64,000 nt of DNA from contig CAWIAD010000002.1 in assembly GCA_963833985.1 (NCBI GenBank), forward strand, positions 960,001-1,024,000. Direction: 5' to 3'. This DNA comes from an uncultured Planctomycetaceae bacterium. GTDB taxonomy: Bacteria; Planctomycetota; Planctomycetia; Isosphaerales; Isosphaeraceae. The notes under the pieces were generated by a model. The model had not been told where the DNA came from. It ran no database searches and worked only from the letters and a program-made list of their open reading frames with translations. Position numbers and translations under genes: made by a program. Positions 1-64,000 of this stretch are shown in pieces; position 1 is the first letter of the stretch, and each line of letters opens with the position of its first letter.

Positions 1-200
1 CATTGGCTTGCAGGCCCGGCGCGGCCGCTTTTCTGTTTGACCAGGACCTGCCTGGTGCCTACGCTGAGGGTCCGTCCGCGAAGCATTGCAACCGCTGGAG
101 TCACGGGGCCAGAACAGCCAGTCGATCTGTCCTCGGACTCCGCGATCTGCTCGGCACAGGACAGGACAGTTTCTCGCCCGAAACGAAACGGAGGCTCCTT

Positions 201-917
201 ATGAGAAATCCGGGACACATCACCACGATGCTCGGTCTGGCAATTGGTGCCCTGCTCACGCCGGCCTTTGGCCAGGATGACGCCCGGGCGCGGAAGCTGA
301 TGGAGGAGGCGTTCAACCGCCGCTACCGCTGGAGCGAGAGCTTCAAGGGATTCTCGGCGGACTTCACCCTGACCCGCGAGGGAAAGAGCGTGAGCGGGTC
401 GCTCAAGGCCGACCTCTCCAAACCGCGTGCCACCGTCGAGGTGACCTGTGACGATGCCGACGTCAAGAAGCTGGTTCATGACACGGTCGCCAGCACCGTG
501 ACGCACACCCGGGCCGGCAGCTTCGAGCAGGGATTCGGCTCCTGCGGCTTTTCCGTGGCCGGCGAGGGTGCTCACGGCGGTACGAAGATCGCGCTCTCGA
601 ATCATGGCTTCTTCAAGGACTTCACCGTCAAGGAAGGAAACATCGTCGAGAACCATGGCGCCCGCGGTGAGATGTCCAGTGAGGTCAGGGTGCGCCAGGT
701 GGTCTGGGTTGCGGAGACCGGCAAGACGCTGCCGCGTGAGTACGCGTTCAAGATCAGGACCGGCGATCACGAGGAGGCGGGCGAGACGACCGAGACCTGG
801 CACCAGGTCGACGGCGTCTGGCTGCCGACCTGGTACCGCCTGACTCGCAACAACGGCAGCACCCCCGTGGAAAGCATGCTGCGGCTGGAAAACCTCAAGG
901 TGCAGCAGGGGGGCTGA
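201..917 (+). CDS. Secreted DUF3386-like protein
   Basis: GGAGG RBS before ATG 201; signal-peptide-like N-terminus; 'AFNRRYRWSESFKGFSADF' resembles the DUF3386 N-terminal signature. Confidence 0.7.
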   Translation: MRNPGHITTMLGLAIGALLTPAFGQDDARARKLMEEAFNRRYRWSESFKGFSADFTLTREGKSVSGSLKADLSKPRATVEVTCDDADVKKLVHDTVASTVTHTRAGSFEQGFGSCGFSVAGEGAHGGTKIALSNHGFFKDFTVKEGNIVENHGARGEMSSEVRVRQVVWVAETGKTLPREYAFKIRTGDHEEAGETTETWHQVDGVWLPTWYRLTRNNGSTPVESMLRLENLKVQQGG

Positions 918-1549
918 GGGTCGCTCAGGGAACAATGCCGGCCGGGAGGGCAAGCTCTCTGTATGAGCCGATGCACTCCCGGGGGCCGCAGCGTCAGGAA
1001 GACGAACCATGGAGATCACGGAGGACGCCAAGGCGGCATCTGGATCCGGGCCGCCACCGGCCGTTGACGGGCGATTTGCCTTTGGCGGACCCGGTGTCAT
1101 AATTCCAGAGCCCGGCCGGCCTCGGTCGGGTAAGGAATGCCATTCGCCCTGCTGCTCGACGTCGCGTGCAAGGATCATTTCGCCGCGCGTTGATTTTTTT
1201 CTCTTCAGCGAGGCCTGTCGGGCGATCCAGCCGGACACAAACGGAACATCCCACAAGACACTCCCCGGGGTGGGCGAGGCGCCAAGGAACCAGGTGCGCC
1301 GCGCCCACCCTTTTTGCGTTTTTCACGACAGGTTGCCCGGTAACCCGGGAAGCGCTATGATTGGAATCATGGACTCGCGAAAGGCCGGCATCGCGGTTGC
1401 CGAGTCACAATGTCGTAGGATCTCCTTAAGAATGTAAGGGTCATGTTCGCCGGCCCGGGCAGCATCCCGCCCCGAAGCGACTTCACGCGGCTGCCCTGGA
1501 TCACCCCCGCATGCCGGGCGGCACGTTGTCGAGGAGCATTGGAGACGCC

Positions 1550-3488
1550 GTGCTGGCCAACTTGATCCGAAAGCTCGACATCCGCACACCCTGGCTGGCG
1601 ATTCTACTGGGTGCGCGCCCCGACCTGGAAATTCCCGCCTACATGGTCAGCCTGACGGTGCACGCGGTTTTCCTGGTGCTACTGGCACTGGCGGGACACC
1701 ACGTGCACCAGGTTGTCCAGCGCGAGTTTCGCAGCCAGGTGATGGACAGTGCCCTGAGCGCCTCCGAATCCACATTCCAGGACCTGGACCAGAGCGCCGA
1801 GCCGCCCTCAATGATGCCGGCGGCAGGATCGTTCGCACCCAACCTGGCGACAACTATTACCTCGGCGCCAAGTTCGGCCAGCGTCGCCCCGATGAGTGCG
1901 GACGCGGCCCAGACGGCGAGCTCCGCGACCCCCGAGCTGGCCCGGCTGGACGTCCGCCGGGCGACGGAGGTGGTCCTGCCCACCGCGACAATGCTGGGCC
2001 AGGCTGTTTCCATCAGGGGAAATGGGGTCGAGCACGTCGGCGGCGTGGAAGGCGCCGTCGATCGGATCGCCGTGGAAATCCTCCACCGGCTCGAGCAGGG
2101 ACGTACCCTGGTGATCTGGGCCTTTGACGCTTCCGGCAGCTTGCAAGCCGAGAGGCAGCGGCTGGCCAAGCACATCGAGACGGTCTACACGCACATCACC
2201 CAGCTCGACGAGAACCAGCTTGCCGCCGACAAGGGGCTGCTCACACTGGTGGTCGCGTTCGGGCAGGACCGCAAGGCGATGATCGCCAAGCCCACCGCCG
2301 AGCTCTCCGAGATCCTGGAGGCCATCGGCGAGGTCCCCACCGACGCGTCGGGCGTGGAATCGACCTTCACCACCGTCGCCGAGATCATCCACCGCTGGGG
2401 CCGCTACAAGGATTCCGCCGGGCAGTTGTACCACGCGATGATCATCGTGGTCACCGATGAGGCCGGCGACGATGAGCCCCGGCTCGAGGAATCCATCGAG
2501 CTGGCCCAACGCGCCAAGGTTCCCGTGTACGTGCTCGGCTCTCAGGCGCCCTTCGGCAGGGCCAAGGGCGTCATGGATTATGTCGATCCCAGGACCAAGC
2601 GGCTGTACCATAACCTGGAGGTTGACCAGGGACCGGAGAGCGCGCTCATCGAGCAGATCCGCCTGCCGTTCTGGTACGAGGGTTCTCAGTATGACCTTAT
2701 CGAGTCAGGCTTCGGCCCCTACGGCCTGAGCCGGCTGGCCAGCGCGACCGGCGGCATTTACTTCGTCACCCGGTTCGGCCCGCGCCGCATGGGTTTCGAC
2801 CCGGCCCGGATGAAGGAGTACAAGCCCGACTGGGTGCGCCGCGACCAGTACGAGGCGGGCGTGGCCCGATCGCCGCTCCGCCAGGCCGTCGTCAATGCCG
2901 CGCAGATCACCCAGCAACGTTTGCCGGGCATGCCCACCCTGATTTTCCCGGCTGTCGAGAGCCCCGACTTCAAGGAGATCATGGCCGCCAACCAGGCCAA
3001 GGCCGAGCGGACGGCTTACACCGTCGATGAGGCGCTGGGGCCAATCTCCTCGGTCGCCAAGCTGCGCGATCGTGAAACCTCGCGGCGCTGGCAGGCCCAG
3101 TACGACCTGATCCGCGGCCGGCTGCTGGCCATGAAGGTCCGTTGCTACGAATACAACTGGGCCTGCGCGGTTGAAGAAAGATCCCCCCAAGTTCACAAGT
3201 CCCAGGGCCAACGCCTGGCGGCTCGTCCCGGACACGGCCATCCAGTACAGCGACAAGGCGGCTGCGGCCGCACACGACGCCGAGCGGCTGCTGCACCGCG
3301 TGATCCAGGAGCATCCCGACACCCCGTGGGCCTTGCTGGCACAGCGCGAGCTGAAGGACCCCTTCGGTTTCCGTTGGGTCGAGACGTACATGCCGCCCCC
3401 GCGGCGAGACAATTCCAATGCCGATGCGGCCCAGGCGAAGAAACGGAACATGCCCGAGGCCAGGCCTCCGGCGCCTCCGAAACTCTGA
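1550..3488 (+). CDS. Membrane-anchored VWA-domain protein (paralog 1), apparent frameshift at ~3167
   Basis: TM helix, MIDAS-like DASGS and VTDE; C-terminus continues in ORF 3171..3488 (HPDTPWALLAQ), matching the end of paralog 2 (HPKTPWADLAQ). Confidence 0.8.
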
Positions 3489-3892
3489 TGAGCGGCCGTT
3501 GCCGCGTCGCTGGCATCTCGGCTGTCTCGGGTCGTCTCAAGCCACGTCTTGCTCACGTGAAACCGTACCTTTCCAGGATCAGGCCACCCGCCGCTTCGCT
3601 GGACCTCGTTTTCGTAACTTCCAGCCGGCATCGAGATTTCCGTGGTCGGCGCAGCGTCGGCGATTGTTAGAATAAAAGAGCCTCCAGGCCAGTGATGGTG
3701 TGAATGAGAGGGGATCACGCGACATGGACCTGCGCTTTCCGGCTCCCTCACTGGATGACGCCGTTACGCCAGCGAACGCACCGGCAGGCCCGGCGGCAAC
3801 GTCCCGGCATGCGCCGAGCCTGCATGAAGCCCGCGAGGGAGCACCGCTGGTGCCCACGCCTCCTCGCGCAAGAGGGACGAACGGTCACGTCG

Positions 3893-6034
3893 GTGACGCC
3901 GGCTTACCACCAGCCCGAAGCAGTCCTGGGCGCTGGAGCCGCGGTGCCGGGCGCGGCCATCCCACCAGGCGCGGCGGAGCGCCCGGTCGGCGCAGAGCAA
4001 CCCGCGCCGGGAAATGCCCCAGCCATCGATTCGACGGCAGCAACTGCTTCAGCCTCCGCACCGGCCGACTCCGCAGCGCAAGCGGCTCCGCGGGTGCCCA
4101 GGCTGCGGCCGCAGCGCCGTCAGCGGATCCGGCTCCGTCATCTGCTGCCCGCCTGGAGCGTTTCTCTGTTCGTGCATGTCGTGATCCTCACGGCCCTGGC
4201 CGCGGCGACCTTCTCGGCCCAGGACAGGGACAAGAAGCCCATCAACTTCAACACGGCGCTGGCAGGCTATCGCCAGGGCGAACGTGAGGAACTGAACATC
4301 TGGGCCGATCCCGCGGATATCCCCCGCGATCAGGCCGTCGGGAACGAGCATGGCGGCGCCAGCAGCACTCCACTGGTCGAGACCGCGGGTGACGGGGGGG
4401 ATGACGGCGACGGCGGCGGCATGGTCGTGGCTGCAACCTTTGGCGGCGGAGCACCCTCGTCGACTCCCCGGTTCCGGGGAACCGGCAAGACGGGCATCAA
4501 TGAGGGCAACAGCCTGCCGCACTTCAAGCTCGAGGGGCTGGGCGGGTCTCCGCTGAGCATGCTTCCCGCCGCGCCGGCCGCTGATCTTTACGGCGGTGGG
4601 AAAATCGCCGGCGACCCGGTGTTTGAAGTCGAGGGCATCGGCCCGGCTCTCGACCAGCTCGCCCGTGAGATCCTCAGGCATCTCAAGGACCACAAGCTCA
4701 CGGTCGTCTGGCTGTTTGACGAGTCGGAGAGCATGAAGGATGACCAGCGAAGCATCCTTGAGAAGTTCGACCGGGTCTCCTCGGAGCTCAAGAAGAACAT
4801 CGAGCCAGGCAAGAAATCCGCAGGCGCCCTGAACCACGCGATCGTCGGTTTCGGCCAGGGGTTCGACGTCGTTCTGAAGAAGCCCACCCTCGATATCGAT
4901 GAGATCGGCCGGGCCGTCAAGCATCTGCGTACGGACATGACGGGTATCGAGAACACCATGCAGGCCATTACCCAGGCAGTCGACGGCTATGCCGGAATCG
5001 TGGGCAAGGATCGCAAGATGATCCTCGTGCTGGTGACCGACGAGTCAGGCGACGATGGCGCCGACGTCGAGGAGGCGCGGCAAGCGCTGAAGCGGCTCCA
5101 GGTGCCGCTCTATGTGATCGGCCGCCAGTCGCTCTTCGGCTACCAGCTGGCACATCACCGCTACGTGGACCCAGTCACGCACGATGTGTACCACCCAGTC
5201 ATTCATCGAGGCCCGGAGACCGCCGACATCGAGATCTACCAGTGGGACGGCCTGTACGACCGCTGGGATGAACAGCCCTCGGGCTTCGCGCCCTGGGAGC
5301 TGGCGCGGCTGACCAGGGATTCCGGCGGCATCTATTTCCTGCTGCCCAGCGAGGAGTTCATGCGGCTGCGCCAGCGTGAACAGGCCTACTCCATCGTGCA
5401 GCTCAAGGAGTACATGCCCGAATATGACAACCGCATGACCTACCTGGAGAAACGCAACGGCTCCGAGTTGCGGCGCAGCCTGTACCAGATCATCTCCGAG
5501 GGTAAGAACCTGATCTATCGCCGCAACTTCCCCATCGAGTCAGCGGAACTGGTGCAGGCGGCCGCCCAGGAAGGTGACAAGGCCTCCCAGAAGCTCGACC
5601 TCCTGCTCAGGATGGAAGATCACCTGCTCAAGCTCAAAGGCGTCCGCGACCGTGAACCGCAAAGGCGCTGGCAGGCTCACTACGACCTCACCCTCGCCCA
5701 GACTGTCGCCTTCCAGGTGAAGGCGTTCGAGTACCGGGCGCTGATGGCGGAGATCATCCGCAAACCGCCTCTCCCCAGCAAGATGCCCACGCGCGACATG
5801 TCCATCACATTCGTGGTCGACCACGACCGGGAGCCGCTGGCCGCCAAGGAACTGACGGCCAAGAAATACCTGGAAGCTCGCAAGCTTCTCGAGGACGTGA
5901 TCGCCAAGCACCCGAAGACACCCTGGGCAGACCTGGCGCAAGACACGCTGAATCGGGGCTTCAGCGTCAAGCTCAACGAATGGCACCATAACCCGAAGTA
6001 TAACGAACGGGCCCAGTTCGTACCCAAGTACTGA
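3893..6034 (+). CDS. Membrane-anchored VWA-domain protein (paralog 2); start uncertain (ORF open from 3704)
   Basis: TM helix SLFVHVVIL, MIDAS-like DESES, VTDESGDD, SGFAPWELARL; collinear with paralog 1. Confidence 0.8.
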   Translation: MTPAYHQPEAVLGAGAAVPGAAIPPGAAERPVGAEQPAPGNAPAIDSTAATASASAPADSAAQAAPRVPRLRPQRRQRIRLRHLLPAWSVSLFVHVVILTALAAATFSAQDRDKKPINFNTALAGYRQGEREELNIWADPADIPRDQAVGNEHGGASSTPLVETAGDGGDDGDGGGMVVAATFGGGAPSSTPRFRGTGKTGINEGNSLPHFKLEGLGGSPLSMLPAAPAADLYGGGKIAGDPVFEVEGIGPALDQLAREILRHLKDHKLTVVWLFDESESMKDDQRSILEKFDRVSSELKKNIEPGKKSAGALNHAIVGFGQGFDVVLKKPTLDIDEIGRAVKHLRTDMTGIENTMQAITQAVDGYAGIVGKDRKMILVLVTDESGDDGADVEEARQALKRLQVPLYVIGRQSLFGYQLAHHRYVDPVTHDVYHPVIHRGPETADIEIYQWDGLYDRWDEQPSGFAPWELARLTRDSGGIYFLLPSEEFMRLRQREQAYSIVQLKEYMPEYDNRMTYLEKRNGSELRRSLYQIISEGKNLIYRRNFPIESAELVQAAAQEGDKASQKLDLLLRMEDHLLKLKGVRDREPQRRWQAHYDLTLAQTVAFQVKAFEYRALMAEIIRKPPLPSKMPTRDMSITFVVDHDREPLAAKELTAKKYLEARKLLEDVIAKHPKTPWADLAQDTLNRGFSVKLNEWHHNPKYNERAQFVPKY

Positions 6035-6102
6035 TTGGTCCGCATCGCGCGCATGCCGGACCGCCGGCTTCACGGCTCCGACCACGACAGGGGCCCGGGT
6101 GC

Positions 6103-6872
6103 TCAGGTCAGGAACGGCCGCAAGCAGGCCCGCGGTAAGCCGATATCGATCACGGCGACCTGGCCGGTGTACTGTGATGCACCGGGGCAGGCGAAACCCA
6201 GCTTGGGGGCGACGAACGTGGCCGTCGCGGTGGCGCGGACGGCAATGCCCTGAGGCACGCCGGTGTCGGCATCCAGGCCTGACGGGATGTCGAGCGCCAG
6301 GATCGGCTTCCCGGACCTGTTCATGGCCTCCACGGCGGCCTTCAGCGGTCCCTCAACAGGACGGGTAAGCCCTGTGCCAAGCAACCCGTCGACCAGCCAA
6401 TCCGCGCCGGCGATGAGCGAGTCAAGGGTATTCGGCCCCTGAAGAACATCCGCCGGTTCGGACCAGGCGGCCTGGTCAATCCCTGCGCGCTCGAGGATTG
6501 CCCACTGCACTCCGGCGTCGCCCCGCAACTGCCCGGGATCGGCAAACCAGACAACCCGGACCGAGACGCCCCAGGCGTCGAGATGGCGAGCCACAACGCC
6601 GCCGTCGCCGCCATTATTCCCGGGACCGCAAAGGATCAGGACCCGCGGCAAGGCGCCTTGCCTGTTCGTGGGAACACCGCCTGGGGGGAAACTCGAAAAG
6701 GGCCGGACCGCGATTCCCGCCTCGACCCCCGCCGCGCGCTCGAGCAACCATTGCGCAGCACCCCGGCCCGCATTCTCCATCAGGACAAGGGTCGGCAAAC
6801 CGAGCTCGGCGGCCGCTCGAACGTCGAGTTCCCTGACCTCCCGCGCACGAGCGGGCGAACTCCGTAGTGCAT
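6103..6872 (-). CDS. nnrE: NAD(P)H-hydrate epimerase (YjeF N-terminal domain); probable frameshift at ~6845
   Basis: LMENAG, CGPGNNGGDG, DGLLGTG and LDIPSG motifs; strong RBS AAGGAGGAGG precedes ATG 6872, which lies in another frame. Confidence 0.9.
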
Positions 6873-7041
6873 TGTGCCTCCTCCTTTCGTCCGCAAATCC
6901 CAGGGTTCCGGCCTCCGCACTTCGCTTGAGTTCACTCGATGCCGCAAGCATTGACAAGACTTCTGAATCGATCGAGAATGCGTTTCAGTGGGTTCGGCCC
7001 ACAGACGCAAAGCGATCCGGCCTGCGGGAGCCTTTTGTTCC

Positions 7042-7287
7042 ATGCCGATTTACGAGTACCATTGCCAGCCCTGCGACCACGTCTTCGAAACCCTGGTCCG
7101 CAGCTCGAGCGATGTCGCACGTTGCCCGCGATGCGGCAACACCAAGCTGTCCAAGCAGTTCAGCGTCCCCGCCTCGGTTCATTCCAGCCGCGCCCAGAGC
7201 TTGCCCATGTGCGACAGCTCCGCCGGACCAAGCTTCAGCGGGTGCAGCCGTCCGGAATGCGGTTCCGGAAAATGCGCATTCGAATGA
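7042..7287 (+). CDS. FmdB-family zinc-ribbon protein
   Basis: MPIYEYHCQPC...CPRCG motif and Cys-rich tail. Confidence 0.85.
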   Translation: MPIYEYHCQPCDHVFETLVRSSSDVARCPRCGNTKLSKQFSVPASVHSSRAQSLPMCDSSAGPSFSGCSRPECGSGKCAFE

Positions 7288-7485
7288 GGACCGTTCCGGA
7301 CTGCAAGATCCGCCTGGACGGTCACTAGATCCACTAGATCTGTCCCAAACCTATGGGTCGTACGCCATTTCCCTGTCCTACTGTTTTGACAACAGAACCC
7401 CCAGAGCGCATAAGTTCCCCAGCCAACAGTAACGCCAGACACACAGGCGGCTGCTTCCAGGGACGATGGCGTGGGGGACGGGACC

Positions 7486-9063
7486 ATGGCTGCGGAAGCG
7501 AACCGGGCAACGGACCGGGCGGGGGATGGGACTCCGCCGGCAGACCACCTGGCTGTGGACTGCGCGGTTCGGGCTGCCGTGGCCCAGCAGCTGGGCGAGC
7601 CACGTTTCAGCCTCTGGTTCGGGGACGGGGTCGGTCTGGGTCTGAGCGGTGATGGCAACGCGCTCCAGGTCCAGGTCCCCAATGCCTTTTTCCGACAGTG
7701 GATGCAGCAGCATTTCTCGGCGAGTCTGCTGGATGCTGTGGAGACGGTGACCGGCCGCCGTGTCCAGCTCAGCTTTGCTCTCCAGAGCGAGTTGGATCCA
7801 CCGCTGGATGATGTGGTCGCTCCTTTTCCAGATCCTGCGCGGCCGCATCCCGGCGGCACGGTAAGCGTGCCGATCCCTGGGAATCCAAAGACCCCGCTTT
7901 CCAACCCCGCGACTCCAACAGGGCCCGGGCAACCTCACGTTCCGCGGTTCACGCCGCCGGCCAAGGACCACCGGCCAGAGCAGGACCTGGGACTGCCGAC
8001 GAGGCAGGGGGCCCCGGCGGTCAGCCGATCCTTGCGGCGTCTCGAGGAGTTCGTGACCGGGCCAGGCAACCAGCTTGCGCACGCCGCGGCGCGCGAGATG
8101 GTTCAAACAGCCGGCAAGTCGTTCAATCCGCTGGTTATTCATGGTCCGGTGGGCCTTGGCAAGACACACCTGCTGGAGGCCGTGACACAGGGCTTGCGGA
8201 TGGTGCACCCTGGACTGAACGTGCTGTCGATCACGGCCGAGGCGTTCACCAACAGTTTCCTGGAATCAATGCGCGCCGGCACGCTCAGCGGCTTCCGCAA
8301 TCGCTACCGTGCTCTGGGTGCCCTGGCGATGGATGACGTGCATTTCCTCGCGGTGACGCGGGCCACGCAGAACGAGTTCTTGCACACGTTCAATTCGCTC
8401 TTGCATCACGGTGCCGCAGTCATCGTGACGGCCGATCGGCATCCCCGCCGCATCACGCGGCTCATGGAAGAGTTGGTCACCCGGTTCCTCGGCGGCATGG
8501 TGGTCAAGCTGGAGCCCCCGGATCAGACCACCCGGCGCCGATCCTGGAAGCGAGGTCCGCGGCCCGAGGAGTGCTGGTTCCCGACGCGGTACTTGATTAC
8601 ATCGCCGAGCATTTGCGCTCCAGCGTTCGAGAGGCTCGAAGGGGCGCTGAGTTGCGTGATCACACATGCTGCGCTCACGGGTAGACGTCTCGACCTTGCC
8701 CTGGCCAGGAACGCGCTGCGTGACACGATCCAGCACACCACGCAGATCGTCGGTCTGCGCGATGTCGAGCGCGTGGTCTGCCAGCTCTTCCAGATCGAGC
8801 CCGAAGCCCTGAGGTCCGACAGCCGTACACGTGCCCTGGCCTACCCTCGGATGCTGGCAATGTACCTGGCGCGGAAATACACGGGTGCCGCCTACAGCGA
8901 GATCGGCCGCTACTTCGGCGACCGCAACCACTCGACGGTGATCTCGGCCGACAGAAAAGTACAGCGCTGGCTGCGTGACGAGGAACGAACCGCCCTGCTC
9001 CCCGGGTTTGAAACAGTTGCTGACGTACTTGTGGATCTTGAGCGAACCCTGGGCGGCTCCTGA
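7486..9063 (+). CDS. dnaA: Chromosomal replication initiator DnaA (paralog not linked to dnaN); two compensating indels at ~8539 and ~8634
   Basis: NPLVIHGPVGLGKTHLL, DDVHFL, TQNEFLHTFN; domain IV AMYLARK...SEIGRYFGDRNHSTVI; the shifted frame 8541-8633 reads ILEARSAARGVLVPDAVLDYIAEHLRSSVRE. Confidence 0.92.
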   Translation: MAAEANRATDRAGDGTPPADHLAVDCAVRAAVAQQLGEPRFSLWFGDGVGLGLSGDGNALQVQVPNAFFRQWMQQHFSASLLDAVETVTGRRVQLSFALQSELDPPLDDVVAPFPDPARPHPGGTVSVPIPGNPKTPLSNPATPTGPGQPHVPRFTPPAKDHRPEQDLGLPTRQGAPAVSRSLRRLEEFVTGPGNQLAHAAAREMVQTAGKSFNPLVIHGPVGLGKTHLLEAVTQGLRMVHPGLNVLSITAEAFTNSFLESMRAGTLSGFRNRYRALGALAMDDVHFLAVTRATQNEFLHTFNSLLHHGAAVIVTADRHPRRITRLMEELVTRFLGGMVVKLEPPDQTTRRRSWKRGPRPEECWFPTRYLITSPSICAPAFERLEGALSCVITHAALTGRRLDLALARNALRDTIQHTTQIVGLRDVERVVCQLFQIEPEALRSDSRTRALAYPRMLAMYLARKYTGAAYSEIGRYFGDRNHSTVISADRKVQRWLRDEERTALLPGFETVADVLVDLERTLGGS

Positions 9064-9206
9064 TCGAGACCCGACTCTCCCCCCGGCAACCGGCAAGTAA
9101 TGGCGTCACTCCTTGTTCCACGCCGGCCGTTCTGGAATGATGACGCGTACCGCGGGAGAGGCGAACCAGCCCTATCCCCACTTCCGGAGCGATTCGTCGA
9201 CGCGTC

Positions 9207-10133
9207 ATGCCGTTCCTGGGATACTTCAAGGGTCAACCGACCGAGTACGTCATCCGGTACGCCTCCGGACGGATCGTCCGCGAGGGCCAGGGGCTGGCGT
9301 TCTTTTACCTCAGGTACAACACCCAGCTCGTGGTGGTTCCCACCAGCAGCATGGACGCGAACCTCGTGTTCAACGAGGTCACCAGCAGTTTCCAGACGGT
9401 GACCGTGCAGGGTCAGTTCACCTACCGGATCCACAATCCGAAGCGGGCGGCGGAAACCCTCAACTTTGCCATGGATGCCGCGACCCATACCCACGCCTCC
9501 AACGATCCGGACCGCCTGGCACAGCGAATCACGAACATCATCCAGATGGAGACCCGCGGCGAGATCCAGAAGCGGTCTCTGGAAGAGGTTCTGACGCAAT
9601 ACGAATCCATTGCCGGCAGGGTCTTGGAGCGCATCAAGAACTCGTCACTGCTCGATCCGCTTGGCGTCGATCTGCTCAGCGTCTACTTCGTCGCGGCCAA
9701 GCCGACGCCCGAGGTGGCCAAGGCCCTGGAGGCGGAATATCGCGAGTCGCTGCTGCGAAAGGCCGATATGGCCATCTCCGCGCGCCGCGCCGCCGCGGTC
9801 GAGGAGGAGCGCAAGATCAAGGAGAACGAGCTGAACACCGAGATCGCCCTGGAGCAGCAGCGCCGGCAGCTCATCGACTTGCAGGGGAACAACGCCTTGC
9901 AGGAGGCCGCCAATCGCGGCAAGGCGTTGGAGGAAGAGGCCGCTTACCGCACGCGAGTGCGGCAGCACGAGCTTGACCTCTACGCGGCGATCGACCCGCG
10001 CAAGGTGCTTGCCCTGGCCATGAGCGATCTCGGTCAGAACGCTGGCCGGATCGGCAACCTGACGATCACATCGGAGATCCTCGCGGCTCTCCTCGACGGC
10101 CGCGGGTCGGCATCCGCCTCCGACGGGGAATGA
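9207..10133 (+). CDS. SPFH/Band-7 domain protein (NrtR-regulon OrfX-like)
   Basis: EGQGLAFFY, FNEVTSSFQTVTVQGQFTYRI, coiled-coil RRAAAVEEERKIKENELNTEI, IGNLTITSEIL. Confidence 0.85.
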   Translation: MPFLGYFKGQPTEYVIRYASGRIVREGQGLAFFYLRYNTQLVVVPTSSMDANLVFNEVTSSFQTVTVQGQFTYRIHNPKRAAETLNFAMDAATHTHASNDPDRLAQRITNIIQMETRGEIQKRSLEEVLTQYESIAGRVLERIKNSSLLDPLGVDLLSVYFVAAKPTPEVAKALEAEYRESLLRKADMAISARRAAAVEEERKIKENELNTEIALEQQRRQLIDLQGNNALQEAANRGKALEEEAAYRTRVRQHELDLYAAIDPRKVLALAMSDLGQNAGRIGNLTITSEILAALLDGRGSASASDGE

Positions 10134-10148
10134 GTGAGTGAGCGGCTC

Positions 10149-11120
10149 ATGGCGGAACGCGACAAGCTGGTGATCATCACCCGCAAGACAGCCCTCGAAG
10201 AGCTGATCGAACGGTTCAACACCCGCGACCAGGCGCGTTTTTACCTCGAGCACATGGGAGAAGACTTCGCGCCCTATGAAGAGGCGCATCAGGCCTACCA
10301 ACGCGCGGTCGGCTTGCTACGGGGGTCCATTCCCGAAGGATGGCGCGTGCAGTGGATCGACCGCTCGTTCCTGCCGACATTCACCTTTGGAGAATCGGAC
10401 CTGGTCGTGGTGCTGGGACAGGATGGCCTGGTTGTCAATGCGGCCAAATACCTCGGCGGCCAGCCCGTCGTCGCGCTCAATCCGGATCCCCAGCGGATCG
10501 ACGGAGTCTTGCTCCCATTTTCCGTGGAAGACGCTCCTTCCGCGATCACCCGGGCCCGTTCCGGCGCGAAGGTCTGGCGCGATGTGACGATGGCGGAAGC
10601 CGTGCTCAACGACGGACAACGCCTGCTGGCAGTCAATGACCTGTTCATCGGGGCCAGAACACACACCTCGGCGCGTTACCGCATCCGTCATCAGGGTCGC
10701 GAGGAGGACCAGTCGTCAAGTGGCCTGATCGTTTCCACGGGCGCCGGTTCCACCGGCTGGCACCGGTCCGTCCTTGCGGGTGCCGCGGGCATTGTCGCCA
10801 GCGTCCTGAGATCGCCCAGGATCCTGAAAGCTCGCCAGGAGTACGCCTTTCCCTGGGAAGACCGGTCGCTGGTCTTCACGGTCCGCGAGCCGTTCGAGAG
10901 CAAGACCTCCAGCGCGGAGATCGTTCACGGCGTCATCACACAGGAACGGCCGTTGCAGATCATCTCGCACATGCCTCAGAACGGCGTCATCTTCAGTGAC
11001 GGCGTGGAGGAAGACCGGCTTGACTTCAACAGCGGGTCCATCGCTCAGATCGGGCTGGCCGAGCGGACGTTGAGGCTGGTGGTTCCACCCGGACGGCCCG
11101 CCGAGACCATCCGTGGATGA
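10149..11120 (+). CDS. NAD kinase-like / sugar-kinase-like protein (NrtR-regulon OrfY-like)
   Basis: GQDGLVVN, VNDLFIG and QSSSGLIVSTGAGSTGW are variants of the NAD kinase motifs; directly follows the SPFH gene. Confidence 0.8.
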   Translation: MAERDKLVIITRKTALEELIERFNTRDQARFYLEHMGEDFAPYEEAHQAYQRAVGLLRGSIPEGWRVQWIDRSFLPTFTFGESDLVVVLGQDGLVVNAAKYLGGQPVVALNPDPQRIDGVLLPFSVEDAPSAITRARSGAKVWRDVTMAEAVLNDGQRLLAVNDLFIGARTHTSARYRIRHQGREEDQSSSGLIVSTGAGSTGWHRSVLAGAAGIVASVLRSPRILKARQEYAFPWEDRSLVFTVREPFESKTSSAEIVHGVITQERPLQIISHMPQNGVIFSDGVEEDRLDFNSGSIAQIGLAERTLRLVVPPGRPAETIRG

Positions 11121-11146
11121 AATGCTCGGATCGGCCCGTGCGTCGA

Positions 11147-12946
11147 TCAGGGAATTCCGGCGGAGCTGGCCTGGCGCTGTTCCTGGGGGCCAGCGGGCAG
11201 GTGCTCCAGCTTGTCGAGCCTGCGTTCAAGCTGTTCCAGGCGCTCGGTCAGGGCCCTGGGAACCGTGAGCTTGAGCTCCTCGGCCTGGGGAGGCGCCACC
11301 GGTGCGCGGAGTGGGCTGCGTGCGGGACCAGGGATCGACACGGCGCCTGGCGCCCTGCGCCAGGGTGGCAGGTTGTCCTGACCAGTGGCGGTGCCGGCCG
11401 TCTTTTCGCCCCGGTGAGAAGCCTCGCCCGTGGACAATGGAGCGGGCACCACAGTGGAAGAGTTCGGGGCTGTGCTCGTCAAGGCCGGTCCGACCGTCAA
11501 TCGCCCCGGCTCGCTCCTGGCTTCCACTGGGACAACGGACCGGCCGTCCGCGGTGCCGCCCACGATCTTTGGAACAGGTTCGGGGCCTGCATCGCTTCGG
11601 CTGCTGGTGCGCAGCTCCAGCGACAATAGCCGGCGCTGGGGACCGTGACCGCGAACCACCGCCAGGCGGATGAGCGATTCGGCCGGTAACCGGCCCAGCC
11701 GGTCGGTGAGGTCATGGGCCGAACGGATCGGCTGGCCGTCCATCGCGATGATGGCGTCTCCGGCCTTGAGACCGGCCTTTGCGGCAGGTGTTCCGGCCAT
11801 CACATCTCGCAGTGCAGCGCCCTCGCCCGTGACCGCGGCCGCATCCGGAGCCGGGTCGGCCTCGCCGCCCCGAGATCTCGATTTTCCCGCACTCCCCGGG
11901 GCCGGCTCAAAGCGTACGCCCAGGTAGGCCCGGTCGACGTGGCCCCGGGCGCGGAGCTGGTCGGCCACCCAGAGGATGTCGCGGACCGGCAGAGCGAAGC
12001 CAAAATCGTTGTCACGCTCCACCCGGCTCCTGGCCGCGTCGGGCGTGGCGAGGCCGCTCCGGATCACGCCCAGCATCTGACCGCGCAGGTTGGCAACCAC
12101 CGCGCCGCTGTCGCCGGGGTAAAGTGGTGCCTGGACCTGTATCAGCCCACCGAGCTGGCGGGAGCCAAGCATGAGGGCTCGATCCAGCCCCGCGATGTGG
12201 CCGCGGCTGACGGTGTGCCCCAGTCCCAAGGGGTTGCCAACCACGACGACCTGGCCCCCCAGCGCGGGTTCGTCGGCCGCGATCTCAATGGGCCGCACGG
12301 CACGTGGTTCAATTTGAAGCAGGGTCAGACCGGTCTCCTGATCGGTCGCCACCCAGTGGGCCAGGTGGCGCTTTCCCAGCGCGTCGTGGGCAACGATGGC
12401 CGGGCACTCCGGCGTTTTCTCGCTCGCTGAGCCGGAACCAGGAGCCGGCGCGGGGGGTGGGTCAATGCGCACCGAGAGTACGTCACCTCGAAGATTGATC
12501 ACCACGCCGGTGGCGAGCCTGCGCGAACCAGGCGGTCCCTCCAGTGCCGTGTACTCCAGGGTGACCACCGAGCTTCGGGCCCGTGCCATTCCGGCCGACA
12601 TCCGGCGCTCAAGCTGCTCCAGCGCTGCGATCACGGAAGCGTCTGCGGTCTCCGTTCCGGGATCGCCCGCCACATCTCCCCGGTTCCCGTCCTCGCCGGC
12701 ATCCGGGCTACCTGGCTTCCCTGCGCCGTTCTGGTGCGTGCCGGAAGTTGCCGGAGGACGTGCTTCCGGACCCTCGGGTGTCCCGGCCGTTCCTGGCCTG
12801 GGTGAGGAAGCGAGCTGACCGGTCGCCGGCCTGGTCTTGATGGGCTCGTCGGACCAGAACCCTGACTTCGCCGCTCCCAGGAACACCAGACCGCTGGCGG
12901 TTGCCAGGGCCAGGCGCTTCTGTAATGAGGACGCAAGCAAGGGCAT
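11147..12946 (-). CDS. HtrA/DegP-like trypsin-fold + PDZ protein (degenerate catalytic triad)
   Basis: VGNPLGLGHTVSRGHI, PGDSG, RAYLGV and PDZ GTPAAKAGLKAGDAI. Confidence 0.85.
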   Translation of the reverse strand: MPLLASSLQKRLALATASGLVFLGAAKSGFWSDEPIKTRPATGQLASSPRPGTAGTPEGPEARPPATSGTHQNGAGKPGSPDAGEDGNRGDVAGDPGTETADASVIAALEQLERRMSAGMARARSSVVTLEYTALEGPPGSRRLATGVVINLRGDVLSVRIDPPPAPAPGSGSASEKTPECPAIVAHDALGKRHLAHWVATDQETGLTLLQIEPRAVRPIEIAADEPALGGQVVVVGNPLGLGHTVSRGHIAGLDRALMLGSRQLGGLIQVQAPLYPGDSGAVVANLRGQMLGVIRSGLATPDAARSRVERDNDFGFALPVRDILWVADQLRARGHVDRAYLGVRFEPAPGSAGKSRSRGGEADPAPDAAAVTGEGAALRDVMAGTPAAKAGLKAGDAIIAMDGQPIRSAHDLTDRLGRLPAESLIRLAVVRGHGPQRRLLSLELRTSSRSDAGPEPVPKIVGGTADGRSVVPVEARSEPGRLTVGPALTSTAPNSSTVVPAPLSTGEASHRGEKTAGTATGQDNLPPWRRAPGAVSIPGPARSPLRAPVAPPQAEELKLTVPRALTERLEQLERRLDKLEHLPAGPQEQRQASSAGIP

Positions 12947-13111
12947 CGATGTTTCTCACATTGCATTGCGAGTCACCTTCCCGAGAACCACGAAGCTCAT
13001 GCTCCAGGGTGGTGATCCGGGATGGCGGAATGGCTTGACCTATCGTTTCAGGGCCTCAACCAACCAGCATGAACCGATACGGGCAGCCAGCCGGGCCGCC
13101 GGTCGCTTTTC

Positions 13112-14014
13112 TCAGTACGCGGATTTGGATGCACGCGTTTCGGGCGGCATGGGAGTGCCGTGTTCCAGATCAAAATCGTAACGCAGGGCGGAGGTCTCGG
13201 CGGCGGCGGCGGTCGTGCTGGTCGCGACGGTCCTGGACGTGGCCGCTTGACCCATCACGGCCGGCGCCGGCGCCGAACTGGACAGGGACAGCGACTTCGA
13301 GGCACGCGTCACGGTCCGTGACGGCGTGGCCGTCACCACATCTTCGGAAACTTCAAGTTGCTCAGGGGGTGGCGACGCCGTATCGGAGATGGCAACGGTG
13401 TCGTCCGCGATCCGTACCGCGCCGCGTTGCTGCCGGTGGTGCAGGGACGAAGCGAGCAGGACCGCGGCGACAAGTCCGGCTGCTCCCAGACCGAGGCCCA
13501 GACCCAGGCCCACCTGGGCATTCCAGAACCAGAGCGGCCTCCGGGACCGCGACCGCGTCCGCAGGGCGGCCGGCGCCATGAGCCGGGTGAAGAAATCGCC
13601 TATCGAGTCCCGTGTCCACGCCAGCTGCAACGGCAAATTGCTCTCGAGCTGGTTCCAGCCCTGAGCCAGACGCTCCGCCGCGGCACTGGCCGCCGGCGGG
13701 CAGAGTGCGCGGAAGCTGCTCAGCCAGCCTGATTGGTGCGGATCGCAACGTCCTCTGATGCGGTCTTCGAGGTTCGGCCACAGCGATGCCGTTCGCGGCT
13801 CGGCCGTCATTTCGGTGGCCGTGATGCTGAGGACCGACAGCGCATTCTGAAGCGAGTGATGATGCATGCGGCAGGCGCGGCATTCCTCCAGATGCTGCTC
13901 GATGAGCCGACGATCCTGGTCGCTCAGGCCGCTGCCGTCGCAGTCCAGACCCTCGCTCTCGTCCACCAGGAGCGGAAGCCAATCGAGCACCCAGGAACAC
14001 GTGGGACGCGCCAT
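13112..14014 (-). CDS. Zinc-finger (zf-HC2-like) anti-sigma factor with a TM helix
   Basis: HLEECRAC (HxxxCxxC) motif; TM segment; immediately downstream of an ECF sigma gene. Confidence 0.75.
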   Translation of the reverse strand: MARPTCSWVLDWLPLLVDESEGLDCDGSGLSDQDRRLIEQHLEECRACRMHHHSLQNALSVLSITATEMTAEPRTASLWPNLEDRIRGRCDPHQSGWLSSFRALCPPAASAAAERLAQGWNQLESNLPLQLAWTRDSIGDFFTRLMAPAALRTRSRSRRPLWFWNAQVGLGLGLGLGAAGLVAAVLLASSLHHRQQRGAVRIADDTVAISDTASPPPEQLEVSEDVVTATPSRTVTRASKSLSLSSSAPAPAVMGQAATSRTVATSTTAAAAETSALRYDFDLEHGTPMPPETRASKSAY

Positions 14015-14033
14015 GATCAAGCCTTTGCCTTGC

Positions 14034-14819
14034 TCAGCCATCCCCGGCCTCCACTTTGGTCCCGTCCTGGCGTTGCTGCCAGACCTGCCGGAACATCTCA
14101 CGTGCCTTGGACAGGCGCCAGCGAATGGTGGCCTCACGACGCCCCACGATTGCCGCAACTTCCGATGACGAGAAACCTTCCAGATCTCTGAGCACGAGAA
14201 TTGTACGGTACGAAACGGGGAGCCGTGTCAAAATATACTGAACCTCCTGGGCAAGCTCGGTCTGAATCCTCGGGTCAGGGTCGGGAAGCTCGAAGGGGAG
14301 CTGCCCATTTCCGTGTGGTCGATCGATCGACGCCGGCGGCACGCCTTCGTTGCGGTTTCGCCGCAGCCAGTCCAGGCCGAGATTCACGGCCACCCGAAAC
14401 AGCCATGGACCGAACCTTCTGGCGGTGTCAAACCGCTCCAGCCGGTTGTAGACCCGCCAGAAGCTCTCCTGTGCCAGGTCACGGGCCAGTTCCGGGTCGC
14501 GCACCAGCCGGGTAAGAACCCGAATCAGCTTGCGCTCGTAACGCCGAACCAGGATCGCGAAAGCCGCATGGTCTGCATGCCGGGCCCGCTCGACGAGCCA
14601 GGCGTCGTTCAGGGTCGATTCGTCATGAACCACGACACTTTCCGTGTCGACCGTGGGCTCGGTCGCGGAGTTCGCGCTCGGCACGGCTTCCGCTTCTCCC
14701 TTCAGATCAAGAGAACGATCCGTGGGAATCGGCTCCCCTGCGGCTGACCGACTGCGACCAGGCGCATGCAGTTCCGTATTCGGCGCAGGCCCGGTCTGCA
14801 CCGGCTTCCGCATTCGCAT
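14034..14819 (-). CDS. ECF sigma-70 factor (RpoE-like)
   Basis: Region 2 DLAQESF...FGPWLFRVAVN; region 4 LRDLEGFSSSEVAAIVG...TIRWRLSKAR. Confidence 0.92.
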   Translation of the reverse strand: MRMRKPVQTGPAPNTELHAPGRSRSAAGEPIPTDRSLDLKGEAEAVPSANSATEPTVDTESVVVHDESTLNDAWLVERARHADHAAFAILVRRYERKLIRVLTRLVRDPELARDLAQESFWRVYNRLERFDTARRFGPWLFRVAVNLGLDWLRRNRNEGVPPASIDRPHGNGQLPFELPDPDPRIQTELAQEVQYILTRLPVSYRTILVLRDLEGFSSSEVAAIVGRREATIRWRLSKAREMFRQVWQQRQDGTKVEAGDG

Positions 14820-15175
14820 GACCTCCCCTTGTGATTTATGATACGTCGGAACAGTGCACGGTGTTGGAGCTTTTTGCGGTCTTGCACGGCGTCTGACCGG
14901 CGCGGGCTGGCCGCATCAGAGGTCTCACCCGTTTCAAACGGAAGGGCGGCAACCCGCTCACGACCTGTTCGAGGACCGATCGATGCGGTTCGATGCGCGC
15001 AGCGGTAAGGCTCCGGCAGACAGCGCTGCCTCGAACCCAACAGATTTGTTAATCATTGGTACCAAACCGACTTTTTGTCAACCGGCATCCTCAAGCCCGA
15101 CGTGCATGACCCTGGGTACTCCGCGGACCCCGGTTCGTGCACCGGCGGGGCGAGACTAGTGTAAAGCAAGCAGCC

Positions 15176-16177
15176 ATGACTGGATCGGTCCCGCGCGTCG
15201 AGCTCTGCCCGCCGGCCGCCTGCGCGGCCGCGCTGCGGGTGCTCTACCATCGGATCCCTGACTCGCTGCGGTCTTGCCTGGTGGACGAGGTTCTTCAAGA
15301 AGCAGCTTCCGGCCAGATCGATCTCTCGGGAATGTGGGTGGCTTGGGGCCGCTCCGCGGGATCGGGATCTGGCCGGATGCGGATCGTCGGTGCCCTGATG
15401 ACACAGTCGCTGGCTGGCCGGGCGGCTGCCGTCTGGGCCCCTGAGGTTCTGCCATGCTGGCGGCGGGGCACAATTGCGGCCACGATGGTGCGGACGGCAC
15501 TGGACGGATTACGGACGCTCGGATTCCGTCTCGCCCAGGCCGTACTCGATGAGTCCGCCGGCGGGCGCGGAGCGCTGGACTTGACCCGTGGCGGCATGCC
15601 CCACGTGACCGAGCTCGTCTACCTGGAGCGCCCCACGGCACCGCCATTGCAGGAATGGACCAGCACGGGTCAGTTGGCTCGGCCTCCGGCACCGCGGCAG
15701 CTTATCTGGTCTCCGTTCGCCCCAACCCGGGAGGCGGAATTCCGGTTTTACTTGGAGGCGACATACGCCTCCAGCCTGGATCTGCCCGAGCTGGAAGGCT
15801 CTCGTTCACTCGACGACATCCTGGCGGGCCATCGTGCCACGGGACGATTCGTTGCTGAGCGCTGGAGGCTCGGGCGGGTGCCCGGTGAGCCAGACGCCGC
15901 GGTGGTCTTGCTGCTCTCCGAGATTCCCAATCGCGACGTCTGGGAGGTGGTGTACCTGGGCTTGACCGGGCCGGCGCGCGGCCGGGGTATTGGCCGGGCC
16001 GCCATCGCTCACGCACTGGAGCTGGCGCGGCCACATGCTGCGCGGCTCGAACTGGCCGTCGATGTTCGCAACTTGCCCGCGATCCGCCTCTACGAATCGG
16101 CCGGCTTTGTCGCGTTCGATCGTCGTGCCGTGCATCTGGCGGTTTTTCCGCACCCCGGCCCCGCGCCGGTCGGGTAA
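15176..16177 (+). CDS. GNAT-family N-acetyltransferase (tandem GNAT)
   Basis: RRGTIA and YLGLTGPARGRGIG acetyl-CoA motifs; NLPAIRLYESAGF. Confidence 0.85.
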   Translation: MTGSVPRVELCPPAACAAALRVLYHRIPDSLRSCLVDEVLQEAASGQIDLSGMWVAWGRSAGSGSGRMRIVGALMTQSLAGRAAAVWAPEVLPCWRRGTIAATMVRTALDGLRTLGFRLAQAVLDESAGGRGALDLTRGGMPHVTELVYLERPTAPPLQEWTSTGQLARPPAPRQLIWSPFAPTREAEFRFYLEATYASSLDLPELEGSRSLDDILAGHRATGRFVAERWRLGRVPGEPDAAVVLLLSEIPNRDVWEVVYLGLTGPARGRGIGRAAIAHALELARPHAARLELAVDVRNLPAIRLYESAGFVAFDRRAVHLAVFPHPGPAPVG

Positions 16178-16223
16178 CCTGCCTCGGACCCCGAATCGGG
16201 CCCGCGTCTCTGCGGCTTGCTCT

Positions 16224-16973
16224 CTACTTGGAGGAAGCCGGTCGTGACGTGTCGCCGGTTGGTCGGTGGCGCAGGATCTCGCCTTCCTTGAGATAAACCA
16301 CGGCCTCCGCGATCTTCGAGGCGTGGTCGGCGATGCGCTCGATGTTCCGGGCCGTGTTAACCAGCCGGAGCCATGTGTTGATGCGTTCAGGATGCGCCGT
16401 GATTTCCTGTTTCAGCAGCTTGAGCACGGAGCGATAATGGCGGTCGACCCGCCGCTCGGCGGCCATGACCGCTTGGGCCTGGGCCACGTCCGCGGCGACG
16501 AGTGCGTCCAGGCTATCGTGAACCTGGTCGAGGGCCTCCAGCCCCAGGTTTTCCAGCGGTTGAGGGATCGGGAAGGCCTGTGGATCCGCGGCGAGCTTCT
16601 TCACCCGCTTGGCGATATGACGCGCCAGATCGGCCAGCCGCTCGAGGTCGCCGTTGATCTTGAGCACGGCAGCCACCCGCCTCAGGTCCGATGCCACGGG
16701 CTGATGCAGCGCCAGGACGCGTACGCACTCGCGCTCGATCTCCACTTCCCAGCGGTTCACGGCCGGTTTTTGAAGCTTGATCTCGTCGGCAAGGTCCGTG
16801 CGCCCGTCACACAGTGCGTGGATGCTCTGGTTCAGGGCATCCTCGACAACCGCGGCAAGCTTCAGCACGTCAGACCACAGGCCTTCCAGGTCGCGAACGA
16901 AATGGCGGCCCAGCGTGACGCGCTGCTGGCCCCAGTCCCAGGCGGAGGCCGCCATTGTGTTGTCATCAGGCAT
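16224..16973 (-). CDS. phoU: Phosphate signalling protein PhoU
   Basis: QPVASDLR, DLERLADLA and NIERIADHASKIAEAVVY. Confidence 0.92.
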   Translation of the reverse strand: MPDDNTMAASAWDWGQQRVTLGRHFVRDLEGLWSDVLKLAAVVEDALNQSIHALCDGRTDLADEIKLQKPAVNRWEVEIERECVRVLALHQPVASDLRRVAAVLKINGDLERLADLARHIAKRVKKLAADPQAFPIPQPLENLGLEALDQVHDSLDALVAADVAQAQAVMAAERRVDRHYRSVLKLLKQEITAHPERINTWLRLVNTARNIERIADHASKIAEAVVYLKEGEILRHRPTGDTSRPASSK

Positions 16974-17548
16974 CAAACAGGTCTCCGGCTGCCGACTGAA
17001 TCGCACGATCCCGTGATCACGCTGCTCCTTGATGCCGCAATGGCCGTGCCCGGTGCTCTTCGAAAGTCCCGGTTCAGGTGGAACCGCGGCACGCTCGAGG
17101 CGGCGACGGAATCACGGAAGCAATACTCGAGTAGGGAAGCGGCCGTGGCACGCAGAGACCTGAAACAACCGTGATCCGCGGTCATCTCGCCGATCGGTCG
17201 CTTGCTCACGTCCTCATGACGACGCTCTTCCTGGATCGTCCTGAAGTCTCTCACGGTCGCCGAAGCATGAGTCTGCTGGTTCAACGCATCTGCTGACAAC
17301 ACATGCCGGGCCGAGCCGAGAACCTGCCCCCAGAGAGACCTGTACTCGATCTGGCTGTCGCGTAACGCTACCACAGAATACGCTAGAAACCCCCCTCCCT
17401 GTTCAGTTTAGAGTGAAAACCCCAGTCCTACAATATAAAATTGACAAAATACTCCAGAAATTCATCATTGTCGCCAGTAATACGTAGCCGCATGTTAGAA
17501 AAGTAAAGGTCCTTCACCAGACTCCTGATCCGGCCGCGGGTATCAAAC

Positions 17549-17581
17549 GGCAAAGGCCGCCATGGGCTGGCGGCCTTTGCC
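17549..17581. terminator. Perfect 14-bp GC-rich hairpin, probable intrinsic terminator of the gene ending at 17624
   Basis: GGCAAAGGCCGCCA-tgggc-TGGCGGCCTTTGCC, about 40 bp past the minus-strand stop. Confidence 0.65.
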
Positions 17582-17623
17582 GGGGACCTTTGTTTCCCGC
17601 CACTCGAGCGGGATGACGTGAGC

Positions 17624-20600
17624 TCAGTAGTTCCTTCCCCGCAGGGGAGGGCCTGTGCCGGTCAGAGGCTGGTAATACAGGTCCGTCGGGATCCGGTCGC
17701 CGGGCCGCCAGTAACCCAGGTCGTACTGGGCCTCCCAGGGCGGATCGACGACCAGGGCGTACGGCCAGGTGATGATCTGCCAGGCGAAGAGGCCGGCCGA
17801 GAACCAGGGTTGCGCCATCTGGAGGCGCTGCGTGGTCTGTGTGTGATCGTCCACCGGGTAGGCCATGTACCGGCCGAGCGGGCCGAAATACTGCTCGACG
17901 CTGTGTCCGTAGCGTTCGAGCATGGGGTCCTGGAAGTAGAGCGGCATGTGACAGGTTGCCGCGGCCGCCCAGTACTTGCGCTGCGGGCTCCAGGAACGGG
18001 GCCCCAGCGGCACCCAGTCTTCCGGAACGGGAATCGCGCGGATGGGCCGCGCCTCGGCCGGGCTGGGGGCACGGCTGATGTCCACCTGCGTCTGGGTTTG
18101 CGTTCGCAGATCCGTCACGCTCTCGGCGGGTACGCCGCCAGGCGGCTGGTTATCCGGCAGCGGACGGGCCTGAGGGCGCACCGTTTCGGCATCCTGCATG
18201 CGAGCCAGCTCCTCCACTTGCCGCTGAAGCTCGGGGCGGAGCGTCGAGCTCGGGTTCTCTCGCCTCGGAAGCAGCGTGCTGGTATCGGCTGGTATCCCTC
18301 GTCTGGTCCGTGGCTCGGCCATCTCAGGAGCGCTCATGGCGGGCTGATCGGGCAGGACCGTCCCGGAGGAGGGCTGCGCGACCGTCTTGTCGGCTTCAAG
18401 TGCTGGCTTCGGACTGGCATCAATTCCCACCGGAGCACTGGCCGGCGACCCCGCGGGAGTGGCTGGCAGCTCCGATGCGGCCGGAGGCAACGGCTCCGCC
18501 TGGATCTTCGGGTCCGAGGCGCCGACCGCACCTGGCGGCAGGGCTGGCAATTCATCCGTCCGGATGGCGACCGGTGGTGCGGCCGCATCCGCTCCGGGCG
18601 GCGTCTGAGGGTTGTTCGTCGAGTCCGTTGGTGCGGGAGCCGCAGGCTGAGGAACGTCCGGTTGGTCCTTCACGGGTTCCGCTTGCCGGTCCGCCGGGAG
18701 TGCCGGCGTCTGAGGCAGGGGAGGCAGCATGTCGGCGTCTGCTGGGGAGCTCGCGGACGGGTTGGCCGCGCTCTCCGAGCCGGGGCCCGAGGCTGGGGCC
18801 TGTGCCGGCTGTGAGGGCAATGGCGGCCGCTCCTGGTCGCCTCGTCCGGGCTCAGGACTGGATACGTCTCCTTGCCGGCTCAGCGGGGGCAGGGGAACCA
18901 GCTCGGACTCGCCGGAGGGCTGGACCGGATCGCTCGCCGGCTTTTGATCGGGACCGGCAGGCGGTTCCAGGTTGATGGCGGCCGGTGCGGTTGCAGCCGG
19001 AGCCGGTGCCGCTGTTGCAGTCACCGCCGCGGACGTCTCCACGGGTGCCGCGCCCGGCGTGGCTGGCGGCTCGGCGGCGGGCTGCACTGCCGGTGACCCG
19101 GCGGCGGGCTGCGCCGGTGGCGGCTCGGCGGCGGGCTGCACTGCCGGCGGGCTCGAGGCCGTGATGGCCTGCGCGTCGAGCGTGGAGGGAGCGGTTGCGG
19201 ACGAGACGTCAGCCACCGGTGCTGCCTGGGCTGGCGGAGCCAGGGCGCGGGGCTGGAACTCGATGTTCGGCGCGAACGATGGAGCAGCCCCGGCACTTTC
19301 GTCGGTTGCGGACGCGGGCGCCGGGCTCGCGGGGGCCGAAGGCGTTGCCGGCTGGGGGTCGAGCATCACGGGGCGTCCCAGCGAGGTGGGACCGGCGGGG
19401 ATCGGCCCGGGGGCGGGTGTGGCTCCCGCTCCTGCTGCCGTGGCGGCATCCGGCTGTGGCGCCACGGGTTGGCCCTGAACCGCCTGAACCGGCTGGCTCG
19501 CCGGCGTTTCCGGCATGGGCAACGGCGCCGGGCGGGTCTCGGCTGGTGGAGTGGCGGCGCGGGGTTGGAACTCGACGTTCGGTGCGAACACGGGTGCGGT
19601 TCCCGCATCCTCGGCCGGGGCCGGAGCCGGATTGGTGGCACTGCTCGGCCCCGCCGGGGGAGCGATCGGCTGGGGTCCGGCGGACTCGGGCGCCGTGGCA
19701 TTGGACGCGGCTGCGGCCGGAGGCTCAGCAACCCCGCCGTGTGCAGGTGGCTGGGTTTCTGCCAGCGGAGTGATCGGCGGCAGCGGAGCCAGGCCGCTGA
19801 CCTGGATATCGGCCGGGGCGTCGGGACTGGCGGCTCCGCCGGCCGGTGCCGGGGAAACCGGAGTCTGGGCCATCGACGCTGGCTCAGATGCCGTGGTCGG
19901 GCTGGCGTTTGCACTCCCGGCGAGCTTGCCAGCGGTCGCATCGGCCGAACCCGCTGCGGCTTCCGGCTTGCTCACAATTGGCAGTTCGGCAGGCTGCCCG
20001 GTACCGATCGGCAGAGGTTGGGGCATCAGGCTTGTTTCCGGCGGTGCCGGAGCGGCTGATGCCGCCGTCGCGGCCGCAGTGGTGGTGATCTCGGCTCCGG
20101 CGAGCTGGATGGGCTGGCCCTGGTCATCGCCTTCTCGGCTGGCCGTACGGATGACGGTCTGCGGAGTCTCGGAGGGCAACCGCACAGGCCGGGCGGCTGC
20201 GATCCGCGTCTCCGGCCGGGCCGGAGCGAAGACCCCTGCGCCCTGGGTCCGCTGACTGAGGGCGTAGGGCGTCTGGCTGCCCACCGCCTCGCGCAGGCCC
20301 CGCTGGGCCCGCTCGATGGCCTGCTTGAGAGCAAGCTTCTCGGGTTCGCTCAGCTCCTTCTGGCGAGACTCGGCCTCGCGCAGGTACTTCAGGGCGCGCT
20401 CGTACTCCTGGTATTTGATGTAGTCGATGCCGTTGCGCAGCAGGTAACGCGCACCCCGGGTGGCCGCCATGCCGGCAAGGGAACTCAGGCTCTCCGCGGT
20501 TGCGGAGTCAGCACCGGCGGTGGTCCCACCCGGCGTGACGGTCGAGTCGGCCGCCGGGGGTGTGGAGTCGCCGCGCCGGGCGCCGGATGACGGCAAGATC

Positions 20601-20800
20601 TGCTGGGCCGACACCGTCGAGGCCACGAGCGCCGCCCCGACGATCGTCTTGGTCAGTGCCGATGAAGTGCGACGCAAGCCACGCCTCCTTGCTTTGCTGG
20701 AACTTGCTCGGCCAGAGAGATCGTACTGGCCGGGGCCCGGACCGAAGAGCGACCGGTCCGTGCCAGGGTTTCCGCACCAAGCCGCCGGGACAGGCTGCAA
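17624..20800 (-). CDS. Large exported Pro/Ala-rich protein: TPR-like helix, long low-complexity linker, conserved planctomycete-type C-terminal domain; start uncertain
   Basis: Signal-like TIVGAALVASTVSA; NGIDYIKYQEYERALKYL; C-terminal CHMPLYFQDPMLERYGHS; internal repeats PAVQPAAEPP x2 and FAPN(V/I)EFQPRA x2. Confidence 0.7.
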   Translation of the reverse strand: MQPVPAAWCGNPGTDRSLFGPGPGQYDLSGRASSSKARRRGLRRTSSALTKTIVGAALVASTVSAQQILPSSGARRGDSTPPAADSTVTPGGTTAGADSATAESLSSLAGMAATRGARYLLRNGIDYIKYQEYERALKYLREAESRQKELSEPEKLALKQAIERAQRGLREAVGSQTPYALSQRTQGAGVFAPARPETRIAAARPVRLPSETPQTVIRTASREGDDQGQPIQLAGAEITTTAAATAASAAPAPPETSLMPQPLPIGTGQPAELPIVSKPEAAAGSADATAGKLAGSANASPTTASEPASMAQTPVSPAPAGGAASPDAPADIQVSGLAPLPPITPLAETQPPAHGGVAEPPAAAASNATAPESAGPQPIAPPAGPSSATNPAPAPAEDAGTAPVFAPNVEFQPRAATPPAETRPAPLPMPETPASQPVQAVQGQPVAPQPDAATAAGAGATPAPGPIPAGPTSLGRPVMLDPQPATPSAPASPAPASATDESAGAAPSFAPNIEFQPRALAPPAQAAPVADVSSATAPSTLDAQAITASSPPAVQPAAEPPPAQPAAGSPAVQPAAEPPATPGAAPVETSAAVTATAAPAPAATAPAAINLEPPAGPDQKPASDPVQPSGESELVPLPPLSRQGDVSSPEPGRGDQERPPLPSQPAQAPASGPGSESAANPSASSPADADMLPPLPQTPALPADRQAEPVKDQPDVPQPAAPAPTDSTNNPQTPPGADAAAPPVAIRTDELPALPPGAVGASDPKIQAEPLPPAASELPATPAGSPASAPVGIDASPKPALEADKTVAQPSSGTVLPDQPAMSAPEMAEPRTRRGIPADTSTLLPRRENPSSTLRPELQRQVEELARMQDAETVRPQARPLPDNQPPGGVPAESVTDLRTQTQTQVDISRAPSPAEARPIRAIPVPEDWVPLGPRSWSPQRKYWAAAATCHMPLYFQDPMLERYGHSVEQYFGPLGRYMAYPVDDHTQTTQRLQMAQPWFSAGLFAWQIITWPYALVVDPPWEAQYDLGYWRPGDRIPTDLYYQPLTGTGPPLRGRNY

Positions 20801-21007
20801 GCAGCCGGATGGGTGCGATGGAAAGTGGTGATGGGGCGATTCGCATCGCCGGACGACGGGCCTCTGGCGGGAGACAACCCGCGCACCGGCCCGAGAATCA
20901 ACGTGACATCGAGGACCTGCTTCTTCCCGGCCGCAAGGCCGGCATGGCTCGCCTTGATCTGATCGGGGATCATCCCTTCCGGCCTGTGGCCGTAGACGGC
21001 CGCCCGC

Positions 21008-22594
<1,587 letters not shown>

Positions 22595-23147
22595 TCAGTC
22601 AGGACAGGAAAAACCAGGCCAGGCCCGAGATGCCAGTCGCGGTCGGTAAGTTCAGTAGCCTTTCCTTAATGATTAAACCCCGCAAGGCCGGCACTGACAA
22701 GGGCAAGTGCTCGGGGAGTCTGGTCTCGGGTCCGCCACACCGATCCGCCGCGAGCGAACTTCCTTCCCCTGCGCCAGTACGAGCGAGCCGTGCCGCTCGC
22801 GACTCATCAGCTTGCTACCGGGTGACGCCACCACGCTCGCGCCGAGGAAGTGGCCTCGAGCGCTGGACCCGGGATCACCCCGGCGGCGGTACGCGGGATG
22901 GTCTGCCCGGCACTCGCGGCAGAGATCGTGGACCCCGACCCAGGAACCAAGCGCCATGAATTCCAAGCCGCGGCTTTCCTACGGTCCTACGGGCCGTCGT
23001 CACTGCGCTTGACTCACCCCTACGGCTGGCGCAAAAGCGTGGTGACGAGGTCGAAGCAATCCGCCTGTGGACCCAGGTCCTCGCAGAATGCGCTGGCGAT
23101 GGGGACGCCACACCGCGCTGGCAATGGGACGGAGCTGAGTGCTTGCC

Positions 23148-23181
23148 GCAGGCAGGCAGGCAGGCAGGTAGGCAGACAGGC
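23148..23181 (+). repeat. (GCAG)n simple sequence repeat
   Basis: GCAG x5 followed by GTAG GCAG ACAG GC, about 100 bp upstream of the glycosyltransferase. Confidence 0.7.
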
Positions 23182-23285
23182 ACCGTTCCTTGCAGTACAA
23201 TTCTCCCGGCCTCAAGGAGAGTTTACCCAGGAGGTTCCGCTGCCCACATTGGCATGCGCGAACCACGATCGCCAGCTCGGGAGGC

Positions 23286-24490
23286 ATGAGCATGCTGGGA
23301 CGCGTTCTGGTCCTTTCCGCCAGCGCCGGGGCGGGACACCTGCGGGCGGCCGACGCGGTGGAGAAGGCCCTGCGCCTCCGCGGGCTCGCATCCGAGGTCG
23401 AGCATCTGGATGTCCTGAAGTACACGAACCACGTCTTTCGGCACCTCTACTCGCGGGCCTACCTCGACCTGGTGAACCGTGCGCCCGAGATCCTGGGATG
23501 GCTGTACGACCATCTCGACGTCCCCGGCCGGAACGATCAGGTCCGGCTGGCCTTCGACCGGCTCAATACCGTTCCGTTTGTCAAGTTCCTCGACCGGTTT
23601 CAGCCGGATGTGACAGTCTGCACCCATTTTCTGCCCTCGGAGATCATCTCCTGGATCAAGTCGGAACATGGTATGAAGATATTGAATTCCGTGGTGGTGA
23701 CGGATCTCGACGTGCACGCGATGTGGCTCTGCCGCCAGTGCGAACAGTACTTCGTGGCCCTCGAGGAGACGCGGGTCCACCTGCTGGCGCTGGGAGTGCC
23801 GGAGAGCCGCGTCACGGTCACGGGCATTCCCATTGACCCGGTGTTCGCGGAAACGAAAGAGGCCGGCGCCATGCGGCGGAAGCATGGGCTCAGGGAAGAC
23901 CTGTTCACGATCCTGGTCGCGGCGGGCGGGTTCGGCGTGGGGCCCGTCGAGCACATCATCGAGGCGCTCTCGGGGCTGTCCAGGCCCGCGCAGGTGGTGG
24001 TGATCTGCGGCCGCAATGATGAGCTGCGCCACGGCTGGACAGCGTGGTCCCCCGGTTCACTCGTACGTCGTGCGTTGCGTTCCACCTCGTCGGCTTCACC
24101 ACCGAGATGGACGAGCTGATGGCCGCCGCTGACCTGTTCGTGGGCAAGCCCGGCGGCTTGACCACCTCCGAGGCGCTCTCCAAGGGATTGCCGATGGTCG
24201 TCATCAACCCCATTCCCGGCCAGGAGGAACGCAACTCCGACCACCTGCTCGAGGAGGGCATCGCGATCCGCTGCAACAACCTTCCCGCCCTGGCGTACAA
24301 GATCGATCGGCTGATCGAGGAGCCGGGCAAGCTCCACCTGATGCGCGGCAATGCGCTGGCTCTGGCCAGGCCCCAGGCGGCCTTCACGATCATCGACCGG
24401 CTCGACGCACTGCGCGCAGCCTCGAAGGGCGCTCCGACACAGCGGCCCGCGCAAACCGAAGTCCGGCCGCCGGCTGGTGTACTGAGCTTG
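23286..24490 (+). CDS. MGDG-synthase/UgtP-like glycosyltransferase (GT28); frameshift at ~24030, true end uncertain
   Basis: SAGAGHLRAA, CTHFLP, VVTD, TGIPI; the second frame carries GFTTEMDELM, KPGGLTTSEAL and PGQEERN. Confidence 0.85.
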
Positions 24491-24504
24491 GGGGTGCGCC
24501 TCGA

Positions 24505-26427
24505 TCACCGCGTCCCCGTTGTGCGGTCCTCTGCACCTTCCCCGCGCCCGCAGCAGCACGGCCGCCGGTCCGGCGAACTCGATCACCGGTGCAGCTTTAC
24601 CCAGGTGCACGCGTGGCGGAGAGCCCGCGGGCGCGAAGGGCGGATCTTCGGTTGTCAGCACAAGGTCCCAGCGCAGGCCGCTCGTCCCCGGAAGATCGCC
24701 CAGCGCGGCCGTGCCGGAGCCTTTGAGCCGGGCGATGAGCCAGAGTGAAGGACCGGCACCGGCACCGGCACCTGCTCCGACGTCGCGTCGCAGGGCGAGC
24801 GAGTTATCATCCAGGAGCACGGCCTGGAAGCTTCCGGGCAGCGACGAACGCAGCGCAGGCTCGCTGCGCCGCAGCCGCAGCAGCGTCTCGTAGAGCCGCA
24901 GTAGCGAAACGCAGGGCTCCTGACCACGCTCCGACCAGTCGAGCTTGCACGACAAGAAAGCCTGCTCGGACTGGCAGTGCGGAATCCGCGCGCGCCGGTC
25001 CGGATCGACGAAGTCCGCGTAATCCCGGAACTCGCGCATGCGGCCCTCGTGCACCAGCCGGCCGAGCTCCGCGGAGTGGTCCGTGAAGAAGACGAAAGGG
25101 GCACTCGCCGCCCATTCCTGGCCCATGAACAGGAGCGGCGTGGCGGGCGTGGCCAGCAACAGGGCCGAGGCCGCCCGGTAAGTCGCCAGGTCTACCTGGT
25201 GGTTGAGCCGCTCGCCCAGGGCCCGGTTGCCGATGCGGTCATGGTTCTGGATATAGAACACGAACTGCCGGGCGCGAGGCCCGACGGGTCGCTACCGCGC
25301 AGGCAGCCGCGGTGAATCGAGTACGCGCCGCAGAAGAGCCAGCCGCGGTTGATCGTCTGGACAAGGTCGGCCAGGATGCCGCGGAAGTCACGGAACGCTC
25401 CCTCGGAGTCGCCGGCGAGGTAACGGCGGAGCTCGTGGTGAAAGTCGTCGGACCAGATGCCGTCGAGCCCCCAGCCTCCCTCGGCGGCCGGCCGGACCAT
25501 CGTCGCCAGGTTCCGCATATCCTCGGCGATGAGGTGGATGGTCCGATCGCGGACCGCGTCACGAACGACCGCGGTGAGCTCGGCCAGGAAGTGCACCGGG
25601 CTGTCGTCGAATAAGCGGTGCGTCGCGTCCAGCCGCAGTCCGTCGAGGTGATACTCCCGCAACCAGTGGATGGCGTTCTCGATGAAGAACGCGCGGACGA
25701 ACTCGCTGCGCGGGCCATCCAGGTTGACGGCCGGGCCCCACGGCGTCCGGTGCACGCTCGAGAAGTAGTCGGCGGAGAACTGCGCCAGGTAGTTGCCGTC
25801 CGGGCCCAGGTGGTTGTAAACGACGTCGAGCAGCACGGCCATGCCCAGCCGATGCGCCGCGTCGACCAGCCGGCGGAGGTCCTCGGGCGTGCCGTAGCAG
25901 CGCGCGGGGGCGAACAGGTCCACACCGTCGTAACCCCAGTTGCGCTCACCGGGGAAATCGGCCACGGGCATGAGCTCGATGGCGGTCACACCCAGATCGG
26001 CAAGCTCAGTGAGCCGGCGCGTCACGCCTTCAAAGGTTCCCTCCGGCGAGAACGTGCCGACGTGCAATTCATAGGTCACCAGGTCCGCCGCGGCCACTCC
26101 GGGCCACTGGTGGTCGCTCCACGCGAAGCCCGCGGGGTCGACGACCTCCGAGGGCCCGTGCACGCCGTCGGGCTGGAATCGCGAGGCGGGGTCGGAGTAG
26201 GGACCCTGGCCATCGAGCCGGTAGCGATAGCGCGCGCCGGCACCGGCGCTCAGTCCGGGGACGAACGCCGTGAACGTGCCGTCGGCGTTCTTCTCCATGG
26301 ACACGACCCACGGCTCTTGCCCGCGCGGCTCGAGCAGCAGGTCGACCGCCCGCGTGTCGGGGGCCCAGACGCGAAAATGGACGCCGCCGGCGCCAGGCCG
26401 GGCGCCCAGGGTCAATTCCCGGATCAT
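24505..26427 (-). CDS. treZ: Malto-oligosyltrehalose trehalohydrolase; frameshifts at ~25270 and probably ~24543
   Basis: FRVWAP, DPASRFQPDGVHGPS, WGYDGV, DGLRLDATH, QNHDRIGNRA and LLFMGQEW. Confidence 0.92.
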
Positions 26428-28324
26428 TGAGGTAATTGCTTGAGGATCAGGACGGCCAGGGGTGGGATGATGAGGTTGAGCGACTGCGGCTGCCGGTTCC
26501 AGCCGATCGGCGCGGGTGTGAGGCCGCCCATGTTGCCGTGGCCCGAGCCGCCGTAGATGGTGGCGTCGCTGTTGAGGATCTCCTGCCAGCGGCCGCCCCG
26601 GGGTACACCCACCCGGAAATTGCGATACACCTCCGCGCTGAAGTTGCAGACCGCGAGCGTGCGGTCCTCCTCACGGGAACCCTTGCGCAGGAAGGTCAGC
26701 ACGCGCTCACGCGGGCTGTCAGCCTCGATCCAGGCAAAGCCGTCGGAGCGGCAATCCTGCTCGTGCAGCGCCGGCTCGGCCCGGTACTGGGTGTTCAGAT
26801 CTCGCACCCAGCGCTGGATCCCGCGGTGCCCTGGGTCGTGCAGCAGGTGCCAGTCCAGGCTGCCGTGGATCGACCACTCCTGCCACTGGCCGAACTCGTC
26901 GCCCATGAACAGGAGCTTCTTGCCGGGCAAGGCGAACATGTAGCCGTAGAGTAGCCTCAGGTTGGCCCGCTTTTCCCAATCTTCTCCGGGCATTCGTGCC
27001 AGGAGCGACTGGTTCCCGGGGCTGGCGTCGTCGTGCGAGAGCGGCAGGAGGTAGTTCTCGTTGAACGCGTAGTGCATGCGGAAAAGCAGCCGGGAATGGG
27101 CCTCCGACCGCTTCCCGGGCGGCAGCGTCATGTACTGACCGAGCGTGTCGTGCACCCAGCCCATGTCCCATTTGTAGTCGAAGCCAAGGCCGCCGGAGTG
27201 CACCGGGCGGGTGATGTCGGGGCGGGCGGAAGCGTCCTCGGCGAAGGTGAGCGTGCCTGGAAAACGCTCGTGCACCGTGCGGTTGACGTTCCTGAGGAAC
27301 TCGATGGCCGCGATGTTCTCGTTGCCGCCGAACCGGTTTGGCTCCCACTCGCCCGGCTGACGGCGGAAGTCCAGCCGGATCATCGACTCCACGCCGTCCA
27401 CCCGCAGGCCGTCGAAGTGGTACCTGTCCAGCCAGAAGAGCGCGTTGGAGGTCAAGAAGTTGACCACCATCGGGTTCTCGTAGTTGAATGCGTATGTGTT
27501 CCAGACGGGCAGCTTCCGGCGCCGGTGGTCGGCGGGCTCGTAGAGCGGCATGCCGTCGAACTCGGCCAGGCCATGCGGGTCGGTGGCGAAGTGGCCGGGA
27601 ACCCAGTCGAGGATGACCCCGATGTCCCGCTGGTGCAGCGTATCCACGAGGAACATCAGGTCCTGGGGGTTGCCGTGGCGGCCCGTTGGGGCGAAGAAGC
27701 CAGTCACCTGGTAGCCCCAGGATTCCACCGCGGGGTGCTCGGCCACGGGCAAGAGTTCGACGTGAGTGAAGCCCATTTCCAGGCAGTAGTCGGCCAGCCT
27801 GGGAGCGATCTCGCGGTAAGTGAGCGGCCGGTTTCCCTCCTCTGGCACGCGCATCCAGCTTCCCAGGTGCAGTTCGTAGATCGTGATCGGGGCGGTGATC
27901 GACTGGCGGGCGGGTCGATGCCTCAGCCACTCCTGGTCGCCCCACGCGTCGTACGAGGCGTCCCAGACCATGCTCGCGTTCCGGGGCGGGACCTCCGCGG
28001 CGAAGGCATAGGGGTCGGCCCGGTCGAACCGCGATGAGCTGTCAGGAGCAAGGATTGAGTACTTGTAAATCGCTCCCTGGCCCACCCCCGGAACGTAGCC
28101 CGTCCAGACGCCGCTGGCGCCGCGGGCCGCGAGCGGATGCACCGAGGGGTTCCAGCCGTTGAAATCGCCAATCACCGAGACCGCGCGCGCCGAGGCGCCC
28201 AGACGGCGAAGTGGGTTCCCGATGCGCCGCTCTCGCGCAGCACGTGCGCCCCCAGCTTCTCGTAGCTGTGATCGTGCGTCCCCTCGCAGATCAGCCGCAG
28301 ATCGGTGTCGCTCAGGATGGTCAT
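26424..28324 (-). CDS. glgB: 1,4-alpha-glucan branching enzyme; frameshift at ~28192
   Basis: YEKLGAH...FAVWAP, GDFNGW, SWGYQ, DGLRVDG and LPLSHD. Confidence 0.93.
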
Positions 28325-28343
28325 GGGTTCCCCACGCTTGGCC

Positions 28344-30374
28344 CTACATGAAGTAATCAAAATCGTGCTCCGTGCGGATCTTGCGGCGCATGCGCAGGAT
28401 GTGCACGGGGTTGACCCTGGGGTCGAGCTCCACGTAATTGGTCAGCCCCTGCCAGAGGAAGCGCTCGTCGCTGATCAGCTCGTGCACCTGGTACGTCTCG
28501 GACTGGCTCGAGCCCAGGTGCAGCTCGTGGACCGGCAGCTTCAGCCAGCCGGACTGCTTGTGGTACGGGTCCAGGTTCACCACCACGAAGACCAGGTTCG
28601 ACATGTCCGGCGTGGACTTGCCGTAGCAGAGGATCGCGTCGTTGTCGATCTCGAAGAAGCGGAGGTTACGGGTGTCGTGCAGCGCGGGGTTCTCGCGGCG
28701 GATCTGGTTCACCCGTGCGATGTAGTCGCGCAGGCTCCAGGGTACGTCCAGGTTCCAGTGCGAGATCTGGTATTTTTCGGAATCAAGGTACTCTTCCGAC
28801 CCCGGCCGCACCGGCGTGCCCACGCACTGCTCGAACACCGGCCCGTAGATGCCGTAGCTTGCCCCCAGCGTGGCCGCGAGCACCAGGCGGATGATGAATG
28901 CGGGCCGGCCGCCGACCTGGAGCGACTCGGGGTTGATGTCCGGCGTGTTGGCGAACAGGTTCCCACGCATGTACTCGGCTGATTCCGACTTCGTCAGCTC
29001 GGTGAGGTATTCGGTCAGCTCCCACTTGCTGTTCCGCCAGGTGAAATAGGTGTATGACTGCGAGTATCCCCCCTTGGCCAGCCGGCGCATCACCTTCGGG
29101 CGCGTGAACGCCTCGGACAGGAAGATCGCGTCGGGATGCCGGTTCCACACCTCCTGGATGACCCAGTCCCAGAACTCGAAGGGCTTGGTGTGCGGGTTGT
29201 CCACCCGGAAGATTGACACTCCATGGCCGATCCAGAACAGGAAGACGTCGCGTAGCTCGGACCAGAGGCCGCGGGCGTCGGCGCACTCGAAATCGAGCGG
29301 ATAGATGTCCTGGTATTTCTTGGGCGGGTTCTCAGCGTACTTGATGGTTCCGTCGGGACGGTGGCGGAACCAGCCGGGATGCTCGCGCACGTAGGGATGG
29401 TCGGGCGAGCACTGGAACGCGATGTCCAGCGCGATCTCGATGCCAAGGCCGCGCGCCCTGGCCACCAGGCGGTCAAAGTCGTCGAATGTCCCCAGCGCGG
29501 GATGGATCGCCTTGTGGCCCCCTTCCGGTCCGCCGATCGCCCATGGGCTGCCCGGGTCATCGGGTCCCGGAGTCAGCGTGTTGTTCGGCCCCTTCCTGAA
29601 GGCGCGTCCGATGGGGTGGATCGGGGGCAGGTAGAGCACGTCGAAGTTCATCTCGGCCACGTAAGGCAGCCGCGCCTCGACGTCGCGGAAGGTCCCGTGG
29701 CGGCCCGGCTCGGGCGCCGCCGAGCGCGGGAACATCTCGTACCAGGCCCCGAACCTGGCCCGCTCGCGCTCCACCATGATCCGCAGAGTCCGCCCGTACT
29801 GGCGGGCACCGGCGCGGTCGGGAGAGCGGGCCATCCGTTCCACCAGGTCCTGCTCCAGGCCCGCCCGTACTCGCGCCGGCTGACCTTCGGTACCGGCCAG
29901 GAACCTTGCCCGCTCGCGGAGCCATTCAGCGTCTTCCCCGCCGGCGCGCCCGGCGGCCTCGCGGACGAGCTGCGCCCCTTCCAGGAGCTCGCTGCCGAGC
30001 TCCTGCTGCCCGGCCTCGTGCTTCTTGATCAGCTCCTTGTGCCAGGTCACGTAGCGGTCAACTCGCGCCTCGATCGTATATTCATGCCAGCCCTGCCGCT
30101 CGACTGTGAACCGGCCCGTCCAGCGGTCATTGGACAGCAGGGTCATGGGAATCTCAACCCACTGCGGGGACGTGGCATCCTTGTGCTTCAGTGTTGCCAC
30201 GATCGAATCATGCCCGTCGGTGAAGATATCGGCAGAGACCACCACCTCCTCGCCGACGGTGCGCTTGATCGGGAACTGACCGCAATCAATTTCAGGCGAC
30301 ACTCCTTCGATGATCACCCGCGACCAGTCCCGTTCCCGCGGCGCGGCGGACCGCTCTACTGCTGCCGACGTCAT
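28344..30374 (-). CDS. glgE: Alpha-1,4-glucan:maltose-1-phosphate maltosyltransferase
   Basis: WYEMFPRS, PPIHPIG, YAENPPKKYQDIYP, FRVDNPHTKP and SQSYTYFTWR. Confidence 0.96.
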   Translation of the reverse strand: MTSAAVERSAAPRERDWSRVIIEGVSPEIDCGQFPIKRTVGEEVVVSADIFTDGHDSIVATLKHKDATSPQWVEIPMTLLSNDRWTGRFTVERQGWHEYTIEARVDRYVTWHKELIKKHEAGQQELGSELLEGAQLVREAAGRAGGEDAEWLRERARFLAGTEGQPARVRAGLEQDLVERMARSPDRAGARQYGRTLRIMVERERARFGAWYEMFPRSAAPEPGRHGTFRDVEARLPYVAEMNFDVLYLPPIHPIGRAFRKGPNNTLTPGPDDPGSPWAIGGPEGGHKAIHPALGTFDDFDRLVARARGLGIEIALDIAFQCSPDHPYVREHPGWFRHRPDGTIKYAENPPKKYQDIYPLDFECADARGLWSELRDVFLFWIGHGVSIFRVDNPHTKPFEFWDWVIQEVWNRHPDAIFLSEAFTRPKVMRRLAKGGYSQSYTYFTWRNSKWELTEYLTELTKSESAEYMRGNLFANTPDINPESLQVGGRPAFIIRLVLAATLGASYGIYGPVFEQCVGTPVRPGSEEYLDSEKYQISHWNLDVPWSLRDYIARVNQIRRENPALHDTRNLRFFEIDNDAILCYGKSTPDMSNLVFVVVNLDPYHKQSGWLKLPVHELHLGSSQSETYQVHELISDERFLWQGLTNYVELDPRVNPVHILRMRRKIRTEHDFDYFM

Positions 30375-30772
30375 CACTGCTCCTCCGCCCTGGCAATTCC
30401 GGCGGGCTGTGACGACTTTTTCGGGCCCGTCGTCCACCCGCCGGAGTCTCGTTCACGGCCGCACCTGCCAGAAGAATCACATTCGCATCGGAATGTCCAT
30501 GGTCTGCCCTCGGAACTCCCGGCAACCGGCACGCGACCCGTCCTGTCGGGCGCACTTTCCGAGGAACCGCCACAACTCCGGCGTTGGGCCTGGATGGCCG
30601 GAGCATATTTTACCCTGGAGACGAGAAACGGTCATCAAACCGCGTGCCGCGGCGCTTGAGGATGCGCGCGCGGCGATACGGGCCCGGCGGGCCGTGGTGG
30701 CGAGGACGATCGGTCGGCAGCAGCCGGTGAAGGCGAGGGATGCGGCCGTGAGCGGTCCGGATCACCGGCTCA

Positions 30773-31981
30773 TCACGCCGGATGGAGCTCGATCTTCCGG
30801 CCGGCCAGGCCGAGATTCTCGTCCACGTGGGCTTCGTCCCAGAGGTTGGAGATCACCGCCGAGATCCGCGGGTCCTGAAGCGCCCAGAGATAGGCCTTGA
30901 GCGGCGGCTTCAGGTCGCCCGGCACCACCTGCTCCACCTTCGCCACCCGCCACGAGGGAACCGGTTGCAGGCGCTTGTGGTGCGTGGCCACGGCATGCGC
31001 CGCCTTCATGGCGATGACCCCCAGGCCCTTCTCCGCCGCGCGGCCCAGGGATCCGTTCACGTAACCACCGTTGATGACATTATAGGCCACCATGGCCGCG
31101 TCGTAGCAACCCGCATCAGCAGCCGCGTCCAGCACCCCGGCCGGGTCGTTGTGCGAGGTCAGGCCCAGGAACCGGACCTTCCCCTGGCGCTTCAGCTCGC
31201 GGAGGACTTCGACCACGGCCGGCGCGGCGAGATCCTCGGCGAGGTCGGCGCCGTGGGGACACATGAGCAGATCGAAGTGGTCGGTTCCCACCCGCTTGAG
31301 GCTGCCCTCGATCGAGTCCATGATCGCCTGCCGCACTTCCCGGCTGCCCTCCACCCGCTCTCCGAACCCGGGCCGCATCGCCGCGCACAGGTAGGCCGAC
31401 GCGAATGCCCCTTGCTGGCCTGGAAAATAAGTGAGGAAGTAGCCGGGGTTCTCCAGCCGCCGGCGCTGCTTGATCTCCTGAGCCTTGCGGCGGATCGCCT
31501 CTTGCTGAAGCCCGGGCAGACCGTCGAGGACTTGCTTGTACAGGCGGGTTCGGACCCGGTTGAAGTCGCTGACCTTGGTGGTCAGGAACACCTTCTCACG
31601 CTTCGACGGCGAGCCGGCCAGGAGCTTTCCATACGCGCGTTCGGTGTCGCCGTTGTTGTAGGCGGGGGCCATGTCCAGGTAGTTCAACCCGCGCTCGATG
31701 GCCCGTTCCAGATGCTTGTAGTTCTGAAGAGTGATCGGGTCACCCCCGCAGACAACCTCGGAGATCATCATGCCGGTGCGGCCGAGCCGGCGGTACGCCA
31801 TGCCCGGCTGCTGGTTCCGGCATTCGCCCGACCCATCGCCGGGAGACCGCCCAGGATCCTGGCGATTTCCGGCGTTCGCCGTCGACCCGACTGCCAGTGC
31901 CAGCGCCGCGGTGCCGGCACGGAGAAACTCGCGCCGGGTGTCCTGCGAATCGTCCCTGGCCGACCGATCGTTCATCTCCAT
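30773..31981 (-). CDS. Tat-exported aldo/keto reductase
   Basis: TRREFL Tat motif; YRRLGRTG, LDMAPAY, SLKRVGTDHFDL and GKVRFLG. Confidence 0.88.
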   Translation of the reverse strand: MEMNDRSARDDSQDTRREFLRAGTAALALAVGSTANAGNRQDPGRSPGDGSGECRNQQPGMAYRRLGRTGMMISEVVCGGDPITLQNYKHLERAIERGLNYLDMAPAYNNGDTERAYGKLLAGSPSKREKVFLTTKVSDFNRVRTRLYKQVLDGLPGLQQEAIRRKAQEIKQRRRLENPGYFLTYFPGQQGAFASAYLCAAMRPGFGERVEGSREVRQAIMDSIEGSLKRVGTDHFDLLMCPHGADLAEDLAAPAVVEVLRELKRQGKVRFLGLTSHNDPAGVLDAAADAGCYDAAMVAYNVINGGYVNGSLGRAAEKGLGVIAMKAAHAVATHHKRLQPVPSWRVAKVEQVVPGDLKPPLKAYLWALQDPRISAVISNLWDEAHVDENLGLAGRKIELHPA

Positions 31982-32013
31982 GGCTCTCTCCTCGCGGTGA
32001 CGGCGTCAGTCCA

Positions 32014-32037
32014 CCAGGCCCAGGCCCAGGCCCAGGC
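32014..32037 (+). repeat. (CCAGGC)4 hexamer repeat
   Basis: Four perfect copies upstream of the aldo/keto reductase gene. Confidence 0.75.
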
Positions 32038-32463
32038 CAGCCCGGCTTCCCTGTAAGCGAAGTACCGGCAGCATGCGGGCAAGACTCTCTCAACTTGCGG
32101 GAAAGATCCGTTTCACAACGAACCTCTTGCCGGCAGCAAGCTCCCATCATGATAGCCGGTAACTGCAATTACCAGGCCGAGGGCCGGCCCCAGGCCAGCT
32201 CCGCCGGCAACCGAAGCGTCAGGAAATGGATCGGCAAGCAGGCGCCCAGCGTCATCAGGTCGTCGGGGCCCATGAGCTCCATCCCCATGCCCAGGAAATG
32301 GGCGAAGTGGCATAATGAAAAATCCGTCGAGGGAGCGATCGCGATGTCGATCGTTCCTCGCGGAGCTTGCAAATCGTCGACGACCCCGCGTGTCGGCGGC
32401 TGGCCCGGGCCGACGCCTGCATACCCGGACCCATCCGGACCGCGAACGTCCGGAGCCTTCAGC

Positions 32464-34080
32464 ATGGACACTGTTGCCACGACCACGAGCGTCCCGTTCA
32501 GGAACCTGGAGCAGCTGGCACACCGCAGCCAGGCCTTCCTGCTGCGCTGGGAGACCGAGTTCACGCCCTGCACGGGGATCACCGCGGTCACCCGCCAGGA
32601 GCGGCACTCATTCCGGCACCGGGGCGTGATGATCGCACCCTGGCAGGCGCGCATGCCGGCGGCGAGGGCCGCACTGGAGAAAGGCCACGTCGTGGACGCG
32701 GGTGCGCCGTTCCTGATGACCGGACCCTGCGCCCACGGCACGATGGTCCAGGTACTGATGACGCCGCCCGGTGAGCTGATGCCCGTGGTTTACCTGGCGG
32801 TCGAGGGGGCGTTCCAGGGCTTGCCGACGCCCTATGCCACGCCCGGCCTGGCGTGCGACACGCTGGTCTTCGGAGCCGCGGTCGCGGAGCTTTTGTACCG
32901 GATGGGCGCCTCGAGCCGCCAGTTCGTTTGGGGTGCGGACTGGCAAACGGTGCCGGCCTTGATCCGGCTGCACGGGCGCCACCATACCGTGCTGACCCTG
33001 CATAACGAGTTCGACGCCTGGCTGGCACGTGAGGCGGAGGAGCACGGGGGTGGGCTCTATCCTCAGCTTCGCGGCAAGGAGACGGCGCTGCGGATCGGGC
33101 TGAAGCTGGTCGATGTGGCGACCACCGTGAACCGAGGCTATGCGCGTGGGCTCCGCACCGAACCCATCCACACCCAGGTCATGGCCCATCACCTCCAAGA
33201 CCTGGTGCGGAGGATCGTCCCCGTCGAGAACGCGAATTTCCTCTCGCTGAGCGCGGAGCACCGGTCGCTCGAGGCCCTGCTGGCGAGCGATCAGGGGGCG
33301 GGCCTGAAGTCGCTCGAGGCCAGCCAGCGGCAGGCGCGCTCCGGGCTTCCGGAAGCGGTCCGGGCGCGCCTGGGCGATGGCGTGCTCATCGTGGCGATGG
33401 GACGGCTGGCCGCCCAGAAGCTCCACGAGGTCATCACTGAGGGGGTGCGCCTGCTGCTCCGCCGGCACCCGGACCTGCCGCTCTTCGTCTTCTTCGCGAC
33501 TGTGTCGGGAGAGTCCGGCGATCTCAGCCGGCTGGAACGGATCCGCTTCCTGGCCCAGGAGTTTCCGGACCAGGTGCACTTCACGGACGGACGCCTGGAG
33601 TATTACGAAACGCTCATGCGCGCAGCGGATTACAACGCGATGACAAGCCTCTACGAGCCGCACGGGGGGGCCTTCGAGGGCGCGGTGGTGCCGATCGTCC
33701 GGCTCATTGACGGCCTGGCCTGCCAGGTGAATGCCCTGGAGCCGACGGGGCGGGCCGTGCCGGTGAACACGATCTGGCACGACCCCTGGGAGCTGCCCTC
33801 CGGCCTCGGGTTCCGCGAGCCGATCACGCCGACCGAGGTGGAAGACCTGCGTGCGCTACTGACCGGCGCGCTGGCGCCGGACAACCTGACCTTCCGCGCC
33901 ATGGTCGCCTCGTTCGCGGAGGTGCTGCACACCGCGGTGCTCATTCGCCGCCAGCGGCCCGAGGCTTACGCCCGGCTCGTCCAGGGCGCGCTGCGGGCGC
34001 AGATGGATCGCGACTGGATCGTCCAGCTCGGCGGCATTCTGGCCCTGGTGGAAGAAGCGCGCCTGCGACGGACGCTCTAG
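32464..34080 (+). CDS. Divergent glycogen-synthase-like GT-B glycosyltransferase (GT5-like)
   Basis: ADWQT, LTLHN, TTVNRGYA, MGRLAAQK, TSLYEPHG and PIVRLIDGL parallel the GlgA motifs. Confidence 0.7.
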   Translation: MDTVATTTSVPFRNLEQLAHRSQAFLLRWETEFTPCTGITAVTRQERHSFRHRGVMIAPWQARMPAARAALEKGHVVDAGAPFLMTGPCAHGTMVQVLMTPPGELMPVVYLAVEGAFQGLPTPYATPGLACDTLVFGAAVAELLYRMGASSRQFVWGADWQTVPALIRLHGRHHTVLTLHNEFDAWLAREAEEHGGGLYPQLRGKETALRIGLKLVDVATTVNRGYARGLRTEPIHTQVMAHHLQDLVRRIVPVENANFLSLSAEHRSLEALLASDQGAGLKSLEASQRQARSGLPEAVRARLGDGVLIVAMGRLAAQKLHEVITEGVRLLLRRHPDLPLFVFFATVSGESGDLSRLERIRFLAQEFPDQVHFTDGRLEYYETLMRAADYNAMTSLYEPHGGAFEGAVVPIVRLIDGLACQVNALEPTGRAVPVNTIWHDPWELPSGLGFREPITPTEVEDLRALLTGALAPDNLTFRAMVASFAEVLHTAVLIRRQRPEAYARLVQGALRAQMDRDWIVQLGGILALVEEARLRRTL

Positions 34081-34262
34081 AACGCTTGGTAGGCTGTGAG
34101 AAGATTTCCTGGAGATGGACCGCCAGCTATGCCAGAATTGGCATGACATGAATCACGGCGAGACCGAGCAACCAGAGCCGCTTTTTCGCCGCGTTGCGGC
34201 TCGGAATCGAGGAGGTGCATCGGAAAACTGCTCTTAGAATCGCTAACAGATCGACATCTGTA

Positions 34263-34323
34263 GGGAGGGCGAGGCTCCTGCCGAGCCGGATGAGAACGGG
34301 CTCGGCTGGAGCCTCGCCCTCCC
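34263..34323. repeat. REP-like extragenic palindrome
   Basis: GGGAGGGCGAGGCTCCTGCCGAGCC...GGCTCGGCTGGAGCCTCGCCCTCCC; 25-bp arms with one mismatch. Confidence 0.8.
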
Positions 34324-34515
34324 GAAAACTCCTTTTGCTACTGTTTCTAAGCAACCGTGGTTCCCCGATGCCGACGCCTGAGCGCGACCCTTCATCAGTG
34401 AGTTTCTAAGCCTTGTAAGGGTAATACTGATCGTGCAACGCTGTAGCTCTACGGCTGCGTCGGGTGGGCGCCGCGTCCGCAAGCGCGTCCGGTTCGCCGA
34501 TGCCATCGGCTCTTA

Positions 34516-34869
34516 TCAAGGTGCTGGAGAGCCGTGCTCGCCAGATTGTGACGATTTATGCCGGAGGGGCATGAAGCGAATCTCAACCCGTCGGCCGAGG
34601 GCGGCGGCGATCCGGCGGAGCATCGGCAGGGAATGGCCTTCGTAGTCGGCATCCTCCAGGCGGCAGATGACGGAGGCGGTCGTGCCGACCAGCTTGGCGA
34701 GTTCCCGCTGGCTGAGGCCCGCCTGGGTGCGGAGCTGGAGAATCTTACGGGCTACTTCGTCATCGGCCCTGGCCTCTTCCAAGGCGGCGATTCGCTCCGG
34801 CTTACCTTCGTAGTAGCCGCGATGCATGATTTCGATAGCATCGCTGGTCGGTAGGCGTTTCTTCGACAT
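34516..34869 (-). CDS. XRE-family HTH antitoxin (HigA-like)
   Basis: LRTQAGLSQRELAKLVGTTASVICRLE; directly follows the toxin gene. Confidence 0.88.
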   Translation of the reverse strand: MSKKRLPTSDAIEIMHRGYYEGKPERIAALEEARADDEVARKILQLRTQAGLSQRELAKLVGTTASVICRLEDADYEGHSLPMLRRIAAALGRRVEIRFMPLRHKSSQSGEHGSPAP

Positions 34870-34871
34870 AA

Positions 34872-35240
34872 TCAATCCTCCTGATACGTATGACGGCGAG
34901 GGTTCTCGACAAAGCGCTCCTTGGCTGTGACGGCTCGGTCAATGTCCTTGGGCGGAACTCGTTTCTCTTTCGTGAGGCCGTGGGAAACCACGGCGGCTAT
35001 ATTTTCATGAAAAAAATAAAGCATGCGATAATTCAGGCTCCCGACGCGGACGCGAAGCTCGTAGATGCCGTCCCGCAGGTAATCGGCCTCGGGTCGGCGC
35101 AGTTCATGGCCGAGATCGCGAAGCCGCTCCAACTTGACGCGGCATTTATCGAGCGCCTTTTCCGGTAGCAGCCCGAACCATTCCAGGATGGGGACAGACC
35201 CATCTTCATCCTGGTAAAAGATCACTTGAGTTTGAGGCAT
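34872..35240 (-). CDS. RelE/ParE-superfamily toxin (Gp49/HigB-like)
   Basis: LRRPEADYLRDGIYELRV...YRMLYFF...SHGLTK; GAGG RBS. Confidence 0.88.
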   Translation of the reverse strand: MPQTQVIFYQDEDGSVPILEWFGLLPEKALDKCRVKLERLRDLGHELRRPEADYLRDGIYELRVRVGSLNYRMLYFFHENIAAVVSHGLTKEKRVPPKDIDRAVTAKERFVENPRRHTYQED

Positions 35241-35371
35241 CCTTACCTCCCTCGCCATTGTTCGCAGATTTGCGAACGGCGGTCAAGCCGAAAGTTGTTT
35301 GCACCATCCTTGCGGCCATGCTATAAGCATCGTCCCGGGATGGTCGTTCCACGATTATGTGAATGAGTTTA

Positions 35372-35674
35372 TTAAATCGAATGAACGAGATGGCGGAAGC
35401 GTCTTGGGTTGAAATCCGGCTGGGTTCCGAAGAAGGTTTCATCCAGAACCACCAGTCCGGTGATCTCATCCACATGGAAGTTCTTCCAACCCGGTAGAAC
35501 GCCGGAATTGCTGCCTCCATACGTCTGCCAAGTGTAGAGCACCAGTCTGCGGTGCTGCGCCTCATGATAAAGAGCGTGAGGATTAACCGTGCGGGATTGG
35601 CCATCGTAGGTGAATGACAGGACGCGGCGGTGATCGAGAGCGGCGGTGATGTCGTCTTCCACAGTCAACTCCAT
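35372..35674 (-). CDS. Stand-alone WYL-domain-like protein
   Basis: LSFTYDGQSRTVNPHALY...GWKNFHVDEITGL. Confidence 0.7.
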   Translation of the reverse strand: MELTVEDDITAALDHRRVLSFTYDGQSRTVNPHALYHEAQHRRLVLYTWQTYGGSNSGVLPGWKNFHVDEITGLVVLDETFFGTQPDFNPRRFRHLVHSI

Positions 35675-35943
35675 CGTTGAGAATCACGCTGCGAAGTGCG
35701 GGCCGCAACAGCGCTGGCCCTATGTCCATTATGCCGTCAAAGTCAACCAGAGCCAAGAATGTAACTTTCCCCAGTAAATGTCACCTTTTCTCCCGAGCTA
35801 TTTGTCACCCCCGGAGCGTCGTGTCACTTAACCGGTCGGTCCCACTGAGCGATTCCCCGGGGCAAGCACGAACTCAGCAGGTGGCCACGGTTCTGTTTCG
35901 TTTCTCGTCTGGCCAGGGCACGTGGGCCAGGGGTTTCCGGCGC

Positions 35944-36049
35944 CCCCTCATCCGGCCTTCGGCCCGACCCCGCGCGGGGGGGGGGGAGGATCGAGCCCCC
36001 GTCCTTCTCCCCCCCGGGGAGGAGGTGCCCCGCAGGGGCGGATGAGGGG
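35944..36049. repeat. REP-like palindromic element
   Basis: CCCCTCATCCG...CGGATGAGGGG outer arms with an inner CCTTCTCCC..GGGAGGAGG stem. Confidence 0.7.
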
Positions 36050-36120
36050 CACGACGAGCAAACAAACCACGGCCAGCCGCCGGGACATGGGCCAGGGCGT
36101 GCCGCCGCTTCGATGCGTGT

Positions 36121-36435
36121 TCAGTAAACGTCGCCGCCACTAACCTCGCCCCCGGCGCGGGTCGAGAGGGCTTGCCAGACGCCGGCTGGCGGCAGGTTGA
36201 TCCAATCGCCCTGGCTATCCTGCGACGATCCCGCCGGGTTGCCGGAGATCGGGTCGAACGGCCAGGACTGGATCGAATCTTTGATGAACCGAACCGAGCC
36301 GTCGCCCATCAGCACGTTGAGCCCGCCGGGGTGCATGCTCGACGCGGAATTGGTCCATGCGGTCATGGACGCGCCGGCGACCTTGTCGCAGGCATTGGGC
36401 GGGTAGAGGGACGTGATCAGCGTATCGCCCCAGTT
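36121..36435 (-). pseudogene. 3' fragment of a DUF1559 (H-X9-DG) gene truncated by the IS
   Basis: SSMHPGGLNVLMGDGSVRFIKDSI...VWQALSTRAGGEV; homology ends at the IS terminus. Confidence 0.88.
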
Positions 36436-38175
36436 GGGTGTAAGACACGGTTCGTTTTTCTGAGGTTCTACGCCGCTTTCCCAGTTTCCCTGGCTTTGTA
36501 GTTGCGGAAGGGGCTGCTGGGCCTCTCTTTGAGGTACCGATCCAGGCGTCCGTCCTCCGAGAGGAACGACGCTCGAAGCTGAAGCATCGTCTCGGCACCG
36601 GCGTCGCTCCAGAATTTCTCCGACCCCTTGACCCGCCGGTTGAAGATCTTCACGGTCGACTCCACGTGACTGCTCGTCCACGGCAATCCCCCGCGTCGAT
36701 AAGCAGGGTAGTCCATCCGCTCTCGATTATGCTCCAGGTAGCCGAGTTCTTGGGCGATGATCTTGCGCGGGTCATCGTCGGCCAGCCGTTCGAGCTCGTC
36801 TCCGGATAAGGACGCCTGGGCATCTCGCAGGGTACGGAGTTCCTCGATCACCTGGCCCACGCGTCCCTTCCAGCAGGCCTCTGCCCATGCCTGGAACAAC
36901 TCCCAGCGGCCTTCGGTCTCGACCGCCGCAGCCTTGGCGGCCGCGAACAGGTGACCCAGGGCGTGGAGAAAATCAACGATGGCCAGAAAGGTCGGAAAAT
37001 GCCGTTGCTGCAATTTCCAGATCCAGGCCGAGCCGTCCCCCAGGAACGCCCGATGAGCCGCTTTCATGAGATTGCGTCGCCACGCCTCCGCGGCCACCAT
37101 CGGCCCGAATTGCTCGCTGGAGCAGGTGCTCGCCACGTAAGTCCGCACCACCAGTTCGGGCCTTTCCCTCGGCTCGGACCGATCCCCGGGGGACGGCAGA
37201 GATGCTTCGTCGATGTTCTCCGCCGGGGCCTCCTGTAGGCCCATCGAGCTCGCCCCGCTGATCCCGCCGACAAGCTTCTCGACGTATCCCCGGTCGCGGT
37301 AGCAGGCGGGCAACTCCGGCTCCGGATCGCATTCCGAGACGACATTGGCCATGGTGGCCAGAATCGCGATCTTGTCCTCACGCCAGGACGCATCATGGGC
37401 ACCGGGCCCTTCCCCCTGGCCGCGAATCTGCAGCCGGCCGCCGTCAACCTCGACCACTGCCAGAGCCGGCCGTGTCTCGACTCGCGGCTCGAGCTTATGG
37501 GCTTGAAGTTCGCTCACATGCTGATCTCTCTCGGCCTGCAATTGTTGGCCGACCTCCTGGGCGATGCGGCCGATCTGCCGACTGCCGATGGTCACCTCGG
37601 CCAATTCCGCCATCGCCTCGGCCGCCTCCCGGAAGGAGGGCTCCCGGGCACCGCAACGGACGATCTTGCGCAGCACCGAAGGGCTGTAGTCATGTGGCGT
37701 GAGGCGCAAGGCCGGACGCTGAGGGAAAAAAATCCCGGCGACATGCCGGGCAGTGGCACTTCGGTTCGGCGTAGGTGACCTTGCCTCCCCAGAATTCAAT
37801 GGTTCGATCGTTGCGTTGCACCGGACAGAGCCGCTTGCAGTTGGGGCAAGGCTGCTCGGCCCCCAAGAGGGAGGCTTTCTGCTTCAGGAGTTCCTCGATG
37901 GTTCCCTGGGCCACGGCACAGGCCGCGGTCATGGCCATTTGTTCCATGTCGTCGGCATCGAGGTCTAGGTCAGGCCCAACTTCTTCGTGGACCCGTCGCG
38001 CCACAATTTTCCCCCACCCTTTGGCCATCTGCTCGACTCCGGTGCGATCCATCGATGGTGACTTACGGAAAGGCATAGCAGGTCCCTCCTTGGACTTCCG
38101 GTGACGGACAATTTGGGAAACTTGACTTGACATGCTACCACCGGCCTCGGACGGCGCGAACCGCGTCTTACACCC
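36436..38175 (-). mobile_element. ISKra4-like (IS256-related) insertion sequence, 1740 bp
   Basis: 19-bp TIRs GGGTGTAAGACACGGTTCG (36436-36454) and CGAACCGCGTCTTACACCC (38157-38175), one mismatch; no target duplication seen. Confidence 0.88.
36468..38076 (-). CDS. ISKra4-type DDE transposase, orfA (38076-37690) and orfB joined by a -1 frameshift at T7 (37726-37732)
   Basis: CPNC/CPAC zinc motif; VDGG, GDGSAWIW, DFLHA, RMDY and SSHVES motifs. Confidence 0.88.
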
Positions 38176-38258
38176 CCAGGGAACAGGCGGAAGGCGATCG
38201 CCGTTGCGATTTACTTCATCTATATGTTACCATATGTCATAGTATCATACTATGTGCG

Positions 38259-39989
38259 TTACACGGTGCCCTTGCTGCTGATCAAACTCCTTTTTGTCTT
38301 CTGGGGGATCGAGTCGGCTTGGGCTCTCCGCCGGCCATCGGGTTGGCTGCTCGCCTGTTTCGCCTCCACGCCGAATCCGTCAGGATTAAGTTTCCATGGG
38401 CGCCGGCTTTCCGCGACGGCCCACAGGTTGTCAGTCGCCAGCGGCCTGGCCATGGCGTTTTCCTGCGGGGCGTGCGTCCTGATGACATGGCCCGCGATCT
38501 TCGTGGCTGAGGTTCCTGTACCAGAGGCTGAAGTGGGACGCTCCGAGAACGACGCTGAAGGAGTGACTGGCTGGTCGCTGGCGAGGGCGCCTCGGTCCAG
38601 TACGGTGTGACCCAGCAGGTAGAGCCCCGCGGCCAGCACCATGGCGCCGGGGAGGGTCAGCACCCAGGCCAGGCCGATCCTGCGCACGGTGTTCATCTGG
38701 ATGCCCGCGTTGTTGGCCCACATGGTGCCGGCCACGCCAGAGGAAAGGACGTGGGTCGTACTCACGGGCAAGCCGGCGATGTCGGCCAGGCCGATGGTCG
38801 CCATGGCGACGAGCTCGGCACAGGCCCCCTGCGCGTAGGTCAGGTGGGTCTTGCCGATCTTCTCGGCCACGGTGACCACGATGCGCTTGTAGCCGACCAT
38901 GGTGCCGATGCCCAGGCAGAGGGCCACGGTCACCATCACCCAGGTGGGAACGTACTCGATCGCCTTGCGCAGATCGTCGCGCGCGTCGTCCAGCTCGGGA
39001 TCCCTGGACTGGTTGTGGGATGCGTGCTGCTTGCGCAGCAGGATCTCGAGCTGGAAGATCGTCGAGCGCACCTGGGCACGCTCCTTGAGTGGCACCTCCT
39101 TGAGCGAGCTCTTGCCGTCGAGAGTCTTGATGAGCTGGTCGACATCGCTCCGCGCCCGATCCGGGATCGGGATGTCGCGCGATTGGAGTATGTCTCTGAT
39201 CCGCTCGACAGCCGATCGGGCCGTGCGTGCGCCCTGGGGTTCGTGGAGGTTCAGCGCGTAGCTCGTGGGCATGAGCCCGATGAGCACGAGCATGATCAGG
39301 CCCATGCCCTTCTGGCCGTCGTTGGAGCCGTGTGCCAGGCTGACTCCGCCGCAGGTCGAGATGAGGATGGCGCGGATCCACTTCGGCGGTCGCGCTTCCT
39401 TGTCTTCGGGTGGCGGCTCGTAGAGTTGAGGGTCGTCGATGGTTCGTTTCGCCAGCCAGAGCAGCGCCGCGGCGGAGAGAAAGCCGAGCAGGGGGGAGAT
39501 CAAAAGCGCCAGCCCGACCTCGCCGGCCTTCTCCCACTGAACGCCCCCGAGCACGCCCTGCCCGGTCAGGTATCCATTGGCCATGCCGATCCCCAGGATG
39601 GCGCCGATGAGGGTGTGGGAGCTGGAGACCGGCAGACCGAACCACCAGGTGGACAGGTTCCAGGTGATGCCCGCGGTGAGCAGGCCAAGGACCATGACGA
39701 TCGCGGATTTCGACGTCCCATGGATGAGCAGGTCCACCGGCAGCAGGTGGACGATGCTGAAGGCGATGGCGGTTCCACCCACCATGACCCCCAGGAAGTT
39801 GCAGATTCCCGAGTACACGACGGCAGGTATTGCCCGCAACGTCCGCGTGTAGATCACGGTGGTGACGGCATTGGCCGTGTCGTGGAACCCGTTGACCACC
39901 TCGAACCCGAACGCAATCACCAGAGCCACGACCAGAACAATGGCGCGGTGCGGCTCGAGCTGGCCGATCGCCTCGAAAAGTTCGATCAT
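38259..39989 (-). CDS. pitA: PiT-family inorganic phosphate transporter
   Basis: NGFHDTANAV, LPVSSSH, HGSNDGQKGMG and PVSTTHVLSSG. Confidence 0.92.
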   Translation of the reverse strand: MIELFEAIGQLEPHRAIVLVVALVIAFGFEVVNGFHDTANAVTTVIYTRTLRAIPAVVYSGICNFLGVMVGGTAIAFSIVHLLPVDLLIHGTSKSAIVMVLGLLTAGITWNLSTWWFGLPVSSSHTLIGAILGIGMANGYLTGQGVLGGVQWEKAGEVGLALLISPLLGFLSAAALLWLAKRTIDDPQLYEPPPEDKEARPPKWIRAILISTCGGVSLAHGSNDGQKGMGLIMLVLIGLMPTSYALNLHEPQGARTARSAVERIRDILQSRDIPIPDRARSDVDQLIKTLDGKSSLKEVPLKERAQVRSTIFQLEILLRKQHASHNQSRDPELDDARDDLRKAIEYVPTWVMVTVALCLGIGTMVGYKRIVVTVAEKIGKTHLTYAQGACAELVAMATIGLADIAGLPVSTTHVLSSGVAGTMWANNAGIQMNTVRRIGLAWVLTLPGAMVLAAGLYLLGHTVLDRGALASDQPVTPSASFSERPTSASGTGTSATKIAGHVIRTHAPQENAMARPLATDNLWAVAESRRPWKLNPDGFGVEAKQASSQPDGRRRAQADSIPQKTKRSLISSKGTV

Positions 39990-40089
39990 GTGAATCTTTC
40001 ATGAAGGTGGACGGCGACGCCGGGCGGACCGCCATTCTGCGTCCTCTGGCGCAAGGCGTGCCAAGCATACGGATCCGCCGCGATTCGTT

Positions 40090-40929
40090 TCAACCCTCGA
40101 TCCGGACGCCCGCAGCCTTGAGGGCGTCAAGCTGTTTCTGGCGGACCGCGGCGTCCAGGGGGTTGCCGCCCAGGAAGACCCGCAGGTAGGGTGCGAACCG
40201 CTTGGGTCCGGCCGCATCCTGCGCGGCCATGTCGACCAGGGGCTGCAAGCTCTTCACCCTGTTCCGCTCGATCAGCAGCAGCTTCAGGTCGGTCTGCGTG
40301 CCCAGCGGCTTCAGATCGACGACCCGGTTGTCGCGCAGGTCCAGTTCCGAGAGCCGGTTCACCTTCTCAAGCCCCTGGATGGTCTCGATCTGGTTGCGGG
40401 CCAGAGAGAGGGTCCAGAGCTGCCCCAGCCCCGACAGCGGGACGATATCGTTGACCGCGTTGCCCTCCAGGTAGAGGGCACTCAGATGGGTCAGCCCGGC
40501 CAGAGGCACCAGGTTGTCCACCTGGTTGTTCGAGAGCTCGAGGTACTGTAGCCCTTTGAGTTTTGCCAGGGGGGCGATGTCGCGGATCGCGTTGCTGGAC
40601 ACGTCAAGCAATTGCAGGTTGGTGAGGTCCGCAAGCGGCTTGAGGTCGGCGATCCGGTTCCTGGAGAGCACGAGCTGAGCCAGGTTCTTGCACTTCTCGA
40701 GACCGGTCAGGTCCTTGATCTCCTTGCCGGGGGCTTCCAGGACGTAGACGTTCTGTAGCTTCTCGTCGGTGAGCTCGACCTTGGGCTCGTGCTTGAAGAC
40801 CGCAAGGACGGCGGCCTCGAGGTTCTTGTCGGGGAAAGGAGACGCGGCCGTCGCGGGCCTGGTGAGAGGAAGGAGGGTCAAGGCAGGTGCCAGTACCAGG
40901 AGCGCGGTACGGTGGGTGCGTTGAATCAT
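40090..40929 (-). CDS. Secreted internalin-like leucine-rich-repeat protein
   Basis: Signal peptide; FPDKNLEAAV cap; 22-aa LxxLxLxxNxIxDLxPL repeats. Confidence 0.9.
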   Translation of the reverse strand: MIQRTHRTALLVLAPALTLLPLTRPATAASPFPDKNLEAAVLAVFKHEPKVELTDEKLQNVYVLEAPGKEIKDLTGLEKCKNLAQLVLSRNRIADLKPLADLTNLQLLDVSSNAIRDIAPLAKLKGLQYLELSNNQVDNLVPLAGLTHLSALYLEGNAVNDIVPLSGLGQLWTLSLARNQIETIQGLEKVNRLSELDLRDNRVVDLKPLGTQTDLKLLLIERNRVKSLQPLVDMAAQDAAGPKRFAPYLRVFLGGNPLDAAVRQKQLDALKAAGVRIEG

Positions 40930-41239
40930 TGTAGGTTCCTCCAGCCATCTTGCCAGCAGCGCCGCGGGAGTGAGGATCTCCCGTACGCTGGTGTCTTGGG
41001 GACGGTGGGTCGTGCAGCTCGCGAGCAACTGGGCTGCTGGCGAACACTTTCTGAGGATACGCCGCGCTGGCCTGCAAGAGAAGCGACTGGGCCGCGGAAA
41101 AGCGAGCGCCCGGGTGAGGGTCGGGTTCTTTGCGAAGCGGCGCTCTGCACGTAAGATGAATACACCGCCGAGGGGGGCCGGGCGCCCGGCCTTGCCTTTC
41201 AGGGCTCGGCAGGACCATTTGACCAGGAACCTTCGCGAC

Positions 41240-42118
41240 ATGCCCCAGCCACCCGCGACTCCCGGAGCCCCGGAGCACAGCATCGAGGCCACTTCGGAGA
41301 CGTTCGCCCTGGAGGTGATCGAGCGCTCGTCGAGCGTTCCGGTGGTGGTCGATTTCTGGGCCCCCTGGTGCGGCCCGTGCCGGATGCTCAGCCCGGTCCT
41401 GGAGAAGCTGGCGGCCGACTACGGCGGCAAGTTCCGGCTCGCGAAGGTGAACATCGACGAGCACCCGGACCTGGCCAGCCAGTTCGGCGTCCGGTCCATC
41501 CCCGCGGTCTTCGGCATCCGCGACAGAACGGTGATCGACGCGTTCATGGGGGTTCAGCCCGAATCCGCGATCAGGAGCTGGCTCGACCGTCTCCTGCCCA
41601 CCGAGGCCGAGGCGCTGGCCGAGGACGCAAGCCGCCTGGAAGAGAGCGATCCCTCGTCGGCCGAGGCGAAGTACGGCCAGGCGCTGGAGCTCCAGGCCGA
41701 CTTGCCGCAGGCCGAGATCGGCCTGGCGCGGATTGCCCTGGCAGCCGGCCGGATCGACGAGGCCACGGCACGCATGGCCGCCCTGGAGCGGCGCGGGTTC
41801 CTGGAACCGGAAGCCGAGCGGCTGAAAGCCGCACTGGTCCTACAGGTCCAGACTCAGGACGCAGGCAGCGTCGAGTCCGCACGCGCCAGCGCGGCCGCTC
41901 ATCCCGACGACCTGGCAAACAAGCTGGCGCTGGCGGAATCCCTCTCCGCCGCCCGCCAGTATGCCGAGGCCCTGGCGATTGGCCTGGAGCTGGTGGAACG
42001 CGATCGCAAGGGCACCGGCGAGCAGGCCCGGCAAATGATGATCGCCATCTTCCGGCTCTTGCCGCCGGGCGATACGCTCGTCACCGAGTACCAGCGGCAA
42101 CTCTCGCTCGTGCTTTGA
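41240..42118 (+). CDS. cnoX: Thioredoxin-TPR chaperedoxin (CnoX/YbbN family)
   Basis: VDFWAPWCGPC followed by TPR helices and EYQRQLSLVL. Confidence 0.85.
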   Translation: MPQPPATPGAPEHSIEATSETFALEVIERSSSVPVVVDFWAPWCGPCRMLSPVLEKLAADYGGKFRLAKVNIDEHPDLASQFGVRSIPAVFGIRDRTVIDAFMGVQPESAIRSWLDRLLPTEAEALAEDASRLEESDPSSAEAKYGQALELQADLPQAEIGLARIALAAGRIDEATARMAALERRGFLEPEAERLKAALVLQVQTQDAGSVESARASAAAHPDDLANKLALAESLSAARQYAEALAIGLELVERDRKGTGEQARQMMIAIFRLLPPGDTLVTEYQRQLSLVL

Positions 42119-42229
42119 GATTCAAATCCGCAAGCGTCGTATCGCTCTGACGCAAGTCCCCCCTCGACGTCGCCCCTACAATGCGCTGATGACCGGCATA
42201 CGCTGAGGTGCTTTGCGAGAAGGGTCGCC

Positions 42230-43571
42230 ATGGCTGCCATCATGAATTCACCCGTGATCACTGAACAAGCCGCGCCAGCGCCCGTGGCCAGTCCCGGAAC
42301 CGGCGACTGGCGCCACCGCCTGGCACTGATCACCGAGACGATGCGCGAGATGAGCTTGCAGGACGATCCTCAGTCCATGGTGCAGCGCTATGGCGAACGA
42401 ATGCAGAAGCTGATGTCCAGGGACGCGTGGATGTCATTGAGCCGGCGCGGACTGGAGGCGCCCTGGTATCGCATCACGCGCTCCAGCTTGTGGAAAGAGC
42501 CCATCGATCCGTGGAAGCAGCCGGACCGGCTGCCCCTGCTCCAGGGGGGATTGCTTGGTGAGCTTCTCTATGGGGACGAGCCGCGGATCATCGACGACAT
42601 CCAGCCTCTGCTCAAGCCCGACGACCCCGCGCGAGAGTACCTGGAGGGACATCGGTCGCTCCTGGCGGTGCCCCATTTTGACCGGGGTATCGGTATCAAC
42701 ATGGCAATCACGTTGAGCCAGCAGCCGGCGGCCTACGATCCTGAGCAGTTCCCCGAGCGGTACTGGATGAGCAGCCTCTTCGGCCGGGCGACCCACAACC
42801 TGGTTCTCCGGGAGGAGCTCAAGCACGCCTACGAGATCGTCGAGCGCGAGCTCAACGTGGTTGCCGATATCCAGCGCCTCCCTGCTGCCCAAGAAGCTGC
42901 CGACGATTCCGGGCCTGGACATCGCGGTGCATTACCAGACCTCGCAGTGGGCCGGGGGCGACTATTACGATTTCTTCGAGCTGCCCGGGGGCCGCTGGGG
43001 CATCCTCATCGCGGACGTGAGCGGGCATGGTACGCCGGCCGCCGTCATGATGGCCATCCTGCACAGCCTGGCCCACGGCCACCCCGGCCACCCGGAACCG
43101 CCTTCAGCGCTGCTGGAACACGTCAACGCGCGGCTCTCGGCCAGCTACACCACCGAGAACGAGGTGTTCGTGACGGCCTTCTACGGTATCTACGATCCGG
43201 CCGAGCGCCTTTTCACCTACAGTTGCGCCGGGCACAACCCGCCCCAGCTCAAGCGGTGTTCCCTGGGCCGCGTCGATTCACTGGAGGACGTGGGCGGCCC
43301 GCCGCTTGGGGTTTTCCCTGGCGTCGACTACGCCCTGTCACGGCTCACCCTGAACCCGGGCGACATCCTGGTGCTTTATACCGACGGCGTCACCGAGGCC
43401 ATGAACGCCGACAACAAGCAGTTCGGCCTGGAACAGCTCAACGGGGTGCTGCGACGGTGCAACCTGGGTGCTCAGGAAATGCGCGACGCCATCCTGGGGG
43501 CGGTGGACCGCTTCACCGAGAGCAAGTCGGCCCTCGACGACCGCACGCTGCTCGTGGCCAAGGTCCTGTAA
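42230..43571 (+). CDS. PP2C/SpoIIE (RsbU-like) phosphatase with an N-terminal GAF-like domain; frameshift at ~42877
   Basis: ADIQR|SLLP, GGDYYD, ADVSGHG, YTDGVTEA and DDRT. Confidence 0.9.
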
Positions 43572-43583
43572 GAGGAACGCATC

Positions 43584-44267
43584 ATGCAGCCGTTTCATCC
43601 TGGATCGAGCGTGGTCAAGATCGCCCCATCGATTCTCTCGGCCGATGCGTCCCGGCTGGCCGAGGAGGTCTCGAAAGCCCAGCAGGCCGGCGCCGATCGG
43701 ATCCACGTCGACGTGATGGACGGCCACTTCGTGCCCAACCTGACGTTCGGTCCGGTGATCGTCCGCTGGCTGCGGCCCGTGACGCAACTTCCCCTGGAAG
43801 TTCATCTCATGATCGCCCACCCCGACCAGTTTCTGGAAGCCTTCGCCGAGGCGGGCGCCACGACGCTGATCGTGCACCAGGAAGGCGCGGTCCACCTCAA
43901 CCGGACCGTCCAGCACATCAAGTCCCTGGGCTGCCGCGCGGGAGTGGCCATCAACCCCGCCACGCCCGCGGTCATGTTGCAGGAGATCCTGCCCGACCTG
44001 GACCTGGTGCTGGTGATGACGGTGAACCCGGGGTTCGGCGGCCAGGCGTTCTTGCCCGGTACGCTGCCCAAGATCCGGTCGATCCGTGAGAGGATTGATG
44101 CGCTGGGGACCGCTTGTGAGCTCGAGGTGGACGGCGGCATCGATCACGAAACGGCGCCCCTGGTCGTCGCGGCCGGCGCCCGCGTGCTGGTGGCCGGCTC
44201 GTCGATCTACGGTGCCGAGGATGGTGTGGCTGCGGCGCTGGAGCGGCTGCGGAAGTTCCCGGTCTGA
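43584..44267 (+). CDS. rpe: Ribulose-phosphate 3-epimerase
   Basis: IAPSILSAD, HVDVMDGHFVPN, MTVNPGFGGQ and VDGG. Confidence 0.97.
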   Translation: MQPFHPGSSVVKIAPSILSADASRLAEEVSKAQQAGADRIHVDVMDGHFVPNLTFGPVIVRWLRPVTQLPLEVHLMIAHPDQFLEAFAEAGATTLIVHQEGAVHLNRTVQHIKSLGCRAGVAINPATPAVMLQEILPDLDLVLVMTVNPGFGGQAFLPGTLPKIRSIRERIDALGTACELEVDGGIDHETAPLVVAAGARVLVAGSSIYGAEDGVAAALERLRKFPV

Positions 44268-44353
44268 CCGGCTGCGAGTGCCGGTCAGAACCAGCAACGG
44301 TGGATCTCAGTCCCAGGCCGGTGCTGCTCCGCTTCACTCCAGGCACTTCGCCT

Positions 44354-45856
44354 TCACGCCATGATTCCCTGGACCAGCTTGCCGGCAATGTCCGTGAGGC
44401 GGTAGTAACGGCCCTGGTACTTGTAGGTCAGGCGCTCGTGGTCGATGCCCAGGAGCGACAGGATCGTCGCGTGGAAGTCGTGCACGTGCACGGGATCGGC
44501 CGTGATGTTGTAGCCGTACTCATCGGTCTGGCCGAAGGTCAGGCCCGCCTTCATGCCGCCGCCCGCGCCCCAGACGGTGAAACAGCGCGGGTGGTGGTCG
44601 CGGCCGTAGTCGGTGGGGGTCAGCTTGCCCTGGCTATAGTTGGTGCGGCCAAACTCGCCACCCCAGAGCACAAGCGTGTCGTCGAGCATTCCACGCTGTT
44701 TCAGGTCCTGGACCAGTGCGGCGGAAGCCTGGTCGGTCTCGCGGCAGAGGTAGCGGATCGACGACGGCAGGTTGCCGTGGTGGTCCCAGCCGGGGTGGTA
44801 AAGCTGGATGAACCGGACGCCGCGCTCGGCCAGACGTCGGGCCAGCAGGCAATTGGCCGCGAACGTGCCTGGCCTGCGCGCGTCGGGTCCATAAAGATCG
44901 TAGATATGATCTGGCTCGGATGCCAGGCTGGTTGCCTCCGGTACCGACGTCTGCATCCGGTACGCCATCTCGTACTGGGCGATCCGCGCCTGGATGGCCG
45001 GATCAAGCTCGGCGTCATGCTCGATCTGGTGCAGCTCGCGCAGGCGGTCGAGCATCTTCCGCCGTCCGCCCGGGGAGATGCCTGGCGGGTTGTCGAGGTA
45101 GAGCACCGGCTCGGCCCCGGCGCGGAACTGGACGCCCTGGTGGACCGAGGGCAGGAAGCCGTTGCCCCAGAGCCGCGAGTAGAGCGGCTGGTCCACCGGG
45201 CGCTGGGTGATGAGCACGCAGAACGCAGGCAGATTCTGGTTCGTCGAACCCAGGCCGTAGCTCAGCCAGGCTCCCATCGACGGGCGGCCGGCAATCTGCG
45301 ATCCCGTCTGGAAGAAGGTGATGGCCGGGTCGTGGTTGATCGCCTCGGTGTAGAGCGAGCGGATCACGCACAGGTCGTCGACCACGCGGGCGGTGTGCGG
45401 CAAGAGGTCGCTGACCCAGGTTCCCGACTGACCGAAGCGGGCGAACGGGAAGATCGACCCGGCCAGCGGCAAGGTGGCCTGGTTGCCCGACATGCTCGTC
45501 AGCCGTTGCCCCATCCGGACCGATTCCGGAAGGTCCTGGCCGTTCATGCGGTTGAGCAGAGGCTTGTGGTCGAACAGGTCGAGCTGCGACGGCCCACCGC
45601 TCATGAACAGATAAATGACCCGCCTGGCCCTGGGCGGATGGTGAGGCGCCGCCAGGATCCCGCGGTAGGCCGGGTCAGCCTTGGCAGCAGGCTGCCGCGC
45701 GACGTCGGCAGCTCCCTCGTTCTCGCCCGCGCCCGCCTCCCCGGCCAGCAGGCTGGCCAGGGCCATCGAGCCCAGGCCCAGGCTGGTCCGTCCAAAGAAG
45801 TGCCGGCGGTTGAGCTGCAACGCGCCCTCGGCGGGTGTGGGGTCCGGGCCGTTCAT
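44354..45856 (-). CDS. DUF1501 (sulfatase-like) Tat protein
   Basis: NRRHFF, GGPSQLDLFD, LARRLAERGVRF, WDHH and GEFGRT. Confidence 0.93.
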   Translation of the reverse strand: MNGPDPTPAEGALQLNRRHFFGRTSLGLGSMALASLLAGEAGAGENEGAADVARQPAAKADPAYRGILAAPHHPPRARRVIYLFMSGGPSQLDLFDHKPLLNRMNGQDLPESVRMGQRLTSMSGNQATLPLAGSIFPFARFGQSGTWVSDLLPHTARVVDDLCVIRSLYTEAINHDPAITFFQTGSQIAGRPSMGAWLSYGLGSTNQNLPAFCVLITQRPVDQPLYSRLWGNGFLPSVHQGVQFRAGAEPVLYLDNPPGISPGGRRKMLDRLRELHQIEHDAELDPAIQARIAQYEMAYRMQTSVPEATSLASEPDHIYDLYGPDARRPGTFAANCLLARRLAERGVRFIQLYHPGWDHHGNLPSSIRYLCRETDQASAALVQDLKQRGMLDDTLVLWGGEFGRTNYSQGKLTPTDYGRDHHPRCFTVWGAGGGMKAGLTFGQTDEYGYNITADPVHVHDFHATILSLLGIDHERLTYKYQGRYYRLTDIAGKLVQGIMA

Positions 45857-45882
45857 GCGAACTCCTGATCCGTCTGGTGACT

Positions 45883-48800
45883 TCATCGCTTCATGACCGT
45901 CTCGTCGTGGTTCATGACCGCCTGTGCCAGGACCGTCCACGCGGCCAGCTCGGCAGGGTCGATGGCGGGATCACGCGGGGCGTCGCCCACGCCAAGCAGC
46001 TTGCCGGCGTCGGATCGTCCGGCGCGGAACTCGTCGTAGGCTTCTCGATACAGCGCCTCGAGCACCGGCAGCTCGCGCTCGTTCGGGCGGCGTCCGGTGA
46101 GGAGACGGAAGATCATGACAGCGCGCTGGCCGGGCGAGGAGCCGCCCTCGTGCACGGCACGCTGCGCCACCGCCCGGGCCGCCTCGACATACTGCGGATC
46201 ATTGAGCAGGACCAGTGCCTGGAGCGGCGTGGCCGTAGGGAGCCGCTTCACGGCGCAGACCTCGCGGCTGGTGGCGTCGAAGGTGAGCATGGACGGCGGG
46301 GGCGACGTCCGTTTCCAGAACGTGTACAGGCTGCGGCGGTGCGAGCCCTCGCCGACGTCGCGGACATACTCGATGTTCGCCTTCTCCTTCCAGAGCCCTG
46401 CCGGCTGGTACGGCTTGACAGGCGGACCGCCGAGCCTGCCGGCAAGCAGCCCGCCAGCGGCCAGCGCGGTATCGCGGATCATCTCGGCGGGCAGCCGCAG
46501 CCGCGGGCCGCGCGCGAGCAGGATGTTGTCGGGGTCGCGTGACAGGAGCTCGGGCGCGGCTTCCGACGCTTGCCGGTAGGTCGCCGAGGTGACGATTTGC
46601 CGCCAGAGGGCCTTGACGTCCCAGCCGGAATCGATGAACCGGCGCGCCAGCCAGTCGAGTAGCTCGGGATGCGAGGGCAACTGGCCCTGGCTGCCGAAAT
46701 CCTCGGGGGTGGCCACGATCCCCCGGCCGAAGATCGATTGCCAGTAACGGTTGACCGTCACCCTTGCCGTCAGGGGGTTGCTCGGGTCGGTCACCCAGCG
46801 CGCCAGGCCCAGCCGATTCCGTGGCCACCCGGAGGCGAATGGCGGCAGGGCCGCGGGCGTGTTCCGCGCGACCCGCTCGCCGGGCGCGTCGTACGCACCT
46901 CGACGGAGCACGAACGCCGGCCGCGGCTGCGGCAGCTCCTTCATGACCATGATCTCGGGCACGGGGTCGACCAGGGCGCTGCGCTTCTGGCGCAGCACCT
47001 TGAGATCGGCCAGGCGTGCCTGATACGCGGCGTCGTAGCTGGCAAGGTAGTAGGCGAACAGACCCTGGCGCTGCCGCGCCGTGAGCCTGGCCGGATCGGT
47101 GTGCAACGCCTCGCTCAGGCTCTTGCCGTCGGCAAGCTGTGCGGCCTCCAGCGGCGTGATCGACCGCTCGAAGATATGGAGTTCGTCGACGAGCCCATTC
47201 TTGAAGCCGCGATCGCGGAACCGCTGGCCGACGGTGAGCGCGTCGCCGCCTCCGCCCGTGATGTTCTTGGTGAGCTTGTCGCGCACGACCTCGCAATCAG
47301 CCCGCCGGCCGTCCACATAAAGGACGAGGCCGCTGGCCCGGCTCGAGCCATCGTAGGCCATCACCACGTGCACCCAGCGGCCGGTTGGCAGGTCCGCCTG
47401 CGTGGTGATGCCGATGGCGTTGCCTGGCCAGAAGTGAACGAGATGCGCGCTCAGCTTGCCATCCTCGATCAGGAGCTCGTATCCGCGGCTGCCGGCATCG
47501 GTCCAGGCGCGCGAGCGATGCAGGATCACCGCGCGGTCCTTGCGGTCGGGAGTCTGGATCCAGAGGCCAATCGAGAACGGTTCGAAGCGGTCGAAGTTCC
47601 CCAGCGGAAGCTTGATGTTGTTTTCTCCGCTGAGCTTCAGGGCCTTGCCGGCGCGGCCCTCCACCAGCTCCGGGTCCTCGACCACCTGGCCGGGCTTCGT
47701 GGGGTCGGCACGGTTCTCGACCTTCAGGTTCTTGATGGCATCGAGCGGGAACTCGCCGATCTTGCCGTTCATGACCGGGGGCGCGTGGCCCTGGCGGTCG
47801 AGCACGCGGAGCCAGGCCTCGAACATCCGCGACCGTGCCGCGGCGAGCGTGCTCAGCCCCTGCTCCGCATCGTCGATCTGCCGCTCGACGGCAGCAATGG
47901 CCCGGTCGGTCTCGTCGCTGGAGAGCAGCAAGGTCGGCGTGGGCATCGCGTCGGTGAAGTGCGAGTAGAGCCCGGATTCGTCGATGCTGTTGAAGAAGCT
48001 CGAGAGCGAGTAGAAGTCCTTCTGGGTGATCGGGTCGTACTTGTGGTCGTGGCAACGGGAGCATTCGACCGTGAGCCCCAGGAACGCCGCGCCGAAGGTG
48101 ATGGTGCGGTCGGCGACGTATTCATTGCGCCATTCCTCCTCGATCGAACCTCCCTCGTTGGTCTGGCGATGATGGCGGTTGAAGGCCGTGGCCAGGGTCT
48201 GCTCGCGCGTGGGGTGGGGCAGGAGGTCGCCGGCAAGCTGCCAGGTGATGAAGGTGTCAAAGGGCAGGTTCGTGTTGAAAGCCCGGACCACCCAGTCGCG
48301 CCAGGGCCAGGTGGCGCGGTAGACATCGGCCTGGTAGCCGTGGGTATCGGCGTAGCGGGCCACGTCGAGCCAGTCGACGGCCATGCGCTCGCCGAACCGG
48401 GGCGAGGCGAGCAGGCGATCCACCAGGTGCTCGTAAGCGCCGGGCCGGTTGTCGGCCAGGAAGGCGTCGATCTCCTCGAGCGAGGGCGGCAGCCCCGTGA
48501 GGTCCAGCGTGACCCGGCGGATGAGGCGTTCCCTGCTCGCCTCAGGAGCCGGCGAAAGCCCCTCGGCCTCGAGCCTGGCCAGCACGAAACGGTCGATCGC
48601 GTTGCGCGGCCAGGCCGCGGTCCGCACGTCGGGAAGCGGGCCGTTGGCGGGAGGCAGGAACGCCCAGTGCTTCTTCCACTCGGCGCCCTCGGCGACCCAC
48701 CGCTTCAAGAGGTCCACCTCGTGCGGCGTCAGGGTTCGCCCCAGCGACCTGGGTGGCATGCGCTCGGTCTCGTCCTCCGCCGTGATCCGCGCCACCAGCT

Positions 48801-49104
48801 CGCTGGCATCGAGATCTCCCGGCACGATGGCGCGGCCGTCGGACTTGAGCCTGGCGAAGGCCCCCTCCTGCGTGTCCAGCCGCAGGCCGGCCTTGCGACG
48901 ACGCGCGTCCGGCCCGTGGCAGCTATAGCACCTGTCCGAGAGGATCGGGCGAATGTCGTAGTTGAAGTCGACCCTTCGAGCAGGGGCGCGGTCGGCCGCT
49001 TGGGCCAGTGAGGCAGCCAGCACCGGCAACGCGGCCAGAGCCACGCGCAGGATCGTTGCCTTGCCCACTCCAGGAACACTCCAGCCCGCCGCCGGTCGCG
49101 TCAT
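45883..49104 (-). CDS. Planctomycete cytochrome c / DUF1549 / LamG / DUF1553 protein
   Basis: CYSCHGPD and CSRCHDHK heme motifs, WLDVARYAD, LamG insert, HPELLDWLA. Confidence 0.93.
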   Translation of the reverse strand: MTRPAAGWSVPGVGKATILRVALAALPVLAASLAQAADRAPARRVDFNYDIRPILSDRCYSCHGPDARRRKAGLRLDTQEGAFARLKSDGRAIVPGDLDASELVARITAEDETERMPPRSLGRTLTPHEVDLLKRWVAEGAEWKKHWAFLPPANGPLPDVRTAAWPRNAIDRFVLARLEAEGLSPAPEASRERLIRRVTLDLTGLPPSLEEIDAFLADNRPGAYEHLVDRLLASPRFGERMAVDWLDVARYADTHGYQADVYRATWPWRDWVVRAFNTNLPFDTFITWQLAGDLLPHPTREQTLATAFNRHHRQTNEGGSIEEEWRNEYVADRTITFGAAFLGLTVECSRCHDHKYDPITQKDFYSLSSFFNSIDESGLYSHFTDAMPTPTLLLSSDETDRAIAAVERQIDDAEQGLSTLAAARSRMFEAWLRVLDRQGHAPPVMNGKIGEFPLDAIKNLKVENRADPTKPGQVVEDPELVEGRAGKALKLSGENNIKLPLGNFDRFEPFSIGLWIQTPDRKDRAVILHRSRAWTDAGSRGYELLIEDGKLSAHLVHFWPGNAIGITTQADLPTGRWVHVVMAYDGSSRASGLVLYVDGRRADCEVVRDKLTKNITGGGGDALTVGQRFRDRGFKNGLVDELHIFERSITPLEAAQLADGKSLSEALHTDPARLTARQRQGLFAYYLASYDAAYQARLADLKVLRQKRSALVDPVPEIMVMKELPQPRPAFVLRRGAYDAPGERVARNTPAALPPFASGWPRNRLGLARWVTDPSNPLTARVTVNRYWQSIFGRGIVATPEDFGSQGQLPSHPELLDWLARRFIDSGWDVKALWRQIVTSATYRQASEAAPELLSRDPDNILLARGPRLRLPAEMIRDTALAAGGLLAGRLGGPPVKPYQPAGLWKEKANIEYVRDVGEGSHRRSLYTFWKRTSPPPSMLTFDATSREVCAVKRLPTATPLQALVLLNDPQYVEAARAVAQRAVHEGGSSPGQRAVMIFRLLTGRRPNERELPVLEALYREAYDEFRAGRSDAGKLLGVGDAPRDPAIDPAELAAWTVLAQAVMNHDETVMKR

Positions 49105-49205
49105 GACTTCTCCCGATGCACTCATGCGGATGTCGCTGGCTCAATCCCTGGATTTTATCGCAGTCCGGGTTCGCGGACAAACCGTGATCCCTCGACCCGA
49201 CGGAA

Positions 49206-49273
49206 CCACACACGGCATGGGCCGATCGGGGCTGGTTCCACACACGGCATGGGCCGATCGGGTCTGATTCCAC
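49206..49273 (+). repeat. 32-bp tandem duplication (2 copies plus a partial)
   Basis: CCACACACGGCATGGGCCGATCGGG(G/T)CTG(G/A)TT at 49206-49237 and 49238-49269. Confidence 0.85.
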
Positions 49274-49420
49274 GCGGCTTTCCGGATTGCGGATCTTGAC
49301 ATCCAGTGCTTTGTGCCGCAAAGTAATTGTCGCCCATTCGCTTTGTTATGCAAAGTCAGTCAGTTGGCTCCCTCTTTTATTCGATTCCGGGATCATTACC
49401 CCTCAGAAGGCAGGTTCCTG

Positions 49421-50941
49421 ATGAAGACGCTTTGGATTCCCAAGGACATGCAGGAGCCCCCGCTACTGGACAAGGGTATCAGGCCCGCGTCTCCGGTCCC
49501 CAGGCACGCCCTCCTGATCAACCCGTTTTACGCCAAGGATCCGCATGCCAGCTTCGGCAAGCACGTGCTCACGCCGTCGCTGGCCTTGACGAGCATCGCG
49601 GGGGCGACACCCGCGGAGTGGACCGTGGACTACTGGGATGAGAACCTGCTACAGGGCCCGCCGCCGTGGCAGCCGTTTCCGCAGGTGGTGGGCATCACGG
49701 TCCATCTCACATTCGCCGAGCGGGCCTACGAGCTGGCGGCCTGGTATCGCCAGCGCGGGGCAGTCGTGGTCATGGGGGGCCTGCACGTGCTCTCCTGCCC
49801 CGAAGAGGCCGCGCCGCATGCCGATGTGCTGGCCATCGGTGAAGGGGTGCAGATCTGGCCCCAGATCCTCCGCGATGTCGCCGACGGAACGGTGCAGCAG
49901 GTTTACCGGGGAGACTATCGCCGTCCTTACCGCGAGGAGCCGGCCCCCCGGCGCTCGCTCTTGCCCCGCCGGGCCTTCCTGACCACGACCAGCCTGATCG
50001 CCACGCGCGGCTGCCACAACCGCTGCGGCTTCTGCTACCTCAGTACCCGGGGCCTGATGATGCCCTACCAGGTGCGCGACGTCGCTCAGGTCGTCGCCGA
50101 GTTCCAGGCGGACGGCCAGCCCTACGGCGTCTTCATCGATAACAACCTGGGGTCCCGCCCCGACTACCTGCGTCAGCTCTGCCGCGCGTTACGGCCGCTC
50201 GAGAAGATCTGGAGCGGCGCGGTCTCGATCGACGTGACCGATGATCCTTCCCTGGTTTGTGAGATGGCGCTGGCGGGCTGCACCGGGGTCTTCGTGGGGT
50301 TCGAGTCGCTGTCCGATCGCAACCTGATCGACGCGCAGAAGAAGACGCCGCTGGCGGCCGACTACGCGCACCGCGTGGCCATCTTTCACGACCATGGTAT
50401 CCAGGTCAACGGAAGTTTCGTGCTCGGCTTTGACCATGACCACCCGGACGTCTTTGGCCGGACGGTCGAGTGGATCGAGGCTAACCGCCTGGAGTGCGCG
50501 ACCTTCCACGTCCTCACGCCCTATCCGGGCACCCCGCTGTTTCGCCAGTTCGAGAGCGAAGGACGCCTGCTGCACAGGAACTGGTCACGCTATGACACGG
50601 CCCACGTCGTGTTCCGCCCGCGTCACATGACCGAACAGCAACTCGCCGAGGGCTACGCCTGGTGCTACGAGCGGCTCTTCTCGCACGGGTCGATCTGGCG
50701 GCGCAGGCCTGCACAGTGGCAGGCGGTTGCTCCCTACCTGGCGATGTCCTACCTCTACAAGCGGTCCAACCGCTGCTGGGACGTGCTCATACGCAAGCAA
50801 TGGACGCATGCGGTGTGGAGGCCCCTGGTCGAGCTCTCCCGGCGCAGGCACGTCCGCCTTCGCAAGGAATTGCGCATCCGGGCCATGCCATCCGGCGAGC
50901 CGCTCACTCTCCAGGGGCCGGTGATGTCCCCCGGAGTTTAG
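49421..50941 (+). CDS. B12-binding-domain radical SAM protein
   Basis: VVMGGLH, GEG, TRGCHNRCGFC (CxxxCxxC), GFES and TPYPGTPL. Confidence 0.92.
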   Translation: MKTLWIPKDMQEPPLLDKGIRPASPVPRHALLINPFYAKDPHASFGKHVLTPSLALTSIAGATPAEWTVDYWDENLLQGPPPWQPFPQVVGITVHLTFAERAYELAAWYRQRGAVVVMGGLHVLSCPEEAAPHADVLAIGEGVQIWPQILRDVADGTVQQVYRGDYRRPYREEPAPRRSLLPRRAFLTTTSLIATRGCHNRCGFCYLSTRGLMMPYQVRDVAQVVAEFQADGQPYGVFIDNNLGSRPDYLRQLCRALRPLEKIWSGAVSIDVTDDPSLVCEMALAGCTGVFVGFESLSDRNLIDAQKKTPLAADYAHRVAIFHDHGIQVNGSFVLGFDHDHPDVFGRTVEWIEANRLECATFHVLTPYPGTPLFRQFESEGRLLHRNWSRYDTAHVVFRPRHMTEQQLAEGYAWCYERLFSHGSIWRRRPAQWQAVAPYLAMSYLYKRSNRCWDVLIRKQWTHAVWRPLVELSRRRHVRLRKELRIRAMPSGEPLTLQGPVMSPGV

Positions 50942-50972
50942 GGTTCGTGAGTCATGCTCGCCGGGGTTTCGG

Positions 50973-51284
50973 TCAATCATGAATGGCCTTGGTATCGACG
51001 ACGCGGCCGATGCGGGCGAGACGAGTTTCCAGGGCTCGGAAGAGTTCCCGGTTCTGTTCCTTCGCCTCGTGATGCTCCATGGCGAACCTGCAACCGGCAA
51101 TCGCAAAGCAGGCGCCCAGGCAGCCTCCCATCATGCCCACTTCCTCGGTTGACAGTAAGATCCGCACGGGACCGGCCAGCGCGCCGACCAGCGCGCCTGA
51201 GACGGTCCCGCCGAACACGATGGCCGCGTAGGTCACAAGCTTGGAGATCATCTGAACGGTCTTTCCTCTGCCAGGGTATTTCAT
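50973..51284 (-). CDS. Small two-TM membrane protein (start may be 51251)
   Basis: Two Gly-rich hydrophobic segments and a charged tail. Confidence 0.5.
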   Translation of the reverse strand: MKYPGRGKTVQMISKLVTYAAIVFGGTVSGALVGALAGPVRILLSTEEVGMMGGCLGACFAIAGCRFAMEHHEAKEQNRELFRALETRLARIGRVVDTKAIHD

Positions 51285-52023
51285 GAGTCGTCTGCTCCGG
51301 TCCACAAGGGAACCGGTTCACGAAGAAACAAGATCGAAGGCACAGGGCAGCGTGCCTCACAGGGGTTGGACGTGCATGGCGTTCGACATGAACCCCTATC
51401 AGGTTCCTAGCTCGGCGGCTTGCCACTGTCAAGAACGACCCCACAGGAGGCCTGGCTAAGCAGATCCGTAGAAGTCATTGGACGGGATTCCAGTGCGCCG
51501 TGGAAAGGTGTTGGTCTTCAGTGGGTGTAACTCCCACCCGGCAACTGGGTCGCTCCAGCCGGTAGCTATCGGAGCGGCGGTGGAGGAGACGAAACCGTCG
51601 GAGCCTTCGAGACAGATGTGTCGCTTGGCGATGCAGCGAACCGACAGGCCGTAACGCGAGTGAACGTTGAGCAGGCCTCGAAAAGTCCAATGTGGTCGCC
51701 GACCTTGCTGGAATATGGGGAAGGCCGCCGTCGCTGGGGATGAAAGGGAAACGGTTGGAATAGGCCGCCCCACGAGCGATCAGAACCCAGCGGGCCACCG
51801 GGGTATTGACGACGGCATGTCGGCACACGGAGATCAACACAACACGGGAAACCCCAAGCGGTGAGGGCGCGTGACCCTCAACCGGACGCCCGCGAGGGAC
51901 CGGCCGGGCTGCCTGGGGTGGCGGAGAGGCCCGTAGTACCGTCGACGCCGGGTAACTCCGGTCGAGGGAAGGGGCCTTGGTTCAAGGTCAACGCAACAAG
52001 CGGCAGACAGCCGGGAGATTGGC

Positions 52024-52722
52024 GTGAGTCTATCACCTCCACTGAAGGTCGGGAAGTTGCAGACGGCGTTGCACACCAAAGCGAAGAACGCGCCCAACTA
52101 TCGGTTCTACGTCCTGTACGACAAGATTTATCGACGTGACGTTCTGGGATTCGCCTACGAACGCTGCCGTGCCAACGGCGGCGCGCCGGGGATCGACGGC
52201 CAGAGTTTCGCCGACATCGAGGCGTCCGGGAAGGAACGATGGCTGGACGAACTGGCGGAACAACTTCGTAAGGAGACGTATCAACCCCAGGCGGTGCGGC
52301 GCGTGTACATCCCCAAAGGGGACGGCAAGCAAAGGCCGCTGGGCATTCCTTGCATCAAGGATCGTGTGGTGCAGATGGCTGCGGTGCTGGTCTTGGAGCC
52401 GATCTTCGAGGCCGACCTGGAGCCGGAACAACACGCCTACCGCCCGGAGCGCAGCGCCCTGGACGCCGTCCGCGAAGTCGAACGGCTGCTCAAGACGGGG
52501 CACACCGAGGTGGTGGACGCGGACTTATCTGGATATTTCGATAGCATACCCCATTCCGAGTTAATGAAATCGGCGTCACGGCGCATCAGCGACGGTCGCG
52601 TCCTGCGGCTGATCAAGATGTGGCTGGAAACACCGGTGGAAGAAACCGACGGGAAGGGGCAGCGCCATCGAACGACCCGGAATAAAGACCAGGGGATGGG
52701 TACACCGCAAGGTGCACCGATC
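52024..52722 (+). pseudogene. ltrA: Group II intron RT/maturase, 5' half (RT0-RT4)
   Basis: GAPGIDG, RRVYIPK, RPLGIP, DRVVQ, DADLSGYFDSIPH and GTPQGAPI, then the insertion. Confidence 0.93.
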
Positions 52723-54372
52723 ACGCCCCCAACAATGTTGCGAACTACGTTGTTGGGGGCCTTTCTCAAAAGGGGACGGACTGACCCGATACACGATGCG
52801 GACCTCCTGCTCGTCGATCTCGACCTTCTTCACCAAGGCCCGAACCACCTCCCGTCGCGTGGCCCAGTCCGGCTCTTGCAACCCTTGCGAGACGCGACGT
52901 GCGAACTCCTCCAACTGACCGATCACCAGTCGCAATTCCGCCTCTTGGGCGGCCTCGCCGATTCGTTGTCGATGCTCCTCCGCCAATCTCGAGAGGCGCG
53001 TCCTTGCCGCCGAGATCCGGGGCTCGAACTCCGATTTGTCGAGCAACCCGTCGCCGTAAGCATCGATTAATCGAGAAATCATCTTTTTCACATTATTTAT
53101 CAATTTGCCGAGATGCTCCACCTCCTGATTCGGCCCGCCCTGGGCACCCTGCAGCCGCCGCTCGTACTCCTCCCGGACCCGCTCCGGCTCGGACAGGAGA
53201 CCTCGTAAGTCCTCCCAGACGGCAGCGTCAAGGATATCGGTGCGGATCTGCTTGTTCCAGCAGAGGCGCTGCCCGCCGAAACGATAGGCGTCAGAGCCCG
53301 TGCAACGGTAGTACGCGTAGCGGACCCTACCCTTGCCCTCGAACGCGGCTCGGCTCGTCGGCTTGCCGTAGCAGCCGTAGCCGCAGCGCTTGCAGACGAC
53401 CAGGCCCTGGAGCAGATATCGGCCACCGCCGGGCCGGTCGCGACGGCGTTGCCGGTTCTCTTCAAGCTGGGCCTGGACAGCCAGGAAGAGGTCTTCGCTC
53501 ACCAGCCCGGGGACTTCAATGAAGATTTGATCTTCCGAGGATGTATCAACCCGTGAGACCGGTCGCCGGGAGTGTTCGGGGCGGCCTCGCTGCGGGCGGA
53601 GGCGTTGAGGTTTGAACTCACCTGAGCGCGTCTTGCCGAAGGCCGCGGTCCCCTTGTAGGCAGGGTTCTTGAGGATCAACCAGACCGTCGCGCGATCCCA
53701 GGCCGATTTCCCGGTCCGCGTCGGGATACTGTCGCGCCGGAGGCGTCGGCACACCTCGCCGATCGAGCACCGTTCCTGACCCACCCATTCGAAGATCTTC
53801 CGCACGACCCGGGACTCTTCAGCGAGGACCTGATAACGCGCCTCGCCACCTCCCTCGTGCTTGCCGATGTAACGGTAGCCGTACGGCGCGCCGCTGAGGA
53901 CGTTGACCGAACCGCGGCGGGCGGCGTGTTGCTTGCCCCTGCGGCAACGCTCCATGATCTTGGCGCGCTCGTATTCCGCGATCATTCCCTGGACCTGAAG
54001 CAGCAGGTCGGCTTCCGGACTGCGGCCGACGGGGTTGCGCAAGAAGACGACCTCGACACCGCACCGGATAAGTTCCTCAAGGATCAAGACCTGATAGGCA
54101 TACTTGCGTGAAAGTCGATCCGGATCGAGCATATAGAGGCGGTCGATGGCTCCAGCGGCGGCTTGGTCCCGAAGTCGCTCGAGTGCCGGTCGGGCCAGGA
54201 TGTAACCGCTGACGCCGTCGTCCACGAAGTGCAGTTCGGGCTCGCATTCCAAGCCATCAGTGGCGATCCGCTGAGTGACCGCCTCGAGCTGGCTGGCGAT
54301 CGTGTCCTCCTTCTCCTGCTGCTCCCCCGAAACCCGGGCGTAGAGCGCCACGCGGAGATTGTCCGTGATCAT
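52576..54372 (-). CDS. Large serine recombinase (resolvase + recombinase + Zn-ribbon + coiled-coil)
   Basis: YARVS catalytic Ser, DDGVSG, RPALERL, DRLSR, APYGY, LLQGLVVCKRCG, YYRC; the ORF runs through the element end into antisense RT sequence. Confidence 0.95.
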   Translation of the reverse strand: MITDNLRVALYARVSGEQQEKEDTIASQLEAVTQRIATDGLECEPELHFVDDGVSGYILARPALERLRDQAAAGAIDRLYMLDPDRLSRKYAYQVLILEELIRCGVEVVFLRNPVGRSPEADLLLQVQGMIAEYERAKIMERCRRGKQHAARRGSVNVLSGAPYGYRYIGKHEGGGEARYQVLAEESRVVRKIFEWVGQERCSIGEVCRRLRRDSIPTRTGKSAWDRATVWLILKNPAYKGTAAFGKTRSGEFKPQRLRPQRGRPEHSRRPVSRVDTSSEDQIFIEVPGLVSEDLFLAVQAQLEENRQRRRDRPGGGRYLLQGLVVCKRCGYGCYGKPTSRAAFEGKGRVRYAYYRCTGSDAYRFGGQRLCWNKQIRTDILDAAVWEDLRGLLSEPERVREEYERRLQGAQGGPNQEVEHLGKLINNVKKMISRLIDAYGDGLLDKSEFEPRISAARTRLSRLAEEHRQRIGEAAQEAELRLVIGQLEEFARRVSQGLQEPDWATRREVVRALVKKVEIDEQEVRIVYRVSPSPFEKGPQQRSSQHCWGRDRCTLRCTHPLVFIPGRSMALPLPVGFFHRCFQPHLDQPQDATVADAP

Positions 54373-54737
54373 GGTTTGTCAAACCCCCCCGACCTTGGAC
54401 TGGATAGTGTGGACCACAGTCGCGTGGTTGCGGCTGGGTCGCGGCCGATCCAGGCGCTGCGAAACGACCGGGATCAAGACCTGATATGCACGCGCGATCA
54501 ATTGCTCCTGAAGCCGAGTGAACTCGAAGTGGCGGGTGACAGGAGGACTGAACGTGGGCCTCCGTGGGGACGTGATCATGTCGACTCCTCCTCTCCGAGA
54601 GCGCGGCCGCCAGCCTGCCTTGGATCGGGATCGAGTCGGGGCTGCCATCCGTGCCCGTACTTCGGTCGAAGCCGCGATCTGGAAATGACAGAGTCAGGAA
54701 TCAGGGACGATTTTGCAACATTGTTGGGGGCGTGATC
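52719..54737 (-). mobile_element. 2.0-kb serine-recombinase integrative element inserted in the RT gene
   Basis: Perfect 23-bp inverted ends GATCACGCCCCCAACAATGTTGC (52719-52741) and GCAACATTGTTGGGGGCGTGATC (54715-54737); GATC present at both junctions. Confidence 0.92.
54379..54579 (-). CDS. 66-aa accessory protein of the recombinase element (candidate directionality factor)
   Basis: Strong RBS GAGGAGGAG; stop 6 bp before the recombinase ATG; MITSPRRPTFSPPVTRHFEFTRLQEQLIARAYQVLIP. Confidence 0.6.
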   Translation of the reverse strand: MITSPRRPTFSPPVTRHFEFTRLQEQLIARAYQVLIPVVSQRLDRPRPSRNHATVVHTIQSKVGGV

Positions 54738-55337
54738 TCACCATTGTTGTCAAACATCTACATGCGACGATTTGTGAAGGGATGGAAGACTGGTGGACAC
54801 GAGCGGCGTCTGGTCGCGCGAATCGTCAACTATGCGGACGACTTCGTCATCTGCTGTCGCGGCACGGCCGAAGAGGCCATGACGGTGATGCGGAAGATGA
54901 TGTCCAGGCTGAAGTTAACGGTGAACGAGACCAAGACGCGGCTGTGCCACCTGCCTGAGGAGACGTTCGACTTTCTGGGTTATACCCTCGGCCGGAACTA
55001 CGACCGACGAACGGGCCGATCCTACATAGGGTCACGCCCATCGCGGAAGAAGATCATTCGGCTGTGCAGCGAGATCAGTGCGATGACGACGCGCCAGACC
55101 ACTGGACAGGACGTCGAGATGCAGATTGGTCGGATCAATCGCAAGTTACGCGGTTGGTCCAACTATTTTCGCATCGGAACGGTGAGCCCAGCCTATCGCC
55201 AAGTCAACCACCACGTCCGCTACCGGGTACGTCAGTGGTTGTGTGCGAAGTTCAAGGTGCCGGGTCAGGGGCTCAGACGCTACCCTGACAGATACCTGCA
55301 CCAGGAGTTGCATCTTTACCAGCTGCAACGAACCTAG
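54738..55337 (+). pseudogene. ltrA: Group II intron RT/maturase, 3' half (RT4-7, X domain, no En)
   Basis: SPLLSNIYM, NYADDFVI, KT, FDFLGY and LRGWSNYF. Confidence 0.93.
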
Positions 55338-57057
55338 CCGCGATGGTTTCGTGAGCGAACGTGTGAACTCAACCGATGAGACAAGCCTTGTCCGAAAGCT
55401 GGATGCGGGAAAACCGCCCGTCCAGTTTGATGAGCGGGGTGTGGAAACGAGGCCCAGCCGAGCCATCGACTCGAGCCCACCGCGCCACACCTCGACTCTA
55501 CGTTCGCCTGCCCGGGGCTAAGAGCCAGGCGTGGCCGCCGTCCTCGTGGGGTACGATTCCAGTCGTGCCATTCCTGGTCCATCAACTAGTAGCCGTTCAC
55601 GGGCCTATGGTGACTCCCGTTCAGATCTGAACCAGCAACGGCATCCGTTGGGCAACCTGTCTGCAAGATGCTCATGGCTTTCCCGAAAAGGCATCGGTGT
55701 CGTCGGACCGACGCGCACAATCCCGTGCTCGATGCTTCGGTTGAGTCGACCGAAGCCATTATTCCCAATTGACCCATGTCTCTCTCGATCGCCTTTTTGT
55801 GGCTCTCAAGACCCGCCGCACCTCGGCGGAGGCCGGCGCCCGGCCGGCCGTCGTCCTCGGCTGAGGGGTGACCCGGGCTCTGGCCGCCGAGCTGCTGGCA
55901 GTGCCAGAAGCGGCCATGGTCACGCTGGCGGAGAAGCAACGTATTGCTAAATTGCAAAAGTTATAAATAGCACTGAGTGTTGGCAGATGGAGCGAGCCCG
56001 TCGACGGGGAGCTGCGCCTGGCCGGCAGACTGGCGCAATACGAAACCCGGTGCCGCCCGATGGTCTGCTACGACCCACGAAGCAACCACCGGCGACTCTT
56101 CGAGCAGCCGCGGTGCCCGTGCGCCGAGGGACTCGATGCCGAGGTCCCGACCGCCGAGGCGGGCGGATCGCTTCACCTCGCCGATCATCCGACGGCTGGC
56201 CTGCCGAGGGAACCTGCCCCGGCGTGGGCGCCGCGGGAGCCCGACGGCGCCGGGCCGGGACGCGTACCGCCCGATGGGCCCAGCGAATCGCTTGGGGTCC
56301 CACGGGACAGGGTCAGGGTGCGGCGGTGGCCGGGATCAGTCTGCTTGATGGGTAGGAGGATACCGAGTGCCATCATGAGATCCCGGTCCGGCCGTCGGGG
56401 CCACGGCGATTGAGACCCGCCGCCGCCTTTATTCGCCATTCGGAAGACCATTGGCCCGACCATTCCGGCAGCGGCCTCGCGGCGAAGGACGCATTCCTGT
56501 TTTCGCACTGCCTCTCCCATGACATGAGAGTGCATCGCTGTCCGCTCATTCTCGCGTTCAGCGTCTCGCCGGCGCAGACGTACCACTTCGAGCCGATGTC
56601 TTCCACGACGTAACCGACGTCATGCCGGAGTATGTTGACCTGATCGGCCGCATCGAAGCGATTCGCACCGGGCGAGCGCTCAAGCAGGAGATCCGTTGGG
56701 AATTCCGAACGCTCAGCGGCGGGCCGACACTCCCGTTGACCCAGCACGGCATGATCCGGCTGGCCGAGGTGCTGCGCTGGGGCGATATGGCGGGCTGTCA
56801 GTTCGCGATTGGATTCAAGACCGTATGGGGCCGGCGCCGCGGGCCATAACTCTTTTGACGACGTGAGCCGGCGGGGACTCTGACGATCACCAGGGATTGG
56901 CTCCTGCTGCCGCGCCGGATTCGCTGTGGCCCGCGGCGCTAAGATCCTCGGGTGAATCGAGGCGCCGCCATGGATCGCCCCCGACGAGCCCCCCCAGAGA
57001 GGGATGCGGCATGAGCGCCGGCCGGGCCCACGCCGATCGGTCGAGCCGTCCGGATCC

Positions 57058-57369
57058 TCAATCGGGAGCGGGGACCTCGAGGTCGAGGATCAGCGAGCTG
57101 AGGCACTTGCCGTGCGCGTCCAGCGCCAGCGACCGCGTGACCCCGCCACCCAGGGCGCGGTGGAGCACGAAGTTCAGGGCCCCGAGTTTCGGCAGGGCGT
57201 AGCGGACGACCTCGCCCGCGACGATCCCGGTGAGGTGGGCGCGCACGAGCTCGGCCGTGACGTGCCGCTCCAGGTGCGGATAGTGCGCCGGGTCGTACGC
57301 GATTACCGAGACGTTGGACGTATCGCCCTTGTCGCCGGCGCGCGAGTGGGCCAGGGTGCCGAGCCTCAT
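57058..57369 (-). CDS. Small AtuA-related protein
   Basis: AHSRAGDKGD...ALGGGVTRSLALDAHGK. Confidence 0.85.
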   Translation of the reverse strand: MRLGTLAHSRAGDKGDTSNVSVIAYDPAHYPHLERHVTAELVRAHLTGIVAGEVVRYALPKLGALNFVLHRALGGGVTRSLALDAHGKCLSSLILDLEVPAPD

Positions 57370-57370
57370 G

Positions 57371-58709
57371 TCAGGTGACCTCGTAGTGGACGACCGGCCG
57401 GGCCAGGTCCCGCGGCACGAGGGCCGAGAACATCGCGATGACCTCCCGGGCCGACTTCGTCACGCCGCCACCGGCGGCGGGCCCGTTGGTGTACAGCGCC
57501 TCCACCTCGTTGCCGATGCGGACGGCGTCCCGGTGCGTCGACGTCCTGGCCGCCACCCGCGCGGACCTCGGAGGGGCGGGCATCGGCCGCGGGCGGACGT
57601 GGGCCCGGGATGGCGTCGAGCCCGATCAGGTCGCAGCGGATCTCCTCGGCGGCCACGCCGGCCAGCTCCAGCCGGCGGACGACGACCTCCAGCGCGAGCC
57701 GGCCGCGCACCGCCGCGTCGGGCCCGGCGTAGGAGATCTGGCCCTCGCCGATGAACCCGTCCCGGCAGCCAATCGACGCCTTCAGGCGCTCGGGCCGGGC
57801 GCGGCCGGCGCCACCCCGAACCAGGACGCGGTCGGGGCCCGCCTCGGTCAGCGTCACCCCGGACAGGTCGGCCGTCGCGTCGGGCGTGAGGTACGCGGTC
57901 GGGTCGTGGATCTCGTAGAGGAGCTGCTCTTTGCAGGTCGCGAGCGTCACCCGCCCGCCCGAGCCCGGGACCTTGGTGATGACGGCCGAGCCGTCCTCGC
58001 CGACCTCCGCCAGCGGGAAGCCGAGCCGCGCCAGGTCGGGGACCCGCTTCCGGGCGAGGTCGGCGAAGTAGCCGCCCGTGACCTGGCCGGCGCACTCGAG
58101 GAGGTGGCCGACGACCGTGCCCTGACCGAGCCGGTCCCAGTCGTCCAGGGACCAGCCGAACTCGTGGACGAGCGGGGCGAGGAACAGGGCCGGGTCAGCC
58201 ACCCGTCCGGTGATGATGACGTCGGCCCCGCGGCCCAGGGCCTCGAGCAGCGGCGGGATGCCGAGGTAGACGTTCGCCGACACCAGCCGGTCGCCGAGCG
58301 CGGCGACGGGCTCGCCCGTCTCGAGGAGGGTGAAGTCCCCGCCCACGACCTCTCGCAGGACGTCATCCCCGGTGACCGCGGCGATCGCCAGCCCGCCCAA
58401 CCCGTGGCGTCGGGCGACTTCCTTGATCACGGCCGCGCCCGCGAGCGGATTGGCCGCTCCCATGTTGGTCAGGATGGTGATGCCCTTGCGGGCGCAGGTG
58501 GGAAGGACCGCCTCCATCCGCTCCTCCAGGAGCGGGTCGTAGCCCCGGGCGGGGTCCCGCAGCCGCTCCTGCTGGGCCAGCGCGATGGTCCGCTCGGCCA
58601 GGCACTCGAAGGCCAGGTACCGGAGGTCGCCCCGCTCGGCCAGTTCGACCGCCGGCTCGATGCGGTCGCCCGAGTACCCCGCGCCCGAGCCGATCCGGAT
58701 CGTCTTCAT
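57371..58709 (-). CDS. AtuA-family (DUF1446) protein; frameshift at ~57560
   Basis: GAGYSGDR, ECLAERT, GHLLECAGQ, EQLLYEIHDP; the tail EVEALYTNGPAAGGG lies in another frame. Confidence 0.88.
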
Positions 58710-58742
58710 GGGGATGGTTCCTGGCCGCGAGGCTGGCCATGC

Positions 58743-60041
58743 TCAGGGGGGGAAGACGCCGAGGGCGACGCACGCGAAGGTCATCAGGACCGACGCGCCG
58801 AGGAGATAGGGCGCGGCGAACTTCTGATGCTCCGCCAGGTCCACCCGGGCCAGGCCGACGACGAGGAAGGTCGCCGGGGTCAGCGGGCTGACCGGGAAGC
58901 CGGTGGTCATCTGGCCCAGCAGCGCCGCCTGCCCGAGCTGGACCGGGGGCACCCCCCGCAGCTCGCCGGCCTCCGCCAGCACGGGCAGGATCCCGAGGTA
59001 GAAGGAGTCCGGGTCGAACAGCAGGCTCAGGGGCATCGAGGCGATCCCGAGCAGGAACGGCAGGTGATGGGCGTGCCCCGTGGGCAGGAGCCGGACGGAG
59101 GCCTGGGCCATCGCGCCGAGCATGCCAGTGCCCTGCATGATACCGGTGAACGCGCCGGCGGCCAAGAGGATGCTCGCCATCAGGAGTGCCGCCGACGCGT
59201 GCGCGTCGACGCGTGCGCGCTGGAGGGCCGCGCCGGGATAGTTGATAACCAGCGCCAGGGCGACCCCGGCCATGAACCCCACGACGGGCTCGAGCGTGCC
59301 CGCCACCATCGCCCCCATCAGGACGACCGTCAGGGCCAGATTCACCCGGAAGAGCCGCGGCCGTCGGAGGGCCCGTTCCGCCTCGGTCAACTCGCGTCGG
59401 CAGGCCGGGGCCTGTCCAAGGCGACCCGCCAGCCCGAGCCGACGCGCCTCGCGCCGGCCGAGCCGGTAGGCGACCGCGAACACGTAAGCCAGGCCGATCG
59501 CCTGCACCGGGATGAGTGGGCGGAACAACTCGGCCGCGGGGATGCGCAGGGCCGCCGAGGCGCGGATCATGGGCCCCGTCCAGGGCAGGAAGTTGACGCC
59601 CGCGGCCATCGAGGCGACTCCGGCGAGGATGCGCCGGTCCATCCCGAGCCGCTCGTACATCGGCAGCATCGCCGGGATCGTGACCAGGAACGTCACCGCC
59701 CCGGAGCCGTCGAGGTGGACCAGCAGGGCCAGCAGCGCCGTGCCGGGGACGATCCGCGTCGGCCGGCCGCCGGCGGCGCGGAGGATGCGATCGATGATCG
59801 GGTCGAGCAGGCCGGCGTCGGCCATGATGCCGAAGTAGAGGATCGCGAAGACGAACATGCCCGCCACCGGGGCGACCTCGCGGATCCCGCCGACGATGAA
59901 GGCCCCGGTCTTCGCCCCGAAGCCGCCCAGGAGCGAGGCGGCCGTCGGGACCGCGATCAGCGCTACCAGCGGCGACATCCGACGCGTGAGGACGGACGCC
60001 AACAACGCCAGGATCGTCAGTAGGCCCAGGGTCGCGAGCAT
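58743..60041 (-). CDS. CitMHS-family citrate/carboxylate transporter
   Basis: [31 protein letters not shown] and FYLGILP. Confidence 0.88.
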
Positions 60042-60094
60042 CGCTTCGTCCGCCTCCATCGCCGGGAGCTTCCCGGGCCGCCAGGGGTGTACGG

Positions 60095-60352
60095 CTATCG
60101 CAGCACGTCGCCCGTCTCCGCGGCGGCGGCGATGCGGTCGCGGTCGTCGGGCCGGAGGAACCCCGCCAGGAGGAGGGCATCGGCCGCATCCCGGACCGCG
60201 GCCGCGTAGCCGGCATGGGTCCCGTATCGCTCCTCGAGCGCCGGGCGACTGTCGCCGGCTGGCCGAACCGTGAGCACGGCCAGCGCCGCGAGCCCGAGAA
60301 GTCGAAGGCGGGACCTGCCTCGGCCATCCACAAGAGATCGGTAGCGCATCAT
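60095..60352 (-). pseudogene. Internally deleted secreted alpha/beta-hydrolase-domain gene (signal peptide + extreme C-terminus)
   Basis: Signal-like [18 protein letters not shown] fused in frame to [21 protein letters not shown]...GFLRPDD. Confidence 0.65.
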
Positions 60353-60405
60353 CGCTCGTTCCTGGTCGAGTGGCGTTGGCGAAGCCGCGCGGGCCGGAAT
60401 CCCGA

Positions 60406-61578
60406 CTAATCCTGGAACAGCAGCGGCGCGAACTGGTAGAGGCTCCGCCGCCAGGTCTGCCACTCGTGCGCCGTGTTCGGGGATTCGTAGTAGGTGTTCT
60501 TGATGCCCAGCTTTTCTAGCGCTTCGTGGTTCGCCTTTGCGGCGGCGGTGTTCTCCTTGCTGCCGTAGCTGACGAACAGCACCTTGACCTTCTGCTTGAA
60601 GGCCGCCGGGTCGGCCAGCGCGGGATCATTCGCTGCGATGCTGCCGCCGCTGAAAAGCCCGATGTGCGAGAACTTGTCGAGGTTGGCCAGCGTGATCTGC
60701 CTGGTCTGCCCGCCGCCCATCGATAGCCCAGCCATGGCCCGATGCGGCTGGTCGGCGAGCGTGCGATAATTGGCATCGATAAAGGGGATCAGCTCGTCGG
60801 TCATGATCTTCGCGAAGGCGGAGAAGTCAAATCTCGGGCGGCCGGGGACCCTGCCGGCCCCGCTAGCCCCGCCGGGGGCGGGGGGAGCAGTACGTCGCGG
60901 CCCGCTGGCGAAGTTGTTGCCGCCGTTGTCCATCACAATGATGAACGGCCTGCACTTGCCCTCCGCGATGAGGTTGTCCATGATCAGGGTCGCACGCCCC
61001 TGATTCCCCCACCCGGTCTCGTCTTCGAACGCGCCGTGCTGCAAATACAACACCGGATACCGTGCGCCGGTGTCCTTGTCATAATCGGGCGGTGTGTAGA
61101 CGAAGCAGCGGCGCGTGGTGTTGGTGCTCCTGGAGAAGTACAGGCTCTGGCGGAGCTGGCCGTGCGGGACGTCCTTGACGGCATAGGAGTCCTCGTCCTG
61201 GGCCGGGATCTCGATGGCGCTGCCCCAGCGGCCGGCGCCGTAGAAGGACTTGCTGCCGGGGTCCGGAACGTCGGCGCCGTCGATGTTGATCCGGTAGTAA
61301 TGAAACCCCTCGTCCAGGGGGCGCGTGGTGCCGACCCAGGCGCCGTCTTCGCCCTTTGTCAGAGTGATTCCGCCCCACTCGGGCACCCGTACACTCTGGG
61401 CCTGAGGCGCGACGATCCGGAAGCGGGCGCGGCGCTCGGAGTTGACCTGGGGGTACTCCTTGCCGCCCTGGTTGGAGGACGCCGGCTTGAAATCCTCCAC
61501 CGCCGGCGCGGTCTGGGCCGGCGCGATTTGACCACCTAGCAGGGGCAGCAACACGAAACCCAGCGACGCTGCTCTCAT
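60406..61578 (-). CDS. Secreted CE1-type esterase with an N-terminal Ig-like/CBM48-like domain
   Basis: [22 protein letters not shown] nucleophile motif, [10 protein letters not shown]. Confidence 0.9.
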
Positions 61579-61701
61579 AACGGTGCTCCTCGGTCCTGAA
61601 ACAAAGGTCGGGCCAACGGACTCAAGATGATGGGGTAGCTGTCCCGTTACGCCGGATGCGGTGCGCGCTGCGGGTCGCAGCGCGCAATGCGAGCAACTCG
61701 G

Positions 61702-62832
61702 TTACACCGGGAACTGCCACGGGTCGCGGCGCGGCCGGGACAGCATCTGGTTGGCCTCCGCGTCATCGAATTGATGCTTGACGGGGTCCCACTTCAGCTT
61801 CTTGCCCGTCCGCAGCGCGATCATGCCGATGTGGCTTTCGATCACCGAGCCGCCACCGACCGTGGCGTTGCAGATCGGCGGCTTGCGGCTCTTGACGCAA
61901 TCGACGAAGTTCTGCATCTGGTTGGAGGGCTCGGACGCCTTGAGCACTTCCACGGCGATGGGACCGCTGCCGTCTTTGTTCAGGGCCCACTGCGCGACGT
62001 CCAGGTGGTGGGCGCCCCAGTCGGTCATCTTGCCGCCGGAGTAGTCGTACCACCAGCGGAATTCGTAGTGGCAATTCGACTGGTTGCCCTTCTTGCGACA
62101 GGGGACCTTCGGGGTCAGGCCAAGCCAGAGGTCCCAGTCCAGTCCTTCGGCGACGGGCGTTTTCGGGAGCGGACCGCTCGTCGGCCTGCCGTTGAGGCGG
62201 CGCTCGATGCTCCGGATCTTGCCGAGGCGGCCGGCGCGGACCTGCTCGACCGCCAGGCGGAACAGGCCGCGGAAGTCGGTGCGCTGCTGGCTGCCGGTTT
62301 GCAGGATGCGGCCGGTGTCCTTGACCGCCTTCTGGACCGCCAACGACTCTGCGACGGTCAGCGTCAGCGGCTTCTCGCAGTAGACGTCCTTGCCGGCCTT
62401 GAGTGCCTCGATGGCCACCTGGGCGTGCCAGTGGTCGGGCGTGGCGACGAGCAGGCAGTCGAGGGACTTGTTGCCCACGAGGTCTCGGAAGTGCTCGGTG
62501 CTGGCTTCGAAGTCCTTGAACCCTCTCTGGCGCATCACATCAGTGGAGCGCTTGCGATGGGCGGCAGTCACGTCGCAGCCGAGGGTAAATGTCAACTGTC
62601 CGGCGTCCACAGATGGGCGCGACTCGCCGACGACCTGCAAGCCGCGGCTCTGCGGACTGCCGATGCCGACGATGCCCATGGCGAGGCGATCGTTGGCTGA
62701 CGACTTCTTGACTGCACCCTCCTCCTGGGCGGCCAGAAGCTGCTGGGCATACCAGGTCGGCAGCCCCGCGATGGCGAGCGCTGCCAGCGATCGCTCGGGG
62801 AAACCCCGCCGAGATAAAGGCCTCCTTTCCAC
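61702..62832 (-). pseudogene. Gfo/Idh/MocA oxidoreductase, apparently decayed with an internal deletion near 61927
   Basis: [20 protein letters not shown] and TDWGAHHLD; Tat motif degenerate (RRGFP); C-domain segment missing between ASEP and SNQMQNF. Confidence 0.72.
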
Positions 62833-62916
62833 GTTCCACCTCCCTTTATTACTGGTCCTTGACCGATGGGGGATATAGGCGTCGCCGATCGCCCGGCGGG
62901 CCGGTGTATCCCGCAG

Positions 62917-63222
62917 CTTGAACTCGTTCTCGCCGGTGAGGCAGTCGAACTGCCGCGCCACCAGCGCGGCGAGCCCGGGATCCTGAAGCTGCCGGGATAT
63001 GACCGCGGCGCCGACGAGGAACCGGCCCTTCGCGGCGTGCCGCAACGGCTCCGTCGGGGCGGCGGCCGTCGCCGGCTGGCCTAGCACGACGGCCGCGTCC
63101 TTTCGCGGCGCCGCGGATTGACCGAGCGCCCGGAATTCGCCGGCCGCGATCGCAGGGGCCAGGAGGAGCGTGAGCCTCAAGTGATTCAATCGATGCGGGC
63201 ATGGGCCGTTCAGGACGCTCAC
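62917..63222 (-). pseudogene. N-terminal fragment of a GH10 xylanase
   Basis: [15 protein letters not shown]...[12 protein letters not shown], after which homology ends. Confidence 0.75.
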
Positions 63223-63417
63223 CTCGAACCTCTGTACAAATGGGTGCTCAGACAAGCGAGAGCCGACGCATCGGGCGCCCTGGCATCCCCTTCCCGGAGT
63301 TCGACCCGAGGCTGCCAAACCCGCGGTGATCGGGCACGAGTTCAAGTCTATGGCGACGGCCCGTCGTTTTAAATAGACTCCACTCTGTGCTTCGGCCTGG
63401 AGAACTGGTGGAGGCTC

Positions 63418-63801
63418 ATGCGGCCCATTCTGCTGTGGATCGTGGCGATTCTGCCGTTCATGTCGCCCGTGGGCGCTCTCGCCCAGGACAACGGGGATGG
63501 GATGTATACCAACCCGCCGCTCTACGCCGACTACCCGGATCCGGACATCATCCGCGGGCTCCGCGCACGAGGCGGTTACCTGGTGGACGTCGCCTGGAAG
63601 GACGGCAAGCTGGCTCTCGCCGTCCTGCATTCCGAGCTGGGGAACCCCGCGAGATCGGCTTCGGAGACAAGCTTGAGAAGATGGCCATCCCGGCGAGTCA
63701 GGACGTGGTACCCGGACCGACTCTTCAGCGAGTCCCGAGGTGACGCGGCAGGCCGGCGCTCGCCCTCGGATCGCATCCCCTCCGTCCTCCGCGCCCCGTA
63801 A
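63418..63801 (+). pseudogene. Chimeric remnant: GH43 N-terminus fused to a GH95 C-terminus
   Basis: Signal peptide + [23 protein letters not shown] joined at ~63555 to [19 protein letters not shown]. Confidence 0.72.
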
Positions 63802-64000
63802 AGCCACCCCGACCGAGCGAGCGACGGCTCCACCACTTCCAGATTGACGGACTTCACCTCGGTTGAGCTCCCGCCGAACATCAGACGAAAGCGGGACTGT
63901 GGATGGTCGTGATCGCGGAGTAGGCCGCCTGCAGCCGTGCCCGAGGGTGCTCACCTCTTCGATCCCCACACGCCCCATCCCGATCCGCTCACGAACGGTG

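Follow-up and report, generated by a model that had tools for sequence, protein, structure and literature searches.

A mobile element of 2013 bp that carries the gene for a large serine recombinase (LSR) lies within one conserved codon of the reverse transcriptase (RT) gene of a group II intron in the window, the 64,000-nucleotide stretch of planctomycete DNA that we analysed. We consider it highly probable that this is a minimal, insertion sequence (IS)-like element that reaches that one conserved group II RT codon through its own LSR, by way of a circle, a symmetric attP and a 2-bp core. The family to which it belongs is real, recently active, widespread and apparently undescribed. Given that its relatives lie at the same RT codon in many bacterial groups, the element probably represents a hitherto undescribed parasite that lives on another genetic parasite.

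An LSR element splits the RT gene of an intergenic group II intron

The features of the locus are as follows.

51487..51492, + strand: IBS1-like exon sequence directly 5′ of the intron, complementary to 51756-51761 in domain I
51493..55501, + strand: group II intron, intergenic, 1994 nt when empty and 4009 nt with the element (shared ends, Rfam)
51519..51659, + strand: part of intron domain I (Rfam group-II-D1D4-4, 98.9 bits)
52024..52719, + strand: 5′ part of the RT/maturase ORF, ending G-T-P-Q-G-A-P (frame restoration, Pfam, NCBIfam)
52576..54372, − strand: LSR ORF, 551 codons to the core plus a 47-aa tail from the antisense RT flank
52720..52721: left crossover core, AT, 2 bp, bases 1-2 of the target codon
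52722..52741: 20-bp terminal arm on the side of the recombinase 3′ end; its minus strand encodes the last LSR residues
52722..54734, − strand: mobile element proper, 2013 bp (from 11 full genome copies of 99.9-100% identity, and their length)
54379..54579, − strand: conserved 66-aa ORF upstream of the recombinase, of no known family
54715..54734: 20-bp terminal arm on the leader side, exactly inverse to the arm at 52722..52741
54735..54736: right crossover core, AT, 2 bp
54737..55337, + strand: 3′ part of the RT/maturase ORF, with S-P-L-L-S-N, YADD and the maturase domain
55394..55501, + strand: intron domains V and VI (Rfam Intron_gpII at 55394-55476, 41.2 bits; common 3′ end)

The interval 51493-55501 has all the features of a group II intron that we looked for: a GUGYG start, domains I and V/VI, an RT-maturase and EBS1-IBS1. 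The start (GTGCG) and end (CTCTAC) are common to all copies of the intron despite their differing flanks, and the IBS1-like sequence has similar counterparts at other intron copies. Folding of domains I-III was uninformative (z = 0.6). As RNA, the two arms of the element are computed to form a stem of −48 kcal/mol that could close the insert. No open frame longer than 62 aa crosses the exon junction; hence the intron is intergenic, and the element does not need to be spliced out. A preliminary description of this DNA had proposed that the element profits from being removed by splicing, a benefit that finds no support in such a setting.

The same description placed a break in the RT ORF between GTPQGAPI and SPLLSNIYM, with an insert of 2015 bp, and the profiles of Pfam (RVT_1, 124/126) and NCBIfam (TIGR04416, 186/187) are both broken exactly there. 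The perfect 23-bp inverted ends also match as described (52719-52741 against 54715-54737 of the window sequence), and taking out 2015 bp in silico reproduced a stop-free RT/maturase of 432 aa with P-I-S-P and YADD. The gene content is likewise as described, two ORFs only, which encode the LSR and the 66-aa protein. The proposed junction core, GATC, did not survive: of the two copies outside introns, one has AT alone in common between its two junctions and the other has AA at one end and AT at the opposite end, and the cores of relatives vary, which rules out GATC both as a core and as a 4-bp duplication. Because these non-intron copies set the boundaries, we take the core to be 2 bp, the element 52722-54734 and the arms 20 bp. 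The element's own inverted repeat is perfect over those 20 bp; the G/C beyond it belong to the target. Rfam gave no match within 52722-54734. A scan for promoters and terminators was uninformative (0 promoters; 3 terminators, with 2.9 expected).

The recombinase has Resolvase, Recombinase and Zn-ribbon domains (Pfam). Across 53 aligned relatives, its catalytic Ser15 is nearly invariant and four Cys are invariant, and it belongs to the large serine recombinases by its domains, catalytic serine and zinc cysteines alike. Within the element the LSR frame meets no stop codon and reads via the core into the flank, which sets the length of the protein: 598 aa in the window, 624 aa in the opposite orientation and 573 aa at one non-intron copy, with 603 aa across the predicted circle junction. 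An LSR-RT fusion protein in the sense orientation was considered and rejected, the frames being one base out of register. The best LSR relatives of solved structure are TP901-1, YokA and A118, and the nearest named relatives, among the matches listed, are from planctomycetes.

Of the 73 loci with enough sequence, 69 have a homologue of the 66-aa ORF on the upstream side of the LSR, with 0 antisense matches (best 80 of 548 genome matches). The protein has 111 database homologues, none of them with a name; it has no match in Pfam or NCBIfam, and the protein atlas returned 'hypothetical' clusters only, under 0.9. We regard it as a candidate directionality or regulatory factor; the narrower assignment, to a directionality factor, is conceivable and somewhat doubtful.

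The element is multicopy and its empty site is present in the same genome

The source genome (10.16 Mb in 2 contigs, 65% GC) contains 11 full copies of the element that are 99.9-100% identical. Nine of them occupy the same codon of the same intron, seven with the LSR sense to the RT and two antisense; the copy in the window is antisense, its LSR running against the RT. The other two, one intact and one frameshifted, lie outside introns, showing that the element is mobile on its own. A further element end falls where a contig breaks off, and in a decayed intron of 95% identity the same codon holds what is left of an element that is 81% identical. Near-identical introns number 12, of which 10 have a split RT and 2 are empty. 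These uninterrupted copies, the existence of which the preliminary description had proposed as a check, lie at C2:1391320 and C2:2152285 and show that the empty site does exist. The genome also contains a second intact RT gene, which the element does not occupy. Contigs of other samples (4 of 20 runs, none with half of the query words) yielded no end-to-end joint and no informative empty-site joint, a result that tells neither way.

Relatives occupy the same RT codon in six bacterial groups

Species genomes, of which the best 80 of 548 matches were taken, yielded 79 loci with identities of 42-97%, and a census of metagenomes covered the best 80 of 581 matches; the loci in both sets are kin, not independent observations. 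Ten of 60 related genomes contained relatives, as did 49 plasmid records. An RT junction was called where an RT half ending PQG-x-x or starting x-S-P lay beside the LSR end. Such a junction, always the same distance from the LSR end, was found at 52 of the 79 genome loci (hand count), the remainder comprising 21 other targets and 6 loci without a readable flank (best 80 of 548). The metagenomes gave the RT site in 56 of 80 loci, with 20 other targets and 4 loci without a flank (best 80 of 581). About 30% of the assessable homologues thus lie elsewhere than at the RT site (both sets: best 80 of 548 and best 80 of 581).

The codon hit in relatives is that of PQG-x-x-[X]-S-P in diverse intron RTs, whose 5′ halves are 32-83% identical to the window RT among the matches listed. 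The 52 RT-site loci come from 42 genomes of six bacterial groups, by genome title Planctomycetota, Chloroflexota, Pseudomonadota, delta proteobacteria, Acidobacteriota and Spirochaetota (best 80 of 548). As controls, the strict motif matched 14 of 670 windows inside LSR genes, and an RT lay in the flank of 0 of 71 distant viral LSRs. We conclude that a conserved RT codon block is the integration target, in agreement with the original proposal and with the search of LSR-homologue flanks for RT PQG junctions that it called for.

In a quick LSR tree of 64 rows, from which 16 of the 79 loci were omitted as truncated or frameshifted, members at the RT site extend across the whole tree (40 of 64 rows, most branches; best 80 of 548). 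One clade consists of insertions in transposase genes. Another includes two insertions in domain V (L064 and L097), assigned by reading the flank against the domain V pattern; the split domain V was undetected by Rfam in either. Two further targets are presumably IS5 (L079) and GIY-YIG (L084), both assigned by motif, and Pfam gave no match for either.

Recombinases of a second family were also seen in intron RTs. A GIPT-motif element is present in three RTs of one genome (G007), and a sister branch of the GIPT-motif recombinase lies at the RT F-D motif; both are unrelated to the LSR family of the window. The cultured strain of record L034, Singulisphaera acidiphila, has the two recombinase families together in a single RT.

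Cores vary, arms are symmetric and both orientations occur

Serine recombinases cut with a 2-bp stagger and exchange strands by subunit rotation. The element has the 2-bp crossover core and the precise empty site of an LSR integrative element. The cores of its relatives include AT, CT, GT, AG, AC and CG, and for the 45 elements with both ends mapped, the two cores are equal in 28 and different in 17 (best 80 of 548). These unequal ends suggest relaxed core matching: judging from the junctions, heteroduplexes would persist if no core match were needed, and this would leave different cores at the two ends. Core identity with a fixed orientation, a feature of LSR elements, is absent from the family, as read from junction sequences rather than by assay; the RT-site loci include 24 antisense and 22 sense insertions (p = 0.88; best 80 of 548).

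Positions +2, +3, +5, +6, +8 and +9 of the arms are 81-100% conserved at both ends and +1, +4 and +7 are not, a pattern that opposes the codon constraint of the LSR itself. The arm consensus, NACNCCNCC, parallels codon positions 1-2 of G-G-V on the 5′ side of the target, the +8/+9 target bases in this comparison being fixed by the selection rule. The arm motif failed as a stand-alone predictor of targets: the inner-arm motif scores 6 of 12 at the window's own site, a score that some 9% of random AT sites attain, and 6 and 5 at the two non-intron sites. Since the motif is weak at the window's site, distal contacts must matter too.

We propose that the LSR would excise the element as a circle, in which the two 20-bp arms would join to form a palindromic attP. 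Such a site would be blind to left and right, and would give orientations near 50:50. The symmetric attP would then recombine with intron DNA at the 2-bp core, with tolerance of core mismatches during integration, and the recombinase would recognise the codon-fixed bases around the RT site. The likely advantage to the element is a landing site that is dispensable, multicopy and conserved.

Invaded introns appear to have been copied as units

At position +16 from the core, C is found in 7 of 7 sense copies and in 0 of 4 others (the two antisense and two empty copies have A), an association with orientation whose Fisher p of 0.003 is overstated because the copies are kin. The composite copies have exact intron ends, and their flanks are unrelated beyond 100 bp, which eliminates segmental duplication as their origin. 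The simplest reading of the +16 SNP is a single insertion followed by copying of the 4-kb unit, and this argues against frequent inversion or excision. The threefold occurrence of an invaded 6.77-kb intron in another genome (G061) also speaks for copying as a unit. Since the sense copies share a private SNP, invaded introns have probably been duplicated whole, whether through retrohoming or through DNA recombination. In the former case, they would keep an intact ribozyme, RT from the empty copies would retrohome them in trans, and the element would hitchhike. Mobilisation of RT-less introns in trans is documented (PMC2882425, in part); intron domain IV tolerates cargo, and cargo over 1 kb sharply reduces mobility, according to a portion of PMC3898094. 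From the pattern among the copies, hitchhiking by trans retrohoming may plausibly have occurred, although the case is weakened because the SNPs are homoplastic, RT pieces differ among the copies in G061 and the cargo exceeds 1 kb. Independent insertion or artefact is an unlikely source of the invaded introns.

The same element and target are also compatible with invaded introns that multiply at the DNA level, through gene conversion or recombinase-driven exchange, the SNP being co-converted with the junction. The SNPs are mosaic: C1:3093682, for instance, agrees with C2:6452665 at one of them but with C1:777223 at two. A pair of element copies in G007, separated by 13.4 kb, have reciprocally swapped RT halves; the 6.77-kb intron present in three copies in G061 is doubly invaded, and the 170-bp piece of RT between its two elements differs in all three. 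Moreover, at 6 of the 52 RT-site loci both halves are 5′ or both are 3′ (best 80 of 548). From the mosaics, the swapped halves and the differing pieces we conclude that DNA-level exchange also occurs. As the account of how invaded introns multiply, however, it seems rather unlikely: conversion would require a directional break or bias, the trans route has the precedent cited above, and the composites have exact intron ends at free hairpin-type targets, 56 of which remain. The co-mobilisation envisaged in the preliminary description is supported in part, favoured by seven sense composites at unrelated sites with a private SNP, with the mosaics and shuffled RT pieces indicating that DNA recombination acts too.

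Other explanations were weighed against hitchhiking and against site-specific integration. Excision had been suggested to turn the RT back on, and a regulated interruption of this kind, comparable to the sporulation skin and heterocyst (fdxN/XisF) excision elements, would fit with the restoration of the RT frame by exact removal, the two empty intron copies and a conserved small ORF that could act as a directionality factor. The match of the LSR to the XisF model is weak, however, and far below cut-off (101 bits against 375), and the interrupted gene is part of a selfish element in intergenic DNA. The element also sits at unrelated sites and its relatives in transposase genes, neither of the two empty copies has the sense-copy SNP (n = 2, a weak indication), and excision between mismatched cores need not restore the RT codon, which makes exact restoration uncertain. 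We consider such a switch improbable. The insertions outside RT genes (2 of 11 copies in this genome; 21 of the 73 genome loci that could be assessed, from the best 80 of 548) and the weak arm motif might instead point to a low-specificity recombinase transposon, similar to TnpX/TndX, that is retained in RT genes as harmless there. Survival bias fails to explain a single codon in RTs of 32-83% identity from 42 genomes (best 80 of 548), and harmless sites are plentiful elsewhere, such that we give this reading hardly any credence. Assembly or polishing around a 4-kb repeat could have produced the copy number, orientation and SNP pattern, given that one copy coincides with a break in the assembly (C2 start, C1 start) and that the SNPs are mosaic. 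Each copy nevertheless has distinct flanks, and the same architecture is found in the complete genome of an isolate (L034) and on plasmids with curated records (L110, L111); an artefact, itself improbable, could touch the link between SNP and orientation alone and would leave the family unaffected.

Comparison with known systems

The window element resembles LSR integrases such as Bxb1, phiC31, A118 and SPbeta SprA, and the site-specific LSR elements of PMC10083194, in its three-domain LSR, 2-bp crossover and conserved-gene target. It differs from them in being 2 kb long, without phage or conjugation genes, and in having perfect inverted ends; its family inserts in both orientations equally, with cores that vary and often mismatch, and its target is the gene of a retroelement. 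By comparison, the LSR core is described in PMC10083194 as highly conserved and as directing the choice of partner site. The 8 supplementary files of PMC10083194 contain no RT or intron term.

Integrative mobilizable elements (IMEs) with a serine recombinase that lie in genes of integrative and conjugative elements (ICEs; traG, Maff2, SNF2), and Tn4451/TnpX, similarly have an LSR nested at a fixed site, and the gene hit is one that another mobile element needs, with possible piggy-backing (from excerpts of PMC5704250). The window element has no relaxase, cargo or DUF4368 in contrast to these, its host is a retroelement, and it is multicopy. TnpX/TndX-type IMEs and the multi-targeting LSR clade have a mobilisation module, low target specificity and usually DUF4368. 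The present element falls outside that type, with two ORFs, no DUF4368 match in its LSR (Pfam) and a single codon that serves as the target for roughly 70% of its family's loci (best 80 of 548; best 80 of 581). In helper-embedded satellites (HE-PICIs), too, an integrase clade is repeatedly drawn to another element's genes as sites evolve; those, as a portion of PMC10111431 describes them, are large phage satellites with induced excision shown, whereas the present element has an intron as host and a predicted excision. These satellites and the LSR-IMEs nested in ICE genes come nearest to it in concept.

IS607 shares with the window element an IS-like size, a serine recombinase and a 2-bp core (passages of PMC6188088). 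In the same passages of PMC6188088, its TnpA is small and has the DNA-binding domain at the N terminus; IS607 lacks TIRs, its core is invariably GG and it is otherwise hardly selective for targets. The 551-aa LSR, perfect inverted ends and non-GG cores separate the window element from IS607, and the LSR scores 26 bits against NF033518, which has a cut-off of 110. Among introns, the twintrons and the ORF-less and IS-interrupted introns of Thermosynechococcus (PMC2882425, in part) are alike in having an interrupted RT ORF and in the trans mobilisation of RT-less introns. Relative to that partial account, the inner element here is DNA-based and its position is fixed across phyla, not incidental; it is not the inner part of a twintron, since it encodes a recombinase and has no Rfam match inside.

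We found no description of an LSR element at a group II RT codon in the open literature, a scope outside which lie ISfinder, TnCentral and subscription journals, so prior naming is possible. The sections seen of PMC6907783, PMC4853749, PMC6053426 and PMC12884075 hold nothing on an RT-codon LSR element.

Implications

Taken together, the observations may outline cross-phylum, two-gene recombinase satellites of group II introns. These would knock out the RT at a codon-fixed site, tolerate core mismatch (and thus any intron, in either orientation), ride on the RNA of the disabled intron by means of RT supplied in trans, and shuffle RT halves, with at least two unrelated recombinase lineages convergent on three RT motifs. 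We offer this full picture tentatively, as one that is possible and has somewhat more against it than for it.

Group II introns would gain a dedicated, widespread DNA parasite. With a split RT in 10 of the 12 near-identical copies in this genome, such a parasite could restrain the spread of introns, and it could account for many broken RT genes in databases; the swapping of halves could in turn generate chimeric RTs. The family represents a class of IS-sized elements that relies on a large serine recombinase; its side branches at domain V and transposase genes make the evolution of target choice testable. Finally, a recombinase that combined a palindromic attP with the apparent tolerance of mismatched cores would be unusual in its mechanism and a potential integration tool.

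The group II intron that carries the main large serine recombinase (LSR) element inserts in the loop of a hairpin repeat, which is seen at positions 55546-55571 of the window and in the flanks of all copies of the intron. We take this repeat to be REP-like, and 56 intact copies (at most three mismatches) are still found in the genome. One composite copy, comprising intron and element, carries an additional 1283-bp insertion sequence within the 3′ part of its reverse transcriptase (RT) gene (G000:C2:2147542-2148824), with an 11-bp duplication; its transposase appears to be ISAs1-like. At G000:C2:4627313-4628477, a decayed intron of 95% identity holds, at the same RT codon, the remnant of an element of 81% identity. 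This remnant represents an older, independent invasion.

Joining of the element ends in the predicted circle would bring the LSR into a leader frame (window 54580-54734) that is free of stops for 150 nt in all 17 distinct planctomycete leaders, and that terminates at a stop overlapping the start of the conserved small ORF. The remaining sense frames contain stops in 17 and 14 of these leaders. However, the two antisense frames contain stops in only 5 and 3, and selection on the stop-free frame is therefore not established.

Relatives of the main element also occupy other targets. A side branch (L064 and L097) is inserted in what reads as domain V, the catalytic domain, of group II introns; it has a CG core, and its arm is unlike the RT-site consensus and similar to the target. 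Transposase genes are the insertion site at seven loci (L062, L087, L091, L092, L079, L156 and L193), and at five of these the type is supported by Pfam: Mutator/IS256 (L087, L091), rve (L062), DDE_3 (L156) and IS4/5-type (L193); five transposase-site members group as one clade in the tree (support 98). Short non-RT repeats are recurrent insertion sites for the branches represented by L010, L020 and L027 (in G002) and by L036, L040 and L041. On the Pseudomonas plasmids L110 (pWW53, NC_008275.1) and L111, the element is present at the same RT codon as in the window, and the annotation of the plasmid records is limited to a recombinase or a fragment of an RT.

In genome G007, two inverted main-family copies lie 13.4 kb apart (L269; G007:C63:110101-130100) with their RT halves reciprocally swapped, the unswapped pairing being seen at L270. 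The swap reflects either inversion between the element copies or misassembly.

A second, unrelated LSR family also splits intron RTs (L276, L277 and L283 in G007; L278, L279 and L280-L282). Its LSRs are 680-740 aa long, share 26-28% identity with that of the main element, and form two branches that are 35% identical to each other. The insertion sites of this family are the GIP|T motif (elements of 2718-2721 bp in three different RTs of G007) and, in block 3 of the RT, the F-D motif. At L278 and L280-L282, one RT has been invaded by both LSR families.
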